Shown here piece after piece: positions 1 to 64,000 of a DNA stretch of 64,000 nucleotides (its first letter is position 1; each line of letters opens with the position of its first letter). The stretch is taken from positions 1,391 through 65,390 of IMG/VR virus record IMGVR_UViG_3300031998_000076, one strand, 5' to 3'. The notes beneath the pieces are model-generated. The model saw only the letters and a list, made by a program, of their open reading frames with translations. It did not search any database and was not told the origin of the DNA. This DNA is from a virus (lineage: Duplodnaviria; Caudoviricetes). The position numbers and the translations under genes were made by a program.

Positions 1-166
1 TCAGACCGTCCTGCTCTTTTGTATAATGCTTCTTACACTTTGCGTTTTCATCTGTCGAGCATGGATCAAGTGTAAAATGGAATTGAAGATCCAACTCGTC
101 AAACAATGCCTGTGGAGTTTCCCACTCCTCGGATCTTGATGAATAAAGTGCATCTCTTTTTATCAT
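1..166 (-). CDS. Phage Dam-family N6-adenine DNA methyltransferase, N-terminal part (runs off window; not in the ORF track)
   Basis: Manual translation from ATG at 166: MIKRDALYSSRSEEWETPQALFDELDLQFHFTLDPCSTDENAKCKKHYTKEQDGL. The EWETP..LFD.L..F.FTLDPC...NAKC...YT...DGL pattern is typical of the phage Dam family. Confidence 0.8.
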   Translation of the reverse strand, partial: MIKRDALYSSRSEEWETPQALFDELDLQFHFTLDPCSTDENAKCKKHYTKEQDGL

Positions 167-271
167 TCCGTCACCCCGTTAATTGTGGTCAATAAGTTCA
201 TCCATTCATTTCACCGACCCTCCTGTTTCAACGCACATTCAATGCATTTTTTTGCGTTGGTTTGCATTGGA

Positions 272-364
272 TTAAACGTTTATCGTAACTGCCGTTATTA
301 AAAATGCAAGCAACATTCCAATCAGCAGTCCGTCACAAAAACCGTTCCAAAAATCAGATTTCAT
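272..364 (-). CDS. Small hydrophobic peptide (30 aa)
   Basis: MKSDFWNGFCDGLLIGMLLAFLITAVTINV, starting just after the stop of the upstream gene; one predicted TM segment. Confidence 0.4.
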   Translation of the reverse strand: MKSDFWNGFCDGLLIGMLLAFLITAVTINV

Positions 365-368
365 TTTC

Positions 369-701
369 TCACCGACCTTCCCACAAAACTGGTCTGCCAC
401 ATTCATGACAGAACTTGTTAGATTCGTTTGGGTCATACGGGTCATTGTCCTCAAATCCAACATAAGAACCACATTTACCGCACAACCATATCCGACCAGT
501 CTGTTCGTCAAGTACAGGTTTCACGGGCAATGCTCGTTCATAGAATGAGCAGATTTCACACATCCCACTATCTCCACCCGGCACAACCGCTTCCTGCTCT
601 TTCAGCAGAACAAGTATTTTTTTTGCCAATGATAATTCCACCTTGAAATGACCATTCACACAGAACTCAAGGTCTTTGATTACCTTCTCCCTGTCAGTCA
701 T
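369..701 (-). CDS. Cys-rich (zinc-ribbon) phage protein
   Basis: CEIC, CGKC and CHEC motifs; ATG at 701 overlaps the upstream stop (ATGACTGA). Confidence 0.7.
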   Translation of the reverse strand: MTDREKVIKDLEFCVNGHFKVELSLAKKILVLLKEQEAVVPGGDSGMCEICSFYERALPVKPVLDEQTGRIWLCGKCGSYVGFEDNDPYDPNESNKFCHECGRPVLWEGR

Positions 702-846
702 CTTCCACAATCCTCCGGATCTGCTTCATATAGCACAGCACTTTCATCAACTGCATGAACTCCACGCAGTCGATCTCCACTGTTCCAGTCCGCTTTTCCT
801 GCATTTCATACAGTTTTGCCCTCATGTAGGCGTATAGTTCGTCCAT
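694..846 (-). CDS. Hypothetical protein (50 aa)
   Basis: GGAGG RBS, MDELYAYMRAKLYEM...; stop overlaps the next start. Confidence 0.55.
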   Translation of the reverse strand: MDELYAYMRAKLYEMQEKRTGTVEIDCVEFMQLMKVLCYMKQIRRIVEDD

Positions 847-867
847 GTTTGCACCTCCTTGTTGCCT

Positions 868-1095
868 TTATCTACGATCGACCCGTACTTTTTCACCTTC
901 GTGAACCATATTCGGTATAGGCGTATCGAACAAGAAATATTCCATATACGCACAAAACAATTCAGCTTTTTCAAAACTGCCGAAACTTGCCATCTTGAAT
1001 GCTTCATTGCCTTTGTGAACCCACAGCCCCGGTTTCTTTCCGAACTCTTTGATATGCTCCACGGAAATCTTGTAATCACCTTTACCGTATGTCAT
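868..1095 (-). CDS. Hypothetical phage protein
   Basis: ORF track; GAGGTGGAGC RBS; fits the operon. Confidence 0.6.
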   Translation of the reverse strand: MTYGKGDYKISVEHIKEFGKKPGLWVHKGNEAFKMASFGSFEKAELFCAYMEYFLFDTPIPNMVHEGEKVRVDRR

Positions 1096-1189
1096 GCTCC
1101 ACCTCTTTAATCAGTATCTTTCTTCCTATAAGGACAATCAGGAGGGATCTCCACAAAGAAACTATGCGGAATATCCGTCTCCCGAATGT

Positions 1190-1456
1190 TCATCTGATTT
1201 CTGCGGCAAGTTTTCCTTTTGCACTCTGCCTTTGGGCAGAAAGAAATGTCATCATTCCACATTTTGCTTCTTTCTCCTTTACCTGTTCTTTCAGACTTTC
1301 GATTTCTTTCTTCTGATCCTTAATCAAAGAGATCGCATTGTCGATGTATTTCTCCGCATCCTTGCATTGTTCAGGGTTCATGCCTTCATACTTTTTCAAT
1401 ACGCTTGCCCATGTATGGACTATATACAGCCCGATCAGCACCTTTGACTCACTCAT
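1190..1456 (-). CDS. Hypothetical protein with coiled coil
   Basis: ORF track; start overlaps the upstream stop. Confidence 0.6.
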   Translation of the reverse strand: MSESKVLIGLYIVHTWASVLKKYEGMNPEQCKDAEKYIDNAISLIKDQKKEIESLKEQVKEKEAKCGMMTFLSAQRQSAKGKLAAEIR

Positions 1457-1935
1457 GTCACGCCTCCGAAATCAAGATACCTTGTCCTAATGAATCCCGC
1501 ATTTGTTATGGTCCATTCATCCGATACAACATAAGCAAGCAAATCTGTCCCTTTTTTCAATGTCCTGCGCAACTTGCCGTTTACATTCCGTCTTGCTCTG
1601 ACATTCCGGAACCCAGTTACAGCACGCAATCCCTTCTCATAGATCTCCGGCTTGCTGTTCGTGACATACCCTTTATAGATCCACCCTTCTCCAGCCTCGC
1701 AAAAGTAATAAACATGAATCCATGGCCCGTTTGTCTTCCCGTCTGTTTCCAGCGCGTCTCCCACCGACAAATACGCGACCTCCTGTGATCTGAACCTCGG
1801 TGAACTCCTGATATACACAAAACTGTCCGGTTGACAGATCACCCACACTGTTTCTCCTCTGCAAACGTCATACACCAGGACTGCCATCAGCAGCACCAGG
1901 ATAATGAAAATCCATATCGGTTTGACTCTTCTCAT
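1453..1935 (-). CDS. Membrane-anchored/secreted tandem SH3b-like protein
   Basis: N-terminal hydrophobic helix; VYIRSSP...VAYLSVGD....GPWIHV...EGWIYKGYV SH3b pattern, plus a second degenerate copy. Confidence 0.6.
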   Translation of the reverse strand: MRRVKPIWIFIILVLLMAVLVYDVCRGETVWVICQPDSFVYIRSSPRFRSQEVAYLSVGDALETDGKTNGPWIHVYYFCEAGEGWIYKGYVTNSKPEIYEKGLRAVTGFRNVRARRNVNGKLRRTLKKGTDLLAYVVSDEWTITNAGFIRTRYLDFGGVT

Positions 1936-1954
1936 TGCTTTGCCTCCTTAAAAT

Positions 1955-2065
1955 TGCGCGGGGCCGGAATTGAACCGGCCGGCAATGGCACGTCCCTTCG
2001 ACCGATAAACAGGAGCGAAACCTTCCTTTCAACCCGATCTCCGGCATTGCCATTTCTGGCCGCGC
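1955..2065 (-). ncRNA. tRNA-like element (acceptor stem plus T-arm with an oversized non-canonical interior)
   Basis: Minus strand: GCGCGG...GGCCGG-TTCAATT-CCGGCC-CCGCGC-A. Internal GGCAATG/CATTGCC stem; no clear D arm or anticodon loop; no encoded CCA. Confidence 0.5.
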
Positions 2066-2066
2066 A

Positions 2067-2237
2067 TTACTTCTCCATCTCTTCCCTCAGCTTGTGTATT
2101 CTGCAATCCTTGCAATCCCGGATCTCCCCGGATTTCATGCAGATCAGACAAGCCTCTGCCGCCGCCTCCGCTACTTTGTTTGATAATCTTGCCATTTCCC
2201 GGCGCATCCTCTGAATCATCAGATCCTTGTCATCCAT
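2067..2237 (-). CDS. Hypothetical protein (56 aa, CxxC..CxxC)
   Basis: Manual translation MDDKDLMIQRMRREMARL...CLICMKSGEIRDCKDCRIHKL. Confidence 0.55.
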   Translation of the reverse strand: MDDKDLMIQRMRREMARLSNKVAEAAAEACLICMKSGEIRDCKDCRIHKLREEMEK

Positions 2238-2241
2238 CTCT

Positions 2242-2742
2242 CTACCTCACGATTTCATAGGCTCTTCCCAAGGCCCGATCGAGCAGCCTTTGCAACGTCC
2301 TCTTGGAATAACTGTTGTTGTGCATCTCATTCATCTGCTGGACTGTATCGCCCCAGCTTCGATCATCGATTATTTTCAATACCAGGACTTCTCTCTCCCG
2401 ATCTCCCAATGACTCCAGGACAATCTCCACTGTGCTTATATCCGGTTCCAGCCGAATCAGTTGAAGGTTTACTTCCTTCAGATCCTCATGGATCTGCTTT
2501 ACGAACGGACTAACTTCTCCTGATGCTATGTCAATCGCAAGTCTCCCCACAGGATCTCCCGTTCCGCTTCCATGTGGCATCCCTGTTATTGCCTGACTCA
2601 GAGAAACCTGGTCGTTTACCATGCTCGACTCACACATTCTCCGGAATCGTTCCAGCATCTCGATCTGAGAACGGAGGTAGGCATATCGCGCCTTGTTGGA
2701 TCTGTACTTTTTCAATAGTTCATCCAGTCGCTCAGGACTCAT
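2242..2742 (-). CDS. ArpU/RinA-like late transcriptional activator (sigma-region-4-like HTH)
   Basis: C-terminal LESLGDREREVLVLKII...SWGD.V......YSKRTLQRLLDRAL pattern; position after the replication genes. Confidence 0.65.
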   Translation of the reverse strand: MSPERLDELLKKYRSNKARYAYLRSQIEMLERFRRMCESSMVNDQVSLSQAITGMPHGSGTGDPVGRLAIDIASGEVSPFVKQIHEDLKEVNLQLIRLEPDISTVEIVLESLGDREREVLVLKIIDDRSWGDTVQQMNEMHNNSYSKRTLQRLLDRALGRAYEIVR

Positions 2743-2762
2743 ATGCCTACCTCCTTCAAGAT

Positions 2763-3182
2763 TCAGAAGGGCAATTCATCGTCGCCCATCTCTACCTGTG
2801 TGAATCCGGTCGGGACATTCGACGCCTGTTTCACAGGTTCAGAGGCTTGCGCCGGTTCATCATTTTCATTCCGGCCGGAAAGGAACTCGATCTCATTTGC
2901 CGTTACCTCCATAGAAGCTCCGCCAGTTCCATCCTTCTTCTGGAACGTCCTGATAGAAACAGGACCGACAACGCTGACTTTCTTTCCCTTGGAGAGATAC
3001 TTCGCGCAGCTTTCTCCACGTTCTCTCCATGCCGTAACGTTGAAAAAGTCCGCTTCCGGCTGTCCTTCTACTTTCTTCTGCCTCCTTACCGCAACTGTGA
3101 AAGAACAAACACTCAACCCCGTTGCGGTTGTCCTCAGCTCAGGATCTCTGGTCAGGTTTCCGATAATCATCAGACTGTTCAT
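2763..3182 (-). CDS. ssb: Single-stranded DNA-binding protein
   Basis: MNSLMIIGNLTRDPELR, ADFFNVTAW, KYLSKGKKVSVVG, acidic tail DDELPF. Confidence 0.95.
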   Translation of the reverse strand: MNSLMIIGNLTRDPELRTTATGLSVCSFTVAVRRQKKVEGQPEADFFNVTAWRERGESCAKYLSKGKKVSVVGPVSIRTFQKKDGTGGASMEVTANEIEFLSGRNENDEPAQASEPVKQASNVPTGFTQVEMGDDELPF

Positions 3183-3339
3183 GGTTCTCCTCCTCCTCAT
3201 ATATGCTCACGGTTCTGTATCTGAACCTGTGACGCTCGCAATGATAATCCTTTCTGATCGGCATCCCGAAGAACACACAATACGTTCTGTTGCCGCTTTT
3301 CTTCGACTCCGCGCAAGTCTCGCACGTCCCCACGGTCAT
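3139..3339 (-). CDS. Small Cys-rich hypothetical protein
   Basis: CETC...YCVFFG...YHC; GGAGGG RBS. Confidence 0.5.
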   Translation of the reverse strand: MTVGTCETCAESKKSGNRTYCVFFGMPIRKDYHCERHRFRYRTVSIYEEEENHEQSDDYRKPDQRS

Positions 3340-3560
3340 CCCTCCACGATCTTCACGATGTCTGTCTCCACGCATCCGAGGCTTGATCCGTTGTCCCAAT
3401 TCACATGAATCGTTCCAGCATCATCCACCCCTGTCACAGTCCCCTTTAATCCAGGAGGCATTTGCCTGTACGGATCATCCATCTCAACCAGTTCAACCCT
3501 CATCCCAGGCTTATACGTTGCTTTCCGGTATTTGATAAAACCCTCCATTACGCTTTGCAT
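3336..3560 (-). CDS. DUF4314-family protein
   Basis: PGMRVELVEMDDPY...GLKGTVTGVDDAGTIHVNWDNGSSLG family signature. Confidence 0.85.
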   Translation of the reverse strand: MQSVMEGFIKYRKATYKPGMRVELVEMDDPYRQMPPGLKGTVTGVDDAGTIHVNWDNGSSLGCVETDIVKIVEG

Positions 3561-3943
3561 TCTTCAACACAGTCCTTTCTTACAAGTCCTTTGTTGGTAA
3601 CAACCCAGTAGGAATCTGACATATAGGCTTTGACCTTTTCTCCCGGATTAAGACCTTTCCAATATGCCCCATTGATGGAATACCTGGATATCGTCTGTCT
3701 CTTTACTACGAAGATCTTTGGTTCTGAAAACATCTTCTGCTCCGCATTTGTAAGGAAGTCTTCTCTGATCCATCCGTTTATTTGCTCGCAAGGCATGGCG
3801 CACTGCAACCATCTTCCCATTCGTTCTCCTGTGGCAATCACCGTGTCCCCATCTTTTAAGGTTTTAAGGACCTTTGAGTGCTTCCCCGGTTCCGATCTGA
3901 GGCTTACTTCACCCACATAGGACATCACCCACATATTAACCAT
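3548..3943 (-). CDS. Tandem SH3b-like protein, paralogue of 1453-1935 without the TM anchor
   Basis: VSLRSEPGKHSKVLKTLKDGDTV...GRWL....NGWIREDFL; C-terminal WVVTNKGLVR matches WTITNAGFIR. Confidence 0.6.
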   Translation of the reverse strand: MVNMWVMSYVGEVSLRSEPGKHSKVLKTLKDGDTVIATGERMGRWLQCAMPCEQINGWIREDFLTNAEQKMFSEPKIFVVKRQTISRYSINGAYWKGLNPGEKVKAYMSDSYWVVTNKGLVRKDCVEECKA

Positions 3944-5228
3944 CCTTATCCCTCCAAATCGTCATGTACCTCATATAAGGTTTAGCGAACTCAAGGATTA
4001 CCATTCCGACAGGGCCTTGCCTGTTTTTATCAATCGACAGGAACTGCATTTCACTTCCCCTCTGCTGACAAGCTAACCAAACCTCCCGTTTCTCAGCGTC
4101 TTCCGGTTCCTTTGGCGCCCACAACACCATGAAAGTGTTCGCATCCTGTTCGATACTGCCAGAATCCCTTGCCTCACTCATGGAAGGTTTCCGGTGGTTG
4201 CCCCCGTTTTCAGACTCCCTGTTGAACTGCGTCAGGGCAACAATCGGAACATCCAGCTCCATGGCCATCAACTTTAACTCGCGGGATATCTGCGAAACCT
4301 CTTCGTACCTGGACTTCCTCGAATCATCTGCCCTCATGAGCTGAATGTAATCCACCACAATCATTTTCAATCCGCCATCTCTCTGCATCGCGGCGGCCTC
4401 ACGCCGGATCTGAAGTGGTGTTGTCGCCATGCTGAATCTGATCTGAAGATTCTTGACCTTTTCCGTGTAACTGAGAAGTTTGAACTTCTCATCCGCGTCC
4501 AGGGTATTATTGACAATCTTCTGCATATTCAGTTTTGCCTCGGCAGCGAACAACCTTGTCATGATCTCGCCCGTACTCATCTCCAATGAAACGAACAAAA
4601 CCGGACCGCATCTGTCTGCCACATACCTCGTTATCGTCAGAGCAAGCGCCGTTTTACCCACACCCGGCCTCGCGCCAATAATATTGAGCGTCCCATTCTT
4701 GAGGCCTCCCGTGACACTATCCAGCCCCGCTATGCCCGTGTTTACCTTGTCTGTCTTCTCAAGATCCTGGATAAACCCAACAATCGCATCCTCCATGCTT
4801 ACGGATTGAGGCTTGTTGCCATTGTCATTGATCACCTTCGTGAGATCCGCAGAGAGAGCGTCCACATCTATCATGTTGTCATCGACTTTTGACGCCACTC
4901 CCACACAAGCGGCCTTCAGCAATCTTCTCTTTCGGAGGTCAAGACAGATCTGCTCATGCTGACGCCACATGGAAGGACCGACAACCCCAGCGCAGCACTT
5001 CATTACCTCCTGTGTGAACTCAGGACAATCGGCCGGAGCTTCATTACAGACCGTAACAAGGTCAGGAATCTTGTGATCCGCGACAATCCTCTTGATCGCC
5101 TTGTGAATAACCTGATTGACAGGGAATGAAAATGTGTCTTCCGGCAGCGTGGAGAGCTTCTCGGCACAAACAACATCCGACATCGCAATTCCCAGGAGAC
5201 TCTGTTCCGCCACAATGTTTTCGATCAT
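3936..5228 (-). CDS. dnaB: Replicative DNA helicase, DnaB family
   Basis: Walker A GARPGVGKT, FVSLEM, MIVVDYIQLM, QFNRESE, RDSGSIEQDA, KNRQGP. Confidence 0.95.
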   Translation of the reverse strand: MIENIVAEQSLLGIAMSDVVCAEKLSTLPEDTFSFPVNQVIHKAIKRIVADHKIPDLVTVCNEAPADCPEFTQEVMKCCAGVVGPSMWRQHEQICLDLRKRRLLKAACVGVASKVDDNMIDVDALSADLTKVINDNGNKPQSVSMEDAIVGFIQDLEKTDKVNTGIAGLDSVTGGLKNGTLNIIGARPGVGKTALALTITRYVADRCGPVLFVSLEMSTGEIMTRLFAAEAKLNMQKIVNNTLDADEKFKLLSYTEKVKNLQIRFSMATTPLQIRREAAAMQRDGGLKMIVVDYIQLMRADDSRKSRYEEVSQISRELKLMAMELDVPIVALTQFNRESENGGNHRKPSMSEARDSGSIEQDANTFMVLWAPKEPEDAEKREVWLACQQRGSEMQFLSIDKNRQGPVGMVILEFAKPYMRYMTIWRDKDG

Positions 5229-6094
5229 ACCTTCACCCCCTTCATCGTCTGCTCCGCCAGCGCCCATGCCTTGTCAATCTCACTCTGTTCATCATCCTTC
5301 TGAGGACCCTTCCGAAGAATCCCTTTCAGATACTTCACCTTGTTTCCATTGGCGCCGATACACTCTTTAATTGCCCACAGCAAGGTTTCTTTTCCGTACT
5401 TCGCATACAAATTAACGGCCATGTCCTTTAACCCGTCGCTCATCGGAAACCCGGAACGAGAGAGAGCATTGAAAATCTCATCATGATCATGGATCTTATT
5501 TGCTTCCTCATCTTTCAATAAGGGAGAAGGAGAAGATCCTCCCTCGCGCGCTCGCGCGTCTTCTCCTTCTATTGGATTGGATTGGATTGGATTCAAGCCG
5601 CGGATTGCTGACGCTTGACCATCATTTGACTGACAATTGACTGACAATTGACGGTCAGTTGACTGACGTTTGTCTGTCACTTGACGGTCAGTTGTAGCGC
5701 ATACGATATCATCAGATTGCGATTGACCGTCATTTGACTTCACTTTCTGAGATTGAAAATATCCAGGAAAAGGCTCAGGATAACGGCTTGTCTTGTTGCG
5801 AATCCTCTGATGATTCATCCATGTCACTAAATACAGAAACTGTTTGCCATCATGCTCATAGCGCCGGATGAGTCCATTCTTCTCATATGAATCCAATGCG
5901 TCCGAAACCATCTGAACGGTCACATTGTCCTTAAGCGGGAAGAGGACATTCCTTAACAATTTTGGCTTTGCCTCATAGCAACCATAATCGTCAACCGTAA
6001 CGATCAGCCGCGGAAACATTGCCTCTTCAAACCAGGAAAGAGCATCAATCTCATCCGATGACTTGATGGACTCTTTGATAATCCTGTTGGGCAT
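5225..6094 (-). CDS. Phage replication initiator/replisome organiser with DnaD-like C-terminus
   Basis: MPNRIIKESI...RLIVTVDDYG N-terminus, low-complexity repeat linker, NPIQSNP, C-terminal KYLKGILRK; directly upstream of dnaB. Confidence 0.75.
   Translation of the reverse strand: MPNRIIKESIKSSDEIDALSWFEEAMFPRLIVTVDDYGCYEAKPKLLRNVLFPLKDNVTVQMVSDALDSYEKNGLIRRYEHDGKQFLYLVTWMNHQRIRNKTSRYPEPFPGYFQSQKVKSNDGQSQSDDIVCATTDRQVTDKRQSTDRQLSVNCQSNDGQASAIRGLNPIQSNPIEGEDARAREGGSSPSPLLKDEEANKIHDHDEIFNALSRSGFPMSDGLKDMAVNLYAKYGKETLLWAIKECIGANGNKVKYLKGILRKGPQKDDEQSEIDKAWALAEQTMKGVKV
5615..5738. repeat. Iteron-like repeats inside the initiator gene (probable origin)
   Basis: About nine TTGAC units; TTGACGGTCAGTTG at 5648 and 5681; TTGACC(A/G)TCATTTGAC at 5615 and 5723. 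Confidence 0.6.
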
Positions 6095-6105
6095 ATTTCT
6101 CTACC

Positions 6106-6573
6106 TCACTTAGTTAATTCATCTACGATAAACAGCAACTTGGCACTGATGGTCTTAAGCAGTTCCGTCTGCATCTTGAGCTCTTCCATCATGTAATGAT
6201 TTGCCACAACCGTTACACTCTGCCGATGCTCAACAACCTGGACGGGAGGATCTTTCGGTTCTTCAGAAACCTTTTCCTCAGTCTTTTCCTCGGCCTTTTC
6301 CTTTTCCTTCGCCTTAATGGCGGCCATGCGTTTCTTGTAGGTGCTGGAAGAAACATAGACCGTGTGCTTATACTCTTCGTAGGTTTCGCACTTTTTGATG
6401 TAATTGACGGTGGACTTCCCAATGCCGAAATACTCGCAGACCTCTTTGTCCGTAGACCCATCCTTGAGCAATGCCCTTACCGCCTTGTAGATTCCCTCTG
6501 TGACCTTAATGTTGTGATTCGCCATTGCTTTGCTCTCCTTTACAAATAATTTTTCATGAAAATCTCCATCCAC
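6106..6573 (-). CDS. HTH-containing protein
   Basis: TDKEVCEYFGIGKSTVNYIKK HTH pattern. Confidence 0.65.
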   Translation of the reverse strand: MDGDFHEKLFVKESKAMANHNIKVTEGIYKAVRALLKDGSTDKEVCEYFGIGKSTVNYIKKCETYEEYKHTVYVSSSTYKKRMAAIKAKEKEKAEEKTEEKVSEEPKDPPVQVVEHRQSVTVVANHYMMEELKMQTELLKTISAKLLFIVDELTK

Positions 6574-6821
6574 TTATCGTGACCGTAAAGATTTTCAAAC
6601 GCCCTTTGTCCATCCTGTTTCAGCCGGAGGTTCAGATCCTTGTTATACTGAGCGCCATCTACGCCCCTGTGGCACTTCTCACCGCATAACCAGACCCAAA
6701 CCCCCCAAGTCTCACTGCACTTCCGGTTTGCCGTTCCTCCGAGAATATGGTGCTTTTCAAGCCCCACTTGCCCTCCACAGAGATAGCAAACCTTTTCCTC
6801 CTGGAGAATGCTCTTGCTCAT
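6540..6821 (-). CDS. HNH-like (CxxC..HH..LCxxCH) phage protein
   Basis: CYLCG...EKHHILGG...WLCGEKCHRG. Confidence 0.65.
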   Translation of the reverse strand: MSKSILQEEKVCYLCGGQVGLEKHHILGGTANRKCSETWGVWVWLCGEKCHRGVDGAQYNKDLNLRLKQDGQRAFENLYGHDKWMEIFMKNYL

Positions 6822-7033
6822 GATGCGATTCTGTAACGTCCGTACCGCTCATTTGATCCGTCACTGTTTTTAACAGACTCCATGTCGCAAACAATCGGAA
6901 CACCGTCCTGAATCAGATCATATATCCTTGCAGACAACCGATAACACCGGAACTCCCTCGCGGCATCCGCATTCGTGATTGATCCATGGGACTGAATGTA
7001 CCCCAAGATCTTCTGCTTCTGTGACATTTTCAT
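6818..7033 (-). CDS. Small winged-HTH protein (HTH_39-like)
   Basis: SQKQKILGYIQSHGSITNADAA...RLSARIYDL. Confidence 0.7.
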   Translation of the reverse strand: MKMSQKQKILGYIQSHGSITNADAAREFRCYRLSARIYDLIQDGVPIVCDMESVKNSDGSNERYGRYRIAS

Positions 7034-7563
7034 TCTCCTTTCTTCTTCGCCCAGTTCCCAAGCAAACGCTTGGTTTCTGCTTCAGATATTGTTGGAATCC
7101 CCTGCGCCTCTGCCTCATGGATCAGATTGTCAATCAGACTGCTCATTTGCTTTGTGTCATAAACTGACGATCCATAATAAAGAACCACATTGGAGCAACC
7201 TTCGATCTTGCTCGGAATGATGTCCGCCTGCCACCCAAGCCCGTTCTTGACCCAGCCGGATGTGAGTCTGTCCACGGCCTTATTCTGAACACAAATCACA
7301 TCAGAAACACCACCGATCTCCCTTATGGCATTCTGATAAACCTCTGTCTTGGAGATGCCGACCTTTTCAGCAATCTTGTCTATCAGAACCCATGCGAACG
7401 CATTCGCATCCAAACTTCTGTGCTTTCTGAGTTGTTTGATCTCCACATTGATGTCTTTGCCAAACAGAGAATCAAACATCTCCCGAGGGTCGGAGGAGGT
7501 GGATATTGATAATACCCACTCTCCGTCCCGTCCTCTGAAAAGATCCTTCAGCTTGCCGATCAC
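7030..7563 (-). CDS. NinB-like recombination accessory protein
   Basis: RSLDANAFAWVLIDKIAEK and SSVYDTKQMSSLIDNLIHEAEAQGI motifs. Confidence 0.65.
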   Translation of the reverse strand: MIGKLKDLFRGRDGEWVLSISTSSDPREMFDSLFGKDINVEIKQLRKHRSLDANAFAWVLIDKIAEKVGISKTEVYQNAIREIGGVSDVICVQNKAVDRLTSGWVKNGLGWQADIIPSKIEGCSNVVLYYGSSVYDTKQMSSLIDNLIHEAEAQGIPTISEAETKRLLGNWAKKKGE

Positions 7564-8324
7564 GATGCCTCACCGTCGCTCATGAAGGTCTTATAGATCG
7601 CATCCACCAACTGCTTGGCCTGCGCCATGGTCAGATCCACCGGAGCAATATCCTTCACAACACCAGACTGGATAAGAGCTTTCCTCTTCTCCGCGAACCA
7701 CACCTTGGTTTCCGTCTGGCTCAGTTCAAGCCGCTCGGCCATGAACTTCTGCTCGTTCTTGATGTACTCAAAAACCTTGTTCACAGGTTTCGCGGCCGGA
7801 AGAACATTCTGTTTCACAACCTGCGCCGGAACATCTTTCTTGACTTCCTCGACAGGTTTCTGAGCGGTCCGAGGCAGAACCTCATGAACCTCCGCATCAG
7901 GATCTTTCATTTCCTCTGTGGGAATGCAGAAGACCTCAAAACAGAAATACTTCATTGCGATGGACATCGCCTTATTTGTGGCCTTGTCACCGCTGTCCAT
8001 GCCCTCACCAATCGTGATGCCGGAAACAGAACTTCCATCAGGAGCGAACATGGTGAACTTTACGGTAACGATGGAATAGATCAGCGTAGACTTGTTGACC
8101 GACAACCGCTCTTCCCGTTTCTGATCCAGGACTTCAGGAACAATGAAAATCCCAAGCTCCGCCATCACCGGATTGAGCGCATTGTAGACATCATCAATTC
8201 CGCGGAACTTGTACATGGTTTTCCCCGACAGATTCTTCGCTTCGGCATCCTTGCCGATAGCACCGATCATGCCGATTGCTTTTCCGATCAAACCGTAGAT
8301 CTGAGGAACCTTCACTTCTGCCAT
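7560..8324 (-). CDS. erf: ERF-family single-strand annealing protein
   Basis: YKFRGIDDVYNAL, GEGMDSGDKATNKAMSIAMKY, FCIPTEE. Confidence 0.85.
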   Translation of the reverse strand: MAEVKVPQIYGLIGKAIGMIGAIGKDAEAKNLSGKTMYKFRGIDDVYNALNPVMAELGIFIVPEVLDQKREERLSVNKSTLIYSIVTVKFTMFAPDGSSVSGITIGEGMDSGDKATNKAMSIAMKYFCFEVFCIPTEEMKDPDAEVHEVLPRTAQKPVEEVKKDVPAQVVKQNVLPAAKPVNKVFEYIKNEQKFMAERLELSQTETKVWFAEKRKALIQSGVVKDIAPVDLTMAQAKQLVDAIYKTFMSDGEAS

Positions 8325-8325
8325 C

Positions 8326-8889
8326 TCACTTTACCTCCACTTTGAAAATATCTTCCCTGGAAACAACTCGCACGCCGGAGATCTCCTTGATCTCGCCAGT
8401 CTCCTCATCGACAGAAACCATCCTGTCCCCGCTGAAAGTGAACGCTTTTTTCATGGCAGCCCAGTCCGGCGTCTCCTTGACCTTGATGAACTCAGGAGCA
8501 TTGGCCCGCAGCCATTCGACCATCTTGTCCTCATTCTTGTCGTACTCAGGTTCCTGATGCTTCATCACCAGCTTGCCATGAGGAAGGTTGTACGCCAGCA
8601 TGGTCTTGGTTTTGCGAGTGAGACCATTATCATTCTGCTGAAGGAAGAACCCTCTCAGCTGGGCCTCCAGCCAAACGATGTCACTCTCATGCTTCATGCA
8701 AGCCCGACGCTTCTCCGCCTCATAATGAGCGGTCCATTTTTCAATCTCCGCCTTATGCTTTGAGATCTGCTCAAGGCACCATTCGGCCTTGTCATCATCA
8801 TCGACAACAAACGGAGCGCGTTCCTTTGTCTGTTCCTCTTCTTCCAGGATCTCTTCATTCCGAATTTCGCTCATTAAAATTTCCTCCAT
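8326..8889 (-). CDS. Mu Gam-like host-nuclease inhibitor
   Basis: DDDKAEWCLEQI coiled coil, LPHGKLVMK, FIKVKETPDW pattern; next to ERF. Confidence 0.7.
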   Translation of the reverse strand: MEEILMSEIRNEEILEEEEQTKERAPFVVDDDDKAEWCLEQISKHKAEIEKWTAHYEAEKRRACMKHESDIVWLEAQLRGFFLQQNDNGLTRKTKTMLAYNLPHGKLVMKHQEPEYDKNEDKMVEWLRANAPEFIKVKETPDWAAMKKAFTFSGDRMVSVDEETGEIKEISGVRVVSREDIFKVEVK

Positions 8890-8978
8890 CTATGGTATTT
8901 TTTGAGTTGATGTGTTAAAATAAATGTGCATCAACTCCATTGCTTTGCTTTTGACCATCGGATTCGCCCGTCCGGTGG

Positions 8979-9137
8979 TCATCTTTTTGTCGGCATAATT
9001 GCCTGTTCAAATCCAGTTACCCGGAATAAATCAGGAACCTGCCGCCTGCGATGCCTCAGTCTGATCCTCTCCAGGATTGTCATTCTCCGGCCGATCTTCC
9101 CGGAAACGGCCGGGCAGTAGCAATACCTTGACTTCAT
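8979..9137 (-). CDS. Small basic hypothetical protein (52 aa)
   Basis: Manual translation MKSRYCYCPAVSGKIGRRMTILERIRLRHRRR... Confidence 0.35.
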   Translation of the reverse strand: MKSRYCYCPAVSGKIGRRMTILERIRLRHRRRQVPDLFRVTGFEQAIMPTKR

Positions 9138-9141
9138 CTGA

Positions 9142-9399
9142 TCACACCCTTTCCACTCTTACGATCAGCGCATCAATGTCCGTAGAAAGATCACTCACCG
9201 CGTCACAGATCTCATTCAGATCATCATCCCAAATGGTTTCATCAGAACCCGTGCCATCCAGGATCATCTCCGCACGCTGGACAAGATCCCTTGCCTCTCT
9301 CAGCTTGCCGGAAATGTGCTTTGCCATGTCCTTGCTCTTTGACTCAAGTTCACCGAAAGCAATCTCTTCCGCAACCCCGCGGCCCGCATCACCGATCAT
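9142..9399 (-). CDS. Hypothetical helical protein
   Basis: ORF track; AGGAGGGAG RBS before MIGDAG. Confidence 0.6.
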   Translation of the reverse strand: MIGDAGRGVAEEIAFGELESKSKDMAKHISGKLREARDLVQRAEMILDGTGSDETIWDDDLNEICDAVSDLSTDIDALIVRVERV

Positions 9400-9661
9400 T
9401 CTCTCCCTCCTTCCTATTGATAATCCCGAGCTGGATCTCATCCGCCTCCTTCATCCATGCCTCATGATCTTTGTTCAGGAAGCAGATGGTCTTCTGAACA
9501 TCCAGGACATAAGATCCGATCATGTCCTTCTCCCGATAACCCTTGCAAGCAGAAGACGCTTTTTTAAGGGCTGCTGACGCTTTTCCGAGCGCAGCGAGCG
9601 CGTTGTGGATCTCCACCAGCGCTGCTCTCAGCGCCCGATTCCGTTTCACATCTTCTTCCAT
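9389..9661 (-). CDS. Hypothetical helical protein
   Basis: ORF track; GAGGAGG RBS. Confidence 0.6.
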   Translation of the reverse strand: MEEDVKRNRALRAALVEIHNALAALGKASAALKKASSACKGYREKDMIGSYVLDVQKTICFLNKDHEAWMKEADEIQLGIINRKEGENDR

Positions 9662-9675
9662 AATGGAAATCCTCC

Positions 9676-9921
9676 TCACGTTCTGATCCGCGGAACAATA
9701 TGTCCGTCATGTCGTGCCATCTTCTTTCGAGCTACACGGCCCGTTTTTACCTCTCTCACGGGGTGGACGGTTCTTTCATCATCCCATTCCTTAATGGCGG
9801 ATTCTGTGACCGTCAGGGGCTTCTCTGTGTGCCTCATTTGCCTCATGTACTTTCGCGCGGTGGATTCCGCGCACCCATACCTCTTACGAATGTCCGGCAC
9901 TCTGAAAATCTGCTCAAGCAT
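9676..9921 (-). CDS. Excisionase-like HTH protein
   Basis: IFRVPDIRKRYGCAESTARKYMRQ; directly downstream of cro. Confidence 0.55.
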   Translation of the reverse strand: MLEQIFRVPDIRKRYGCAESTARKYMRQMRHTEKPLTVTESAIKEWDDERTVHPVREVKTGRVARKKMARHDGHIVPRIRT

Positions 9922-10135
9922 CAGTATCACTTCCGGTATCAGCAATGAGATTGTCAACCGTCGTATCCAGCGCTTTTGCGATCTGATGCACACGATCCAC
10001 GGAAGGAACCGTTGAATCCGATTCATATCTCTGAATGGAAACCCGCGGAACATTTGCTTTCAACGCAAGAGCGCCCTGAGAAAGCCCAAGCCTTCTCCGA
10101 CGCTTTCGGATTGCACCTCCGATTGTATCAGACAT
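9914..10135 (-). CDS. Cro-like XRE HTH regulator
   Basis: IRKRRRRLGLSQGALALKANVPRVSIQRYESD; divergent from cI. Confidence 0.85.
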   Translation of the reverse strand: MSDTIGGAIRKRRRRLGLSQGALALKANVPRVSIQRYESDSTVPSVDRVHQIAKALDTTVDNLIADTGSDTDA

Positions 10136-10155
10136 TGTATCACCTCCAACTTTTA

Positions 10156-10228
10156 ATATCGCAGCCCTGATATAATATAACTCAATAGTGATACAATGTC
10201 AACAGCCAAAATCGCAGCCCCGCGATTT
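10156..10228 (-). promoter_or_regulatory. Lysis/lysogeny switch: cro promoter flanked by two operator-like palindromes
   Basis: TTGACA (10197-10202), 17 bp, TATATT (10174-10179) on the minus strand. ATATC-GCAGCCCT-GATAT (10156-10173) and AAATCGC-AGCCCC-GCGATTT (10209-10228) share ATCGCAGCCC. Confidence 0.7.
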
Positions 10229-10266
10229 AATTTTGTCACAGAACTGATATCATGATTGCGAGGTGA

Positions 10267-10875
10267 ATGATAATGAACAGAATAAGAATGCTCAGGAACC
10301 AACTTGACATGACCCAGGAACGATTTTCCGAGTATTGCGATGTTTCCAGGGCATCCATTGCCAGATATGAGGCCGGAGAGAGAATAGACAGAACGAACGC
10401 AGAAAAGATTGCATCTGCCTGCGGAACAACCGTTGACTTTGTACTTGGATACGGCCCAACGCCAAAGAACCTGTCAGAAGTATTTATGATTAAAAAACAA
10501 GCAATCCCGATCATCGGTGAGATTGCTTGTGGATTTCCAATAAACGCTGAACAAAATATAGAAGGATATGCAGATCTTCCTGATGGAATCCATGCCGACT
10601 TTGCACTAAGATGCAAAGGAGACAGCATGACCCCAACATTCCTGGACGGAGATCTTGTCCTTGTCAGAAACCAGCCGGATGTGGAAGACGGACAGATAGC
10701 AGTCATTCTCCTGGACAGAGAGGCCACACTGAAGCACGTCTATCACCACGGATCTGAACTGATCCTCGTTGCAGACAACCCGACTTACCCTCCGATCCGC
10801 GCTTCCTTAAATAATGATAATCCTGTGACGATCCAGGGGCTGGCCATCGGCTATACCAGGATGCTCGTAAAATGA
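10267..10875 (+). CDS. cI: CI/LexA-like repressor (XRE HTH plus S24 peptidase)
   Basis: N-terminal HTH; IPIIGEIACG cleavage region; CKGDSM catalytic Ser; ATLKH catalytic Lys. Confidence 0.92.
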   Translation: MIMNRIRMLRNQLDMTQERFSEYCDVSRASIARYEAGERIDRTNAEKIASACGTTVDFVLGYGPTPKNLSEVFMIKKQAIPIIGEIACGFPINAEQNIEGYADLPDGIHADFALRCKGDSMTPTFLDGDLVLVRNQPDVEDGQIAVILLDREATLKHVYHHGSELILVADNPTYPPIRASLNNDNPVTIQGLAIGYTRMLVK

Positions 10876-10876
10876 T

Positions 10877-12082
10877 ATGGGACGTCAGAAGAAACAGCAT
10901 CTCAAACAACGCAAGGATGGAAGATTCGTTGCCGTGTATCACGGAATCCAGTTTATGGGATGGACTGAAGAAGAGGCTTTGAATGCCAGGAAAGAATACC
11001 AGGATCTCGAACGAGAGGGAATGAAAAAATCCAGGACCGTAAAAGACTTCGGTCTGGAATGGCTCCCGGCAACACATCCAAAGGCGGCCGTTTCAGACAG
11101 CACTTATGTTGGCCTTGCGATCCACCTGGAAAAACTGATCAAACAAATCGGAGATCTTTACCTGGACAAAGTGACTCCCCTGGACATCAAGGAAGTTTAC
11201 ACGGCAGAATACAACGGACTTTCCAACTCATACATAAAGGCCGGAAAACAATTGTTCTGCGCCCTCTTTGACGCTGCCATGGCAAATGGATACTGCCGGA
11301 CAAACCCGGCGAGAGATCGATCCTCACGGCCACACAAAGGCACATACAAAGGCCATCGTTCCATTACTGCCCAGGAGAGGTGGTGGATTGAAAATCTCTG
11401 CAAAGATCACCGCGCACATCCAGCGGTCATTACTATGCTCTACGCCGGCATCCGGCCTCAGGAGATGAAGTCTCTGAAGATTGACAGGGATGTGGACTTC
11501 AAGGCCGGAACGATCACCCTGTCTGAGTTCGTTCATATTGATAATGATAATCACAACCAGTATGAAAGAACCTCAGAAGGCAAGAACGATTTTGCAAAAC
11601 GAACGATCCCACTACTGCCTCCCGTCAGAAAAGTCCTGGAAGGGAAGAAAGGATATCTGATCACCTCTGCCAGCGGTAAACCCGTGAACATCCAAGCCTG
11701 GAAGAGTGTTTGGGAATCATATAAGAATTGCATGGAGACTGCCATAAATGGCTTGTCAAAAAGATGGTACGGAAAAACAAAGCAACAACAAGAATTGCGA
11801 CAAGCCGGAAAACTTCCTCCCTGGATCAGCTTCAACATCACCCCTTACGATCTCAGGGTTTCCTTCTGCACCATGTGCAGAGACTCAAACCCTCCGGTCG
11901 AACTCAACACGTGTATCCACTGGATGGGGCATTCAGACGCGAAAATGATCCTCAAGATCTATGACCAGTATTCAGATGAAAGAGGGAAAAAAGAGGCAAA
12001 AAAACTCGAAAAATGGCTCAGAAATATGCAAAACGATATGCAGAAAACAAACCAAGGTCCTGGACACAATGAAAATCCTTGA
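10877..12082 (+). CDS. int: Tyrosine integrase
   Basis: N-terminal arm-binding RKDGRF; YAGIRPQE; PYDLR (Tyr in place of the usual His of HxxR); WMGHSD; IYDQY. Confidence 0.93.
   Translation: MGRQKKQHLKQRKDGRFVAVYHGIQFMGWTEEEALNARKEYQDLEREGMKKSRTVKDFGLEWLPATHPKAAVSDSTYVGLAIHLEKLIKQIGDLYLDKVTPLDIKEVYTAEYNGLSNSYIKAGKQLFCALFDAAMANGYCRTNPARDRSSRPHKGTYKGHRSITAQERWWIENLCKDHRAHPAVITMLYAGIRPQEMKSLKIDRDVDFKAGTITLSEFVHIDNDNHNQYERTSEGKNDFAKRTIPLLPPVRKVLEGKKGYLITSASGKPVNIQAWKSVWESYKNCMETAINGLSKRWYGKTKQQQELRQAGKLPPWISFNITPYDLRVSFCTMCRDSNPPVELNTCIHWMGHSDAKMILKIYDQYSDERGKKEAKKLEKWLRNMQNDMQKTNQGPGHNENP
12023..12045 (+). repeat. Integrase arm-type repeats, left of core
   Basis: AATATGCA-AAAC-GATATGCAGAA, within the 3' end of int. 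Confidence 0.65.
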
Positions 12083-12106
12083 TCCGAGATTCCTTGCCTA
12101 CTCCCC

Positions 12107-12150
12107 CTGTTAACCGAAGGGTTGTAGGTTCGAGCCCTACCTGGGGAGCA
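12107..12150 (+). other. attP core: 3' half of tRNA-Asn(GTT)
   Basis: CTGTTAA anticodon loop, then CCGAAGGGTT, T-arm GTAGG-TTCGAGC-CCTAC and CTGGGGAGCA acceptor strand; the 5' half is absent. Confidence 0.85.
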
Positions 12151-12234
12151 TCAGAAAACCTCGCAGAATCAACCGCTGCGAGGTTCTTTTGTGCCTTTCT
12201 TCAGACAATGAATAAAGATAAAAAGTTGTGTTTA

Positions 12235-12268
12235 CGATATGCAGAAATATGCAGAACGATATGCAGAA
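12235..12268 (+). repeat. Integrase arm-type repeats, right of core
   Basis: CGATATGCAGAA-ATATGCAGAA-CGATATGCAGAA. Confidence 0.7.
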
Positions 12269-12294
12269 GGGGAGGAACTTGTCCTCCCCTCAGA

Positions 12295-12708
12295 TCAATC
12301 ATGACGTCCGATCCCAGCGAAGATCTGTTCTGCCCATCCGAACAAATGCGCCTTGTCTCCAAGATCCTCCTTCAGACTCTCAGCAGTTTCCTCACTCATG
12401 GAAGCGAACTCAGGACCGTCATCCCCATAGACTTCCTTGATGATCAGCATATCCCCCACAATCGGTTGACCATGAAGATCCGTTCCATACAACCAGGAAC
12501 CCGCGATGTTGATCACATTCTCCTTGAGCAGCCCTTCCTCGTCGACAATCATTATCAAACCTTCTGCAAGTCGATCCCTTGGCCGGACAACCTCAATCCA
12601 ATCACATCCGATCTGTTTGGCCAACCACTTGTAATCGAAATCCTCAGGAGCATCCAGGATCTCCACATCGCCGAAAACAGGAACCTTAACGATCTTTTCC
12701 ATTTGCAT
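12295..12708 (-). CDS. DUF3846-family protein
   Basis: IGCDWIEVV...IVDEEGLLKENVIN..GSWLY....IVGDMLI. Confidence 0.75.
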   Translation of the reverse strand: MQMEKIVKVPVFGDVEILDAPEDFDYKWLAKQIGCDWIEVVRPRDRLAEGLIMIVDEEGLLKENVINIAGSWLYGTDLHGQPIVGDMLIIKEVYGDDGPEFASMSEETAESLKEDLGDKAHLFGWAEQIFAGIGRHD

Positions 12709-13039
12709 TGCCCTCCTTCCAATCATTTCGGCTGTTATACCACAGATGGAGAGTCTTTTCTCCATTCTGATGAGTATCGATCTGCACGATCCTCATGTCA
12801 TCGCAATCCCCATAAACCGTCCATCCTTTCTTGCCAAACCCAGCGCCGGAATCGGCAGCCCACACAACGGAATGAGGATCATCGAAGCGGTTTTTCCATT
12901 CACCATAAAGCATCCCGCAAGCGGCCTTTTCCTCTTCATGACTTGCTTTCTCGATGTCCTCCATGATCCGATAAAACAGATCGGCATCGAGATACCTGTC
13001 GAGAACTTCTCCGACAGAAACCATGCTCACGCGATTCAT
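12686..13039 (-). CDS. Hypothetical early protein
   Basis: ORF track; start MNRVSM overlaps the upstream stop. Confidence 0.6.
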   Translation of the reverse strand: MNRVSMVSVGEVLDRYLDADLFYRIMEDIEKASHEEEKAACGMLYGEWKNRFDDPHSVVWAADSGAGFGKKGWTVYGDCDDMRIVQIDTHQNGEKTLHLWYNSRNDWKEGNANGKDR

Positions 13040-13338
13040 CAGCAACCCTCCTTTACTCTGACAACCCAAATCCCTTCTGCCAGCGCATCCCAAAGGTAAT
13101 CATAGACATTTTCGTACCGGATCTCGTCTTCCTCCTGATCCCAATCATTGAACCAATCGGTCAGATCTGCGAAATCCATGATGCAAGCATGATCATTATC
13201 ATTCTCCATGCCCTCAACCAGGAACAGCAGACCATTGAGATCCTCGTTCTTCCACCCGCGATAATCGAATGTGAAACCGTCCTCATTCGCCCAAAGGACA
13301 TCTTCGTTCCGAACCATCCTCGTCATTGCCTTGCCCAT
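13039..13338 (-). CDS. Very acidic small early protein (99 aa)
   Basis: GGAGAAAGG RBS; 25 D/E against 8 K/R by hand count; first gene after promoter P3. Confidence 0.65.
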   Translation of the reverse strand: MGKAMTRMVRNEDVLWANEDGFTFDYRGWKNEDLNGLLFLVEGMENDNDHACIMDFADLTDWFNDWDQEEDEIRYENVYDYLWDALAEGIWVVRVKEGC

Positions 13339-13398
13339 CCTTTCTCCGCCATTCCAAGGGAGGCAGCGCCCCTGTGAGATCCACACCGGTCCCATATA

Positions 13399-13428
13399 AT
13401 TATATTACTTTGGCAACGGTAAATCAGC
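13399..13428 (-). promoter_or_regulatory. Early promoter P3 with TTAC-N10-GTAA palindrome
   Basis: CTGATT, 17 bp, TATAAT; same architecture as 15478-15507 and 17143-17172. Confidence 0.75.
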
Positions 13429-13492
13429 GTCTTTTGAGGATTTAGTAATTGTGTAGCAATATGCCACCGACCAATAAGATCGGCGGCCTTCA

Positions 13493-13894
13493 TTATCCGA
13501 CATACTCCTGGATCGGTCCTCTGTTGTGATCCCACATCAATTGACACTCTCCCTTTGCCTCAAGATCGTACACATAAGCGAAACTATAACAATGAGGCGC
13601 ATGAAGCTGATCCTTCGCAAACTGGATTGCATCATCAGGATTTTCAAACCAGCATTCAGAGGTGTTGCTTCTGCTCAGCCCGTAAAAAACCGAATACCTC
13701 TTGATTCCGGCCTCCCTTGCCAGCCGGAAACACTCAAGCCTCTGCTTCGCAATCTCAGCAAGCTCAGATCTTGTCACCGCGTAACTGTCCGACATATTTG
13801 CCATAAACTCATTGTCTTTCAGGATTTCCAATGCCCGGGCAAGATCATCCCCAGTATGGATCTCCCACTTTCTTCCGAATCTGACCCTTTCCAT
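13493..13894 (-). CDS. Hypothetical early protein
   Basis: ORF track; GGAGG RBS at the foot of the 13905-13928 hairpin. Confidence 0.65.
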   Translation of the reverse strand: MERVRFGRKWEIHTGDDLARALEILKDNEFMANMSDSYAVTRSELAEIAKQRLECFRLAREAGIKRYSVFYGLSRSNTSECWFENPDDAIQFAKDQLHAPHCYSFAYVYDLEAKGECQLMWDHNRGPIQEYVG

Positions 13895-13939
13895 ATAAAC
13901 CTCCAGCCCCGGATATACCGCCGGGGCTCGGTTGTCAAG

Positions 13940-14119
13940 TCACTCTTCCACCGTCAGATAGCTGAACATACAGTTCAGAGACATCCTGGGTTTTGCGAGG
14001 AAATCATTTATTTCCTCATCAGTCATATTGGGATACCACTTCCTGATGTGCTTCTTGGCCTGTTCCTTGCTCAGTTCTTCGACCCCACTGCCATCTTTCC
14101 ACTCGCGCAGATACTTCAT
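13940..14119 (-). CDS. Hypothetical early protein (59 aa)
   Basis: AAAGGAGGTGAG RBS before MKYLREW. Confidence 0.65.
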   Translation of the reverse strand: MKYLREWKDGSGVEELSKEQAKKHIRKWYPNMTDEEINDFLAKPRMSLNCMFSYLTVEE

Positions 14120-14370
14120 GCTCTCACCTCCTTTCTGATAAGACCCATCTTCTCCCATGCCTTTGCGAGAAGGCCATCCACCGGATCATTGCCACACATG
14201 GCAACGGTCCCGCAGATCCTGTCCAGGAACCCATACTCTCGGCCGAGCATCTCTCCGAGTTCCGTGTAGACCCACACGGTGCAATGCTTCGCCCAAAGCT
14301 CCTCCTTGAGTTTGTTGCTCAGTTCGATCGCATGATGGATCTTGAGCCTCTCCTCCATTGTCATTGCCAT
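14116..14370 (-). CDS. Hypothetical early protein
   Basis: AAGGAGGTA RBS before MAMTMEERLK. Confidence 0.65.
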   Translation of the reverse strand: MAMTMEERLKIHHAIELSNKLKEELWAKHCTVWVYTELGEMLGREYGFLDRICGTVAMCGNDPVDGLLAKAWEKMGLIRKEVRA

Positions 14371-14432
14371 TACCTCCTTCTTCAGCATGGTGCTGACTGC
14401 GAGAGGAGGAATCCCCCTCCCGTCTGTCAACA

Positions 14433-14630
14433 TCACTGGAATCCGAAGAAATCCCTCATGTCCTTCCGAGCGTCCCACGCCGCTTGATAACTCCCGAAGT
14501 TTTTGATTGCATGGTCTGCGATATTGTCCCTCTGATGCCTCCATACCGCACCATCATTCCGAAACCCAACCTTTTCCGCGATTCTCATCGTCAGCGCCCG
14601 AACGAGCCTTTCATACCTTTTCCTTGTCAT
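14433..14630 (-). CDS. Hypothetical early protein
   Basis: GGGAGGG RBS before MTRKRYERL. Confidence 0.6.
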   Translation of the reverse strand: MTRKRYERLVRALTMRIAEKVGFRNDGAVWRHQRDNIADHAIKNFGSYQAAWDARKDMRDFFGFQ

Positions 14631-14631
14631 C

Positions 14632-14955
14632 TCAATCCCTCCCATCTTTGTTCTGCTCCACAACCACATGGAGAAAACCTCTGCCATTCAAAGGCCGCTC
14701 AATCTGATGCCTCTTGCGAAACACCGGATAAGTGATCCCTCCGCGAGGCCCAATGAAAATGTGGGCATGATCCCTTGCGAAGATCGCGGCCATAGTCCCT
14801 TCATCACCAGGAAGACCCACTACAACAACCAATGAAAGAATGCCATTCACACCGATTTCATCAATTTCCCAACGCTTGATCTCATACCGATCTCTGCAAT
14901 ACCTCTGCACATCACTGCGGAAACCGGAGATCGCTTTCTCCTGCAGTTTGTTCAT
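14632..14955 (-). CDS. Hypothetical early protein
   Basis: GGAGGTG RBS before MNKLQEKAI. Confidence 0.65.
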   Translation of the reverse strand: MNKLQEKAISGFRSDVQRYCRDRYEIKRWEIDEIGVNGILSLVVVVGLPGDEGTMAAIFARDHAHIFIGPRGGITYPVFRKRHQIERPLNGRGFLHVVVEQNKDGRD

Positions 14956-14956
14956 T

Positions 14957-15097
14957 TCACACCTCCACAACTCCGGCCACTTCACAAAGCCAGCACTCAA
15001 ACTCTTCATCCGTGAAATCCTCGGCATCTTCCATGAAAGTGTCCCACAGTTCCTGTTCATCGAAGATGTCCCCATAGGCATTCATGTACTTTTTCAT
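14957..15097 (-). CDS. Very acidic 46-aa early protein
   Basis: AAAGGAGG RBS; MKKYMNAYGDIFDEQELWDTFMEDAEDFTDEEFECWLCEVAGVVEV (15 D/E, 2 K). Confidence 0.65.
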   Translation of the reverse strand: MKKYMNAYGDIFDEQELWDTFMEDAEDFTDEEFECWLCEVAGVVEV

Positions 15098-15110
15098 CTC
15101 AGTCCTCCTT

Positions 15111-15407
15111 TCAATGGTTGTCACACCAATCCATTGCATCCCGCATCGCATGGCCAAGATCATCGAAGATCTTGTTTCCCATCCACACACATTTCCAATC
15201 TCCGTCTTCCAGGACATAAACCATTCCAATGGAAATCTTTCCATCTCCGACAGCACCGACCACAAGATCTCCATAGTGCATATACGCGTTTCCCCACAGG
15301 ATGCCAACTCTCAGGTTTTCTTTTTTGATGATGCTGTCGGTGCGGAACACATGGCCATCAACAACCTTCTCGCACCTGTCCCATCCACCTTTAACGAACC
15401 TTTTCAT
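15111..15407 (-). CDS. Hypothetical early protein
   Basis: GGAGGG RBS; first gene after promoter P2. Confidence 0.65.
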   Translation of the reverse strand: MKRFVKGGWDRCEKVVDGHVFRTDSIIKKENLRVGILWGNAYMHYGDLVVGAVGDGKISIGMVYVLEDGDWKCVWMGNKIFDDLGHAMRDAMDWCDNH

Positions 15408-15477
15408 CTCAAACCCTCCAATCTCCGTCGCTCACCGGAGGACGGTCTCCGCCGGAACCCCTACCGGTCCCGTAAAC

Positions 15478-15507
15478 ATTATATTACTTCTACCATTGTA
15501 ATACAGC
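15478..15507 (-). promoter_or_regulatory. Early promoter P2 with TATTAC-N10-GTAATA palindrome
   Basis: CTGTAT, 17 bp, TATAAT. Confidence 0.75.
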
Positions 15508-15556
15508 CTTAAATCGAATAAATTAGTAGAATTGTAGTAATTAAAAAAGTCCGGGA

Positions 15557-15763
15557 TCAACTCCCGGACCGGATCATGTCTGTCAATATCAGATCCTTCA
15601 GATACCTGGACAAATTCTGTTGCTGATTCAACCAACTCAGGATCTTCATGTCTTCCTCATTATTATCATTCAGGGCAATACGTTTCTGAACAAGATGAGT
15701 TTTGTTGTATCTGACATTATATGCCGTTTTATTCTTCTGAGCTTGCTCGCTTAGCTTCTGCAT
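15557..15763 (-). CDS. Ribbon-helix-helix-like DNA-binding protein
   Basis: YNKTHLVQKRIALN...DMKILSWL.QQ.NLSRYLKDLI pattern. Confidence 0.55.
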   Translation of the reverse strand: MQKLSEQAQKNKTAYNVRYNKTHLVQKRIALNDNNEEDMKILSWLNQQQNLSRYLKDLILTDMIRSGS

Positions 15764-15953
15764 CCGATCCCCTCCTTGAACCTACATACTTCCCACTTCT
15801 GATCCTATGATCAACATTCTGCTCATCCTCATCCAGCAGCCAGTCTCTTCCTATTTTAACTGCAGTTCTGAAACCTCCGCGTTCAATCTTATGCCTTACA
15901 GAAACCGGAGAAAGTCCGTTTCTCTCCGCATACTCTTTGCACGTAATTAACAC
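15729..15953 (-). CDS. HTH DNA-binding protein (HTH_17/excisionase-like)
   Basis: LITCKEYAERNGLSPVSVRHKIERG...KIGRDWLLD. Confidence 0.75.
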   Translation of the reverse strand: MLITCKEYAERNGLSPVSVRHKIERGGFRTAVKIGRDWLLDEDEQNVDHRIRSGKYVGSRRGSDAEAKRASSEE

Positions 15954-15976
15954 ACAATCCTCTCCTTTCGGAAAGG

Positions 15977-16005
15977 ATTGTATGCCCTTAACGTCCTATT
16001 GTCAA
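15977..16005 (-). promoter_or_regulatory. Sigma-A promoter for the HTH/RHH pair
   Basis: TTGACA, 17 bp, TACAAT, followed by AAAGGAG RBS. Confidence 0.75.
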
Positions 16006-16184
16006 GCCTTGAGCATCTCTGCGATCTCGGCGGATCTCTCCTGGACAAGATCATTCCCATAATCCAGGATCAAAACCGTTTGGATTTCATCGCCTTCTTT
16101 GTAATCGTAGAACTTGCGAACCCTGTCGAAATTATAAAATACTTTCTGCCCATTGGTCTTCGTCAGTTCGATAAACATTTTCAT
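16002..16184 (-). CDS. Hypothetical early protein (60 aa)
   Basis: ORF track; translationally coupled. Confidence 0.6.
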   Translation of the reverse strand: MKMFIELTKTNGQKVFYNFDRVRKFYDYKEGDEIQTVLILDYGNDLVQERSAEIAEMLKA

Positions 16185-16501
16185 TCATCCTCCCACAGTT
16201 TATTTCTTACTTTTTCGATCCTTCTGCTATTGATCCCATACCTTTTGCAATACTCGACAAACCAAAACTTCGCTTCCTTAGATCCGATATAGCCCTCGAC
16301 TCTGCTCTGCTGATCAAATGGAAGTCTCTTCCGATCCCGATAATCCACCAGGACAACAATCGTTCTTATATTCCTTCCATCATCCCTGTGATAGATCTCA
16401 ATGCGAACGCGAAACCCACGGATGGAGGCGAGCATGAACTCATACTCGCCATGTCCCTTCTTGAATTTCTGCCTATATTCCTTCGCTGTCTTGAACATCA
16501 A
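16181..16501 (-). CDS. Hypothetical early protein
   Basis: ORF track; translationally coupled. Confidence 0.6.
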   Translation of the reverse strand: MMFKTAKEYRQKFKKGHGEYEFMLASIRGFRVRIEIYHRDDGRNIRTIVVLVDYRDRKRLPFDQQSRVEGYIGSKEAKFWFVEYCKRYGINSRRIEKVRNKLWEDE

Positions 16502-17103
16502 ACCACCACCTTCCGATAAACATCTCCTGTAAGATAATTGTTGCCATTGTCCCTGATCTCCGACATCTTCTTTCCATAACGGTTCACAATAGGCACCACC
16601 TTGTTGTTGTATGCCTTTCCGAACCCAACAACACGGACAACCTTGTACCCACCGGAATACTCGGAAATGAAAATCCTGTCGCCCTTCTTGATGTCAGCAA
16701 CCGGAACGTCCTCCCCATTCAGGAACTTCTTTCCAAGCTGATCCCTCTTGGGCTGCATGGAGTCGATGCTCTCCAGCATCTCTTTCCTGTCATACTCGTT
16801 CTGCTCACGGACATCCCGCGGATACCTACCGACAATCTTCCAATTGTCCACAATGTAAACACCGTTGTCACCAGGGTCGAGATCCTTGAGGCTGTGGGAA
16901 GTGCTAATCACTCCGAGACTCAGTTCCCCTCCGAACCAGTTCCCGATAACCTGGGCCATGCGAGCGACTCCGTAATCATCAGACCTGAATCCACGCATCC
17001 GACAATAATCCAGGAAAGCCTCCACACTGTCCCTTCCTCCATTCCAATGGAGATAGATCCCACAATCCTCACCCTTGAACTTGATCACAGCACGATTTCC
17101 CAT
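16498..17103 (-). CDS. Conserved phage/MGE protein of unknown function (GNRAVI...IYLHWNGG type)
   Basis: MGNRAVI, GIYLHWNGGRDSVEAFLDYC, DNGVYIV motifs; first gene after promoter P1. Confidence 0.7.
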   Translation of the reverse strand: MGNRAVIKFKGEDCGIYLHWNGGRDSVEAFLDYCRMRGFRSDDYGVARMAQVIGNWFGGELSLGVISTSHSLKDLDPGDNGVYIVDNWKIVGRYPRDVREQNEYDRKEMLESIDSMQPKRDQLGKKFLNGEDVPVADIKKGDRIFISEYSGGYKVVRVVGFGKAYNNKVVPIVNRYGKKMSEIRDNGNNYLTGDVYRKVVV

Positions 17104-17142
17104 TTTTATGCCCTCCTTCTGAGGCCTCCAGGGCCCTACTAC

Positions 17143-17172
17143 ATTATATTACATTGGGAGAAGTAATACAGC
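17143..17172 (-). promoter_or_regulatory. Early promoter P1 with TATTAC-N10-GTAATA palindrome
   Basis: CTGTAT, 17 bp, TATAAT. Confidence 0.75.
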
Positions 17173-17223
17173 CAGGAACTCCATAATTCGTAAATTGTTA
17201 GCAACTTGAAGCATTTTTGGAGC

Positions 17224-17258
17224 AAATAAAAAAATGCTCCCAGCCGCAGCCAGGAGCA
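17224..17258 (-). terminator. Intrinsic terminator ending the late operon
   Basis: TGCTCC...GGAGCA stem followed by TTTTTTTATTT on the minus strand. Confidence 0.8.
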
Positions 17259-17268
17259 AAGATTATCA

Positions 17269-17379
17269 TTATTTCTTTTTTCTGTCCTCGTCACTCAGGA
17301 TGACCAGGGCAATCAATTCGATGAAAATCACGCCAACTCCACCAATCAGCATCAATGAAAGATCACGCAGAATGCTCAA
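17269..17379 (-). CDS. 36-aa single-TM peptide (TTG start)
   Basis: AAGGAGGGG RBS; MSILRDLSLMLIGGVGVIFIELIALVILSDEDRKKK. Confidence 0.55.
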   Translation of the reverse strand: MSILRDLSLMLIGGVGVIFIELIALVILSDEDRKKK

Positions 17380-17425
17380 GATCACCCCTCCTTGTTAGAC
17401 GTGTGAAACCCGTGAATTGTATTCT

Positions 17426-17638
17426 TTACTGCTGTTCCTGTTCAAACTCTTCCTGTTCTTCCGGTTCTTCCGGGTCGAAATGAGCATAGAAAACCTCTTT
17501 GGCTTCCTCGCTCATCCATCCATACCGGGCATTGTCTTCAATGAGAAGCACGGCATAGTCGAAAGAGTATTCGCCACGTTCAACACAGGAAATGAATGCT
17601 TTGATGGTACGCTGTTCACGCTTTGTCAGTTCGTTCAT
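17426..17638 (-). CDS. Small protein downstream of the fibre gene (XkdX-like position)
   Basis: ORF track; AGAGAGG RBS; acidic tail. Confidence 0.65.
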   Translation of the reverse strand: MNELTKREQRTIKAFISCVERGEYSFDYAVLLIEDNARYGWMSEEAKEVFYAHFDPEEPEEQEEFEQEQQ

Positions 17639-17656
17639 GGTAGTTTCCTCTCTTTC

Positions 17657-19816
17657 TTAATTCTCAAGGATCAACGCTTGCAGTTCGGTCACTTTTTTGT
17701 CGATATACCCCTTTGTGTCGCACGGGTATTCCATGCTGACAACGTTACCCGTGTCACAAAAAATGTTATTCTGCCCTTTCAGCAACTCTATCACTTCAAG
17801 TGCGGACAGGGTGTATTCAACGGGGGTGGCGAGTTTATAAACAAGTTGTGAACCGGACAATGCTGTTTTAAACGTTTGTGGGTCGGTGTAGTCCGAATCT
17901 TGAATCAGTACCGTTGTATTATTGCTTCTCTTGCAAATCTTCTTATCATAGTTTGAACCTTGAAAAGAAGATAGTGACATAGCACCAACAGGAGCATAAC
18001 GAGAACACATGATTGTTATGTCACCGGCAAGAGTGATTGCCGGTGAATCAGACAGGGTTGTGATAAATACAGGGTATGTTCCTGTTGTATTGCGACTGTA
18101 GTTGATTCCACCCATATCAACGCTGACATCAGTTACCGTCAGCACCCCTGTCCCGTCCCGCATCAGTTTCAGCGTACCGCCGAATACTGTTCCGGGTGGG
18201 TTGGGGAAGGTGACGGAAATGGTCTGACCGCTGAAAGCAGAATAGGATGATGCGGATGAACCGATTTCAATTTGACTATGCGGTGTTATTGATGAAATGT
18301 CTGTTGATGATACGTTTCGCATGGAGATTCTGAACGATGCTTCTTTGCTTAAAGTGAATGAAACAGATTGTGTTGCCGTGTTAACGGCATTTTCAACGTC
18401 ATCACTCCACCATCTTGTTATGTAGCAGTTTTCCAAGTCTGTGCTGAATGTGTACGACCCGGCTTTAAGTTTCATAATGTATGAAACATAGCTATCACTG
18501 CTGTTGTAAACGCCATCATTGTTATAGTACCCTCTTAAGAGTTCACTATCATCCAACAGGTTCTTCCCCGTCCTGCACGGATTCGCCCCTGTCCAGCCGG
18601 TGATGGGGCAGATGTTGGAGTAGGGTGTCCATGTGGTTTGCGCAGTTGTGGAAAGCACGATTCCAACAGTATCGTTGTAGTTAACTCCAGACGTAACGTT
18701 AAAACCAAAGAATACTTCCGTTTCGGATTCCAACGTGAACGGATTACTGTATATTGCGGTGTTGTTGCTGTTTTTCGCTATAATCAGACTCAACGTATTT
18801 GTATTCCCAAATGCGTACTTATAATATGTCCCCGGCTGCAATGTTATAGGTTTCGTCCGCAGATAAGGGAACCCGCCATCTGAATCTGCAAGTCCAACCA
18901 GTTTGTACTTACCAGTAGCCTCGTCCAACGACATAATCACATTGTTACGGGTTAGGCTGGAATCTCCTTGGATAGTCGGATTAAATATATTCGCTCCACC
19001 CCCCGCAGGCCACGGATTTTCATAACCGTGTAAATCCTGTACAGGTTCAATGCTGAACACAATCTCATCCACAGGCATCCCGTCCGCACCGTCAGGGATA
19101 GACGCTATAGAAACGTTTGATACGGTGTCGTGGATCAGATCAGCTTTCCCGTCAATTGCGCTCATTAAAGTGGTTGACTCAGCTCCAACGTTAGTCTCAT
19201 CCCAATGCGCAGCGGTCCAGCTTTCTGCATTTGGAATGTTCTGATTTGCGACATAATACCCATTCTCGTGAGTACAATGCTGACCGGCAACAACAGGGAA
19301 TGTGAGATCCGCATAGTCAGGAGCGAGCATATTTCCATTCCCAGGCTCGCCCGTGTTTCCCCTGGGTATAGTCAGACTCAGGACAGGATTCTCAGGGGTG
19401 CCAGACATGGAAGCAGAAGCAGAGGATCCCGCAGCCCCCGTTGTGACAGTTCCAATAGAAATGTTCGGAGTTGCACCCGTGGGGCCCGTTGCACCTGTCT
19501 CACCGGTTGCCCCTCGAATCGAGGTAGTGGTGTAAGAATTACCATTCGTATAATTGATAGTGAGCGTATAATCCTGATTCAGAACGATGGAAGAGATGCC
19601 ATTGCCTGTGGCGCCCGTTTCACCTTTCTCACCATCCATGACATCGAAAGAATGATCCCCATCGTCATCCGTAATGGTTATCCGATGCCCTCCTGTGATT
19701 TCTGTGACAGAGACAGTAGGAGAATTGCCCTGTTCCCCCTTCTGTCCTCTCGGTCCGATAATGGCCGGAATAGGAACCCATTCGCCATTGACCTTGACTT
19801 TCAGTATGTCCATCAC
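17657..19816 (-). CDS. Collagen-repeat fibre/accessory virion protein
   Basis: GPRGQKGEQG and GATGETGATGPTG GXY repeats, LSLTIPRG motif, beta-rich C-terminal domains (QIEIGSSASSY, LVYKLATP). Confidence 0.75.
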   Translation of the reverse strand: MMDILKVKVNGEWVPIPAIIGPRGQKGEQGNSPTVSVTEITGGHRITITDDDGDHSFDVMDGEKGETGATGNGISSIVLNQDYTLTINYTNGNSYTTTSIRGATGETGATGPTGATPNISIGTVTTGAAGSSASASMSGTPENPVLSLTIPRGNTGEPGNGNMLAPDYADLTFPVVAGQHCTHENGYYVANQNIPNAESWTAAHWDETNVGAESTTLMSAIDGKADLIHDTVSNVSIASIPDGADGMPVDEIVFSIEPVQDLHGYENPWPAGGGANIFNPTIQGDSSLTRNNVIMSLDEATGKYKLVGLADSDGGFPYLRTKPITLQPGTYYKYAFGNTNTLSLIIAKNSNNTAIYSNPFTLESETEVFFGFNVTSGVNYNDTVGIVLSTTAQTTWTPYSNICPITGWTGANPCRTGKNLLDDSELLRGYYNNDGVYNSSDSYVSYIMKLKAGSYTFSTDLENCYITRWWSDDVENAVNTATQSVSFTLSKEASFRISMRNVSSTDISSITPHSQIEIGSSASSYSAFSGQTISVTFPNPPGTVFGGTLKLMRDGTGVLTVTDVSVDMGGINYSRNTTGTYPVFITTLSDSPAITLAGDITIMCSRYAPVGAMSLSSFQGSNYDKKICKRSNNTTVLIQDSDYTDPQTFKTALSGSQLVYKLATPVEYTLSALEVIELLKGQNNIFCDTGNVVSMEYPCDTKGYIDKKVTELQALILEN

Positions 19817-19825
19817 GGCACCTCC

Positions 19826-20623
19826 TTACGATACAATAATGGAAATGTTCTCGAAGTCTTCTGCTGTCATGGCATTGCCACTACCCGGCTTTTGGAACGA
19901 GAACACGGCAGCGTTGACGCCTTCATCTACTGTAATAATCCTGTCGCCAAGAGACACATTAGGATCATAAGCAGTATCAGACCCGCTGATCCGTTTTGCA
20001 TAAACCGCATAAGAGGAATGATCCACACTGTAATCGCAAGCCTCATCACAATTCATCTGCTGAACCGTACAGCGAATATTGGAAGGGCAGGATACATTGA
20101 TTGTGGAAGCATTCTTCCCGAGAGGGATCGGGTAGACAGGAGAAGAATAATCCGAATACAGTTTCTTTTCTGTTGCCGGAGTGAGCTGGACAACGCAAGC
20201 ATAATGCTCTCCAGACCCAAGGTTCGTGTGAACCACATAATCTCTTCCCGTGAACGGTGTGGTGGTGTATGTCAGGAACACCTCATAAGAGAGCTCATTC
20301 GTCGCAGAGATCTCACAAGTCGCACTATGAGATCCACAAGTGGCCGTGATAACACAACTGCCGACTCCTACCTGGGTGACAACACCGGACGCGACGGTCG
20401 CAACATTTTCATTACTCGTACTCCAGGAAATCGAGTCGGTTGTGTCCGCAGGAGTAATGGTGGGCACAAGAGTAAACGTTTGCCCGATTTTTGTGAACTC
20501 AAGAGAGCCTGCATTCAGCCTGATGCTTGTGCAAGGCTTTGTATCATTGATCTTGACCGTGGTAAGACGATTCGTTCCAAAGTCAACATTCTTTATAACA
20601 AGCGCTTTACCCATTTCTTTCAC
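19826..20623 (-). CDS. Ig-like (Big_2) domain protein
   Basis: LVPTITPADTTDSISWSTSNENVATVASGVVTQVGVGSCVITATCG. Confidence 0.8.
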   Translation of the reverse strand: MKEMGKALVIKNVDFGTNRLTTVKINDTKPCTSIRLNAGSLEFTKIGQTFTLVPTITPADTTDSISWSTSNENVATVASGVVTQVGVGSCVITATCGSHSATCEISATNELSYEVFLTYTTTPFTGRDYVVHTNLGSGEHYACVVQLTPATEKKLYSDYSSPVYPIPLGKNASTINVSCPSNIRCTVQQMNCDEACDYSVDHSSYAVYAKRISGSDTAYDPNVSLGDRIITVDEGVNAAVFSFQKPGSGNAMTAEDFENISIIVS

Positions 20624-20627
20624 CCTC

Positions 20628-22457
20628 TCAATAATTTATTACCCGTTCTCCAGCCTCTGTCAGAGAAGCATCTTGTTCGCTGTCACCCGTGTCATACGCG
20701 CCAACACGGACAGCGGTGAATTTCTTGTTCTTTTTATCGACAACACAAACATCAAACGCCTGTTCCGTTATCGTTCCAGGAATCCTGTTGGACAGCCAGG
20801 GCTCAAGATCTTCACCTGTGGCAGCACCCCACTTGTCGCAAGTCGTTATCATAATGGGTATCCCGGCATCAGATGTCTTAATCCCATCAACATGAGTATG
20901 TCCCTGAATGATAATAACATCGGTGTTATTTGCGGTAGCAGTTGTTCCGATAAGATCCAGGACTGCTTTCTTTGTGTTGTTAATAGTCATCTCAGGATAC
21001 CGCATATCCGGTACCGCATAGAAAGAATGCGTAAAGATAATAAGCATCCACCCGGACTCAACAACCATTGCCTCACCCGTCAACCAATCGAGCTGCGTCT
21101 GTTCATAACCATTGTTGGCAGGACTTGAAGGAGAATCAGCCTCCGCATAAGCATTCAGACAGATATACCGGATCTTTGCCTTTGGATTATCAATGTAGAA
21201 ATATCGCCTGTCGGAATTTCCGATCTCATCGTCAAAAGAGGAAGTAAGCATATATGCCAGCGTAGAATCCGACGCGCCGCCAAGATACTCATGATTCCCG
21301 CAAAGCTGATAAGTTCTGCCACCCATCGAGCGCCGGAACTCATCCGCATACTGGAAATTGCCAGAGTTCATCAGATCTCCACCGCAGAACAACTTGTTGA
21401 TCCGACACTTCTGGGCAATGTAATGGATCAATTTAAAAGAATGATGCGTATTCTTCGCGCAATCATTGTCCATGTGCTGATCAGTAATGAAAATAAAAGC
21501 ATCTCCGCCATTGCTATGCTCCATGAGATACTTAATTCTTTCGCACTTCTCATCCAAATATTCAGGATAATATGAAGGCACCTCAAAAGGATCTGTCGTG
21601 TCCGTCTTCTTGGTTTTCAGATAACCATTTTGCAACCGGAGAATAACATTCCCTGTACTGTCCACAAAGTCAAGATCAACACCCTCTGCATCCGTCTGCC
21701 TTGCGGAAGCATCACTCATGGAATCAGAATCAAAATACAATGTTTTAATTCCGCCATTCTGAAAACGGACAAGCACATTTCCATCCTCATCCGTCAAGTC
21801 GAGATCCACATTCTCAGCGTCGGTTTCCTCGATTGTCGGGACGCTTTCCCCACTCCCATTCGGATCAATCCATACATTTACTTTCGGATCTGTGGGCGTT
21901 TCTTCTCCATAATAAACACCGGACTCACCAGTTTCTCCCTTATCCCCCTTCGGGATTCCGAATGAAAATGTTCCCTCCGAATAAGAGGCAGAGGCCGGAT
22001 CACCAGGATTAAGAGTTGTTGCCTCTGCTCCCGGATGCTCCAGCAATTCAGCGGCGGCCTCCGCCCGGTCCGCCTCTTCTTTTACCTGCTGCACCCAGCT
22101 TTCCCAGGGCTCAGGAGGATTACCGGAACCATCCAGCGCATTGTCCGTAAAGGTGGTGTAAATGTACGATTTGACGATCACATTGTCCTGACAGGCAATC
22201 AGCTCACACTCGCCATTTCCACGATGCGCGACATCCGCGCTTTGGACGGTCCACAGAAGATAATCCCCATCGATCTGAACACCGATGACAGGATAACCCG
22301 CAGGATCTCCAGGGCGCTTGTTCAGCAGAGTAAACGTGGCATTCGGATATTCCTTCTTCACATCTTCAAGAGGGAACCGGATGATTCGCGCCTCATTTTC
22401 TCCCAGACGCCCGAGCTGGATCACCTTCTCCTTCGTTACATCAATAATCATATTCAC
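20628..22457 (-). CDS. BppU-like N-terminus fused to a calcineurin-like metallophosphoesterase
   Basis: N-terminal QLGRLGENEARIIRF...LLWTV..ADVAHRGNGECEL; C-terminal ITDQH, GGDLMN, CGNHE, FTHS, GHTH motifs. Confidence 0.75.
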   Translation of the reverse strand: MNMIIDVTKEKVIQLGRLGENEARIIRFPLEDVKKEYPNATFTLLNKRPGDPAGYPVIGVQIDGDYLLWTVQSADVAHRGNGECELIACQDNVIVKSYIYTTFTDNALDGSGNPPEPWESWVQQVKEEADRAEAAAELLEHPGAEATTLNPGDPASASYSEGTFSFGIPKGDKGETGESGVYYGEETPTDPKVNVWIDPNGSGESVPTIEETDAENVDLDLTDEDGNVLVRFQNGGIKTLYFDSDSMSDASARQTDAEGVDLDFVDSTGNVILRLQNGYLKTKKTDTTDPFEVPSYYPEYLDEKCERIKYLMEHSNGGDAFIFITDQHMDNDCAKNTHHSFKLIHYIAQKCRINKLFCGGDLMNSGNFQYADEFRRSMGGRTYQLCGNHEYLGGASDSTLAYMLTSSFDDEIGNSDRRYFYIDNPKAKIRYICLNAYAEADSPSSPANNGYEQTQLDWLTGEAMVVESGWMLIIFTHSFYAVPDMRYPEMTINNTKKAVLDLIGTTATANNTDVIIIQGHTHVDGIKTSDAGIPIMITTCDKWGAATGEDLEPWLSNRIPGTITEQAFDVCVVDKKNKKFTAVRVGAYDTGDSEQDASLTEAGERVINY

Positions 22458-22478
22458 ACCACCTTTACGGGAATATTA

Positions 22479-22754
22479 TCATTCGTCTACATCTTTCCTG
22501 TCATCCCAGGGCTCATCATAAGACATGGCTCGATTGCTGTCCTCAATGCCAGCAGTAGTAGGATCTACGATCACACCGATAAGACCCAGGAAAGTCAGCG
22601 CCTGGGTAACAATCTCGATGACCTGATTCTGAGTAAACTTCGGATACACATCGAACATGGCCAGGATATTAAAAACGAACCCGATGATAAGACTCAGGAA
22701 CGTCGCAAGCCAGACCTTGTTCTTGAAACGGACTTTCCAGTTAATCTTGTTCAT
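22479..22754 (-). CDS. Holin (phi-LC3/Phage_holin_1 type)
   Basis: INWKVRFKNKVW, two TM segments, GVIVDPTTAGIEDSNRAM. Confidence 0.88.
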   Translation of the reverse strand: MNKINWKVRFKNKVWLATFLSLIIGFVFNILAMFDVYPKFTQNQVIEIVTQALTFLGLIGVIVDPTTAGIEDSNRAMSYDEPWDDRKDVDE

Positions 22755-22768
22755 TGATTTTTCTCCTT

Positions 22769-23125
22769 TCATAACTGCATAGGCAATTCTTTGAACTGTT
22801 CATAGAGATCACTCATGACACTGTTTGGCCCAAGCGCCTCATACTGCTGATACATATTGTGGATGTTTTCCCGGTCACTATATCCAGCGTAACCTTGATT
22901 GATATAATGCCGGAAAGCCTGGAGCAGACGATCTCTCAATAATGCCTGGACACCAAGCATTGTTGCCTTGTTCTGCTTCTCAAGCTGTTCATTCTGCTTT
23001 CGGATCTCATCCTGTTTCTGATCTCTGCTCTTCAGCATTCCTTTCAAGATCAGCGTAAACACCAGGACAATGATTCCAGGAATGCCGGCGAGACTCAACC
23101 ATTGATAGACAGACATTTTAACCAC
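22769..23125 (-). CDS. Lysis-cassette membrane protein
   Basis: N-terminal TM, coiled coil, ALLRDRL...YEALGPN motif; adjacent to the holin. Confidence 0.7.
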   Translation of the reverse strand: MVKMSVYQWLSLAGIPGIIVLVFTLILKGMLKSRDQKQDEIRKQNEQLEKQNKATMLGVQALLRDRLLQAFRHYINQGYAGYSDRENIHNMYQQYEALGPNSVMSDLYEQFKELPMQL

Positions 23126-23131
23126 TCCTTT

Positions 23132-23551
23132 CTATGCAAGCTGCACAACAATATTTTCATAATTCCGTTCACCTGTTACATTGGTCCAGAATCTGAAAGC
23201 AAGTGTTTTGCCGACATTATCATCGACAATGGTATATGTGACATTCTTCGTTTTTCTGTTCGATCCATCAGAATCACAGATAACAAAGACGTCACTGTCT
23301 GCCAGTCCATCACCGGTTCTTGAAACAGTCATTCCGACCATTGCGGAAGTAATATCTGCGATCTTAAACAGAAGCATTGCCGTATTTACTTCCACTTCGA
23401 TATCCATCGTCAGAGAATCCTTCGCATTGATTGTATATGTGTTTCCTGTTGGAAAACCGCTTTTAAACAGCAATGTTTCTTCCGAAAGATTGATGAGATT
23501 CTGTTCTCCGCCGGATGCGGCCTTCATCATCATGAGCCTTCTGATGTCCAC
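23132..23551 (-). CDS. Hypothetical virion-associated protein
   Basis: MDIRRLMMMKAASGG leader followed by a beta-rich body. Confidence 0.6.
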   Translation of the reverse strand: MDIRRLMMMKAASGGEQNLINLSEETLLFKSGFPTGNTYTINAKDSLTMDIEVEVNTAMLLFKIADITSAMVGMTVSRTGDGLADSDVFVICDSDGSNRKTKNVTYTIVDDNVGKTLAFRFWTNVTGERNYENIVVQLA

Positions 23552-23555
23552 GAGA

Positions 23556-23759
23556 TCACCCCATCAATGCACAGATCTTGTGCCAGGTTTCTCCTGCCTC
23601 GTCATAGGCATAGACATCTCCGGTATCCACTTCAGTAAACAGACTCCCCGTGGCAACACCATCGGTGGGTTTACTGTCGTTTTTTAATCCTGAAAACTCA
23701 TAGAACTTGACCGGATCTTCGCCATAGTCCAGCTGAACGATATTTGTTGCTCTTACCAT
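23556..23759 (-). CDS. Small conserved phage protein
   Basis: KPTDGVATGSLFTEVDTGDVYAYD...W motif. Confidence 0.65.
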   Translation of the reverse strand: MVRATNIVQLDYGEDPVKFYEFSGLKNDSKPTDGVATGSLFTEVDTGDVYAYDEAGETWHKICALMG

Positions 23760-23761
23760 GT

Positions 23762-24589
23762 TTACTTCTCCTCCTCTTTTTCACTTCCGGGATATTTTGA
23801 TATAAGCGAATTTGCTTCAGATGCCGTGAGATGATGGATAATAACCGTAAACTTCGGCGCGGCCTGACCTCCATCCAGCTTATCCCATGTATCTTTCCCG
23901 ATGATCCCATCCACCGTGAGATTGTTATCAAGCTGGAAGGTTTTCACGGCCTTTTCAGTCGCCGTGCCAAAACTCCCATCCACACCCCATTTTCCGAGAT
24001 CATATCCCTGGTTCAGCAACTCCGTCTGAGCCAAAGTGACATACACACCTTTGTCTCCCTTTTTCAGAGTCGGTCTGCTGACAGGAACATCTCCGTACTC
24101 GACATCCTTAAGCTCACCCCAATGCGTCCATTTTGCTGCGGTGAGTTTTGATGTCGTGACTCCGTTAATCGTACTCATGGCCTCGATCACGATCCCATCT
24201 CCGACAAACAACCCGACATGAGAATATTTCGTTCCATTCCATACGAACACAGCAGTACCAGGCTTCAGCGCTTTCCCATCTGTCCTGATGCCTTTTTTCA
24301 GCTCTCCATGATCAGTGCAATACTTCCGGTACATAGTATCTGAACCATGATACATATATGATCCCAGCTTCTTGAATGCCCAGGAGAACAACCCACTGCA
24401 ATCCGCGACGTAATGACCGATCCATTTCGATCCATATTTCCGGCCCTGGGCGCGGTCGGCGTCTGTGGTCTTCTCGAGCTTTTCCTGCTTCGCCTCAGTC
24501 CATTTTTCACCAGCGGTTGCCCAGATATACCCCCACTTCTCTTTGAGGGCATATTTGAACTTCTCAACCAGATCCGTTGCTTTTATCAT
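23762..24589 (-). CDS. Endolysin: NlpC/P60 peptidase plus PG_binding_1
   Basis: ADCSGL (Cys), SHVGLFVG (His); LKKGDKGVYVTLAQTEL...DGSFGTATEKAVKTFQLDNNLTVDGIIGKDTW. Confidence 0.88.
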   Translation of the reverse strand: MIKATDLVEKFKYALKEKWGYIWATAGEKWTEAKQEKLEKTTDADRAQGRKYGSKWIGHYVADCSGLFSWAFKKLGSYMYHGSDTMYRKYCTDHGELKKGIRTDGKALKPGTAVFVWNGTKYSHVGLFVGDGIVIEAMSTINGVTTSKLTAAKWTHWGELKDVEYGDVPVSRPTLKKGDKGVYVTLAQTELLNQGYDLGKWGVDGSFGTATEKAVKTFQLDNNLTVDGIIGKDTWDKLDGGQAAPKFTVIIHHLTASEANSLISKYPGSEKEEEK

Positions 24590-24599
24590 TCAGATCACC

Positions 24600-25076
24600 T
24601 CACTTTCCGAGAACTTTTGTATTGAATGCCGATGCCGTGATCAGCGTTCCGGCAGTAAAATGCGAGTCAGACATTACAGCGCCCTTTGTGGTTACTGTGC
24701 CTGTCTGACTCCTGTCCGTTGCCATGATCTTGTTTCCTGTTTTTACAGAAGTGTAAGGAACATCCTCTGTCTCAAACTCAATTCCGATACCAACAGACTT
24801 GTTTTCATCCGTTGTGTTTCTGACAATAACCTTTGCCGTTGTCCCGTCCGACCAGGATATGTCTTTTGTGTCCGTACTCCACTTCTCCCATCCGATATTA
24901 TTGGATGGATCTTTCAGGACAATGCCACTGTAATAACCAGATCTGACGATTCTGAACCTTTTGAACTTTCTCCCGCTTGGGACCGTATACGCAGGAATCG
25001 TTATTGTTTTGTTGCCAATGGAAGATCCTGTTTTGACAGTCCCTCTCCACCAGCTCGTATACGTATAAGTTGCCAT
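24600..25076 (-). CDS. Hypothetical tail-associated protein
   Basis: ORF track; follows the tail fibre gene. Confidence 0.6.
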   Translation of the reverse strand: MATYTYTSWWRGTVKTGSSIGNKTITIPAYTVPSGRKFKRFRIVRSGYYSGIVLKDPSNNIGWEKWSTDTKDISWSDGTTAKVIVRNTTDENKSVGIGIEFETEDVPYTSVKTGNKIMATDRSQTGTVTTKGAVMSDSHFTAGTLITASAFNTKVLGK

Positions 25077-25080
25077 AGGA

Positions 25081-26973
25081 TCACCTCACATAGATCCAGA
25101 TGCGTCCTTTCACCTGGATAGCCTGTGGATTATCCTTTGGTCCGCCGTAGAAGATATCATAAGACGGGATCTCACTCACGATGCCTACGATCCGTTCAGG
25201 ATACTCCCGGATCTCATCCCTGGTCATGATGTCAACCTTGCCTCCGGGAGCAGAACAAACCGCGTCGCCGAGTTGATATTCCGACACACCGCGGAAGGGA
25301 TATGCCAGGACTCTGCCGGAAACCGCAACAGGAGTCTTTGCCTCATCCGTTTCACCCATGCACGTGCCAAACGTGTCCGAAGTGAGTCTGCACCCGGGCA
25401 GCAGCCGATCATGAGAGATTTTCATTATCCCGTCAGAAGACTCAACCAGGCACAAACCAGCCTCAACCGTTTCGGCCTGTCTGCATTCAGCATAGTCATT
25501 CCACACGGCATTCCAGACCTGGGAACCATAGATCTTGCCAGCAACACCAAGTCCTCCAGCGATCCTTACCGCACCGGTCACCGTAGAAGAAGCATCCGTA
25601 GTGTCGGAGAAAAGAGTTGCTCCCGTGACTTCGCCTCCGGCCAGCGGAAGGAAATCGGAAGAATTGACCGATGTATAAGTCCTGTTCGCGACACTGGTGA
25701 TCCGGCCATACTGATCCACAACAATCTGAGGAATCAGGATAGTGCTGCCATCACTACCTGTGACATCCGCGGAAGGACCATACGTGCCGGCGGTCACTCC
25801 GCTCAGGGCGAGCGAGAACACTCCGCCGCTCAGATTCAGCCCGGCACCATTGGAATAAGTCGAGTTCTTGGACGTGTACACCTTGTTCGACACAGATGTG
25901 ATCCGCCCGTCTGCTCCGACAGTAAACGCAGGAATGGAAATCGTGGTTCCTTCATTGCCTGTGACATTGGCGCTCGGTCCATAAGATCCGGCCGTTGCTC
26001 CGCTTGCAGCAACCGAGAAAGCACTTCCGTTCAGCGCAATCCCCGACCCGGCAGTATACGTGTTTCCCTTTGCCGTGAACACCTTGTTCTGAATGCTCGT
26101 GATCCGGCCATATGCGTCAACAGTAAAATACGGAACGTTCATCGTCGTTCCGTCATTCCCTGTGACATCTGCGGGAGGCCCGTAACTTCCGGCAGATGCT
26201 CCGCTTGTGTTAAGCGAAAACGTTGTCCCCGCAAGACTCAACCCTGTTCCTGCATAATACGTATCGCCTTTGGGCGTACCCCATGTGCCATCCGACTTAA
26301 GGAACTTGTCAATCAACCCGGAAGTCGGCGCCGGAACAAGGCCAGCCTTTCCTGCGGCACCGGATGTCGCTCCTGTAAACGCGAGCAGAGACGCAACAAC
26401 ATTGCCATCATTCCCAACAACCAGGAACTTCCCGGCATTCGCGGAAGTCTGATCCGCATTCACTTTCTTCGCCAGCTCAGACTCCATGGTCCCGAAACTT
26501 ACAAAAGCCTCAGGATCTACATCCAGTTCGATTGAAATGGTATTATCAATCACAAGCGTTGCCACAAGGGTATAGGCAAAATCCGGGAAACTCTCCGCAA
26601 GAGGAATCGGAATGCCATCTCCGGTTTCATTGAAATAGGCAACCATCACAGAGGTAGTAGTTCCGCCGCTTGTCGCGTTGACAAACAGCCCTATTTCCTT
26701 CATGGTATAAGTTTCCGTGAAACCCGTTACCCTCATTCTGAATTGGATTCCAGCCACCTGGTTACTGTCCGCATAAACCACATTCTTTGCTTCCACAATG
26801 CCTGTGGTCTTCTGTGAAACAAGCGCCGTTGCAGCTCTCCTGTCAGCATCGCTTGCTTTTGTTCCTGTTCCGGTTTTCACCGTGTCAATACTCAGGGTCT
26901 GCCCACTCTGGGCATACGAAGCAAAAAGGTTGCTTCCCGCGTTTGTGATCACTCCTACCCAAGCCATTATCAT
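25081..26973 (-). CDS. Tail fibre: collar-like N-terminus, three 67-aa repeats, C-terminal autocleavage-chaperone-like domain
   Basis: VITNAGSNL...MKEIGLF collar pattern; repeats at 25657-26259; WNDYAEC...IVGIVSE...GRIWIYVR tail. Confidence 0.8.
   Translation of the reverse strand: MIMAWVGVITNAGSNLFASYAQSGQTLSIDTVKTGTGTKASDADRRAATALVSQKTTGIVEAKNVVYADSNQVAGIQFRMRVTGFTETYTMKEIGLFVNATSGGTTTSVMVAYFNETGDGIPIPLAESFPDFAYTLVATLVIDNTISIELDVDPEAFVSFGTMESELAKKVNADQTSANAGKFLVVGNDGNVVASLLAFTGATSGAAGKAGLVPAPTSGLIDKFLKSDGTWGTPKGDTYYAGTGLSLAGTTFSLNTSGASAGSYGPPADVTGNDGTTMNVPYFTVDAYGRITSIQNKVFTAKGNTYTAGSGIALNGSAFSVAASGATAGSYGPSANVTGNEGTTISIPAFTVGADGRITSVSNKVYTSKNSTYSNGAGLNLSGGVFSLALSGVTAGTYGPSADVTGSDGSTILIPQIVVDQYGRITSVANRTYTSVNSSDFLPLAGGEVTGATLFSDTTDASSTVTGAVRIAGGLGVAGKIYGSQVWNAVWNDYAECRQAETVEAGLCLVESSDGIMKISHDRLLPGCRLTSDTFGTCMGETDEAKTPVAVSGRVLAYPFRGVSEYQLGDAVCSAPGGKVDIMTRDEIREYPERIVGIVSEIPSYDIFYGGPKDNPQAIQVKGRIWIYVR
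25657..26259 (-). repeat. Three tandem 201-bp (67-aa) coding repeats
   Basis: Y.AG.GL.L.G..FSL..SG..AG.YGP.ADVTG..G.T..P...VD.YGRITS starting at 26259, 26058 and 25857; a fourth copy at 29932-30132. Confidence 0.85.
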
Positions 26974-26979
26974 TCCCCC

Positions 26980-27633
26980 TTATGTAGCAACCACGGACTC
27001 GATCCACTCGATTCCGCTGATTCCTGTTCCGACATAACCATCTGCAGTTACGGACTCGCCGACAACCACAACGTCCTTGCTCACACCAACAGGGACCAGC
27101 AGAAGGCCCGACTGATTCAGGATCTCTGTTTCCCGTGTGCTGATGTCTCCATAAACCTGTACGGTGACGTGCATATTCTTTGCGTTCCCGGATGAGTCTT
27201 TGCAGTCATTGTAGACGATTGTTGCTGACTCTCCGAAAATGTCATTGTAGATCTTCCGCAACGCTCCGAGAGATCCGTCCCATGTGTTCATCGCAATGGT
27301 CAACTTTAATACCATGCGGAACTCATCGTCATCCATGATCCTGTCTCCGGTAGCAGGAACATAATTCAGCTCCCTGGATGCTCCGACAAGATTTCCAATG
27401 ATGTCCAGCTGGGCACCGGAAGCATTATCCAGATCAAAACAGGAATCGATTGTATTCAGGACTTGCTGGAGATCCATGCCAGGTTCCAGGACGGATCTTG
27501 ACAGCAACAGAAACTTTTCTCTGCCGTAATTCTTTTCAGAGATCAACTGCGCATACTCATCAGTATCTGAAATAAGAAGCTCGAGTTTCTGCTCGGGTGT
27601 CATGTCCTCAGAATAGTTTTCCTTATCGTTCAT
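26980..27633 (-). CDS. Baseplate wedge protein (DUF2612-like)
   Basis: FDLDNASGAQLDIIGNLVGASR, DDEFRMVLKLTIAMNTWDGS. Confidence 0.8.
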   Translation of the reverse strand: MNDKENYSEDMTPEQKLELLISDTDEYAQLISEKNYGREKFLLLSRSVLEPGMDLQQVLNTIDSCFDLDNASGAQLDIIGNLVGASRELNYVPATGDRIMDDDEFRMVLKLTIAMNTWDGSLGALRKIYNDIFGESATIVYNDCKDSSGNAKNMHVTVQVYGDISTRETEILNQSGLLLVPVGVSKDVVVVGESVTADGYVGTGISGIEWIESVVAT

Positions 27634-27645
27634 TCGACCACCACC

Positions 27646-28815
27646 TTACGTTGTTATCGTGATGTCAGAGGCCGAAAGATGCAGCACATGATCAAACGCG
27701 CAGGAAATAACGCCACTCGACGCCTGGGAACTTGCGATGCTCGTAATCGCGAACGGCATATCTTTGGAATCGAACTGAGCATAAATGTCTTTATAGCCCA
27801 TCGTCAGCATCCAGGGCTTTCCGATGCCCAGACTGTTCACATCCTCCATCAGCGCATTTTTGATAATCTCATTGATACGATCCACTTCACCGGAACTATA
27901 CCCTCCGAGATCCGTAAGCGTAATCGTCAGGACAACATCGGTCTGAGTTGGCCTGGAGAACTTGATTGTGTTGTTGTTCCCATAAGAGTCCACAACAGTT
28001 TTTGTCGTAGATCCATGCGTTGCAACACCAGGAGCCTTGAGATCAAAGATCTTTTCCGCAATCTCATCCGCATCCCCTCCATCCACCACAACACAGAAGG
28101 AATGAGCCGGAAGGCCGTTGGCATCCGTGCTGTCCGTGTCATTCTGCACCACATCCACAAACTTTACTCCGGTAAGATTCATCAGGCCTGTGGCAATGGA
28201 ATAGAATGTTCCATTCGCTTCAAGGACATGAGCGGCATCGAACCTTGCCCGGAGCTGGGCATCTGTCTCCATGTTGGTTCCGACTTCCGCATCCGCTGCA
28301 TTCGTTACTCCCATCCACCCAGGAATAGGAGTGTAAATCCCGGCAATGGTTCCTGCTTCAGCCTCAATTGCTCCGGCCGTTTCACAGGTTGCTCCGACTG
28401 TTCCGCTTCCACCGACAGGGATTGTAAACGCCTCATCCAGCGCCCACAAGTTCCCCTGAGAGTCAATTGCCTCTCCTGCGTCGATCACGGTCCCGGCATC
28501 CCCTGTAATCGTCAGGACAGTCTTGGAAGGAGTTGCCTCTTTTCGGATCATGCCGGACAACTGGACAAGTGTGTCCAAGGCATCCCCGACAGCAAACTGG
28601 GGATTCCTGTCATTGTACGCCTGGACAGCCAGCGCGTAGGAATCATCAACACACGTCGCAAAAATCGACAGCATTTGATAATCCGGCGTTTCTTCTCCGA
28701 GATAAACATCATTGCCGAAGATTGCTTTGTACTGGTTTTCCAGATATTCCATGATATCGGAATAAGTCGGCACATGGACTCCATCCGCATCGATATAGGG
28801 TTCAAAGTATCCCAT
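27646..28815 (-). CDS. Baseplate J-like protein
   Basis: ATCETAGAIEA.AGTI..I.TPIPGW.GVTN, GTNMETDAQLRAR, NDT...DANGLPAHS. Confidence 0.88.
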   Translation of the reverse strand: MGYFEPYIDADGVHVPTYSDIMEYLENQYKAIFGNDVYLGEETPDYQMLSIFATCVDDSYALAVQAYNDRNPQFAVGDALDTLVQLSGMIRKEATPSKTVLTITGDAGTVIDAGEAIDSQGNLWALDEAFTIPVGGSGTVGATCETAGAIEAEAGTIAGIYTPIPGWMGVTNAADAEVGTNMETDAQLRARFDAAHVLEANGTFYSIATGLMNLTGVKFVDVVQNDTDSTDANGLPAHSFCVVVDGGDADEIAEKIFDLKAPGVATHGSTTKTVVDSYGNNNTIKFSRPTQTDVVLTITLTDLGGYSSGEVDRINEIIKNALMEDVNSLGIGKPWMLTMGYKDIYAQFDSKDMPFAITSIASSQASSGVISCAFDHVLHLSASDITITT

Positions 28816-29170
28816 CGACATCCACCTCCACAACCGAGGATTCACCTTCGTCTGTTACCGCAAGGCAATAAAAGACGATTCTGTGACTTGAGTAAACGGC
28901 ACTTACATTCTCCACTCCCATGACATTCTGAGTATCAGAAACATAGGAGGCAATGTATTTCGCAAGCAGATCCACATCTCCGCTTCTCGCATTTCCGGCC
29001 AGGAACTCAGGAACTCTGAACCCAAGCTCAGGATCTTCCCACCATTCTCCATAAAGCAACTGCATCCTCATGGTGATCACCTGCGAGACTGCCGGAGCAC
29101 CTTCTATGAGATCTTCCAGCTTCGTAACCGGCATAATGTCCCCATTCCCATCAAGAGGTCTTATTTTCAT
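28802..29170 (-). CDS. Baseplate wedge (gp25/GPW-like) protein
   Basis: MKIRPLDGNGD...GEWWED...G; upstream of baseplate J. Confidence 0.7.
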   Translation of the reverse strand: MKIRPLDGNGDIMPVTKLEDLIEGAPAVSQVITMRMQLLYGEWWEDPELGFRVPEFLAGNARSGDVDLLAKYIASYVSDTQNVMGVENVSAVYSSHRIVFYCLAVTDEGESSVVEVDVDGIL

Positions 29171-29403
29171 TCAGATCCCTCCAGCGGCTCAGGATTCGTG
29201 CGGTCATAGATCTCTCTCTTAAATACCCTCAGATCATCCCGGATCAATATCGCGCCATGCTTCTCAATCTGACTCACCGCAGCGGCAGAAAGAATCAAGT
29301 GATACTTCTGCTCCGCCTCCCCTTCGGAGGAATGAGTTGTCAGAATGCCGGACGCGGTTTCTCCGTTCGCCTGTGTTTCGATAACAAAATATGCCATTGC
29401 CAT
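29167..29403 (-). CDS. Hypothetical protein
   Basis: AGGAGG RBS; coupled to the next gene. Confidence 0.65.
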   Translation of the reverse strand: MAMAYFVIETQANGETASGILTTHSSEGEAEQKYHLILSAAAVSQIEKHGAILIRDDLRVFKREIYDRTNPEPLEGSE

Positions 29404-29409
29404 TCCTCC

Positions 29410-30762
29410 TTAAGATATTCTTATATACCGAATTGTTACCTGGGCAGTTCCACTTGATATTTCAGAACTTGATACGCTTCTCAAACGGAGCATATTTGTT
29501 GCTCCTGTGGCACCCGCGTTAAACCCACACACCGCAAGTCCAGAAGCCCCACTCCATACCTGAACAATGCCAACAACCGAATACCCGGCTGGAGTTGATG
29601 CCCCAAAGTCCGTTGCAGTTATATTTAATGAGGACCCAGAGCCTATCTTGGCATACGAATATTCATACTGAACATCCTGCATATATGGCCTTGTGTCCAC
29701 ATATGCCTGTCTTGTCGTTTCATCAAACACAACCGGACTTTTCGTTCCGCTTTGCGTATATCCTATTTTCAGAAGCCCATAATCATTGGCAGTAGCCTCA
29801 GAATAAGTCGTATCTGTCCAGGGGACGTTAACGAACATTTTCCCGCTGCTAAGCTGCACCGGATAATCTTTATTCGCCTGGGCAAACCCGATCTTTACCA
29901 ACCCATAATCCGAGGAACTTGCTTCAGAATATGTGGTGTTTTTGGAAGTATAGGTTTTATTCGATATCCCTGTGATTCTTCCATACTGATCAACCGTGAC
30001 GTAAGGAACTGAAATTGTCTGTCCTTCATTGCCTGTCACATCTGCAGAAGGCCCATAAGACCCAGCAGAAGCTCCGCTTATTGCCAATGAAAAAACCCCG
30101 TTATTCAGATCCAGACCAGTACCGGCAGAATATGATGTCCCGGCAGGAACGGCCCATGTTCCGTCTTGCCTCAGGAATTTTGTGACAGTTTCCTCATTCG
30201 GCAGGGCAGGGCACAACCCGGAATATCCCTTTGCAACAGCCCTTACGGACTTCTTTGTGGCGCTCAAAACACCCTGTTTGTCCTGGGTGATGGACGCAAG
30301 GAAATCGATCGCATCACCCGATGAAACAGGATCTGTGACGGGAGTTTGCTTATCCTTTTTGTTGTTCAGGATTGAAGGAAGATCTGATCCTCCGGTCTGC
30401 CGAAATCCGACAAAAGCAAACCCGTCTGACAAACTGTGAACCCTGGCGGCGAGAGGAGTGCTTATGCCTCCGTTCTGCACCCATGAATCTATACATGAGT
30501 CAGCACATACCACCAGGCATCCGGTTCCCTTTTCAGGAGTAAACGTAAAATTCCCCCAGAAGAACACCGGAACATCCGTCAGAATGGGAGGATCATCTTT
30601 TTCATTCCAGCCGCGGATCACCGGCTGGATTGTTGCTGTCCTTGTTGCATGGTCATAAGTCAGAACCTCACCAGGAACAGCAACATGGAGGCTTTTCATG
30701 ATATCGGCTTTCAGCATCCTTTCCTTCATTCCAGGTTGCTGGATCACCTCGTCAATCCGCAT
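29410..30762 (-). CDS. Gp138-like baseplate spike with fibre-type extension
   Basis: LHVAVPGEV..YD..T.TATIQP, LTDVPVFF, GCLVVCADSCIDSW, RVHSLSDGFAF; then one 67-aa fibre repeat, two ~42-aa repeats and a terminal domain. Confidence 0.75.
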   Translation of the reverse strand: MRIDEVIQQPGMKERMLKADIMKSLHVAVPGEVLTYDHATRTATIQPVIRGWNEKDDPPILTDVPVFFWGNFTFTPEKGTGCLVVCADSCIDSWVQNGGISTPLAARVHSLSDGFAFVGFRQTGGSDLPSILNNKKDKQTPVTDPVSSGDAIDFLASITQDKQGVLSATKKSVRAVAKGYSGLCPALPNEETVTKFLRQDGTWAVPAGTSYSAGTGLDLNNGVFSLAISGASAGSYGPSADVTGNEGQTISVPYVTVDQYGRITGISNKTYTSKNTTYSEASSSDYGLVKIGFAQANKDYPVQLSSGKMFVNVPWTDTTYSEATANDYGLLKIGYTQSGTKSPVVFDETTRQAYVDTRPYMQDVQYEYSYAKIGSGSSLNITATDFGASTPAGYSVVGIVQVWSGASGLAVCGFNAGATGATNMLRLRSVSSSEISSGTAQVTIRYIRIS

Positions 30763-31562
30763 TAACCCCCCTCCATTCCTCCATCCGACAATTCTTTCTC
30801 ATCTGCGAGTATCAGGTAACTGTCCCAGTTACCATCATAATTGTCGGCATCGAATTTCTGCGAAACCAATCGATATTGATTCCCGGACACCTCACACAAC
30901 GCACCAGCAGGATATCCCTTCACATCCGTCTTGACGATCCTGATCCCTGTGGCAAAATCCTGTGCCTCAATGATGTCATCTTCATTCACAGTTGCCACTT
31001 CAGAGGTTTTCCCCTTTGCCGTGATGAAAACTGTGTTGTTTGTTATGAACCCCCTCGCATGAACACTCCTGGCAAGCATGGATACGCATTCCGCCAGCCT
31101 GCCATCGTAGGTCTGTCCTCTGATCAGTCTGACGTCATCTGCCGTAAAAAGGCCCCTGGAAGCGTTCTGAACGATACTCTCATAAATAGTCTTTACACTC
31201 GACCCTCCACCAAAGGATTTACTGATCCATGTGTTCCAGAAACTCTTTCCGTCTACAATCGACAAAGTTGTGATTGTGTTGGAATCAACTTCCCTGGTGT
31301 ACGTGTCATCGATCTCCCCACAGCACAAAAGTCCGTCATCACGCCCATAAACATAGATCATTTCATTATCGTTCAGGACCGCCCTGTCTTCATCTGACAT
31401 ATTGTAGATTTCGACAATGAAGAAGTCCGGGAGAAGGGTCATGTTTTTTGATCCTTGAACCCGGACTCTCATTCCTTCGGCAATTTGCTCATTTCCGGCT
31501 TTTACGGTTATCGGGCGAAATTCATCATCCAAGATCATCACCCCAAACAATCGCAAACTCAC
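30762..31562 (-). CDS. Baseplate hub protein
   Basis: FIVEIYNMSDED, TTLSIVDG pattern; position between plug and spike. Confidence 0.7.
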   Translation of the reverse strand: MSLRLFGVMILDDEFRPITVKAGNEQIAEGMRVRVQGSKNMTLLPDFFIVEIYNMSDEDRAVLNDNEMIYVYGRDDGLLCCGEIDDTYTREVDSNTITTLSIVDGKSFWNTWISKSFGGGSSVKTIYESIVQNASRGLFTADDVRLIRGQTYDGRLAECVSMLARSVHARGFITNNTVFITAKGKTSEVATVNEDDIIEAQDFATGIRIVKTDVKGYPAGALCEVSGNQYRLVSQKFDADNYDGNWDSYLILADEKELSDGGMEGG

Positions 31563-31869
31563 TCAGATTGTCTTTGGAAGGGTTTTCCGTTGACGGATTG
31601 TCAGAAAGAGGAACACACACAAGGTCCCCAATGCGTTTGTGCGAGAAAGGCAACCACAGGTTGTTAAGTTTCCCATTGTAAGAGGCGATCAACGGAACAT
31701 ATCTGAGATAGGATTCTTTTGTCTGAAGATCTGTTACCGTCATATACCATAAATCGGTTTTTTCCATATACCGGAGTTCAAAATCTACCCTTACACCTTC
31801 ATCTCCGATAGGAAGAGTAACTATGATAGATTGATACAAGCTGTCTTCAATAGGCTCAATCTGAATCAT
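31525..31869 (-). CDS. Baseplate plug-like protein
   Basis: FELRYMEKTDLWYMTV...LRYVPL pattern. Confidence 0.65.
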   Translation of the reverse strand: MIQIEPIEDSLYQSIIVTLPIGDEGVRVDFELRYMEKTDLWYMTVTDLQTKESYLRYVPLIASYNGKLNNLWLPFSHKRIGDLVCVPLSDNPSTENPSKDNLSEFAIVWGDDLG

Positions 31870-31873
31870 TCAA

Positions 31874-32920
31874 TCACCCTCCAATTACTTGTTGTGTAAT
31901 GCTCGGAGTTCTCGTTCCATCGCCCGTCTTGGTCTTTTTCTTCTTTTTTTTCTTTTTCGGCTTGTATGCGTGCTGGAAATCGATTTTTCCTTCCCATCCA
32001 TAAGGAGAAGCATCATCCTGATTGACGGAGACAGAAGCAATCAGCATATCAACATGGACATACTGAGGAGTAATTACTGTGAGCTTTCTCCTTTGTTCCT
32101 TCAACCAATGAATGGTTCTGAATGCCGTTGAGGATCTTGTCCACGCATTCTTGACTTCCCCCTGGATAAGAGATCCAACAGAGGCATTAAGGCCTTTCTT
32201 CTGCACAGAGGATAAGGATTCTGATTTGCTAATAATCGCTCCCCCTCCTGTGTATACATCTGACATAACTATCTCAATCGACAATTTGTCTGGCTCATTC
32301 TTTGCCCCATTCACATATTTGGTTTTCTCATTCCCCTTCGGATCTTTCTGAATATCTGTTGTAAGTGTGTGCTGGATCTTTGTTACTCCGTCGAACATAT
32401 AAATGGATTTATCTGTCTGATCATATATGCACACACTCTGAGGAGGGACCTTGAATCCCTGTTCTTCTTCTTGCTTTGGAGTTTCTTTTGATCCGTTTGT
32501 CCCTTCGTACTGGATCAGCAGATAAACATTGCTCAAGGTCAATGTGCTGTACTGCGTACCGGACTTTTCATTCGCCTTCCCGTTTGATTTGAACTTGAAT
32601 ACTGCTTTCAATGTGCCGGAGTTGGAAGGCAATGAAACCTTGGCGCCTTTTTTTGACCCGTTTTTCTGGTCAAACTTTTTCCCATTCACTGTAAGAACAG
32701 AGATCCCGCCATTCGGACTGTTGAGACTTGCCCATATAACAGCAGATTTGATGACACAACCGGAAGAAAGAGAATACTTAAAATTCACAGTATTCGAGCC
32801 CGTATATGGTCCTTTGACGATGGAATAAGGATTCTTTGACCCGCTATGAGTGTTTCTTGCGCATTGCCAGGAACTCACCAGTTTAATGGCATTCTTATGA
32901 GTCACTTTGAGCGTATTCAT
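31874..32920 (-). CDS. Distal tail/baseplate (Dit-like) protein with N-terminal extra domain
   Basis: C-terminal NGAKNEPDKLSIEI, LTVITPQYVHVDMLIASVSV; follows the tape measure gene. Confidence 0.65.
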   Translation of the reverse strand: MNTLKVTHKNAIKLVSSWQCARNTHSGSKNPYSIVKGPYTGSNTVNFKYSLSSGCVIKSAVIWASLNSPNGGISVLTVNGKKFDQKNGSKKGAKVSLPSNSGTLKAVFKFKSNGKANEKSGTQYSTLTLSNVYLLIQYEGTNGSKETPKQEEEQGFKVPPQSVCIYDQTDKSIYMFDGVTKIQHTLTTDIQKDPKGNEKTKYVNGAKNEPDKLSIEIVMSDVYTGGGAIISKSESLSSVQKKGLNASVGSLIQGEVKNAWTRSSTAFRTIHWLKEQRRKLTVITPQYVHVDMLIASVSVNQDDASPYGWEGKIDFQHAYKPKKKKKKKKTKTGDGTRTPSITQQVIGG

Positions 32921-35823
32921 TGGCCATACACCCCCATGACATTTTTAATAAGATGCCTCTCAGCAAGATCATATACAGTTGATCCGATTTCTTTTGCATC
33001 TGCGCTGGAAGAATTGACATTGATGCTTACAGGGGCATTGATGTTGTAAGTGTTTGCCATGGTCATGCCATTTACAGCACCTTCGAGGTCAGAGAGAGAA
33101 GCACCATTTGTTCCTGTTTCTCCAAGCCCCATACCGCTGATGATTCTGCTCACGGCAGCAGATCCCATTTCATTGAACATCTGCTGGATCAACGCAGCAG
33201 CCCTTGCAGGTTTCGTTATTGGAATAATGTACTCTGTTCCGTCTTCACCGACAGTATAAGTACCTTCAGTCCCGATTCTTCCACCCATTGCTTTGCCGCC
33301 TCCGCCTCCAAGCCCATTTAATGCGTTTTTAAGGCTGGTAGCGGCAGTTGAAGCACCATTAAGTGAACCAACAAATTCCTCTGTGGATTGTTTTATGTTT
33401 GCTCCAAGGCCCTCTGTGGCCTCACTTGCTTCTTTTGCGGCTTTCGCTCTGGCCTCTTCAACATCGATGCCTTTTCCGAACTCGGACATAAATTCATTTA
33501 TGGCATTGAATGCAGATTCAAAACTTTCGATATTTTCAGCAGATCTGAGATTCGCAATGAGATCCCTGAGCACCGAACTCTGGTTCCCGTCCATGGTCCC
33601 TCTTCCGTTTTCACCGATGCCATAGAACTGATAATCGCCATTCAATTTAAGCCCAAATAACCTGGCAATTGCTCCCTCATATCCAAACTCCGTGTCTGTT
33701 TCATTGACAACACCAAGCCCTCTGCTAAGATCTCCTTGACCAAGACTGTCATAAAAGGATCTAAGATACGCCTCATATCCGCTTGCGTTTCTCATTCCAA
33801 ATTCAACCTGGGCAGCCCTCGGATTTGTTACCGCGAACTCCTGCGCAGCATCTTGAGTATATTCCTGTTTGCTTGCGCCTGTTATCGTTTCTTTTACCTC
33901 TCCGGTTTCGTCTGTAAAAAGACCTTCAACTGCATCAACCGTTTCGCGTCTTTCTCCAATACCAACATGATCCTCACCAAAGAGTTTTTTCATAATCGCG
34001 TCCCAAATATTCGTAAGGCCAGAAAGAATTGCCTGGAGAATTTTTCTGCCAATAGAAACAAGTTTTGCCCAGTTGCCGGGATCTGTAATCCACTTAATTG
34101 CATTATCGATAAATGTGTCAAGAAACTGCACTCCGATTGTAATAAGATCACCAATAGTTTCTCCGATCTTTGTTCCGAGGTCAGAGAATATGCCAACAAG
34201 ATCAAGATGATCAGGATCTTCTATATCACTTGTCAACCTTCTGTAAAGATCGTCAATGGTATTGGAAAGGAAGTCGAATATGCCATTAACAAATCCTTCT
34301 ATTCCACTTTCTCCGGAAGGAGGATTCAAAAGACTTTCTAACCCTCCAAGAATAACATCAAGTATCCCACTCGCAATAGAAGAAGCGGCCTTAAAAATAC
34401 TGGACGTTGCATCTCCGAGAGACTTGACAGTTTCCGGCGCGGAAAGGAAATCTCCGATCTTCTTAAGTAATCCGTTCGCAAATTCCGCTATACCACTTCC
34501 GATTCCCTTCCAATCGGTTGTCATGGCAATCTGTCCCATTGCATTTGCAATGTCTGTAATTATGGCAGTAACCCAACCAATCAGCCCGTCCCTATATTCT
34601 CCTGTCTCTTCATTTCTTTCTCCAAGAATAATGGCGAGTCCGCCACTAACTCCCTTTGAAATAAGGCCAAAGATCCCGCTGACAACTCCCTGGACAGCTG
34701 TTACAACCTTTGTAAAATCAATGGTTTTGATTGTCGTGGCAACAAACGTCATGAACCCATTGATCAGCGCCTCGACAACATCAACAGAAGTTGCGAAGAT
34801 GTTCACAGCGCCTTCCTGATTGTCATCAAACGCTTTCCCAAGTTGCTCAAAAAGAGAAGTTATAAATTCTCCAAATGTTTTGCCAAGTTCCTCTGCCGGC
34901 ACGTTCTCAATCTGCTCTTTAAGAGAATTAAGTATGGTCTCTCCAAGTCCTACAAATCCATCCTTGGAAAAAGAATCCCAAATACCAAACTTGTCATTGA
35001 GATTCTCCACATATCCCTTATCACCTTTTTGCAGACCGTTTTCCTTGTTCCACTGATAGTTCTCATAATCATGGATCAAGTCACCGATGAGCGCAATTGC
35101 CGCCAGTATCTGCCCAAGAGGCCCAGATTTTATCAGGGCGATAACGACTCCAATCGCAGCACCTACAGCTTTTACACCAGCAGGCAGTTTCCCAACTATC
35201 TTGAATATATTCCCGATTGCTTCCCCTATTCCGATAACACCTTTGGAAAAAGCGGTAATGGCCGAAGCAAACTTCACCATAATGCTGTTAAAATTCTTTT
35301 TTACCCAATCGGAAATAGATCCGAGATACCCTGTAATCCTTTTTATAGGATCTTCGAGATTGATGAGCACCTGTCTTCCTATTGCCTGGATCGCATAGTT
35401 GACCCCAGATTTCAGTTTCCAGAAAGCTCCCTGGAGTTCTCTTATTTTTTTCAGCGCACCATTGACATTCGGAAGCTCAAGTTCTTTATTGAACGCAAGA
35501 ATGTCCCTATATATTTCTTTGAGTTGCGCGTCCTTGTTGATCTCCTTGATTGTCATGCCCATTGCATTCAGGGCCTTGTTCTGAGCATTTATTGCCTCAA
35601 CACTCTTTTTCTGAGTCTGCGTCAATTTTCTGAGCTCAAATTCTTCTTTTGTGACAGACTCGATGAACTTATAGATCGCTGTTGTAACAGCTCCGAGGGC
35701 GGCAGTAACACCAAGCGCCTTCATTTTTGATGTGTCAAGCAAATTAAATAATTGCTGCACACCGGAATTGTCCATCTCCGCACCCAAACGGATTACATAT
35801 TCGGAGATCACGTTTTTGCCCAT
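32917..35823 (-). CDS. Tape measure protein
   Basis: 968 aa, helical Ala/Gly/Ile-rich repeats, GGRI.....VGEDGTEYIIP motif; follows the tail chaperones. Confidence 0.85.
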   Translation of the reverse strand: MGKNVISEYVIRLGAEMDNSGVQQLFNLLDTSKMKALGVTAALGAVTTAIYKFIESVTKEEFELRKLTQTQKKSVEAINAQNKALNAMGMTIKEINKDAQLKEIYRDILAFNKELELPNVNGALKKIRELQGAFWKLKSGVNYAIQAIGRQVLINLEDPIKRITGYLGSISDWVKKNFNSIMVKFASAITAFSKGVIGIGEAIGNIFKIVGKLPAGVKAVGAAIGVVIALIKSGPLGQILAAIALIGDLIHDYENYQWNKENGLQKGDKGYVENLNDKFGIWDSFSKDGFVGLGETILNSLKEQIENVPAEELGKTFGEFITSLFEQLGKAFDDNQEGAVNIFATSVDVVEALINGFMTFVATTIKTIDFTKVVTAVQGVVSGIFGLISKGVSGGLAIILGERNEETGEYRDGLIGWVTAIITDIANAMGQIAMTTDWKGIGSGIAEFANGLLKKIGDFLSAPETVKSLGDATSSIFKAASSIASGILDVILGGLESLLNPPSGESGIEGFVNGIFDFLSNTIDDLYRRLTSDIEDPDHLDLVGIFSDLGTKIGETIGDLITIGVQFLDTFIDNAIKWITDPGNWAKLVSIGRKILQAILSGLTNIWDAIMKKLFGEDHVGIGERRETVDAVEGLFTDETGEVKETITGASKQEYTQDAAQEFAVTNPRAAQVEFGMRNASGYEAYLRSFYDSLGQGDLSRGLGVVNETDTEFGYEGAIARLFGLKLNGDYQFYGIGENGRGTMDGNQSSVLRDLIANLRSAENIESFESAFNAINEFMSEFGKGIDVEEARAKAAKEASEATEGLGANIKQSTEEFVGSLNGASTAATSLKNALNGLGGGGGKAMGGRIGTEGTYTVGEDGTEYIIPITKPARAAALIQQMFNEMGSAAVSRIISGMGLGETGTNGASLSDLEGAVNGMTMANTYNINAPVSINVNSSSADAKEIGSTVYDLAERHLIKNVMGVYGQ

Positions 35824-35839
35824 TTTTTCACCACCCTCG

Positions 35840-36058
35840 TCACTGTTCTATTGCTCTTCGTTCATTTTCTGATTTGACGAGCATCAACTCATTTATATCG
35901 AGAAGATCATCAAAAGTATATGTGCCATCCCACAACTCATGCTGTTTCCACATTCCTGCAGCAACAGGCGCATAAGTCCAATCATCTATATTTACGCATT
36001 GCGCTGGAAGGAATTTTGTAGCTTGAGGACTGAACTCAAGCCTTTTCCTCCGAAAAAA
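35840..36058 (-). CDS. Frameshift extension of the tail assembly chaperone (GT-like; not in the ORF track)
   Basis: -1 frame is open from the slippery T TTT TTC (36052-36058) to TGA at 35840: ...IDDWTYAPVAAGMWKQHELWDGTYTFDDLLDINELM. Confidence 0.75.
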   Translation of the reverse strand, partial: FFRRKRLEFSPQATKFLPAQCVNIDDWTYAPVAAGMWKQHELWDGTYTFDDLLDINELMLVKSENERRAIEQ

Positions 36059-36483
36059 CTTGCAAAATTAAAGCTCACCACATCATAACAGAGTAAAAGT
36101 GCCAGGAGAGGATCATATTCGACAACTTCTGTCCCAAAATCATCCCCGGACATTACCTTCTGATAACCAGCTTCGAGCAAAATATCAACATTGTTGAGGC
36201 ACTGCTTCTGAAAATCATACAGTTCCTCTTTGGAAATTGAGGCAAGCGCTTTCGGAATAACATTAAGAACCGCATCAGTCCTTTTCTCTGCAACGGCCTC
36301 AACATTTTTCTCATCGTCATCATGATCGACAAATATGGACTGGAAACTGTCAATCAGCGGGATAAGTTTTTCTGCTACAAACTTCAGCATGAAACTCCCA
36401 TCAAGCGCATTGAGCTTGCGAACACGGAATGTATATTCTTTTTCTTCTATCATATGAGTGACTTTTTTTGTGGTTTCCCTCAT
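35992..36483 (-). CDS. Tail assembly chaperone (G-like)
   Basis: Between tube and tape measure; ends VSFNFASFF at the slippery site. Confidence 0.8.
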   Translation of the reverse strand: MRETTKKVTHMIEEKEYTFRVRKLNALDGSFMLKFVAEKLIPLIDSFQSIFVDHDDDEKNVEAVAEKRTDAVLNVIPKALASISKEELYDFQKQCLNNVDILLEAGYQKVMSGDDFGTEVVEYDPLLALLLCYDVVSFNFASFFGGKGLSSVLKLQNSFQRNA

Positions 36484-36545
36484 CTGTTTTCCCTCCTTAA
36501 AAGAAACCATCCTCCCGCCTCGGTGACGGGAGGATGTGGTGATTA

Positions 36546-36989
36546 TTACGATTCGGTCATTCCCGCAAAGAGCAGATTATACTGCCGGTTTCCAGCGGTC
36601 TGATCATAACCCTCGTCAGGCTTCTTCTGCGGGACAACACCCGTGAAGTTGAGTATGCGCTTCGCAGCCGGATCATTGAGGCTCATGGTGGACAGGGCAA
36701 AAACACCCGTCTTGCTCTTTTCCAGGTAAGAAACCCATTTCCTCATGAAAATATCTGCCTCAGAGTTATTCGGGATCTCAAGCGAAATGCTGCCATTCTT
36801 GGCAACCAGCTTGTTGATCACAACATAACCCGTGGCCGTGTTCGTCACAGAGGCCATGTCTCCAGCATAGGCAACCGTAATCCGGCCGCCTCCGGCATTG
36901 GAAAGAACACACTTGCCGACATTCGGATGATTGATGACCGTTACAACATCAGGAAGGGAATAGACGGAAAATTTCTGATTATTCGCCAT
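36546..36989 (-). CDS. Tail tube protein (DUF3277-like)
   Basis: YSLPDVVTVI, GSISLEIPNNSEA; follows the sheath gene. Confidence 0.75.
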   Translation of the reverse strand: MANNQKFSVYSLPDVVTVINHPNVGKCVLSNAGGGRITVAYAGDMASVTNTATGYVVINKLVAKNGSISLEIPNNSEADIFMRKWVSYLEKSKTGVFALSTMSLNDPAAKRILNFTGVVPQKKPDEGYDQTAGNRQYNLLFAGMTES

Positions 36990-37007
36990 ACTTTCTCACT
37001 CCTTTCC

Positions 37008-38321
37008 TTAGGTCTGCACGTCAACGGTGATCGAAATGGATTCGACAGAACCGGACAGGCAAAGCAGGACCGTGATCGGCATCGCCTTGTGAGCAATCCG
37101 ATCCTCTTCGGTCTGAATGTCAAAGGAATCGACAAACTCCGCATGGCCATGCTCAACAAAGTCACCTTTTTCGATCATCCCGTCGATGGAAGCACCGCGC
37201 CACTGGTTGGTTTCCAGGACGCCGATGTTGTAATAACCATCCAGGATGTCATGGATCTCATTGATGAAAATGGCACTCGTGCTGTCAACCTGCGGCAGTT
37301 TCGTCGCGCTGTTCGCAATCAGCTCATAAATGGCCTGCTGGATCTCGAACGTCATCCGGTCGACATACAGAGTTTCATCAAAGCGCATACCATTGGAAGT
37401 GGCGCCATTCTCGACAAACGCCCTGGCCCTGGTGCGCTGGACATAAACATTGCCGTTGACTTCCTTGATGGATTCAACCTCTGTCTGAGTGAGGTTGTTC
37501 GCAGTCGCAGAAGCAACAGACTTGTAACAAAGGGCAAACGCGCTGTTCCGGTTCACCCTGGAAAGACCCATCGCGGCGCCCATCAGACCGGCGGCGTCAT
37601 CGATGGAAGAGGTGCAGTACAGACCAACGGCCCGACCGACCTTGGAAGCGGCACTTGCGGCCTGCATGGTGGCGAAAATGCCGGAATCGTCGATAGCATC
37701 CGCAACGGTTCCAGCAAATCCGTAGAACACCACTCCGCGATTCTGGGAATCAAACGCACTCGCGATGCCCGCGATATAACGATTGATATTGGAAGTGGTT
37801 TCATCGGCCTTAGGAATGTAATACGCCGCGTAGAACTCTGCTCCGCGGTCGATAGCATCCAGCATGGCCTCGGCCGGAGATTCATTGACCGTAGTGACTT
37901 CATCCCACTTGGAGGAATCCCATGCTCCGGTCGTAGAATTGGTTTTGCAGCAATACAGTTTCGTTACGGTGCTTTCCGTATGCTTGCAATAATCTCCGAC
38001 ATTGTAAGTGTGAGCAGAATCATACTCAACTGCGGCATCCGCAGCGGCAGGATTCGCGAAATAATAGATCATGACAACCTTGCTGGGCGCAGGATCTACA
38101 CCGAAATACTTCGCGGCCGCCTTGTACTCATCGGAGGTGGTCTGGAATCCGTCCGCTACCATAGCGGCAAGGGACGTGTATTCCTTGTACCTATTGGACA
38201 TGTCAAAGTAACCGCTGACAGGCGTAGATCCAAGAATCGCGCCGACATCAAAAACACCCACAGATGCCGTTGATGTTCCCACACGGACGTCAATCTGAAC
38301 AATAGGATCAATATTAAGCAT
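37008..38321 (-). CDS. Tail sheath protein (DUF3383-like)
   Basis: Y.SL..M.ADGF.TTSDEYKAA..YF...PAPSKV; GNVYV, ENGATSNG..FDE, GSVESI.ITVDVQ. Confidence 0.88.
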   Translation of the reverse strand: MLNIDPIVQIDVRVGTSTASVGVFDVGAILGSTPVSGYFDMSNRYKEYTSLAAMVADGFQTTSDEYKAAAKYFGVDPAPSKVVMIYYFANPAAADAAVEYDSAHTYNVGDYCKHTESTVTKLYCCKTNSTTGAWDSSKWDEVTTVNESPAEAMLDAIDRGAEFYAAYYIPKADETTSNINRYIAGIASAFDSQNRGVVFYGFAGTVADAIDDSGIFATMQAASAASKVGRAVGLYCTSSIDDAAGLMGAAMGLSRVNRNSAFALCYKSVASATANNLTQTEVESIKEVNGNVYVQRTRARAFVENGATSNGMRFDETLYVDRMTFEIQQAIYELIANSATKLPQVDSTSAIFINEIHDILDGYYNIGVLETNQWRGASIDGMIEKGDFVEHGHAEFVDSFDIQTEEDRIAHKAMPITVLLCLSGSVESISITVDVQT

Positions 38322-38350
38322 CCTTTTCATCCTTTCTGATGCGAAAAGCA

Positions 38351-38911
38351 TCAATTATTCGTCTGCGGTTGAATCACAATCACAGGCGGAGAATCGACCT
38401 CGGAACTGATGTGTTCTGAGATGTCGAGATATGCGAGGTTAACGCGCACGTCGCTCCTGCGCCTTTGGTATGTGCCTTCAACCTCATACAAAGATATTGG
38501 ACGTGCAGGTGTTCCGATCGGAGCAATCCGCTTACTTCGTAATATTGCCCTCGGACTATTCACGCCATTATCCCATTGAAACATAGACCAGAACCGCTCA
38601 GCGTCATCATCCGCGCTCGGTCCGTAGAACGTACACAAAACGCTCGCATGAACAGTTTTCGTGATCTGTGTTTTCGTGATTCCGTTGCTTTTGATCTGCT
38701 TTTGCATGATATAATCCTGATCCCCTCCGCCCTGCGGAGTTTCAACATTGAAATAACACACATTCACATTTCTCGGCGCCTGGGGAGTCATCGTGTCCTC
38801 GACATAAGCCGGAACGAACCTGTCCAGCCCTTCCCGGCTCTCAGGATCTAAGCCAAAGGACGCGCATAAGGCTTCATATATGCCATCTCTGACAGTTTCA
38901 TACCATCCCAT
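38351..38911 (-). CDS. Neck/tail terminator protein
   Basis: LCTFYGPSADDDA, RRSDVRVNL pattern; upstream of the sheath gene. Confidence 0.65.
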   Translation of the reverse strand: MGWYETVRDGIYEALCASFGLDPESREGLDRFVPAYVEDTMTPQAPRNVNVCYFNVETPQGGGDQDYIMQKQIKSNGITKTQITKTVHASVLCTFYGPSADDDAERFWSMFQWDNGVNSPRAILRSKRIAPIGTPARPISLYEVEGTYQRRRSDVRVNLAYLDISEHISSEVDSPPVIVIQPQTNN

Positions 38912-38915
38912 GACA

Positions 38916-39314
38916 TCACTCCCCAGCAACGGAAATCTTGTCCATGATCCTTGTGGCATACGCTTTTGTGAATCCCCATTGCGACCAGTTCTCCACTCTT
39001 GTCACACGCCAGTACAGATCATTGTAAAAAATGATATCTGCCTCGATAATGGAGCTTCCCGTGTTTGATCCTGTCTGAAAAGGGAAAGTCGAATAAACAA
39101 CAATGCTCTCATTCAATAAGTCCTCAGATGTGGACGCCTGATTACTCATTTCCTGAGGCTGGAGATTCCCTGTCGCGTTGTACGTTGTGGGGGTCTTCTT
39201 GTATCCTCCTTTGTCTCTTACAGAGGCATTTCGGATCACCTTGAACTCCTGTCCGCCACCGACTTCAGGATCATCCAGGATAGCGGTTACATTCGGCATC
39301 AGCATTGTTATCAC
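38916..39314 (-). CDS. Head closure/adaptor protein
   Basis: GNLQP, ADII.YN..YWRVTRVENWSQWGFTKAYA. Confidence 0.7.
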   Translation of the reverse strand: MITMLMPNVTAILDDPEVGGGQEFKVIRNASVRDKGGYKKTPTTYNATGNLQPQEMSNQASTSEDLLNESIVVYSTFPFQTGSNTGSSIIEADIIFYNDLYWRVTRVENWSQWGFTKAYATRIMDKISVAGE

Positions 39315-39823
39315 TTCTTCCTTCTTACGGCATAATTGATCGATCCGAGCATAGATCCCGTATCAATCAGAGGTTTGGAAGAACCTTTCATCGCTATTGT
39401 AATAGGAGCATTCGGAGCAAGATTTCCGCCATCAGAAATATAGTTCTTGCAAGCATCTCTGCCTATCATGCCAGCCTTCTCAAAATTATCTTTGGCTTTG
39501 TCTACATCCCCAAAAACAAGAGCGGCTTCTGCCGCCTCCCTCATCAATAGCTCGATTTTATCCTTCACGTCCGCTTGTCCGATCGCCGGTTCCAGTACAG
39601 GTCTTGGAGGAATATTGTTGGAAGGGACTCCTTGCTCATGCAAATAAAGCAGAGAGGAGTTGGTCATGCCATTTTCCCTGGCAACATTCGTTTCCTCAGG
39701 AATACCGACAACCACTTCATTTTCCAGAAAGAATTTCCACCCGAGGATAAGGTTCCATACTATCTCAGCATTTTCTCTGTACTCACCGCTGATAAGAGGC
39801 GCAGCCCCTCTGAAGATGTTCAC
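39311..39823 (-). CDS. Tail completion protein (HK97 gp10-like)
   Basis: HEQG...IPPRPVL, LAPNAPITIAMKGSSKPLIDTGSMLGSINY. Confidence 0.8.
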   Translation of the reverse strand: MNIFRGAAPLISGEYRENAEIVWNLILGWKFFLENEVVVGIPEETNVARENGMTNSSLLYLHEQGVPSNNIPPRPVLEPAIGQADVKDKIELLMREAAEAALVFGDVDKAKDNFEKAGMIGRDACKNYISDGGNLAPNAPITIAMKGSSKPLIDTGSMLGSINYAVRRKK

Positions 39824-39836
39824 AGAGCATCACCCT

Positions 39837-40142
39837 TTACACGGTCAGAACCCAGATGTCGATTGCAGATACCGGATCTGTCGTGCAACCCAGGGTAAGC
39901 GTTCCCTCGGAAGCAGACGTCACAACAACTTTTGCGGTGTCTGCGACAGTTGCCGAACCAGCATCGATTTCCATGCCGACATAAGTGCCGGTATACGCGA
40001 CTTCCGCCGCTTTGGTGTCCCAGTCGGTGGTTTTGATATTCACTTTCTTGGCCTTGAGCATACCCTCATGAACATGATCCTCATGAGCGGCAAAAGGGGA
40101 GTCACCAGAACCACCTACATACCCATTGTGAAAGTATCCCAT
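39837..40142 (-). CDS. Hypothetical virion protein
   Basis: AAAGGAG RBS before MGYFHNG. Confidence 0.6.
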   Translation of the reverse strand: MGYFHNGYVGGSGDSPFAAHEDHVHEGMLKAKKVNIKTTDWDTKAAEVAYTGTYVGMEIDAGSATVADTAKVVVTSASEGTLTLGCTTDPVSAIDIWVLTV

Positions 40143-40158
40143 ATGCGTTTCTCCTTTC

Positions 40159-40566
40159 TTACGGAATATATCGCCCACCCGCGACAGCAATCTTCGCAAG
40201 CCCGATCAACTGCAATCCGAACTCCGTCTGTTTCCATTCGGCATAACCGGAAAGACCGGAAGTCGCAGATCCTTCAGACTTGGAAACGCTGACTCCGCCG
40301 ACACTTTTGGAAAGCGCCTGCGCGGAAACACCAGCTCCGGCCAGCCTTGACATGGCAACGGCAGGAGATTCTCCGTCTTTGGGAACAGGGGCATACGTCT
40401 GCGCGTAAAGAGTGAGCTTATGTGCTACATAGAGCCTGCGAGCCTCTTCTGCTGCATCACAGAACTCCTGGAACCGCTTGTTCGCCTGATCAACATAAGT
40501 ATCGGCCACAATCCCTGGGATTGCTGTAAACTGAGGATAGAATGCCAGGAAATCTCCTAACGTCAC
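40159..40566 (-). CDS. Head-tail connector (DUF4054-like)
   Basis: FLAFYPQF, LYVAHKLTL, SKSVGGVSVS, WKQTEFGLQL. Confidence 0.8.
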   Translation of the reverse strand: MTLGDFLAFYPQFTAIPGIVADTYVDQANKRFQEFCDAAEEARRLYVAHKLTLYAQTYAPVPKDGESPAVAMSRLAGAGVSAQALSKSVGGVSVSKSEGSATSGLSGYAEWKQTEFGLQLIGLAKIAVAGGRYIP

Positions 40567-40961
40567 TTGACATCATCCTTCTTGGTTTTCCTGGTCCTGG
40601 TCTTGATCAGTTTCTCAGGCACTTCCGCCGCTTCCGTAATTTCCTTTTCAACGGCCTCAGATTTCTCTTCAGCCCTTCCGTCTGCGGCCACACCCTTCAT
40701 AGGATCATTCTCACCCTGTTTCATGGTGATCTGCTGCTCCGCGACCTTGATAGATCCGTCTGCAAGCAGCCAGCGGAACATGATCGTTTCCTTGATCCAG
40801 GCAGGAGCTTCGATAAAAATGCCGATTTTGTCAGGAGTCACGCGGAAGACTTCGCCCTTGAAAGGCCCGAACTCCGCACTCACATAACAAATCATCAGGA
40901 ATTTATCCATGTTTCCTCCTTTCCAGGGAAAGGGAGGGCACCGAAATGCCCTCCCGCCCAC
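40563..40961 (-). CDS. Hypothetical head-associated protein
   Basis: ORF track; APAWIKETIMFRWLLADGSI; true start probably at MDKFL. Confidence 0.65.
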   Translation of the reverse strand: MGGRAFRCPPFPWKGGNMDKFLMICYVSAEFGPFKGEVFRVTPDKIGIFIEAPAWIKETIMFRWLLADGSIKVAEQQITMKQGENDPMKGVAADGRAEEKSEAVEKEITEAAEVPEKLIKTRTRKTKKDDVK

Positions 40962-40966
40962 ATCGA

Positions 40967-41938
40967 TTAGATGCCGTCCACGTAATAAACGGTGGTCGGA
41001 TAGTTGAACTCGACCTCAGACACCTGGGCAACATAGGGAACCTTGAAGGCGAGATCCGCCATCTCGGTGTTGAGCCGGCGTAGAGGAGCGGTCTGATGAT
41101 ACCGGATCTTTTCGACCTGATTGATGTACACAACCATGCGGTCCGCGGAATCCGTGCCAGCATGATAGCAATACTTGCAGGGGAAGATCTCCAGATTCTT
41201 GCCCTGCTGGGCAACAATGTTATTCTCCTTGATGTAAGTCAGGATGGACTTATCACCGGTCGTGCCGACCTTGCGGGTAACGAGCTGACCGAACTGATAC
41301 ACAGGAATCAGGATCTGATTCGGCAGCGCATCATCCGCCATGTCATTGGCAACCCACACAGCAGTCAGGGCATTGTTGAAATCAGCCAGGATCTCATCCG
41401 GGGTCTTGTAATCCCACTGGGTGTCAGAACCACCGGAAGTATGAGCGGCGGCGGCCACACGGGTAACACTCGCGTTGTTCAGCAGACCGGTGGAGGCCAC
41501 CTTGGTGAAGCCCAGATAAACGTTCGTGTCACAGAACCTATCGAACTCCAGGTGGACGCCCTTATTCAGAGTTTCTTCCATGTTCAGGGCAATGTTGCGG
41601 AACTTTTCCTTTTCAATGTAGGACAGCCGCGTATACTGAGCCCAGTTGAAAACACGGGAGATGGTCTTGCCGAAATCGGCCTGCATGACAGGAATATCAT
41701 TGGCCGTGTTGAAGATCAGCGAATTTTCACCGTTGCCGGTGGAAGCATACTGCACATCCACAACGGACACATTCTCGATGAATCCGCCGCCGGTCTTCAC
41801 AGGCATATCACGGGGCCACAGAGTAGAAGTCAGCGGCTCCAGGATCTTAGGATCGCACTTCTCGAGCTGTTTCTCGAGGAAGGCGTAAGCATCATTTACC
41901 ATGCTGTCATTCGCACGGAGACGAGGGAATTTCTTCAT
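40967..41938 (-). CDS. Major capsid protein (DUF2184/HK97 fold)
   Basis: AFLEKQLEKCDP.I.EPL, GLLNN, TPDEILADFN, LPNQILIP, VSEVEFNYP.TVYYVDGI. Confidence 0.9.
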   Translation of the reverse strand: MKKFPRLRANDSMVNDAYAFLEKQLEKCDPKILEPLTSTLWPRDMPVKTGGGFIENVSVVDVQYASTGNGENSLIFNTANDIPVMQADFGKTISRVFNWAQYTRLSYIEKEKFRNIALNMEETLNKGVHLEFDRFCDTNVYLGFTKVASTGLLNNASVTRVAAAAHTSGGSDTQWDYKTPDEILADFNNALTAVWVANDMADDALPNQILIPVYQFGQLVTRKVGTTGDKSILTYIKENNIVAQQGKNLEIFPCKYCYHAGTDSADRMVVYINQVEKIRYHQTAPLRRLNTEMADLAFKVPYVAQVSEVEFNYPTTVYYVDGI

Positions 41939-41959
41939 GTCGCTTCACACTCCTTTCTC

Positions 41960-42424
41960 TTAATAAGCCCGTTCGGTCAGAACGATTTCAGCGACATTGT
42001 TGGCATCCTTGCCGCCCTTGAACTTCCAATTGGCCATTTCGACCGTGTTGGAAGAATCAGCAGAGGTGCGGATCGCGCCAGTCGCCTTCACGACATAAAC
42101 TTTGCCCCCAGCAGAGGGAGAACCATTGGAAACCAGGACAGAGACGGTGCCGCGCTTCAGCACGTCCACCATTTCCTTGGCTTTGTAAGCGGGATCTCCG
42201 CCGCCATAGGTTTCCTCTGTCTTTACGGTGCGAACCGCGATACCGATGATATCGTAATGATCCGCAGAGGGATTGATTACAGCGCCATTGTACAGGGCAA
42301 CAGGAGTGCCGAAAGCAATGGACGCAGTAGCTTCGCCATTGACAATGGATTCGATGATGTCATCGATGCTCCGGGAGATGGTCCCCGGCCAACCATTAGT
42401 CCAGGTAAGAACTTTTCCAGCCAT
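41960..42424 (-). CDS. Head decoration/cement protein
   Basis: GWPGTISRS, IAFGTPV, IIGIAVR, DVLKRGTVSV; lies between protease and capsid. Confidence 0.75.
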   Translation of the reverse strand: MAGKVLTWTNGWPGTISRSIDDIIESIVNGEATASIAFGTPVALYNGAVINPSADHYDIIGIAVRTVKTEETYGGGDPAYKAKEMVDVLKRGTVSVLVSNGSPSAGGKVYVVKATGAIRTSADSSNTVEMANWKFKGGKDANNVAEIVLTERAY

Positions 42425-42440
42425 GTTTCATCTTCCTTTC

Positions 42441-43730
42441 TTATTTATTCTTGTACTGAGGATTGCGCTTGGCCATGATCGCCTTGCCGATATCGGCAGG
42501 ATCATTCTTGCTGTCAGCAGCCTTATGCGGCTTCTTCAGCGCGATGTAGCCATTCTTGCGCGGCCGGGCATCCAGCCCGGAAACCTTTCGAATCTGCTCG
42601 ACAGCCTTGTCAGAGGCCTTCTTGCGCATGGAGGGAGGAAGCTGGGCGATAATAGGTTTCACAACCTTCAGGGCAGCCCTGGCGGCATCACAAGCCCTCT
42701 TGTCCTTCGCGGGACCGCAGTCCTCTTCCATCGGGAAGTCTTCCTCTTCCTCTTCGATCACTTCATCTTCATCCTGCTCATTGATCTGTTCAGGATCAAC
42801 AAAGTGCGCTTCCGGTTCCTGAGGATCTTCATCGGGAGCAATGATCTCTTCCTGTTCTTCCTCAGCTTCCGGCTGCTGTCCGCCGATCTCATCCAGATCC
42901 TGCTCGAGTTTCTCCAGAGGATCAATCTCGGGCTCTTCATCAGCGGCACCCAGCTTCGCCTCAATCGCGTCGAGCCGATCCAGGATCTTCTGAATCATAG
43001 GATCTTCATCCTTGGTTTCTTCAGGAGCCGGAACAGGCGTTTCCACTTCTTCGGTGGTGATGTCTTCAATGGCATCAACAGCCTCTTCCAGCTCTTCGGG
43101 GTCCGCGTCAACGGCCCACTTGGCCAGCATTTTGGCAAGAATCTTACTATGGTTCTTCTTCGCCATTTTCTGATTTCTCCTTTCATTGATTGCAGGGGCA
43201 GAGTCCTTTATACAAACCCGGTGACCAGCACGCCCTTTGTCCACAATGGCGATGTGATTACCGCGGATTTGCCGTTGAGTAAGTTTCCCGTCTTCTTCAT
43301 CCAGGACATAGTTGTAACCGCATGAAATCTCACGCTTTCCGTCCATGATTTCCTGGATTGTCTGAGGATCTGTGATCAGCAGATCAGCAATCAGAAGATC
43401 TTTGTCTTTGCCTGTGCCTCTCCGCACGTTCTGACAATGACCTTTCTGCAAAAAACTGATATTGTCTGCCGTGACACCTTCCTCTGAATCGGGATGATCA
43501 TTGGTAACAGGCATCCCTTCAAACGATGCCATAGTTGCCGGAGAGAACACTTCTTCTTCAGGACGGAACACCGTGACAGTTTTTTCACCTCTCTGTCCGA
43601 TTTCATCCTGGAGATACTGCTGAGTGCCGGATCTCGCAATCGGCACATTGACACAGATCAGATAACCCTCCGGTTCTCTCTTGCGGATGTTATCCGAGAT
43701 CTTGTCTGCATAGTAGAGCACCTTCATCAC
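42441..43730 (-). CDS. DUF2213 prohead protease/scaffold
   Basis: EGYLICVNVPIARSGTQQY, FSPATMASFEGMPVTNDHP, GKREISCGY, IRGNHIAIVDKGRAG; acidic scaffold C-terminus. Confidence 0.9.
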   Translation of the reverse strand: MMKVLYYADKISDNIRKREPEGYLICVNVPIARSGTQQYLQDEIGQRGEKTVTVFRPEEEVFSPATMASFEGMPVTNDHPDSEEGVTADNISFLQKGHCQNVRRGTGKDKDLLIADLLITDPQTIQEIMDGKREISCGYNYVLDEEDGKLTQRQIRGNHIAIVDKGRAGHRVCIKDSAPAINERRNQKMAKKNHSKILAKMLAKWAVDADPEELEEAVDAIEDITTEEVETPVPAPEETKDEDPMIQKILDRLDAIEAKLGAADEEPEIDPLEKLEQDLDEIGGQQPEAEEEQEEIIAPDEDPQEPEAHFVDPEQINEQDEDEVIEEEEEDFPMEEDCGPAKDKRACDAARAALKVVKPIIAQLPPSMRKKASDKAVEQIRKVSGLDARPRKNGYIALKKPHKAADSKNDPADIGKAIMAKRNPQYKNK

Positions 43731-43752
43731 CTCTCAAAAAGAGCATAAGAAT

Positions 43753-43776
43753 AGCGCCCCGGTCATCCGGGACGCT
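43753..43776 (-). terminator. Hairpin after cassette 1
   Basis: AGCGTCCCGG-ATGA-CCGGGGCGCT followed by ATTCTT. Confidence 0.6.
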
Positions 43777-43783
43777 TGTTCTG

Positions 43784-43981
43784 TCAGTTGTAATCGTTCG
43801 GGAAACTGTACGTTCCTGTGAATCCATTTTTACGGTTCTCCAGGATAGATTCTTCGAGGCTTTTGTAATACTCCTTCTCTTCCTGACTGTAACTTTCAGG
43901 AGGCCCTTTCTTCCCCGTTTTGAGCCTCGCTGTCACCGTCTGAAAGATCTGATTCATTCTTCTGCCATCCATCCAAATCAC
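43784..43981 (-). CDS. Small protein, candidate antitoxin/immunity for the zeta-like toxin
   Basis: GAGGGAGG RBS; own promoter at 43992-44021; directly downstream of the toxin gene. Confidence 0.6.
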   Translation of the reverse strand: MIWMDGRRMNQIFQTVTARLKTGKKGPPESYSQEEKEYYKSLEESILENRKNGFTGTYSFPNDYN

Positions 43982-43991
43982 CTCCCTCAGA

Positions 43992-44021
43992 AATATACCG
44001 CCTCATGCGTCCTATTGTCAA
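43992..44021 (-). promoter_or_regulatory. Internal sigma-A promoter for the 65-aa gene
   Basis: TTGACA, 18 bp, TATATT; shares TTGACAATAGGACG with 15992-16005. Confidence 0.6.
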
Positions 44022-44024
44022 CAA

Positions 44025-46523
44025 TCATTCTTTTGCTTTTTTGCGGAATGCACGATAAAGTTTCCTGTTAATAACATGGATTGGCCCGCCTTTATCACAA
44101 ACGGCAATCAAGACAGGCTTTCCTCCCTGATCCGTATCATACAATTCACAATGATCCATTTTCTTAGCAACACGAGGGAAGATTTTACTGACTTCCTTGT
44201 GAATATTCCTTACAGTTTCCGGTTGAACAAGTCTGCCATATTTATCTGTTTTTGACCTTCCGACGCTTCTTTCAACGGCTTTCTCAGTAGGACAGGTAAC
44301 ATATACACCATTTACGGCATATCCATTGTCCTGGGCCTGTTTGATCTTTTTCAGCATACTTTCGATGTTTCCGTCGCCGGTTCCATCAAGCGTAAAACTA
44401 TACCCATTCGCAATCGCAGCCTGCATGGCCCTCTTCGCGAGAGATGAACTTTCCTCATGAGCATAAGAGGCAGCACTTTCATGTTCATCTGAAAACGCCG
44501 TATCCGTATACTCAGGAAGACTTTCTTTCAGTTTGTCCGCGTCAATAACAGGAGAATCCTCCGCGCTTGGGAAGTCCACTCCGGAATCAGGACCCTGGAT
44601 TGTTCCTTTCCCAGCAGCAGAACCACCTCCAAGGAAAGTCGCTACTTTCTTTCCGTCCGCAGGTTTTCTCGCTTTCTCAAACAGTTTTGAAATAATCTTC
44701 TGATGGAGTTCCTCACGTTCTGAAGTAAGGACAAGCCTGCCATCCTGCGTTTCTACACAATGCTCAGACAATGTGTTATAAACCATATCGTCAGGATTTT
44801 TCTTTGCTATGTCCTTTGGATCTATGCCTGTAACACCGGAACCTTTTGACAGAACCCCAACAGGTTTCCCCGCGGAAAGAATCCTTCCTTTCTCATCTTT
44901 CTGAACAGAAGTATATTCCTTTGAAGCGTTCCCTTTCTCTTTGGGATATGATGCTTTCCCATCATTTCTGTCAATATTGTTCTGAATGCTCTCATCCATA
45001 GAAACTCTCTTGCCAGTATAATCATCTCCAGGATTATGCTCAAGCTGGGCAAACTGCCTCTTTGCAGTCCAATAAGCATCTTTGCCGGATGCGGTCTTTT
45101 TTGGAACACAGAACTCTCCGATTGCATCTGTCGGTACTCCTTTCCCGGCTTCTGCGATGTCTGCAGCAAGAGCTCCTGGACTGTAAACCGTCTGAGATCC
45201 ATCTACCTTACTTATGAAAGTAAGCGAACCATCAGCATTTTTGATTGCCCAGTCGTAGTTTTTCTTCTTTCCAGGAGTTTTCCACCGAAATGCCGTTCCT
45301 GGTGCCATATCTGTCAGGAACTTCTCTACATCCTCACTTGTTTTGCACTTCTCGCTGAAATCCTTCATCATCCTGTCAGAAGAGCTCGCGTCCCTTTTTA
45401 AAGATCCATGTTCTGTTTTTTCTGAAGTGCCATACGGTTCACCCTCTGACGGAGGCTCTTTCCCTCCCTCTTCCATAGGACTTTCTTTGTCCCTCTTCTC
45501 CTTTTCTGACTGAAGCACCTTGTCGAACTCGTCAAGCTGATCAGAGAACCAGTCATCCCACAGCGGATCTTCGATTCCTGCCTGAGAAATGAAATGCTCA
45601 TCACGCCAATGCTCAAGAGTCTGCTCACCGCGCTCGATAAACTCATCTCTGCTTTCTGCCTGATTCACCCAATGAAGATCATTGGAAAGATCTCTTACAA
45701 GTCCGCTTTCAAAAGGATACTCAGGATCTATTCTTTTCCGAAGTTCTTTTACGATGGAATCAACATACTCTTTCATCGGAGGAGAAATTTCGGACGATTT
45801 CCCAGTTTCTTGCGGAGGCAGCTTGTTCACTTTTGCGAACATTTTTTTTACGTCCTCAGGAGAATAATGAGAAGCGGGCATCATAACCCGTTGTCCACCA
45901 TTATCAGAATAGGCAACATAATAATCTCTCTTCCGGCCAGCTTCCTCCTGCTGAACCATCTTCACCTGAATGCTTTCCAGTTCTTTTTGTTTTTTCTCAA
46001 GATCCATTTTCCCATTATGATTGTACCTTGCTCCTGTTCCATGACCAGCACGCGCAAGTTCTTCTGTTCCTTTTCCCCATATTAAATTGCTTCCCGTCAT
46101 GTTTCCATGAGGATTAAAACCATTGATGAACTCAATTTCTCCAGGTTTTGCTTTGCTCAAGATCTGATTGACATAGTTCTCATTTACTTCACTTTTCCCC
46201 AAATTCCCACTGTACCATGTGGCAACCTCACTTTCAAAACCATTTGGCGTCTTGCGAATTGTCTCTGTCTCCTGACGTCCTTTCGGATCTGTTCTGACCC
46301 ATTTGAACGATTCCCCAGTCTTCATTTCCTTTGGATTTGGAGCAGATCCGCCGGCACCTTTCTTTGCAGATCCTCCGCGTTTACCAGGACGTCCTTTGTG
46401 ACCATGGTTTCCACTTCCAGGTCCACCATCCTCGATATTCGCATTGATCAGCGCTTCTGCCGTGTCTGCCGTGAGACAACCGTCTTTTGCCAGCCTCCGG
46501 AGAAGCCGGATGTATTTACTCAT
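44025..46523 (-). CDS. GGPGSGN-tagged effector with C-terminal zeta-toxin-like P-loop kinase
   Basis: Tag at 46368-46430; FLGGGSAAGKGT, VIDADKLKESLPEY, AHEESSSLAK, FTLDGTG, AVERSVGR. Confidence 0.82.
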   Translation of the reverse strand: MSKYIRLLRRLAKDGCLTADTAEALINANIEDGGPGSGNHGHKGRPGKRGGSAKKGAGGSAPNPKEMKTGESFKWVRTDPKGRQETETIRKTPNGFESEVATWYSGNLGKSEVNENYVNQILSKAKPGEIEFINGFNPHGNMTGSNLIWGKGTEELARAGHGTGARYNHNGKMDLEKKQKELESIQVKMVQQEEAGRKRDYYVAYSDNGGQRVMMPASHYSPEDVKKMFAKVNKLPPQETGKSSEISPPMKEYVDSIVKELRKRIDPEYPFESGLVRDLSNDLHWVNQAESRDEFIERGEQTLEHWRDEHFISQAGIEDPLWDDWFSDQLDEFDKVLQSEKEKRDKESPMEEGGKEPPSEGEPYGTSEKTEHGSLKRDASSSDRMMKDFSEKCKTSEDVEKFLTDMAPGTAFRWKTPGKKKNYDWAIKNADGSLTFISKVDGSQTVYSPGALAADIAEAGKGVPTDAIGEFCVPKKTASGKDAYWTAKRQFAQLEHNPGDDYTGKRVSMDESIQNNIDRNDGKASYPKEKGNASKEYTSVQKDEKGRILSAGKPVGVLSKGSGVTGIDPKDIAKKNPDDMVYNTLSEHCVETQDGRLVLTSEREELHQKIISKLFEKARKPADGKKVATFLGGGSAAGKGTIQGPDSGVDFPSAEDSPVIDADKLKESLPEYTDTAFSDEHESAASYAHEESSSLAKRAMQAAIANGYSFTLDGTGDGNIESMLKKIKQAQDNGYAVNGVYVTCPTEKAVERSVGRSKTDKYGRLVQPETVRNIHKEVSKIFPRVAKKMDHCELYDTDQGGKPVLIAVCDKGGPIHVINRKLYRAFRKKAKE

Positions 46524-46550
46524 ATTTTGCCCTCCTTCGGCATAATAAAA

Positions 46551-46568
46551 GCCCGACTTTCGTCAGGC
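46551..46568 (-). terminator. Hairpin after cassette 2
   Basis: GCCTGAC-GAAA-GTCGGGC followed by TTTTATT. Confidence 0.7.
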
Positions 46569-46575
46569 CTTCCTG

Positions 46576-46872
46576 TTACCGGATCGGAATCAATTCGGAT
46601 TCCCATCCTTTCAATGTGGACTCATCATCTTCATACCCGTACTTTTCATCCAGGAACCTCATGTACGCATGAGCCTCTTTGTCCGTCATCAACCTCGGTT
46701 TCTTGCCAAACATCAGGAACGTCGGCAAACTGCTCTCCGTAGGTTCTCTCGGATCTTCCATGTACAACTGCCAGATCTCGCATCCCTTCCAATTTGGAAG
46801 ATTCTCAATGAACCTGGCGCCCTCCTTTTTCGCGAACTTAATTGCTTCGCCAAGATGCTCCACAAGAATCAC
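46576..46872 (-). CDS. Small protein, candidate immunity for the papain-like toxin
   Basis: GGAGGTGA RBS; start 4 bp from the toxin stop. Confidence 0.65.
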   Translation of the reverse strand: MILVEHLGEAIKFAKKEGARFIENLPNWKGCEIWQLYMEDPREPTESSLPTFLMFGKKPRLMTDKEAHAYMRFLDEKYGYEDDESTLKGWESELIPIR

Positions 46873-46875
46873 CTC

Positions 46876-48900
46876 CTATCGTTGCTTTGCAGGTAACAAA
46901 ATATTATCGTAGTATTCTTTGTTTGGCAACGCATTATCTACGCGCATGATTGTAGGATTCCAGGAGTAATCATTGTCGGTGTTCAGCTTGCAATCCGCAA
47001 GATACTCTGCAATCTTCTCGATGCCAAGCTGTTTTTCCCCGTTCTGAGGATCAACAAGCATCAGATGACCATTTTCTCTTTCAAGACAAACGATATGAGC
47101 GCCTCCGCGTTTCCAGCAAACTGACATCGTGAACCTCTGCCCATCCTGAACCTGTTTGTCAAGCCATTTTGCGACATTGTTCTTGTTCCATTTTTTGCCC
47201 GTTTCCGGCCGGATCTTCTCAGGAGGTTCACCAGTCTCAGGATCAATCCACGCACTCGCTCCTGTTCTGTGAGTCGCCGCCAGTTCATACTGCCATGCTT
47301 CTGCATCTCCTTTACGAGGCTTTGCAATGACGTCATAACCTCTCCTGCGCAGCTCATACGCGACAACGCAGGTTTGGCAATTCCCTCTTTGCTCTTTAAC
47401 GTGCTTTGCCCTGTCAGGATTCGCACTGGAATTATCTGCCGAATAAAGATCCATTTCATCCCCCTTCTTTACTCCGGCAACAGTATCTGGAGAATACATC
47501 TTTTTGATCTCTTCCGGTGAATGCTTTGACTTCCACACAGAGGACTTGGCATTCCTTTCTGCTTCTTTCTTGGCTTTTTCTGCCGCTTCCGCCTGTGCTT
47601 TTTTCTCTGCTTCAGCTTTTTTCTTGGCCTCTACTTCATCCTCGGAAACAGGTTCGGCGCCGGTGAGCATTTTATCCTGGAGAAGAATGTAATCCTGGAT
47701 CATTCTGCGCTCTTCCTTTTTCCGGGGAGTGAACTCCTTCATTTTACGTTCGACCTTTTGGAAGTCGTCAAACGTAAGATCGTCAACATTATCTTTTAAA
47801 TCGATCGTGAATGAATCTCTGCTAATATAAGCATTTACAACTTCCAGAAGCCTTTTCTTTTCATCATCCGTCAATCTGTCGAAATTTTCCGGCCCATACT
47901 TATAATTCAGATGCGCCCAGCTTGAAGCCGGATCTCTCGGAGCCAACTGCCCGCGGATTCTTTTGATTGCCTGGATTCCATAATAATTCGCTTCAGTAGG
48001 AGAGACAATCTCATGTTTCATTTTATCGACAAACCGCTGATTGAGCTCTCCGAAACTTTCAGGAGTCATTCTCTCCGAATAAGGAGCAACCTCACCGATT
48101 GCCGTTTTCATGTAATAACTTGCCTGACCAACATCAGGATTATTTGCAACCCAACTGTAATCAGGGCCTTGAGGCTTTGTCACAGGACGTTCCTTTACAC
48201 CGGCAGCATAAAGCACTTCATCCGGGATCTCTTCGCCGGACGTGGGAACATCCATTGCTTTCGCATACAGATCAAAGAAAACATCTGTTTCGGTTCCTTC
48301 AAGATCTTCGTAATTGTTCCACAGATAATCGAAAACCTTTCTTTCATCCTCGGAAAGATTTTCCTTCATCAACCTGTCTTTGTTGTCATCCCATTTTCTT
48401 GCCTCAGAAACATAACCCAGCAGTTGATTCTTGTCTTCATTTGATCCGGTTTTCATGACGTACTCTTCTGCGGACATTCCTTCCCGGATCTTGTCGAGAT
48501 TGCCGTTTTTGAGCGCTTCCTCTTTTTCGCTTTCTGTTATAAGCCCTTGCTTCCAGCGCTTTTCAATAAGTTCCTTTGCTCTCAGCTGATGCTTAAGTCT
48601 TTCGCCGTGACTTTTCAGAACTCTTGTTGCCCCGGCCTGCTTTTCTCCGTTAAGGCCGTTCAACCAGTCTTTCCGAGATCCGAAATATCCAATGTCTGCT
48701 CTGCCTCCACGATACTGCTTTCCGCCGCCAGGACCGGAACCACCCACCTTGCCAGGACGTCCTTTGTGTCCGAAGTTCCCCGATCCGGGACCACCATCCG
48801 TCGCGAACTCAGAAGCAAATTCAGGAGGCAGGACGCCGATATACTGCCCAATATCGGTATAAACCTCTACTTCTCCTTTTGGATTGATACTCGTCAGCAT
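46876..48900 (-). CDS. GGPGSGN-tagged effector with C-terminal papain-fold (Tox-PL-like) peptidase
   Basis: Tag at 48736-48798; GNCQTCVVAYELRRRGYDVIAKP (Cys), GAHIV (His), LVDPQNG (Asp). Confidence 0.82.
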   Translation of the reverse strand: MLTSINPKGEVEVYTDIGQYIGVLPPEFASEFATDGGPGSGNFGHKGRPGKVGGSGPGGGKQYRGGRADIGYFGSRKDWLNGLNGEKQAGATRVLKSHGERLKHQLRAKELIEKRWKQGLITESEKEEALKNGNLDKIREGMSAEEYVMKTGSNEDKNQLLGYVSEARKWDDNKDRLMKENLSEDERKVFDYLWNNYEDLEGTETDVFFDLYAKAMDVPTSGEEIPDEVLYAAGVKERPVTKPQGPDYSWVANNPDVGQASYYMKTAIGEVAPYSERMTPESFGELNQRFVDKMKHEIVSPTEANYYGIQAIKRIRGQLAPRDPASSWAHLNYKYGPENFDRLTDDEKKRLLEVVNAYISRDSFTIDLKDNVDDLTFDDFQKVERKMKEFTPRKKEERRMIQDYILLQDKMLTGAEPVSEDEVEAKKKAEAEKKAQAEAAEKAKKEAERNAKSSVWKSKHSPEEIKKMYSPDTVAGVKKGDEMDLYSADNSSANPDRAKHVKEQRGNCQTCVVAYELRRRGYDVIAKPRKGDAEAWQYELAATHRTGASAWIDPETGEPPEKIRPETGKKWNKNNVAKWLDKQVQDGQRFTMSVCWKRGGAHIVCLERENGHLMLVDPQNGEKQLGIEKIAEYLADCKLNTDNDYSWNPTIMRVDNALPNKEYYDNILLPAKQR

Positions 48901-48921
48901 CTCAACACCTCCCAAACAAAA

Positions 48922-48952
48922 ACGGAAACTCAGTTTACACTTGAGTTCCCGT
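48922..48952 (-). terminator. Hairpin after cassette 3
   Basis: ACGGGAACTCA-N9-TGAGTTTCCGT followed by TTTTGTTT. Confidence 0.75.
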
Positions 48953-48973
48953 TATCAAGATTCCGTTCTCGCT

Positions 48974-49204
48974 TTAATAAATCATATCCTTGCTCAGTTT
49001 ATAATTGAGCAGTTCCTGCCAGGTGACGCCCTTTTTCAAGCATTCCTTGTATACCTCTTCAGAAGACTTATATGGCCCGAAATCCGCCCCCGGCCATTTG
49101 GATGACATAAGACTCCACTTGCCATGAAGCATGGCATAAATCGCAGCCTGCGGCTGCGTTCTGGCCAGTTCTTCATCAAGCGGATAAGTTTCTACTTCAC
49201 TCAT
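48974..49204 (-). CDS. Small protein, candidate immunity for the HExxH effector
   Basis: ATGAGTGA overlap with the toxin stop; EVYKECLKKGVTWQELL. Confidence 0.65.
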   Translation of the reverse strand: MSEVETYPLDEELARTQPQAAIYAMLHGKWSLMSSKWPGADFGPYKSSEEVYKECLKKGVTWQELLNYKLSKDMIY

Positions 49205-51227
49205 TGTCTCCGCACCTCCAAGCCTTCGTCATGACACTTGCGATATTCGGAATGCACTTGCTCATGAAATCAATCTCAACACTGTCATTTCTGACACGTG
49301 CGGAGAAAATATTCGCCGCCGTTTCTATCGGCCACCTTTTTTGCTCATAATAATCTATGGAATGAGCACCCCATAAAGCAGCAAGCATAAAAGCCCCTTG
49401 GACAGCATCATCAATACAGTCCGTTATACCGCCCAGCATTTCTTTTTTGCGCTGATACTCATCATAAAGCGCCTGTTTCTGCCGGAGAAGTTCTGCATAC
49501 TTTTCCTCTCCAATGGACTCTTCCCATGCGTCGAATTTCTGACGATACTCTATCATAGCTTCATGATATTTTTCATCATAACCTTTCTTCTTCGGGACAG
49601 TTTTCACGGTCTTCCTTTTCGGAGTTGTGTATGTTTTGTAATAATCCGTGAATTTTGGTTCGACCGGCTGCCCGTGATCGTACATGAAGTTTTCCCATTC
49701 TCCATATCCGATCAAATTCCTCAACGCTTTATCCACGGCCTCAGAAATGAAGAACATATCAGGATCTGATACTCCATCAATCCACTTCCCGTCTTCTCTT
49801 CTCCTGATGCCAACGTGCTGTCCATGCTCTACATATTGAGCAGCATACTTGTCTCCCATACCAGCAAGTTCAAGCAATCCTTGTATGTCTTCCTGGGCGG
49901 CCTTCTTATATTCATCCCCATAAACAGCAATTGCGGTAGCGCCATCTTTGGTATCTGCAATCGACACCAACGGCTCCGCAATCATTTTTACCCCGGATTT
50001 CGATATCCAATTATCGCAAAAATGTCCATACTCATGCCAGAACGTTCTTGCTACATCTTCCGCAGACCTTGGGATTCCATTATGTCCAGAATCCCCATAG
50101 AACATATTGATTCTCTGATGATCAAAATTGCACGTCCCCGTTGTTGGACTCCAGATAATCTCTGCTCTTTCCAATGTTCTGTCCACAAGTTGCGCCATCC
50201 GATCATCCATGGTGTCCACACTTGCGATAATCTTTTCCCTGTAATTCCTCAAATACGGTCCTTCTTCATCACTATTGGAATAAGGAATACCATTGATACG
50301 TTTAAAACAATTCGCAGATTTCTGAAGTTTTTCTTTCACAGACTTCCTTGCCATGTCTCCTGCTTTTGTATGGACATATCCTCCATCCTGAGCCCTGAAC
50401 ACATCCCTGAGTCTTCCGTGTTTTTCAAGATATTTAATCCCGTCCGGTCTTTCAGGAATCACAACATCTTCCACGCCCAATGCTTTGGCCTTGAGCGCTG
50501 AATAATACTGATTTGTAGAGTAAGAAGCATTCCGAATAAACTCTTCATTCGGGATTTTTGAATACTTCGGCCCATCACCCCAGGGGAATGAATCCAGGAT
50601 CATGTTCAGATCTTTTCTTTCATCATCCGTAAGATTCTCGAAGTTTCTGTCAAGAATCGTTTCTGACCATCCGAGTTTTTTGCCGAGATTGTCAACAATT
50701 TGATCGGCCTTCTGACTGTACCATTTTTGCCCAAACACCTGTCCGAAAGAATCTACTTTCTGAAGAAACTGATCCACCATATCCTGATCCTCTTCTGAAA
50801 GAGCATCATACCATCCTTTCATTTTCTTCTCAGGATGATCATGGTTAAGCATTGTGAATATCCTTTTTTGATATTCATACAATGATTCCTCAGTTCCTGT
50901 TTCGGCGTGCTGATCTTCAAGCGCACTATACTGTTCCTCTGTCAGAGAATCCAGGAATTTACTTATATTCTTCGCTTCTCTTGCGGCCTCCATGATTCCT
51001 TTAAATTCCTTGTGCCTTGCGAAAGACTTATATCCTTCTTCCTTCGACCCGGATCTGAACGCTTTCCCACCGGAACCCTTGCCGGAACCCCCGACTTTCC
51101 CGGGTCTGCCCCGATGTCCCCAGTTCCCCGATCCTTTTCCGCCGTCAATCCCCAGCAACCGGAGCGTGAACCGGACAAGATCCTCTTTGGGCCCGTTGTA
51201 TGATGCCACAATCTTTCCTTTGCTCAT
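49197..51227 (-). CDS. Tagged effector with zincin-like HExxH metallopeptidase
   Basis: Tag DGGKGSGNWGHRGRPGKVGGS at 51084-51146; TFWHEYGHFCD; later ETAANIFSA third-ligand-type motif. Confidence 0.78.
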   Translation of the reverse strand: MSKGKIVASYNGPKEDLVRFTLRLLGIDGGKGSGNWGHRGRPGKVGGSGKGSGGKAFRSGSKEEGYKSFARHKEFKGIMEAAREAKNISKFLDSLTEEQYSALEDQHAETGTEESLYEYQKRIFTMLNHDHPEKKMKGWYDALSEEDQDMVDQFLQKVDSFGQVFGQKWYSQKADQIVDNLGKKLGWSETILDRNFENLTDDERKDLNMILDSFPWGDGPKYSKIPNEEFIRNASYSTNQYYSALKAKALGVEDVVIPERPDGIKYLEKHGRLRDVFRAQDGGYVHTKAGDMARKSVKEKLQKSANCFKRINGIPYSNSDEEGPYLRNYREKIIASVDTMDDRMAQLVDRTLERAEIIWSPTTGTCNFDHQRINMFYGDSGHNGIPRSAEDVARTFWHEYGHFCDNWISKSGVKMIAEPLVSIADTKDGATAIAVYGDEYKKAAQEDIQGLLELAGMGDKYAAQYVEHGQHVGIRRREDGKWIDGVSDPDMFFISEAVDKALRNLIGYGEWENFMYDHGQPVEPKFTDYYKTYTTPKRKTVKTVPKKKGYDEKYHEAMIEYRQKFDAWEESIGEEKYAELLRQKQALYDEYQRKKEMLGGITDCIDDAVQGAFMLAALWGAHSIDYYEQKRWPIETAANIFSARVRNDSVEIDFMSKCIPNIASVMTKAWRCGDNE

Positions 51228-51249
51228 CCGGTTCACCTCCAAAAAATAA

Positions 51250-51279
51250 TTGTAAAAACTTGACATACTATGATATAAT
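51250..51279 (+). promoter_or_regulatory. Plus-strand extended -10 promoter
   Basis: TTGTAA, 18 bp, TG-A-TATAAT, with an A-rich upstream element. Confidence 0.65.
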
Positions 51280-51281
51280 GA

Positions 51282-51440
51282 TTTTGCAAGAGGACATTCG
51301 TCCCGCAGGAACCAGCACTTCTTTGGCCACCATACCCAGGGCGCGGCTGGGGATGAGTAAGTTGGTTCTGAACCTCATGCAAGCCACCAGCCACGGTTCT
51401 GCCTGAGGACTTGCAAAAATGCTTCGCATCAGCGAGGCAT
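51282..51440 (+). ncRNA. Candidate structured small RNA convergent with the ART/CdiA gene
   Basis: Promoter upstream; TTTTGCAAG/CTTGCAAAA closing stem; internal stems GGAC/GTCC, CCCAG/CTGGG, ATGAG/CTCAT; terminator downstream; no ORF with a good RBS. Confidence 0.5.
51419..51440. terminator. Bidirectional intrinsic terminator
   Basis: ATGCTTCGC-ATCA-GCGAGGCAT with T-runs on both strands. Confidence 0.75.
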
Positions 51441-51444
51441 TTTC

Positions 51445-53268
51445 TTATTCAAACCTAAGGACTTTATACTTGTCACCTTTGTACAAAATAATCACATCCG
51501 CAGCGAAATCCGCACTTGTGTACATTCTGTTCCTGACAGCAATTTCAGCATCTTCAAGTGATGCTCCGCACTTATTAAGATCCATTATTATCCCACCAGG
51601 ATTTCTTCGGATTTGTTTTATTCCTGTTCTCGGTCTATCGTTTAAAGCACTATATGATTTGCTGTCAGGCGTTTTAAGATCCCACAATCTTCCATTCCAC
51701 AAATAATCTGGATTGCTAACCCTTTTGTTCTTATGGATTTCCTCAAGAACTCTTATATCCCCACCAAACTCAGAATGCAACCACTTTGCGATTTTTATGT
51801 CATCAACCCGATTTAAAACATCTACGCCAGGATCGATCTCAAACTTTCCTTCTCCCGGCCTTGCATTCTCTTTATACTCATTCGTTATGTCACGATATGA
51901 AGTAACATTCGCCGCCCTTTTCCCATGCAACCTTATTGGTTTGGATCTATTCTCTCTTTTTCTTGGAATTACCCTATGCTCAGGATTGTTTCCTTCTTCA
52001 TGTGGTCTGTATTGTTTTGTAGATCCGCCTTTTCCAGATCCACCAACGCTCCCCGGCCTTCCTTTATGCCCGAAATTTCCAGAACCAGGCCCTCCGTCAT
52101 TCACAGATGTCTCAAGAGGATCAATGCGGAAATACTTCTGCTGCGCCTGCATCCTGTCAGGAAGAGATTCATACTTTTTGTCCGGCACAGAATCGAACTG
52201 CTTCCGTCTGAGGTCTCTTTCTTCCTTGCTCATTCTATGCTCAGATTCTACAACAGTAATGATCGTTCTGTTGGTCCCCTCCTGGACATTCATAACAGTC
52301 CATTGAGCTCTGCTGTGCGCCAGCACTTCATCCTCTCCATGAGTAGACAAATGACTTACCGGAGCCGCAGTTCTGTTTTTAATGCACCTGAATACGATGT
52401 GTCTGCTATCCTCACTCGAACCTGAGAAATGATATGCCATCTCTTTATCTGACGTCCAGGAAGAGTTCATTCCTATCATCTTCACGGTACCACCAGGTTG
52501 GGCATTTTTCATGAACTCTTCGTAATCATCCTGGTCGAGCTCAATCCCGCGATAGATTTCTCCATCATACACACCATCATCATCGATGTATTTGTCGAGC
52601 GTCTCTGTGTCCGCTCTTCCCCAACTCCCGCTGAACCATGTCCCCATTTCATCCAGGATGTGCCATGCCTCCTTTTCATCGCATCCCGTCCAATCCTGGA
52701 TATAAGCAAGCCTCGCAGTAGTAAAAGGATCTGTAAGTCCATTATTGGAGGATTCCCATTTCTTTTTGTACATGACTTCATCATTGATGTCAGGAGCTTT
52801 CCTTGCTTCCTTTGTGGGAGTAGGATCTCCGTTTTTCTCCATGATGTCAAAATACTGCTTCGCAAGCTCTCCGGCAGTTCCTTCTCTCCATGCCTTTACA
52901 GCATCTTCATATTCAAGGAAACCCTCCTCAAGCAGGAAATAAGACTGATCCTTTGGACTTTGACTCATGACTTCTTCTCGTTTCTGAGCGAGTTTTTCAT
53001 GATACTCAGATCTTCCAGCCCCTTCTGTTGAACCGGAACTTTGCTTTGCAGATCCTCCGCGTTTCCCAGGTCGACCAGCATGACCAAAGTTCCCGCTTCC
53101 TGGTCCTCCGTCACTTATCATCCGAACCAGATTGTCAAGATCATCATCAGAGAAACCTTTGGATTCCTCTGAAATAAAGTCTCCCATGGTGAACACCTTG
53201 CCAGCATAAACACCTTCATTTGTAAACTGCTCCAGGATGCCTGTCCCCGTGTTTCTGCTGTACTTCAT
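51445..53268 (-). CDS. Doubly tagged effector: R-S-E ADP-ribosyltransferase plus CdiA-type C-terminal nuclease
   Basis: Tags at 53050-53112 and 52036-52098; IYRG / SSWTS / EDEVL; NPDYLWNGRLWDLKTP...KQ...IIMDL PD-(D/E)xK pattern. Confidence 0.8.
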   Translation of the reverse strand: MKYSRNTGTGILEQFTNEGVYAGKVFTMGDFISEESKGFSDDDLDNLVRMISDGGPGSGNFGHAGRPGKRGGSAKQSSGSTEGAGRSEYHEKLAQKREEVMSQSPKDQSYFLLEEGFLEYEDAVKAWREGTAGELAKQYFDIMEKNGDPTPTKEARKAPDINDEVMYKKKWESSNNGLTDPFTTARLAYIQDWTGCDEKEAWHILDEMGTWFSGSWGRADTETLDKYIDDDGVYDGEIYRGIELDQDDYEEFMKNAQPGGTVKMIGMNSSWTSDKEMAYHFSGSSEDSRHIVFRCIKNRTAAPVSHLSTHGEDEVLAHSRAQWTVMNVQEGTNRTIITVVESEHRMSKEERDLRRKQFDSVPDKKYESLPDRMQAQQKYFRIDPLETSVNDGGPGSGNFGHKGRPGSVGGSGKGGSTKQYRPHEEGNNPEHRVIPRKRENRSKPIRLHGKRAANVTSYRDITNEYKENARPGEGKFEIDPGVDVLNRVDDIKIAKWLHSEFGGDIRVLEEIHKNKRVSNPDYLWNGRLWDLKTPDSKSYSALNDRPRTGIKQIRRNPGGIIMDLNKCGASLEDAEIAVRNRMYTSADFAADVIILYKGDKYKVLRFE

Positions 53269-53280
53269 GCGCCCACCTCC

Positions 53281-55359
53281 TTACTGTTCAACTCTGACCT
53301 TCTGTTCGCTCAGGATTACTTTTGTCCGATTCAGGACAACAGTATAAGATCCGCTTTCTCCATGACCTTCTGCATTTATGGCGTCATACCCCAGCATTGC
53401 GGCGCAAACCCCTTCATCCATCGGCATCGGCTGCCTTGGATGATGAGTCCATTCCGAAAAAGAAAACATCATTTCGATATGTTTCCGATTTTCTCTGAAC
53501 CAATCTTCCTGTTCCTGAGTCGCTTTCCCGTTGTACTTCATCCGGTTGATCCTGGCGTTCCCTGCAATGACACCGGCATTTCCGAGGCCAGCAGCGCCCT
53601 CTCCTTTTTCACTTGGAGATTCTGAAATGCCATAGTAATAAGCCTTCGCATAAGCCTCGACAAGATCCTTATCGATATAATCCGGGCACTCGAGCCTTGA
53701 AACAGCCTCTTCTACGAACGCTTCCTCTGACATATCGCAAGTGTTGTACCCTGATGTGATTTTGTGCCGGAGATCTCTTAACTCCTGATACGTGATGATC
53801 TTCGCGCTCGGATCAAGCGTCATAACCCTGGTTGAAGCCTGAGGATCTATTTTTTTTCTTTCACACTCGCCCTCAATCTCTGCCCAGCTTTTGTCCGACA
53901 TATCTATGGCGCTCAAATAGAAGTAACTCCTACCATCAGGAGATAGCAGCAATCCATCTTTTGCGACAGTATAGATTTTTGCCTCACCAGGAACGTAATC
54001 ATACATCACGGCAATCGTCATGCCCTCTTTGGGAACATCATCGAACCTTTTCTTTGTGTTCTTATCGAAATACATGAACACATTGTTTCCAGTCGGACTG
54101 TACCCGGTCGCAATGCTTTTTCCTTCCGGCGCGACCCCCGGATTCTCATCCTCGATTCTTCTTATGGAATAACGCCTGTAATGCTCCATCTCGGATAACG
54201 CTCCGCGGATTCCAGCCTCACGTTCTTTGCTGTTTGCATCCGCGTATATCCCAAGATCCTGTTCCTTGCACTCATAAACATCAAGCGCATTCCCGACCAT
54301 CTGATCCGCATCATCATCGCTGATCAAAGCTCCGGTATTCATATCTGTCCAAAGATACGAATCCTCATCCATTCGGATCATCATTCTCGACCCGTCTTTG
54401 TTTACGATTAAATAAGGAATGCCGGAATACATATCACCAGTATCATCGGGCTGGATCTTGTCTTTTGTAACAAATCCATTCCCCTTTGAATCTGTGAAAA
54501 CACACATTCCGGCAGAACCCATCTCGTGCATCATCCTGAAATCAGAATCAAGACTCGGGTCATCCCATTTGTAAAGCGGTTCCTGCTGATAAACACCAGC
54601 GCAATACATTCCCTGTCCATACTGCGCTCCTCCGGTTCCGCAGTCGACATACCATTCGCCAGATTCCAGCATTTCATCATAATCGGCCAGCTTTTCAGGA
54701 GTTTCCGCCGCATAAGATCTGTACAGAATCGGCATCTCAGGATGCTCTTTGATTATCCTGTCGAACTCTTCCTGTGAAACAACCTTCGGCACACCATTGA
54801 ATCCCTGTTTCGCAATTACATCCTCAATCGTGGTGTCAATAACCTGTCCGAACTCAGGATCTACATAAGGCTCGATATCTTTTCTCCAGGTGTCATACGT
54901 CCTGGATATATCCTTTCCCTGGACAACCTTATTTTCTTTCCTGTCTTTAACAGGTTCTGCCTGCATCACAGCAAGCATTCGCCTGGCATACATTGAAAGC
55001 GACTCTTCTGTACCGGAATCCTTCCATTGCTTTTGCAGCGCATCCTTCTGCATTTTGTCCATCGACTTTATGAAACTTCCATAATCTTTGGACTTCTGCG
55101 CAAGTCTGTGGATCTGCTGGAACGTCTTTGTTTCAGGAATGTCTGATTTCCCGGTTTCTTCGATTTCTTCTCCGGAAGATCCGCCTTCGCCAGACCCGCC
55201 GACCTTTCCCGGTCTGCCTTTGTGTCCGAAATTGCCGGAACCAGGGCCTCCGTCATTGACTTCCTCATCCAGCCCCAGGATTCTCCTGGCAAACAAATAG
55301 GTTTCATGAGCGCTGTGATCCTTGCCGAACTCTCTGACGAGCATTGACTTGACTCCCAT
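53281..55359 (-). CDS. Tagged effector with PARP-like ART fold split by a large insertion
   Basis: Tag at 55192-55254; QGFNGVPKVV, LYRSY, GAQYGQGMYCA near aa 200-250; AAMLGYDAI...YTVVLNRTKV at the C-terminus. Confidence 0.65.
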   Translation of the reverse strand: MGVKSMLVREFGKDHSAHETYLFARRILGLDEEVNDGGPGSGNFGHKGRPGKVGGSGEGGSSGEEIEETGKSDIPETKTFQQIHRLAQKSKDYGSFIKSMDKMQKDALQKQWKDSGTEESLSMYARRMLAVMQAEPVKDRKENKVVQGKDISRTYDTWRKDIEPYVDPEFGQVIDTTIEDVIAKQGFNGVPKVVSQEEFDRIIKEHPEMPILYRSYAAETPEKLADYDEMLESGEWYVDCGTGGAQYGQGMYCAGVYQQEPLYKWDDPSLDSDFRMMHEMGSAGMCVFTDSKGNGFVTKDKIQPDDTGDMYSGIPYLIVNKDGSRMMIRMDEDSYLWTDMNTGALISDDDADQMVGNALDVYECKEQDLGIYADANSKEREAGIRGALSEMEHYRRYSIRRIEDENPGVAPEGKSIATGYSPTGNNVFMYFDKNTKKRFDDVPKEGMTIAVMYDYVPGEAKIYTVAKDGLLLSPDGRSYFYLSAIDMSDKSWAEIEGECERKKIDPQASTRVMTLDPSAKIITYQELRDLRHKITSGYNTCDMSEEAFVEEAVSRLECPDYIDKDLVEAYAKAYYYGISESPSEKGEGAAGLGNAGVIAGNARINRMKYNGKATQEQEDWFRENRKHIEMMFSFSEWTHHPRQPMPMDEGVCAAMLGYDAINAEGHGESGSYTVVLNRTKVILSEQKVRVEQ

Positions 55360-55371
55360 GCGCTCACCCCC

Positions 55372-64000: not shown

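Follow-up and report, generated by a model that had tools for sequence, protein, structure and literature searches.

The gene at positions 51445–53268 of the window (the whole 64,000-nucleotide stretch of tailed phage DNA analyzed here) encodes two predicted enzymatic domains, each preceded by a copy of the same 21-residue sequence (the tag, or header). The question that this locus raises is whether the 607-aa product works as a single bifunctional chain or is a precursor from which two separate enzymes are released. The features of the gene are the following.

51445–53268, minus strand: whole gene, an ATG-started ORF of 607 aa plus stop, comprising leader, tag, ART, tag and nuclease
53113–53268, minus strand: N-terminal leader, aa 1–52, predicted propeptide
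53050–53112, minus strand: tag 1, aa 53–73, DGGPGSGNFGHAGRPGKRGGS; cut D53/G54 predicted from comparison
52099–53049, minus strand: ART module, aa 74–390, with a helical N-part, an R-S-ExE catalytic core and a conserved C-terminal tail
52036–52098, minus strand: tag 2 (internal), aa 391–411, DGGPGSGNFGHKGRPGSVGGS; predicted cut D391/G392, homology breakpoint
51904–52035, minus strand: basic linker 3' of tag 2, aa 412–455, predicted to be disordered (pLDDT 50–60, model m634754bc3f0c)
51448–51903, minus strand: C-terminal PD-(D/E)xK nuclease domain, aa 456–607 (pLDDT >95)
51410–51444, minus strand: terminator-like hairpin with a U-run (U5) directly after the stop, dG -14.7 kcal/mol, z -3.48

In the product, the order is leader, tag 1, ART module, tag 2, linker and C-terminal nuclease, and a strong ribosome-binding site (TAAGGAGGTG) is located 6 bases upstream of the ATG. 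Separate translation of the nuclease from a start within the gene is rejected: the candidate, Met373, has no Shine-Dalgarno sequence upstream and is conserved in ART-only proteins. The first-pass annotation stated that no immunity ORF follows the gene, and this holds, given that the stop is followed by the terminator hairpin and the only reading frames in the 3' gap are two of 53 aa, one of them beginning within the hairpin. A megablast search of 20 kb against GenBank phages yields no match, and neither does a tblastn search of the same phages with a neighboring gene, probably due to low-complexity masking. NCBIfam contains no match for this gene, its neighbors or the protease; a sequence search of PDB returns no match, and Rfam detects nothing credible across the effector array.

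The AlphaFold2 model of the ART module (pLDDT 89.7) adopts the ART fold. A Foldseek search started with this model identifies Vis (4y1w, E 5.5e-9), HopU1, C3, Tre1, ART2.2 and VIP2 with the probability of 1.0, and the viral structural matches include MuF-ART, portal-ART and Alt-like proteins. The strings from which an ART had been called at first, IYRG (aa 238–241), SSWTS (aa 269–273) and EDEVL (aa 312–316), are present, and alignment A1, with 27 sequences, shows no variation at R240, S270, E312 or E314. The module shares with the R-S-E mono-ADP-ribosyltransferases (Vis, HopU1, C3, Tre1, VIP2) the ART fold, the catalytic Arg (R240), the Ser-rich strand (S269-S270) and the ExE loop (E312-D-E314), which place it in the R-S-E clade; in contrast, the identity to these proteins is only 13–18%, and the large helical N-domain and the conserved C-terminal tail are confined to the phage family. 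By fold and motifs, the module is a predicted R-S-ExE mono-ADP-ribosyltransferase.

For the nuclease domain, a Foldseek search identifies 4g6v_A (E 3.5e-6), the CdiA-CT(II) toxin of Burkholderia pseudomallei 1026b, and the VIA comparison with this structure yields Z 10.9 with rmsd 3.1 over 120/132 residues. The next match has Z 6.9, and the further structural matches, likewise PD-(D/E)xK nucleases, with Z 5–7 include 5j4a, 4zqu, 4g6u, Can2, SfsA, NucS and FokI. In the alignment of 28 nuclease sequences (A2), the acidic residue 490, P520-D521, D530-L-K532 and Q552 are conserved, with the pattern PD..(D/E)LK; a set consisting of an acidic residue, Asp and Asp/Glu-x-Lys is shared with 4G6V, where the set is E187/D214/D223/K242. 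Both proteins are also C-terminal domains of modular toxins, although their sequences are only 18% identical. The original description of this domain as a PD-(D/E)xK nuclease resembling the CdiA tRNases is thus supported by structure. At the sequence level, however, the match to the Pfam family CdiA_C (PF18451) scores 24.6 bits, below the gathering cut-off of 26.6, and there is no link to CdiA secretion, with no CdiA, CdiB or CdiI associated with the gene, which lies instead in a phage head operon and is not followed by an immunity ORF. A homologous protein, P0005, bears the precomputed PF18451 label. The 4G6V protein is a tRNA-Ala tRNase (PMC9086364), and its fold family takes in both DNases and tRNases (PMC9086364). 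The nuclease substrate (DNA or tRNA) is not readable from the fold. According to the structural model, the C-terminal half has the PD-(D/E)xK fold, closest to that of the B. pseudomallei CdiA-CT tRNase, and is a predicted nuclease.

Each half is found apart from the other in related phages: P0013 consists of the leader, the tag and ART alone, P0134 of the leader, the tag and the nuclease alone, and orf2 of Faecalibacterium phage Aster is a MuF-nuclease with the same nuclease domain. Other relatives join ART via the tag to homologs of the window genes 49197–51266, 53281–55359 or 46876–48915, or to the portal protein, and the pairing of ART with this nuclease is present in no other retrieved protein. 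Homology breaks inside tag 2, with BLAST alignments of 11 relatives to the 607-aa protein stopping at aa 405. Leaders homologous to aa 1–52 are found ahead of tag 1 in both P0005 and the window gene 46876–48915; the analogous capsid targeting sequence of T4 (PMC9026906) suggests that the leader may direct the protein to the capsid. The first-pass proposal that two tagged cassettes, which are separate genes in related phages, became fused in frame with the internal tag retained is supported by these sequence comparisons.

A six-frame scan reveals six GH.GR.G-centered tags in five consecutive genes of the window. Within the window, only the gene at 51445–53268 has two tags, as had been noted, but elsewhere this is common, with 2–9 tags per protein in other phages. 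The window tags show 17–21/21 identity at the protein level, yet among the approximately 19 codons for shared residues only 3–10 agree (57–79% nucleotide identity; 63% between tags 1 and 2 of this gene). Because the peptides are nearly identical while the codons are scrambled, the tags are neither chance occurrences nor recent copies, and gene conversion or recent duplication behind their identity is excluded; judging by the codons, the tag is under peptide-level selection. Codon scrambling and the conservation of the tag in thousands of phages constitute stronger evidence of a functional tag than the two-tag gene itself, which had been put forward as the best internal evidence. Degeneration of the internal tag in close relatives, named at the outset as an observation that would speak against this interpretation, is for the most part not seen: the tag is intact in close ART relatives and no more than mildly variant before the nuclease module (R replaced by N or I). 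Among tag-bearing proteins, the N, H, R and S of the tag hardly vary. The header is conserved in phages with unrelated proteases, with or without MuF; a motif of about 20 residues conserved in this manner far exceeds the needs of a cleavage site, and therefore the header has a role besides cleavage. Of two candidates for such a role, MuF as a universal reader of the tag is rejected, given just one weak MuF match among 5 large tag-bearing records, and AT-hook-like DNA binding by GRPG seems unlikely, given that many lineages carry Glu right after GRPG. No paper containing variants of the tag string was found in open-access text, which is not proof of novelty; the header is seemingly undescribed.

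Genomic context places the gene between the portal/MuF and the protease/capsid genes, in one operon that includes portal, MuF, the five tagged genes, the DUF2213 protease and the capsid protein. The components that bear on processing and delivery are the following.

55372–56226, minus strand: MuF-like head morphogenesis gene, separate and unfused (Pfam PF04233, E 2e-16)
42441–43730, minus strand: DUF2213 prohead protease-scaffold gene (Pfam PF09979, E 6e-49; PHROG head maturation protease)
40967–41938, minus strand: major capsid protein (Pfam PF09950), predicted propeptide boundary MVND16/A17

The evidence on cutting at the tags comes from the residues that precede them, with gene neighborhoods taken from IMG/VR loci. 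Positions P4–P1 differ by lineage and are specific to each, and the residue ahead of the tag tracks the family of the prohead protease, Asp with DUF2213 and (I/L)-x-Glu with S77 of the T4 gp21 type, the family that cuts after Glu (PMC9026906, PMC5694885). Peptidase_S77 is detected in 5/5 (I/L)-x-E-type records (at least 50 kb long, small Glu-type fragments left out) vs 0/4 controls, and DUF2213 in 5/5 tested Asp-type records (108–168 bits) vs one weak match in 5 others; this association of the P1 residue with the protease family could partly come from shared ancestry, given the possible relatedness of the records in each class. Among the Lys-type records, which are incomplete, only 1/5 contains an S78 protease. 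The same Asp appears at two other boundaries in the head: 10/10 capsid proteins from Asp-type phages have a variable N-terminal extension whose last residue is an invariant D, with A/G next, and 16/16 homologs share an invariant D[S/G] where protease and scaffold meet, which reads CIKD/SAP in the window DUF2213 gene. Together, these comparisons support the proposed cleavage after the internal Asp of the 607-aa protein by the DUF2213 prohead protease. No report of Asp specificity of DUF2213 prohead proteases was found in the literature searched.

The main competing interpretation, which appears rather unlikely, is that the 607-aa chain is packaged and ejected whole as an uncut bifunctional polyvalent protein, with the tags serving as flexible joints or as packaging or ejection signals. 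Uncut packaging of some polyvalent virion proteins, e.g., the N4 virion RNA polymerase, is described in PMC5512222, both tags are in segments that lie outside the models or are predicted to be disordered, and the retention of the header across unrelated proteases, with or without MuF, is compatible with a role other than protease recognition. However, an uncut chain fails to explain the match between the 3–4 lineage-specific residues before the tag and the protease family, or the recurrence of the Asp rule at the capsid and protease boundaries. Furthermore, fused and split versions of the cassettes interchange freely among relatives, which is easiest to understand if both arrangements yield identical mature proteins.

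Cleavage at the tags could also occur by other means, through self-cleavage of the tag or through a co-packaged zincin peptidase that acts after ejection, but we regard this as very improbable. The N-x-G-H motif of the tag may resemble the NPTH autocleavage site of FlhB/YscU, and the near-invariance of N, H, R and S is compatible with self-cleavage. The adjoining gene 49197–51266 encodes an HExxH protein (HEYGH), and Iyer et al. (PMC5512222) propose that embedded metallopeptidase domains process polyvalent proteins; however, many tag-bearing proteins show no peptidase domain. Neither mechanism would predict that the pre-tag residue tracks the prohead protease family or that (I/L)-x-E matches the specificity of gp21.

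These observations are best compatible with a capsid-cargo precursor, a small polyvalent protein of the phage type, cut at the tags into two headed enzymes that are ejected into the host, and we consider this explanation probable. Under this scenario, late expression of the head operon of this uncultivated 65-kb phage would yield the protein, which would enter the procapsid, where, as suggested by the comparisons above, the DUF2213 prohead protease would cut after Asp53 and Asp391. The cuts would remove a 53-residue leader and free two mature proteins, each starting with the header GGPGSGNFGH.GRPG..GGS: an R-S-ExE mono-ADP-ribosyltransferase of about 338 aa and a PD-(D/E)xK nuclease (about 216 aa) that has a tRNA-cleaving CdiA-CT toxin as its nearest structural neighbor. 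At infection, both enzymes would be ejected from the head along with the DNA and, like T4 Alt, would target the new host. Because both would act in a newly infected host, no immunity gene would be needed, which would explain its absence.

The class of phage-type polyvalent proteins was described by Iyer, Burroughs, Anand, de Souza and Aravind in 2017 (PMC5512222). These proteins carry several unrelated effector domains per chain and are encoded among virion or late genes, and the present gene agrees on both counts, with ART and a nuclease in one polypeptide and a location among virion/late genes. The shuffling of ART, kinase, peptidase and nuclease domains between phages and the proposed processing into units are likewise shared. 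The differences are that the window protein has only two domains; that processing is credited there to embedded zincin peptidases whereas here the front edge of the tag matches the prohead protease family; and that a conserved junction peptide is absent from the searched text whereas all junctions here consist of one 21-residue header. Taken alone, the gene is an ordinary small member of this class.

Like T4 Alt and the internal proteins (PMC9026906, PMC5694885), which are head-packaged, ejected enzymes including an ADP-ribosyltransferase, the window protein would be delivered from the head. In the T4 internal proteins, the prohead protease trims off an N-terminal propeptide at a short sequence motif with a fixed P1 residue, and the same is predicted here. 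The T4 propeptides, however, consist of 10–20 residues with no conserved header after the cut (PMC9026906, PMC5694885), unlike the window protein, which has a header and an internal predicted site in addition to the N-terminal one, and the T4 protease is an S77 enzyme cutting at Glu, in contrast to DUF2213 with its predicted Asp specificity.

A broader reading, on which our judgement is evenly balanced, is that the 21-residue header is a portable cargo label in thousands of tailed phages, with the front edge rewritten to suit the prohead protease of each phage and with strings of tagged modules loaded as one chain and then cut in the head. Under this reading, the gene, the capsid protein and the protease would together reveal that DUF2213 cuts after Asp. 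If so, the large and mostly unannotated proteins of the head module in uncultivated phages could be parsed by splitting them at the tags into ejected enzymes, and the DUF2213 family would gain a testable specificity. The T4 targeting sequence has already been used to load foreign proteins into heads, and a short portable header with its cleavage site could serve the same purpose.

With regard to biological role, it seems improbable that both domains are antibacterial polymorphic toxins with which lysogens attack competitors, the role proposed for MuF toxins, and not effectors that enter the host of the phage itself and take it over. The window protein resembles the MuF polymorphic toxins described in temperate phages (Jamet et al. 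2017, PMC5576092) in its place in the head module beside the portal gene and in having C-terminal toxin domains that vary; in phage Aster this nuclease domain occurs fused to MuF, and the neighboring cassettes contain Zeta-toxin and glutamine-deamidase domains. Unlike in these toxins, MuF is a separate gene here (no Pfam match to PF04233 is detected in the 607-aa protein), delivery would use the leader and the tag, and no immunity gene follows. A search for an integrase or resolvase in the record, which is 73% complete, gave no match. Two related records are classed as proviruses. The possibility of lysogen toxins concerns the biological role of the two enzymes and does not conflict with their processing at the tags.

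The gene at 51445-53268 (minus strand), which encodes a 607-residue protein, belongs to the head operon of a single viral contig (65,390 bp, of which the window covers bases 1391-65390).

Genes of the head operon
Minus strand: terminase
56466-58562, minus strand: portal (PF06381)
55372-56226, minus strand: MuF
Minus strand: five genes of 607-832 residues, including the one at 51445-53268
42441-43730, minus strand: DUF2213 protease-scaffold gene
Minus strand: small gene between the DUF2213 protease-scaffold and major capsid genes
40967-41938, minus strand: major capsid protein (PF09950)

A six-frame scan of the window identifies six copies of the glycine-rich tag DGG.GSGN.GH.GRPG..GGS across the five 607-832-residue genes, and the gene at 51445-53268 is the only one in the window with two. 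Its ATG is preceded, six bases upstream, by a strong ribosome-binding site, TAAGGAGGTG; the internal Met373 has no Shine-Dalgarno sequence in front.

Regions of the two-tag protein
Residues 1-52: leader
Residues 53-73: tag 1
Residues 74-390: ADP-ribosyltransferase (ART) module
Residues 391-411: tag 2
Residues 412-455: basic linker
Residues 456-607: C-terminal domain

The model of the ART half, built from a 27-sequence alignment (pLDDT 89.7, pTM 0.88), matches mono-ADP-ribosyltransferases of the R-S-E type in the PDB (Vis, E 5.5e-9; also HopU1, C3 exoenzymes, Tre1, ART2.2 and VIP2) and, in a viral library, "minor capsid" (MuF) and portal fusions, mycobacteriophage VIP2-like proteins and T4-type Alt. 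That alignment shows no variation at R240, S270, E312 or E314. For the C-terminal half, modeled with pLDDT above 95 across its residues 45-196, the best match is the CdiA-CT of Burkholderia pseudomallei 1026b (Foldseek E 3.5e-6), an Mg-dependent tRNase that cleaves tRNA-Ala in its acceptor stem (PMC9086364). An aligner independent of Foldseek recovers the same protein (Z 10.9, rmsd 3.1 Å, 120/132 residues), followed by a match with Z 6.9 and, below it, further PD-(D/E)xK nucleases. The acidic residue 490, P520-D521, D530-L-K532 and Q552 are retained among 28 relatives, and the Pfam CdiA_C match is genuine although its 24.6 bits fall under the gathering score of 26.6. The fold does not reveal the substrate; DNases as well as tRNases belong to this fold group. 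The predicted folds thus favor both domain calls of the first-pass annotation, an ART followed by a PD-(D/E)xK domain resembling CdiA-CT tRNases.

Related proteins combine the same modules differently.

Domain order in related proteins
P0013: leader, tag and ART, alone
P0134: leader, tag and nuclease, alone
P0005: leader of the same type as in the two-tag protein, tag, another segment, mildly variant tag, the same nuclease
P0003: ART, tag, body of window gene 49197-51266
P0008: ART, tag, body of window gene 53281-55359
P0007, P0012, P0123-P0126, P0129: ART, tag, body of window gene 46876-48915
P0128: portal (59% identical to the window portal), tag, ART
Faecalibacterium phage Aster orf2: MuF joined to the nuclease, without a tag

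For eleven of the proteins listed, alignments to the two-tag protein end at residue 405, within tag 2; the nuclease segment of P0005 is 66-70% identical by three measures. Among the 247 retrieved proteins, 106 contain only the ART and 48 only the nuclease, which is invariably the final domain; the window protein alone has both. The proposed in-frame fusion of two cassettes at a retained tag holds, given that each half also exists as a separate tagged gene, and so do the domain calls. The sequence comparisons indicate that the tag is both a module boundary and a selected peptide. The window protein is a small member of the phage-type polyvalent proteins (PMC5512222); in its predicted mode of working it appears closest to T4 Alt and to internal proteins that carry a capsid targeting sequence. 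Lacking a MuF domain, it is not a MuF toxin, and its different gene context sets it apart from CdiA proteins. The searched portions of the polyvalent-protein paper (PMC5512222) and the MuF paper contain no mention of a junction or linker peptide, and a string search of the literature with tag variants found no paper.

The six window tags match at 17-21 of 21 residues, but only 3-10 of about 19 same-residue positions have identical codons (57-79% nucleotide identity; 63% between tags 1 and 2). Scrambled codons despite protein identity imply that the tag is maintained by selection on the peptide rather than by recent copying. A search of 5.8 billion proteins yielded 474 tag matches, and scanning 1.84 billion cluster representatives in full with HMMER yielded 2167 at E ≤ 0.001. 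Many of these have nothing but the tag in common, present 2-9 times in proteins that reach 2,700 residues; partner domains include portal, MuF, NUDIX, ART, Zeta, GNAT and 2H. A degenerate DNA pattern detects at least 113 stretches in IMG/VR, a sample less biased than the protein searches, and among the matches listed, 36 of 161 tagged reading frames carry more than one tag. Two tags per gene are thus ordinary beyond the window: the gene is the sole such case locally, but the special status first accorded to it was overstated.

The 3-4 residues preceding the tag vary by lineage and, among the matches listed, are uniform within the genome in 42 of the 52 loci with at least two tags.

Residues before the tag, by phage type
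L/A type: hydrophobic-R/K-x-(L/A)
Glu type: (I/L)-x-E
Lys type: (V/I)-x-K
Asn type: x-x-N
Asp type (window phage): x-x-D

A T4 gp21-type Peptidase_S77 exceeds the Pfam cut-off in 5/5 Glu-type records of at least 50 kb, which are possibly related to each other, and in 0/4 non-Glu controls; six small Glu-type fragments are uninformative in this respect. The gp21 family cleaves after Glu within a short motif, LIE in gp21 itself (PMC9026906, PMC5694885), and in one Glu-type genome the six tags follow ILE, ILE, LFE, LFE, LFE and FFE. A strong DUF2213 protease match (108-168 bits) is found in 5/5 tested Asp-type records, again possibly related, compared with 1/5 non-Asp records (weak, 33.8 bits), and homologs of the window portal are almost confined to Asp-type loci among the matches listed. 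An S78 protease is detected in only 1/5 Lys-type records, which are incomplete. In ten Asp-type capsid proteins, a variable N-terminal extension of 10-45 residues closes on an invariant Asp followed by A or G and a conserved F..(K/R)(E/Q)L helix (MVND↓AYAFLEKQLE in the window; arrows mark boundaries); in 16 DUF2213 proteins, the conserved protease domain closes on an invariant Asp, with S or G as the next residue (CIKD↓SAP in the window). In locus L141 (G018:C1:4195-7347), from an L-type phage whose protease is distantly DUF2213-like, MRAL↓Q and FRAL↓A occur at the capsid N-terminus and MRML↓S after the protease domain, all fitting the K/R-x-L pre-tag rule of that lineage. The protease-class correspondence and the capsid and protease Asp boundaries agree with putative cuts at D53↓G54 and D391↓G392, so that the suggested processing at the internal Asp is well supported by comparison, if unproven. 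In the Asp-type locus L041, the DUF2213 protease-scaffold is itself tagged, RKD↓GGIGSGNFFHSGRPGEQGGS, a few residues past the conserved D↓S boundary. A partial tag, GAED↓GGPGSGPPPG (residues 552-565, window 56868-56909), lies in the C-terminal extension of the window portal; given also that P0128 joins a portal to an ART via a full tag, the portal tail may likewise be cut after Asp.

The header motif spans 20 residues, with N, aromatic, H, R and S positions that hardly vary; it is far larger than a cleavage site requires, and phages whose proteases are unrelated have it in common. MuF does not always accompany it (one weak match in five records). The proposed cleavage would leave the header at the N-terminus of each mature module, with the capsid interior, DNA or the ejection path as candidate partners. 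Elsewhere, the same ART and nuclease domains follow at least three other motifs, NP.HD..GRFT, EHPRD..GRFT and W(R/V)T..G.H..I...G (P0006, P0009, P0146, P0147, P0161, P0165 and P0174), which may form one diverged family with the tag. The P0165 header looks like a hybrid: DGGEGSGNPNHDPENGRFTSG.

Immediately 3' of the stop codon lies a hairpin with a U-run (dG -14.7 kcal/mol, z -3.5). The gap of about 217 nt before the next gene, measured to its probable start, shows no Rfam match and holds just two 53-codon frames, one starting within the hairpin, in accord with the original remark that no immunity ORF follows. In the same gap, a promoter-like sequence in the opposite orientation (51250-51279, plus strand) has an extended -10 (TTGTAA-18-TATAAT, second hexamer preceded by TG). 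For the next gene, 49197-51266, the probable start is Met14 (ATG 51227) and not 51266: GGAGGTGAACCGG precedes this ATG, and the homolog P0003 begins with MSKGKIV. Its product has no match in Pfam, PHROGs or NCBIfam; an HEYGH motif (residues 411-415, window 50022-50036) suggests that this tagged cargo is a zincin-like metallopeptidase, a domain type proposed by Iyer et al. (PMC5512222) to process polyvalent proteins. This gene is followed by a 76-codon ORF (48974-49204, minus strand) that has no NCBIfam match and could encode an immunity or partner protein.
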